Shown here one piece after another: positions 1 to 64,000 of a stretch of DNA of 64,000 nt. Under the pieces are notes generated by a model. The model was not told where the DNA came from, did no database searches, and saw only the letters and a program-made list of their open reading frames with translations. Every line of letters begins with the position of its first letter. The first letter of the stretch is position 1. Position numbers and translations under genes: made by a program. The stretch is from Eledone cirrhosa. Its lineage: Eukaryota. Where the stretch lies: the NCBI GenBank assembly GCA_964016885.1, contig OZ024752.1:45012001-45076000 (forward strand), read 5' to 3'.

Positions 1-101
1 ACAGATCTACCACAGATTAACTATAGATCAACCCCAGATCAACTACAGATCAATCACAAATCAACCATAGATCAACCACAGATCAACCACAGATCAACCA
101 C
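1..101. repeat. 11-bp tandem repeat (AGATCAACCAC)n, truncated by window start
   Basis: About 9 degenerate copies of agatcaaccac. Confidence 0.85.
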
Positions 102-754
102 ATTCTAGCATCTATACTACATAAGAGCTGTTTATAATGATGTCATCTTCAGAGGATGAGAGATAAGGAATATAATCGGACCCCAGTATTGGTATTATAT
201 TTATCGGTTCAGAACATAGAGAGCCAGAACGAATACTGCAAAGTATTTTGTTCGATGTTCCATCAATGCTAAACATTAGTCACCTACTATACACCAGTAC
301 TGACGAAAATAATTCTTTAGTTTGGTATTTCTTTTTTAGAAACAAATAGTTATTAAATTGTCCCCGTCGTCTAGGCTCCGACAATTTTCTCGTTCAAAAT
401 AACGAAAATAATTCAGACAATATATAATGAAATTCTAGAAAGTGATCATTATTTAGTATTTGTTTTTTCCTAAACTGTTTCTTTGGTTTTCGTTTTATGT
501 AAATTGAAAACTAAACAGATATGATTTTTTTCTTTATATTAAATTAAAATATATCTTTTCAAACTGACATATTTGTTGCCAAAATAATACACGACACGCT
601 ATTTTCTCGAATATTGAAGCAAAGAATATATTTCAAATCTTATTACGACAACTAATTTACATGTCAATATCTTCGGACTTTGCGACTTTTTAAGGTGAAG
701 AGTTCAGCAAAGATATTTTTTATTGAAATATTATACTTACTAAAGAAGATGTAA

Positions 755-910
755 CGTAATCGAATGGTTAAACTATTCACTTCAATCATTAAAGACCGGG
801 GTTCGATCTCACTATATGGCATATTGGTAAATGTCATTTACCATAGACTTAGGTCAACTCGTGTATTGTGAGAGAAATTACGTAGATGTAAATTGTATAG
901 AAACCTTTCG
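755..910 (+). mobile_element. Degenerate tRNA-derived SINE
   Basis: A-box-like aatcgaatggtt and B-box ggttcgatct, followed by a SINE-like body; heavily diverged. Confidence 0.5.
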
Positions 911-1091
911 GATAGCCCTTATCTGTAAGAACCAACGTTTTTCCAGCCGGGTAGGCTGAAATAACGTGATACCAGGAATACTACTCATAACCTTACGACC
1001 GAGAGGAACTTTTTAGGTGTAAACCCTTGGACAAAATACCTAACTCGACTTGCACATTCGAATGGAACATTCTAGATGGAAACATATGAAC

Positions 1092-1107
1092 AATCCCGAA
1101 GGAAATC

Positions 1108-1178
<71 letters not shown>
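1092..1178. repeat. (GA)n microsatellite
   Basis: Pure GA run. Confidence 0.98.
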
Positions 1179-1182
<4 letters not shown>

Positions 1183-2087
1183 ACATCTATTTCTAGCAAG
1201 TCGAGTGATGGTTTATAATTTAATCGTTGGGGCATGTAACACGATCGTTTTTTAATTGGAGTTAACATATTTAATGTAATATAAAATGAAATGATATTAA
1301 TGTTCGCCTTGTGATGACGAGAGAGAAAAAAAGCCATTATCTTAATGAATTATATATTTTAGACTAAGAAATGGAGGTTTCTCTTGATTATATGATTCCG
1401 AACACCATTAACTATGTTAGTGAAATGGCTTCACTAGAACTAAAAATTGGGTCGCTGACTTACTTAACGAGAAAGGGCAGGAGGGGGGGGGGGCTTGTAC
1501 TTTAGAGCTTTCGCTCAATAAAATCCAATAAGAATGTCTTTATCACGCTTCAAACTCTCACAAGAGTTTTAATTGAAAACATTCGCCATCACGCGAATTT
1601 CATTTATTGTTAACTTAAGACCACACTACGCTAAAGTACATAGAAACATTATAATAAAATTAAAAGAAAAACAACAGCAAAAAGACCAAACAACAACAAC
1701 AACAATAAAAAAACAACAACAACAACACCAAAAACACCAAAAATAAAACCCACCAAAAAAAAAACAACAGATTGTTGAAATTGAAACTCATCCAAAATAT
1801 ATTTACATTAACATAGAAATTATCGTCTATGACAGTGAAATCTCCTTCACTGTGATTTCCTTATAAATCTACTAAACGTGTACTAATGGTCGATGTTAGA
1901 AACGTGTTGGTTAAGGAGAAGACAACAATGGAAGTGTTATTCCGAATAGAAGTCTGGAACTTTTCTAACGAATAAATATCTTTAATTGGTTCGGTTTTAC
2001 GTACTTAAAAAAAAAAAGTGTTGCTACATACAGACATACACAGATGAACACATACACACACACACACACACAGATACACACACAGAG

Positions 2088-2149
<62 letters not shown>

Positions 2150-2250
2150 GTGGAAAGTTATATTTAAATTGTTGGGTTACAACTAGTAAATATTTATAAC
2201 TGATATAAAAGCACTCAACAAGTATTTGGAGTATATTTACGATATTAAAT

Positions 2251-2597
2251 AAATGGAAACTATATTTATAAAACCATATTTATTTCATTATATATATTTC
2301 AGGGATATCATATTAACAATATGCTATGCCTTCCTCAGACAAAATACAATATAGACAGTTTTATAGATAAATAGATTTGACATACCGTTCAACATCGACT
2401 TGTATTTGAAAAGTTGATTTGACTGCCAAATCAACTTTTCAAATACAAGTCGATGTTGAACGGTATGTCAAATCTATTTATCTATAAAACTGTCTATATT
2501 GTATTTTGTCTGAGGAAGGCATAGCATATTGTTAATATGATATCCCTGAAATATATATAATGAAATAAATATGGTTTTATAAATATAGTTTCCATTT
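2251..2597. repeat. Perfect 171-bp-arm palindrome carrying a hammerhead motif on each strand
   Basis: 2251-2421 is the reverse complement of 2427-2597; 5-nt loop actgc. Confidence 0.95.
2502..2567 (+). ncRNA. Type I hammerhead ribozyme motif (mirror copy at 2281-2346 on minus)
   Basis: CTGAGGA 2510-2516; stem II agg-c-ata-g-catatt/gtt/aatatg-a-tat-c-cct; GAAA 2548-2551; palindromic stem III ATATATAT; AUA triplet; stem I tattttgt/atgaaata (8 bp with 2 GU). Confidence 0.8.
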
Positions 2598-2968
2598 GTT
2601 AATATATTGTATTTATATATATAGTTTTTATTTGAAATTATTCGTAATTCTATTTATGGAATATCTCATATAAATACAGTTTAAAAGAAACAGAAAAAAA
2701 AAAAAGAAAATTGAGAAGAATGGAATGTAAGATAGGAAAATATAAAGAAAAATGAGAAAAAATCCCTGGAAAAGGGATGGAATGGCAAGGATTCTAGTGT
2801 CACAGAAGAATGTGGAGAGGATAGGGGGAGGAGGATTGGGTCTAGGGTGCGGCAATAGAGGGGCCGTACCCCGCGGACAAGACGGCAAAAGCATTAGAAA
2901 TCAAAGTCATATATCTTTGAACATAGAATGTCCGTGACCTTTGTTTATTATTAACGAAGATCAGCGCG

Positions 2969-3142
2969 TTGGATTGGCAGTATCGGTAGAAGGTCGGACA
3001 CCATGCTTTGCAGCATATAGTTACACCCCTTTATAGTCTGAGGTTAACTTTGCCTTTCATCCTTACGGGGTCGATAAAATAAAGTACCAGTAATACACTG
3101 GGATAATTGCTGGCCTTGTTCCAAAAGTAGAAACAATTATTA
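2969..3142 (+). mobile_element. tRNA-derived SINE family A (internally deleted)
   Basis: Head ggattggcagtatcggtaga, central gcctttcatccttacggggtcgataaaataaagtaccag, tail gctggccttgt..agtagaaacaattatt; many copies in the window. Confidence 0.9.
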
Positions 3143-3573
3143 GCGAAGATCAGGAAAATATCGCAAACACGAGAAACCAAGTGAAGCATTGTTTATTGGG
3201 AAAATAAAAGATTTTATTCAATGTTTGTTTTATTGAATGTAAGAGATCTTAAATATTTAATGAACAAATCGCTATAAATCATTTTAATATATAAACCACA
3301 GAAGAAACACAAAGACATTGAAAAGACGGATACATTGACATGGTGTATCTCAACTGCATATACATACGCGTACACATACACACTCATACACACGTACACA
3401 CATAAATACACATACACACATATACACACGTACAGACATAAATACACATATACACATATACACACGTACAGACATAAATACACATACACACATGCACGCA
3501 CACCTATTCACTTAGGCCACTTCATCATCTTCTGAAAGCCCGCACCTAGAGCTTTTAAATATGGTAGTGCATA

Positions 3574-3629
<56 letters not shown>

Positions 3630-3845
3630 GAACGATCGACTTTCGTCAAATCGGACCGAGGAAACAATGTTTCCATTGGTATTTCCAGTTGTTAATACTA
3701 TCTATCGGTCGCAACTCCAGGTAGAAGTAGCAACGTGAAATAAAGTGTCTTGCTCAAGGACATAACGCATCGCCCGGTCCGGGAATCGAACTCACAATCT
3801 CACGATTGCAAATCCAATTCTCTAACCACTCAGCCACACGCCCTC
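3630..3845 (-). mobile_element. tRNA-derived SINE family B (CORE-like centre)
   Basis: A and B boxes on minus, ccttgagcaagacactttatttcacgttgct centre, 3' end abuts (TA)n; second copy at 36722-36938. Confidence 0.85.
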
Positions 3846-4024
3846 ACACATATATATATAGGAATAAGGGAAGCTCAAATCATAGTAAATTCAAATATCA
3901 CAGAGAGAAAGAGAGAGAGGTGGAGGAGAAATGAGGGGCAACAGAAATGAAACATGGATTACAGGTTAAAATATAGTCTAGATAGATGAGAAACAAAACG
4001 AGGGTGTTGTTTATGGAACACCCA

Positions 4025-4470
4025 AATGATTTAGAAGTCGACCCTAAGTAGGAGCAATAAGATTAAGAAAGACATGAACGACACCACAACACTTTGTTTT
4101 GAAAATTTTGAAAGTAGGTTTATAAGTATGAATTTTCATAAGATTTTCGTAGTCGTCTCTGTGGCCTAGTGGTAGGTACTGGAGACGGTGGAGATCCTGG
4201 TCTTGGGTTCAATCCTGGTCAACAGGTACATGTAACCTTTTTCAGTTTTTATTTTACAACCCATAGAAAAAAACTGAAAAAGGTTTACCAGGAACCCTAC
4301 TCCCGACCAGGATCGAACTTCAGACCAGGATCACCACCGTCTATGATTCCCCCAACTAGGCCACCGAGACAGCTACAAAAGTATAATGAAAATTGATAAT
4401 TATAAACCCACTTTCAAAATCAAAGTTTCCTAGAGCTATTAGTAATATTTAGGGTCGACTTCTGGTCATT
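4025..4470. mobile_element. Fold-back (MITE-like) element made of two convergent tRNA-like units
   Basis: agaagtcgaccctaa 4033-4047 / ttagggtcgacttct 4449-4463; inverted similarity continues to a centre near 4258; A box TGGCCTAGTGG 4162 and B box GGTTCAATCC 4206 on +, mirrored on - at 4352-4363 and 4310-4318. Confidence 0.8.
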
Positions 4471-4680
4471 ACTGAAAGTCTCTGGATTTCGCCAAAGACA
4501 TAATATTTTTTATTGGAGAAGGTAAAATATTTTTCTGCAAAAATTTGATTGCACTGTTTTGTTTCCACTTATGTATTTTTCGAAAATGTTATTTATTCAT
4601 TATAAAAATTAAATGATAGCATTCTATATGTAGGTGGGCCCCCTTCATCTCCTGGTAAGCAATATTTTTAGACCCAGTCC

Positions 4681-4758
<78 letters not shown>

Positions 4759-5324
4759 TATATATATGCGCGAAAAACATATATTACCTCAGTTATTCAT
4801 ATTTATACTGCAAAATACTTCGCCTCTAGTAACGAGAAGAAGAATTAATGTAGCTGAAAATATTTGGAAGAAGTATCTAACATCTTGTAAGAGTTGGATT
4901 GTTTTTAATTAAATAACGGTAAACTATAAACTTCCTTCAATAGCGCGGACACCAGACGTGGTTGCGGCAATAAGCATGGCACCACCATTTCTTAATCTTT
5001 AGCTCAACAACTTCCTTTCCAAGTCCGTATTCTTAATGAAATACACAACATTTCAATTAATTAATGAAGAATTTTGAGGGTTTTTCTAAATTTATTAATT
5101 ATTTTATTACCAAAATAGTAAGTTAGCATATGGTTCTTATATGCCGGAAGATTTCAATTTAGATAAAGAACATTTTAAAATGGGTGATGTTATATCATAG
5201 AACCAGGGAAGATTTTAGCTGAGTTACTACCAAAAGGGTTCGGCAGCCGAGTTTAAAGGGGTCTACTTAAAACATTTTATTAAGAGGTGTCTTTAGGAAA
5301 TTACAATTATATTTCTGTTAGCCA

Positions 5325-5370
5325 ATGAATGCTGTTGAAGTGTGTATACATTTTTGGGGGACACTCTGAA
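5325..5370 (-). mobile_element. Tc1/mariner-type terminal inverted repeat remnant
   Basis: Reverse complement cagagtgtcccccaaaaatgtatacacacttcaacagc resembles 12047-12085. Confidence 0.5.
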
Positions 5371-5537
5371 CATACATACCCCCCCCCCCGCCCGCATATA
5401 TAAATATAAATATATATACACATATATATGAGAAACGTTTTTTGAATATCAATAATAATATTTGATTCGTTTGCAATTATGCAAACAGTCTCTTTAAGCC
5501 ATGTGAGTAGAATGGCCCCGTCACTGTTGCTCTTGTG

Positions 5538-5623
<86 letters not shown>

Positions 5624-5626
5624 GTA

Positions 5627-5706
<80 letters not shown>

Positions 5707-5756
5707 GTATATATATATATATATACCCACATGGTGTAGATGCAGTGCAATTCTTA

Positions 5757-6312
5757 TACACAACACAACAACACAAAAACACCACAACACCACAACACAA
5801 CAACACCACAGCACAACAACACCACAACACAACAACACCACAACACAACAACACCACAACACAACAACACCACACCACCACAACACCACAGCACAACAAC
5901 ACCACAACACAACAACACCACAACACAACAACACCACAACACCACAACACAACAACACCACAACACCACAACACCACAACACCACAACACAACAACACCA
6001 CACCACCACAACACCACAACACAACGACACCACAACACAACAACACCACAACACAACAACACCACAACACCACAACACAACAACACAACACCACCACAAC
6101 ACCACAGCACAACAACACCACAACACAACAACACCACAACACAACAACACCACAACACCACAACACAACAACACAACACCACCACAACACCACAGCACAA
6201 CAACACCACAACACCACAACACAACAACACCACAACACCACAACACCACAACACCACAACACAACAACACCACACCACCACAACACCACAACACAACGAC
6301 ACCACAACACAA
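5757..6312. repeat. Compound (CACAA/CAACAC/CAC)n low-complexity repeat
   Basis: A/C-only tandem units of 5-8 bp. Confidence 0.95.
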
Positions 6313-6522
6313 TAATACAGAGAAGTAGTTGAACATGTGACAAGCAGTATTTTATTCATTGTCTTCTGGTCTTCATTATTTTCCAAATAGTGAAGTTCCA
6401 ACAATGGCGACTCAATGAAGAATTATCATAATTGCCTGACGACCATCACGATATAGCAAAATGGTAAATCGATATAAGCATTAAATATATCTAAAACGAA
6501 TAAAAGTAAGATATACACATAG

Positions 6523-7435
<913 letters not shown>

Positions 7436-7469
7436 TATTTATGTAATAAACAACATAAGATAATTATTT

Positions 7470-7525
7470 CATTTACCAGTGGTTTCTTGAAGGCAGATGT
7501 TATGTCTGTCTTCAGTCGTCAGAAT

Positions 7526-7526
<1 letters not shown>
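7470..7526 (-). ncRNA. Type I hammerhead ribozyme motif
   Basis: Minus strand: tatt CTGACGA c tgaag-a-caga/cataaca/tctg-c-cttca a GAAA cca-c-tggt A aatg; GUA triplet; stem I tatt/aatg; flanked by (TA)n. Confidence 0.8.
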
Positions 7527-7621
<95 letters not shown>

Positions 7622-7690
7622 CAAAAGTTTAATATGGAAATGACTTCTACAGGACTAGAACTGTTTCAAACGAAAGCAATTTTCTGATTG
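7622..7690 (-). mobile_element. Decayed copy of the 43015-43150 hammerhead family
   Basis: Shares ttctacaggactagaactgtttca with 43035-43057. Confidence 0.7.
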
Positions 7691-7728
7691 AATCCGGGAC
7701 CCTCTTTCTCTCTCTCTCTCTCTCTCTC

Positions 7729-7796
<68 letters not shown>

Positions 7797-7803
7797 ACGC
7801 ACC

Positions 7804-7858
<55 letters not shown>

Positions 7859-8129
7859 CAGAAAACATATTTTAAAATGTTCTAATTGGTATTCCTAATT
7901 AAATTCATCATCTGAGAACAAATGAAACGATTATTAAAAATATATCAGATTTAAGATTTCTATAATGTCCGCCTGTTTCGTGACTAATACAACCAAACAT
8001 ATCATTGGTGTTAAACCTCGTTAGAGGACGAAACATGGCTTTTTGTAACATTATATATAGGAATATTATTATTCAAGTTTAACCTTGTGATGTCTCATTT
8101 ATTTGAAAGTAGCTTCCGTTTATGTCTAA

Positions 8130-8179
<50 letters not shown>

Positions 8180-8214
8180 ATATCTGTCTGTCTGTTTGTC
8201 TGTCTGTCTATCTA

Positions 8215-8378
<164 letters not shown>

Positions 8379-8441
8379 CGTGTCTATATTGTAGATGCAA
8401 TGTATTTCTTATAAAATATTAAAATATACAACCCCCTCCCC

Positions 8442-8554
<113 letters not shown>

Positions 8555-8845
8555 TGAGAGAGAGAGACTATTGTTCAAAAGTAACTAGCTAAGTAGAAGT
8601 TCAGTTGTATAGGAGAACTCTATAAGACAGCCATCACAAATTGATAGAATTTAAACTATTTTACGTCAAAAATATTGACAACTTTCTCTTTGCATTAAGC
8701 ACAATAGGCTGATGTCGAAATAGATTTAGTTGGCCCCGATAGGTGCACTTTCACAGTGAACCAGTCAAATAACATAAACACATTCTGACAAAAGAAACCG
8801 ATTGTATATGTAATTGTAGCATATTCAGTGAAAGACATTCGCTTT

Positions 8846-8990
8846 GACTAAGATCTTCGTCTCTCATTTCTCCAGTAACTGGTTGTGGTTCTGTATGAAT
8901 GTAGAAGAGGGAGAGACGGTCAACTCGACTAACATCTTCACCTCTCATTTCTCCAGTAACTTCTTGTGGTGTTGTGTAGAGGGAAGGTTG
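8846..8990. repeat. About 81-bp imperfect tandem duplication
   Basis: gactaa.atcttc..ctctcatttctccagtaact occurs twice. Confidence 0.8.
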
Positions 8991-9320
8991 TAAAGATAAG
9001 ACGTCTCTATATATTATTGCATCTATCATTGCTTCGCCCGCGTTTTTTTTCTTTGTTTCTTTGTTTCTTTGTTTCTTTGTTTCTTTGTTTCTATTCATAT
9101 TTGTCTGTCTCTGTCGGCTTTCTTCTTCATTCTTTTCCTTTCATTTCTTCTTCCATTAAATATTGATGTAGTCACCTTCTTCTGATGTCATTATTGAACG
9201 CAGGTCGACTGAAATATAAAAACAAAAACCTGAACATCTCTATGACTTGTAGTGTGTATTGGATATTGGTTTGTGTCGAGTGTGGGGTAACATTATATAT
9301 CTTCTCTTATTGTTTATTTC

Positions 9321-9708
9321 TAGCCCAGCCCAGCTCATCCCAGCTCAGCCCAGCTTAGCTCAGGCCAGCCCATACCAGCCCAACCCAGCCCAACCCAGCC
9401 CAGCTCAGCCCAGCTCAGCCCAGCTCAGACCATCTCAGCCCATCTCAGCCCAGATCAGCGCATCTCAGCCCAGCTCAGCTCAGCTCATCCCAGCTCAGCT
9501 CAGCTCATCCCAGCTCAGCTCATCCCAGCTCAGCTCATCCCAGCTCAGCTCATCCCAGCTCAACTCATCTCAGCCCAGCCCAGCTCAGCTCAGCCCATCT
9601 CAGCTCAGCTTAGCTCAGCTCAGCTCAGCCCAGCCTATCTCAGCTCAGCTCAGCCCACCTCAGCCCACCTTAGTCCATCCCAGCCCATCCCAATCAATTC
9701 CAACCCAG
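9321..9708. repeat. (CAGCT/CAGCC/CATCC)n pentanucleotide array
   Basis: About 75 pentamer units. Confidence 0.95.
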
Positions 9709-10267
9709 TTATTCCTGAGAGGGAAATTTCGGCCACTTGTATTCGCGATCATATTCTTTTGGTCATTACCAAAGATTCCTGACCATTGTTAAGGGGTATG
9801 CGCAAATACCGAATTGAAGATAGCGAGTTTGTCTTTTACACCTACTTCATTTTATAATATTTTTTTTTATTACCGAATGCTGTAGCTGGGGCATTACTAC
9901 ACCAGCTTCTACAGTTCTTCAACTTATTTCAACCACCTACCTCCCTTCAATCACGAACACCACTCAGAGATATTTAAACTTCTCCACCTGCTTCAGTGGA
10001 ACTCCATTCAGCAAAACGAAATAGTATTTTTTAGTAGGTGATAAACTAGAAGTAAAATTGTATAAAATTGTCCAGAAACAGTAATTATGGGTTAGATCTA
10101 ATTATTGTTAAAACCATAATTATAGTTACAGTAGCAATTCTATTTCGTTGCTAATTAGAGTAATCACATCTCTTTATTTGTATTTTTTTCAAATTTAAAC
10201 TGTCATTGTTGTAAATAGGAATTAGGAGGATGTGGTGATGTGGTTAAGATATTTGTTGACTCTCATT

Positions 10268-10337
10268 GGTAGAAGTAGTAGTAGTAGTAGTAGTGGTGGT
10301 GGTGGTGGTGGTGGTAGTAGTAGTAGTAGTAGTGGTG

Positions 10338-10369
<32 letters not shown>

Positions 10370-10541
10370 GGTAGTGGTGGTAGTAGTAGTAGTAGCAGTA
10401 GTAGTAGAAGTAGTAGTGGTAGTAGTAGTAGTAGTAGTGGTAGTTGTAGTAACAGCTGTAGTAGCAGTAGTAGTAGTGGTGGTGGTAGTAGTAGCAGTAG
10501 TAGTAGAAGTAGTAATAGCAGTAGTAGTAGTAGCAGCAGCT

Positions 10542-10572
<31 letters not shown>

Positions 10573-10997
10573 CAGCTGTAGTAGTAGTAGTAGTAGTAGA
10601 TGTAGTAGTAGTAGCAGCAGCAGCTGTAGTAGTAGTAGTAGTAGTAGTAGCAGTAGTAGTAGTAGCAGTAGTAGTAGTAGTAGTAGTAGCAGCAGCTGTA
10701 GTAGTAGTAGTAGTAGCAGCAGCTGTAGTAGTAGTAGTAGTAGCAGCAGCTGTAGTAGTAGTAGCAGTAATAGTAGTAGTAGTAGTAGTAGTAGCAGCTG
10801 TAGTAGTAGTAGTAGTAGATGTAGTAGTAGTAGCAGCAGTAGTAGTAGTAGCAGTAGTAGCAGCAGCTGTAGTAGTAGTAGTAGCAGCAGCAGCTGTAGT
10901 AGTAGTAGTAGTAGCAGCAGCTGTAGTAGTAGTAGTAGTAGCAGCAGCTGTAGTAGTAGTAGTAGTAGCAGCAGCTGTAGTAGTAGTAGTAGCAGTA
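10268..10997. repeat. (TAG/TGG/CAG)n trinucleotide array
   Basis: Direct inspection; recurring agcagcagctgt higher-order unit. Confidence 0.97.
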
Positions 10998-11070
10998 GGG
11001 TGACGCAGTATGGTAATGGTGAGATAGGGTGCACAAATAAGGCACTTTGGAGGTAGGGTGCCGCATTGTA

Positions 11071-11691
11071 GCACTGGGGAGCTCGGGTGGTACGCTATGG
11101 CACTGGGGAGCTCGGGTGGTACGCTATGGCACTGGGGAGCTCGGGTGGTACGCTATGGCACTGGGGAACTCGGGTGGTACGCTATGGCACTGGGGAGCTC
11201 GGGTGGTACGCTATGGCACTGGGGAACTCGGGTGGTACGCTATGGCACTGGGGAACTCGGGTGGTACGCTATGGCACTGGGGAACTCGGGTGGTACGCTA
11301 TGGCACTGGGGAACTCGGGTGGTACGCTATGGCACTGGGGAACTCGGGTGGTACGCTATGGCACTGGGGAGCTCGGGTGGTACGCTATGGCACTGGGGAA
11401 CTCGGGTGGTACGCTATGGCACTGGGGAACTCGGGTGGTACGCTATGGCACTGGGGAACTCGGGTGGTACGCTATGGCACTGGGGAACTCGGGTGGTACG
11501 CTATGGCACTGGGGAACTCGGGTGGTACGCTATGGCACTGGGGAGCTCGGGTGGTACGCTATGGCACTGGGGAACTCGGGTGGTACGCTATGGCACTGGG
11601 GAACTCGGGTGGTACGCTATGGCACTGGGGAGCTCGGGTGGTACGCTATGGCACTGGGGAGCTCGGGTGGTCCGCTATGGCACTGGGGAGC
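11071..11691. repeat. 29-bp G-rich minisatellite (GCACTGGGGAA/GCTCGGGTGGTACGCTATG) x about 21
   Basis: Near-identical head-to-tail units with one A/G variant site and no spacers. Confidence 0.97.
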
Positions 11692-11770
11692 TTCAGTGAC
11701 ACAGTATGGCAATATGGAACTATCTATCTATCTTTTGACATGATTCTCTATCGATCTATCTACCTACCTA

Positions 11771-11875
<105 letters not shown>

Positions 11876-12044
11876 ATATATAGACATGTATCTATATATA
11901 TATCTATATACACATTAGTTTTGCGAGTCTACGCCTCGAAACAGCTGGTAATAAATTAATGCGTCAAAGCGTTCATATAAATACCTCCACATCCTGTGTT
12001 GATTGCTCATATCGTTTGAACCCACACCTATCAACATTTATATA

Positions 12045-12656
12045 TACCGGCTGTCCCAGAAAAATATATACACACTTCAACAGCCCCCCGCCTCCCCCCC
12101 AAAAAATGCATTAAAATAAATTCTGTTTTATATGCATTATTTAAAAGGGTGGTGGATTGGCAGTATCGGTAGAGGGTCGGACGCCATGCTTTGACGTATA
12201 GAGTTACGGCCCTTGCCATTCTGAGTTCAAATCCCGCCGAGGTTGACTTAGCCTTTCATCCTTCGATAAAATAAAGTACCAGTAATGCACTGGGTAATTG
12301 CTGGCCTTGTGCCTAAAGTAGAAACAATTATTTAAAAGGGCGGTGGATTGGCAGTATCGGTAGAGGGTCGGACGCCATGCTTTGACGCATAGAGTTACGG
12401 CCCTTGCCATTCTGAGTTCAAATCCCTGCGAGCCTTGTGCCAAAAGTAGAAACAATTATTTAAATTATGAAGGAGGTGGATTGGCAGAATCGGTAGAAAG
12501 TCAAACAATTATTTAAATTATGTAAACATTTTTGGGTGTTTACATACAATTAAATTATGTCTGTAGATCATTTTATTTTTGGGGAAAGGCTGTGTATTTT
12601 AATAAATATTACCTTTACAGGTAATCAAAGAGTCTATACATTTCTTTGGGACATGT
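12045..12656. mobile_element. Tc1/mariner-like MITE interrupted by tandem SINE-A copies
   Basis: TA-ccggctgtcccagaaaatatatacac ... gtctatacatttctttgggacatg-TA imperfect TIRs. Confidence 0.5.
12145..12510 (+). mobile_element. Three tandem SINE-A copies (near full, internally deleted, head only)
   Basis: Repeated ggtggattggcag heads separated by attatttaaa. Confidence 0.9.
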
Positions 12657-12783
12657 AAATCTGGTTGGTGTTAAGAAGGGCACCCAGTTATAGAAAACCT
12701 GCCAGAAACAGTTCTGTACGAGCGAGACACAGTGTCCCGACCAATCTTGCTCAAATGGGACAAACCCACACACCCACACACAA

Positions 12784-12816
<33 letters not shown>

Positions 12817-12952
12817 AACATACGTGCCAGTTCAGCTTCACTTCCGCATATATTAATATTCAGAGAAAGTTTTTTTTTTAAAGATGGAATAACTCGGAGG
12901 AGACTAAGAGGACAAAAAAAAAAAAAAACGTCATTGAGAAGGTCACAAAATG

Positions 12953-13727
12953 TGTGATGAAAGAACTTTGCTAATTAAATAAGCATTTGGTTGCTAAACT
13001 AGCCGATGAATGGATCAGTTTTCTGACTAAGAATAACACCGGAAGTGAATCTCGGCTGGTGAAAGTATTTTTATTGGCAGCACCACTCCTCCAGACTATA
13101 CAGCCACATCTGTTACAACTGTGGCAGCACCACTCCTCCAGACTATACAGCCACATCTGTTACAACTGTGGCAGCACCACTCCTCCAGACTATACAGCCA
13201 CATCTGTTACAACTGTGGCAGCACCACTCCTCCAGACTATACAGCCACATCTGTTACAACTGTGGCAGCACCACTCCTCCAGACTACAGCCACATCTGTT
13301 ACAACTCTGGAAGCACCACTCCTCCAGACTACAGCCACATCTGTTACAACTGTGGCAGCACCACTCCTCCAGACTACAGCCACATCTGTTACAACTGTGG
13401 CAGCACCACTCCTCCAGACTACAGCCACATCTGTTACAACTGTGGCAGCACCACTCCTCCAGACTACAGCCACATCTGTTACAACTGTGGCAGCACCGAG
13501 AATCTTGCAAAACAAATACAGAGAGAGAGACAGAGAGAGAGAGAGAGACACACAGACACAGGTCCTGTCAGAAGCAACTGTCTCCAACTGATTCGGCTGG
13601 ATCCCCAAACATGACCAGTCAAGCCCATGGATGTTATCCAACCATCTTGCTCAGGGTCTACCCCTGGGTCTACCCCTGTCGGTTAGTTTTGACCGTTAAA
13701 TCTGTCCAGTGATTCTTTCCTGAGACA
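12953..13727 (-). mobile_element. Possible solo LTR containing the 47/45-bp minisatellite
   Basis: Ends tgtgatgaaagaa / ttctttcctgagaca (TG..CA with shared GAAAGAA); AATAAA on minus near 13070; no TSD found. Confidence 0.3.
13076..13497. repeat. Minisatellite: 4 x 47 bp then 5 x 45 bp
   Basis: ggcagcaccactcctccagacta(ta)cagccacatctgttacaactgt. Confidence 0.97.
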
Positions 13728-63960: not shown

Positions 63961-64000
63961 CTAAAAATTATCGATTAGTTCAAAGAATGTATAAAATAGA

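What the first reader, a model, noticed from the sequence alone, without database searches (positions are those of the whole stretch)
2251..2597. 347-bp perfect palindrome with divergent CUGAGGA hammerheads
The 171-bp arms have no visible mismatch, implying a very recent event or ongoing homogenisation. Each arm holds a hammerhead with a long stem II, an 8-bp stem I and a self-complementary AUAUAUAU stem III, the arrangement known to favour dimeric cleavage in minimal hammerheads. It could form a cruciform or long dsRNA, and so act as an ADAR or Dicer substrate (inference).
Basis: partly seen in the sequence, partly recalled or inferred. Interest (0 to 1): 0.75.

Follow-up and report, generated by a model that had tools for sequence, protein, structure and literature searches.

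The report
Back-to-back Penelope retrotransposon ends
This mirror-image stretch is two short, back-to-back copies of the ribozyme-bearing end of a young jumping gene whose ribozyme motif occurs over 3,000 times in this genome; it is an ordinary product of how such elements insert, and its copies likely record where the element's RNA begins and where copying starts.

Summary
The palindrome is real (171-bp arms, 5-nt loop), but it is a routine insertion of a Penelope-like retroelement (PLE). The hammerhead has 3,223 exact pattern matches genome-wide. Longer copies carry a reverse transcriptase plus GIY-YIG ORF with Hydra-clade motifs. The insertion is really 2150-2611: the left arm has an extra 88-bp tail, as do 41 of 42 head-to-head insertions on exactly one side. 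Perfect arms need no homogenisation: 11 of 29 sibling pairs are also perfect, and the arm is identical to 4 other loci. Opposite-strand hammerhead pairs 100-700 bp apart are already published (PMC4209133). The palindrome cannot give an in-cis dimer, and read-through RNA would bury the ribozyme. Extras: 38-46% of subfamily arms stop within 2 nt of the base where the right arm starts, a likely RNA 5' end. A sibling palindrome carries about 30 one-strand A-to-G changes only in its paired arms. The scan found the two-ended pattern and editing scars before, on other DNA of this genome.

The parts
2150..2611 (.). Whole insertion: two 5'-truncated pseudo-LTR copies of a Hydra-clade Penelope-like element, joined head to head
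2150..2421 (-). Left arm, long-ended copy: element positions -83 to +188 counted from hammerhead C3
   Evidence: 2 differences in 272 nt from copy L071; 97.9% to L033
2150..2237 (-). About 88-bp tail found on one arm only; interval between the family's two fixed 3' ends (+100 and +188/189)
2200..2240 (-). Small predicted hairpin just 3' of the short end; a similar hairpin follows the long end in full elements
   Evidence: folds of -5.6 and -6.1 kcal/mol on L033; weak
2274..2354 (-). Type I hammerhead motif, left copy; predicted cut between 2289 and 2288
   Evidence: mirror of the right copy
2422..2426 (+). Loop ACTGC = first five bases of the right arm; A2422 is element position -88, the family's 5' pile-up site (TCACT context in longer copies)
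2422..2597 (+). Right arm, short-ended copy: element positions -88 to +87
2494..2574 (+). Type I hammerhead motif, right copy: core 2510-2516, stem II 2517-2547, GAAA 2548-2551, palindromic stem III 2551-2558, predicted cut after A2559
2598..2611 (+). Terminal 14 nt matching the short end of a sister PLE family, so the right arm is chimeric at its tip
   Evidence: 3,650 matches of the sister-type end; 2 matches of this family's hammerhead joined to it, one being the window
2138..2149 (.). (TA)n at the left boundary, likely target
   Evidence: family ends abut (TA)n
2614..2623 (.). Short (TA)n at the right boundary, likely target

Best explanation
The palindrome is two 5'-truncated copies of the hammerhead-bearing end (pseudo-LTR) of a young Penelope-like retrotransposon with Hydra-clade motifs, joined head to head between TA repeats, and it likely arose in one insertion event in which the element's enzyme cut both DNA strands and copied the RNA from two fixed start points. 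Shown: identity with the end of a 3.8-kb RT plus GIY-YIG element, two fixed 3' ends 88 nt apart used once each, (TA)n flanks, and a 5' pile-up at -87/-88. Inferred: each cut strand primes one cDNA (one from +188, one from +100); both run towards the RNA's 5' end, most likely a start site at A(-88); the two cDNA ends are then joined by repair. The hammerhead is cargo from the parent. Its palindromic stem III would pair with a second sense copy (the other pseudo-LTR 3.8 kb away, or another RNA), not with the opposite arm. The locus itself most likely has no host function; if read through it would form a 171-bp hairpin open to ADAR.
For: 1,601 + 1,622 exact matches of the hammerhead pattern, 0 for the reversed control. 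Direct copies 3.8-4.0 kb apart enclose an ORF with YRDD, DKT, RWR, CxCX5C and a GIY-YIG-type end, matching the Hydra definition (PMC8557442 section 11); 265 homologues, best 43%. 41 of 42 simple head-to-head insertions have one long and one short end (binomial p 2e-11 against 50%). Arms of one insertion differ by 0.9%, separate insertions by 4.7%. Nested patterns reaching -87, -88 and -89 match 273, 234 and 147 times. In print: inverted 5'-truncated copy plus one-sided tail (PMC8557442), head-to-head palindromic junctions (PMC3846280), opposite-strand hammerhead pairs (PMC4209133), both-strand cleavage and two internal initiation sites matching the tail (PMC11167929).
Against: No RNA, cleavage or enzyme data for this family. 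No unbroken ORF of this family among the loci held. Pfam gave no RT or GIY-YIG match for 3 of 3 ORF pieces; the best PDB match of the alignment is a retron RT at E 0.016, so the assignment rests on motifs and homologues; no tree with named clade references was built. In 4 of 4 full-length insertions the direct arm starts 422-875 nt upstream of the hammerhead, so templates longer than a -88 start exist. No excess of G before A(-88) (6 of 26), so no cap signature. The sister-type tip at 2598-2611 is not explained by a simple single-template event. The tail is 88 bp, not the published 30-40 bp. No short-read contig bridged the central junction (not informative).
Confidence: 0.9

Rival explanations
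1. Fold-back: one cDNA (or an antisense template, as proposed for rotifer Penelope elements) self-primed and copied itself back, giving the second arm without a second priming event.
For: Arms share variants within an insertion. PMC3846280 reads such palindromes as self-priming. Several junctions are near-perfect hairpins.
Against: Copy-back does not by itself explain why the second arm stops at a second fixed end 88 nt away, on either the longer or the shorter side, nor arms whose 5' extents differ by kilobases. Both-strand priming was shown in vitro for a Poseidon element.
Confidence: 0.2
2. A functional, homogenised ribozyme palindrome kept by the host (cruciform, siRNA or editing substrate).
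For: Perfect arms. A sibling palindrome shows ADAR-type changes once transcribed.
Against: 11 of 29 sibling pairs are equally perfect and the arm is identical to 4 of 29 other loci; the chance of 0 differences at 0.9% is about 0.21. The tip of the right arm is not homogenised. No sign of a host gene was sought beyond an ORF list that showed only low-complexity frames.
Confidence: 0.04
3. Assembly or sequencing artefact (read fold-back).
For: No listed contig spans the junction in 4 runs; perfect palindromes are a known long-read artefact (recalled).
Against: The symmetry stops inside the element, one arm has the family tail, flanks are unrelated, and 14 sibling palindromes with different junctions follow the same rules.
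Confidence: 0.02
4. A MITE or a retrozyme, that is a unit that moves as a palindrome or as a tandem ribozyme monomer.
For: Short, non-coding, inverted arms; many similar compact palindromes.
Against: Junctions differ from locus to locus, ends are asymmetric, the sequence is the end of an autonomous-type element, and no tandem monomer array was seen in the loci held. One junction is amplified (36 matches), but as cargo of another PLE.
Confidence: 0.03

Closest known systems
Hydra clade of C-terminal EN+ Penelope-like elements, e.g. Hydra-1_Obim and Penelope-13_HM (Craig et al. 2021, PMC8557442: passages, section 11, supplement part 2 read)
   Same: RWR/RWK, DKT, CxCX5C linker, no cysteine pair inside the GIY-YIG core, CxxC and CxH near the end, (TA)n targeting, hammerhead near the 3' end; Penelope-13_HM has a 5'-truncated inverted copy with an opposite-strand hammerhead.
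   Different: Unit about 3.8 kb against generally under 3 kb; tail 88 bp against 30-40 bp; hammerhead differs from Hydra-1_Obim's (long stem II with a C-C mismatch, AUAUAUAU stem III, AUA triplet). A separate family.
Minimal and palindromic-helix-III hammerheads of metazoan PLEs (Cervera and de la Pena 2014, PMC4209133: parts 1-2 of 4 read)
   Same: Type I motif in the pseudo-LTR, long helix II, palindromic helix III, thousands of dispersed copies, and pairs 100-700 bp apart on opposite strands.
   Different: Here pair 10.1-11.1 is A-U rather than the usual G-C, and helix I is long (15 bp with a bulge).
Poseidon element of Anolis (Frangieh et al. 2024, PMC11167929: parts 1-2 of 4 read)
   Same: Two internal initiation sites define the tail; both strands are cut and extended; AT-rich target.
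   Different: Different clade; there the sites lie inside the ORF, here both ends lie upstream of the start codon (+236 from C3).
Animal non-LTR retrozymes (bioRxiv 10.64898/2026.07.22.740005: part 1 of 5 read)
   Same: Type I hammerhead, relation to PLE pseudo-LTRs.
   Different: No tandem monomers; this is the end of a coding element.

Membership tests
EN+ Penelope-like element | Single ORF with RT and GIY-YIG endonuclease between direct pseudo-LTRs | tested here: met
   ORF pieces between hammerheads 3.8-4.0 kb apart in 4 of 4 triplets; all broken by frameshift or stop. Pfam did not recognise them.
EN+ Penelope-like element | Inverted 5'-truncated copy at the 5' end and one-sided tail | tested here: met
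   41 of 42 simple head-to-head insertions; tail 88 bp
EN+ Penelope-like element | RT groups with PLE RTs in a tree | not tested
   No named reference sequences were fetched; homologues carry no clade names
Hydra clade | RWK motif, DKT in place of DKG | tested here: met
   RWR (RWK in most homologues) and SDKT
Hydra clade | CxCX5C linker; CCHH motif absent; CxxC and CxH around the last conserved E and N | tested here: met
   CNCGDRSKC, one cysteine only in the GIY-YIG core, CDLC and CKH (definition)
Hydra clade | Insertion into (TA)n; hammerhead present | tested here: met
Hydra clade | Generally shorter than 3 kb | tested here: not met
   Unit 3,816-3,997 bp because of a 1.4-kb 3' region; given in the paper as a tendency, not a criterion
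Type I hammerhead ribozyme | Conserved core CUGANGA, GAAA, UH with three stems | tested here: met
   stem III only 2 bp as monomer (costs 2.9 kcal/mol)
Type I hammerhead ribozyme | Stems kept by compensatory change | tested here: met
   Four families in the loci share the core and a C-C mismatch at stem II pair 4, with stem II openings AGG/CCT, AAG/CTT, GGA/TCC, GGT/ACC; anchored by hand, no statistical control
Type I hammerhead ribozyme | Self-cleavage | not testable with these tools
   No assay; no RNA run was listed
Non-LTR retrozyme | Tandem non-coding monomers, each with a hammerhead | tested here: not met
   Same-strand neighbours of this family are 3.8-4.0 kb apart with an ORF between

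The most novel reading that the evidence does not exclude
Compact palindromes like this one are complete two-ended copies of the 5' leader of the element's RNA: both cDNAs start at twin-hairpin sites inside the upstream pseudo-LTR and run off the transcript's first base, so genomic copies map a Penelope transcription start and both initiation sites to the nucleotide, and the arm primed nearer the 5' end reaches it more often. Such hairpins are then hyper-edited by ADAR in the germline and written back into DNA by other Penelope elements.
Probability: 0.45. Interest if true: 0.55.

Novelty: new member of a known kind. Interest (0 to 1): 0.3.

Why it matters
The locus itself is one of many. Its value is as a marker: how Penelope-like elements make inverted copies and tails is still open in print (PMC8557442), and this family offers thousands of young copies with two fixed 3' ends and a sharp 5' boundary that give exact predictions for 5' RACE and for an in vitro reaction. 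The edited sibling indicates that such hairpins are ADAR substrates in cells that pass DNA on.

Tried and rejected
DNA search of the own genome with the arm found nothing, not even itself, because common words are skipped; patterns were used instead. A genome-wide count of compact palindromes could not be run, so their number rests on the first 100 listed matches (14 divergent pairs closer than 300 bp). Rfam miRNA matches are below gathering scores and reflect any long hairpin; rejected. No RNA holder was listed; no statement on expression. Laying contigs and RAD reads on 2140-3400 was swamped by repeat copies, and no contig bridged the centre; neither is evidence for or against this locus or its polymorphism. 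A cap-derived G before A(-88) was looked for and not found. L167 has the same junction as the edited copies but different flanks, so it is not their source locus. Nematis was my first guess from recalled motifs; the linker and missing CCHH fit Hydra instead. Paper searches: octopus + Penelope + hammerhead, 5 papers, only PMC8557442 relevant; ADAR/retrotransposed/hyper-edited, 0 papers at 5 of 6 terms and 1 review; twin priming with Penelope-like, 1 unrelated review, listing only. Supplements of the other papers were not opened and may hold similar cases.

Full report
Observation. The window holds an exact inverted repeat, 2251-2421 and 2427-2597, with the loop ACTGC. Each arm has a CTGAGGA core reading outwards (2510 on +, 2338 on -). 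The predicted hammerhead has a 15-bp stem I with one bulge, a 12-bp stem II with two mismatches, the palindrome AUAUAUAU as stem III and a cut after A2559. Rfam does not score it.

Family. A pattern made of the core and the ends of stem II matches 3,223 times in the 3.0-Gb genome, and 0 times read backwards. Among the first 100 listed matches, many stand as divergent pairs 75 bp to 4.3 kb apart, and four as triplets with two same-strand copies 3.8-4.0 kb apart. Those triplets enclose an ORF that begins 236 nt after the first hammerhead and carries YRDD, DKT, RWR, a CxCX5C linker and a GIY-YIG-type C-terminus; all four are broken. The N-terminal 527 residues have 265 homologues, best 43% identical, with Argonauta hians among the named sources. 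The motifs match the Hydra clade of Penelope-like elements as defined in PMC8557442 (section 11), whose supplement lists an octopus member and a family with an inverted 5'-truncated copy. Pfam found no RT or GIY-YIG domain in the three pieces tested and GIY-YIG in only 1 of 18 aligned proteins; I built no tree.

Anatomy of this insertion. The window matches the element's end on both sides. The left arm runs from element position -83 to +188 (2421 to 2150) and differs from copy L071 at 2 of 272 bases. The right arm runs from -88 (A2422, so the loop is its first five bases) to +87, then ends in 14 nt that match the short end of a sister family with 3,650 exact matches. Joined to this family's hammerhead that end occurs twice in the genome, the window included. 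Recombination, conversion or a template switch in the 40 nt shared by both families could explain it; I cannot choose. Both boundaries abut (TA)n.

Rules across copies. I grouped 124 pseudo-LTR hits from loci on contig C1 into 68 sites: 42 simple head-to-head insertions, 21 single copies, 5 complex sites that I left out. 41 of the 42 have one end near +100 and the other at +185 to +190 (40 called by the script; L035 corrected; L087 stops at +63). Almost all ends abut (TA)n. Most loci came from the first 100 matches, a few. Over about 165 nt, arms of one insertion differ by 0.9%, and 11 of 29 pairs are perfect; separate insertions differ by 4.7%; the window's arm is identical to those of 4 of 29 other loci. 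Perfection therefore reflects a young subfamily, not homogenisation.

The 5' boundary. Nested exact patterns reaching -87, -88 and -89 match 273, 234 and 147 times. So 126 of 273 arms stop at these two bases, or 91 of 238 after removing up to 35 copies of one amplified junction. In longer copies the site reads TCACT, like the initiator-like sequence noted for a rotifer element (PMC3846280, passage); Drosophila Penelope has an internal promoter in its pseudo-LTR (PMC2377424, passages). Arms that stop there are mostly short-ended (23 against 6; others 25 against 27; p 0.009; loci partly hand-picked). Against a simple start site: no excess of G before the A (6 of 26), and in 4 of 4 full-length insertions the direct arm begins 422-875 nt upstream, so longer templates exist. 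A stall at the pyrimidine tract remains possible.

Mechanism. The published picture fits: inverted 5'-truncated copies with a one-sided tail (PMC8557442), head-to-head palindromes, hammerhead pairs 100-700 bp apart on opposite strands (PMC4209133), and an enzyme that cuts and extends both strands from two internal RNA sites whose spacing is the tail (PMC11167929). I infer one event with two cDNAs, primed at +188 and +100 and joined at their 5' truncation points. Copy-back from one cDNA is the main rival.

The ribozyme. Four families in the loci share the core and a C-C mismatch at the fourth pair of stem II while the stems change in pairs, which argues for selection on the fold in the parent elements. 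Stem III is unfavourable as a monomer, and the 8-bp dimer duplex gives -3.2 kcal/mol. The palindrome does not supply the partner: a transcript has one sense motif and a perfect antisense arm, and the stem II pair probability falls from 0.86 to 7e-33. Published PLE hammerheads cut weakly or need protein. Activity here is untested.

ADAR. A compact palindrome of the same subfamily, with one shared junction, has 36 matches. Of 30 examined, 29 carry 20-35 T-to-C changes in the paired arms (three are truncated, which inflates their other differences); 29 of 85 paired T sites are changed in most copies, against 0 of 60 in the tail and loop (p 2e-8). The copies travel inside another Hydra-type element, and in the two carriers where an ORF lies between same-strand copies the changes are A-to-G on its sense strand. 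Edited sites lack C or G as 5' neighbour (1 of 29 against 18 of 56; p 0.002), which fits the ADAR preference as I recall it. The thirtieth copy has other flanks and no such changes. A-to-G hyper-editing in an inverted repeat is known from avian retroviruses (PMC12925331, passage).

Verdict. A real, young, ordinary insertion of a new family of a known clade. Earlier notes of this scan report the two-ended footprint and ADAR scars on other DNA of this genome; a sequence look-up found none for this stretch, and the listed notes did not mention the 5' pile-up. Interest 0.3.

Noticed in passing
L151-L180 (e.g. L151 1250-1700); carriers L181-L187: One sibling palindrome with about 30 A-to-G changes on one strand, confined to its paired arms, amplified to about 35 copies inside another Hydra-type element; some sites vary between copies, suggesting further editing.
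   Followed up: yes
window 43015-43150: Second perfect palindrome (68-bp arms, no loop) with divergent CTGATGA cores, flanked by TA repeats; probably another PLE family.
   Followed up: no
window 46130-46239 and 38390-38466: Further perfect inverted repeats (44-bp and 36-bp arms) near TA repeats; pieces of the second recur in other loci (L033, L047, L008).
   Followed up: no
window 36556, 48830, 51105 (+): Other hammerhead-like motifs; the one at 51105 shares the AUAUAUAU stem III and the C-C mismatch in stem II, the one at 48830 has an ACGT palindrome after GAA.
   Followed up: partly
L103-L108, L011 1770-2200: Sister PLE family with the same 3' end but a different hammerhead stem II; 3,650 matches of its end, also forming compact palindromes.
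   Followed up: partly
window 4037-4460: Imperfect inverted repeat with short terminal repeats and tRNA-like boxes; possibly a MITE or paired SINE heads.
   Followed up: no
L182 2937-5294 (+): 786-codon open frame formed where a hammerhead palindrome joins the ORF of the carrier element.
   Followed up: no
L061 2135-7680 (-): Two long open frames (697 and 1,139 aa) that look like an intact LINE.
   Followed up: no
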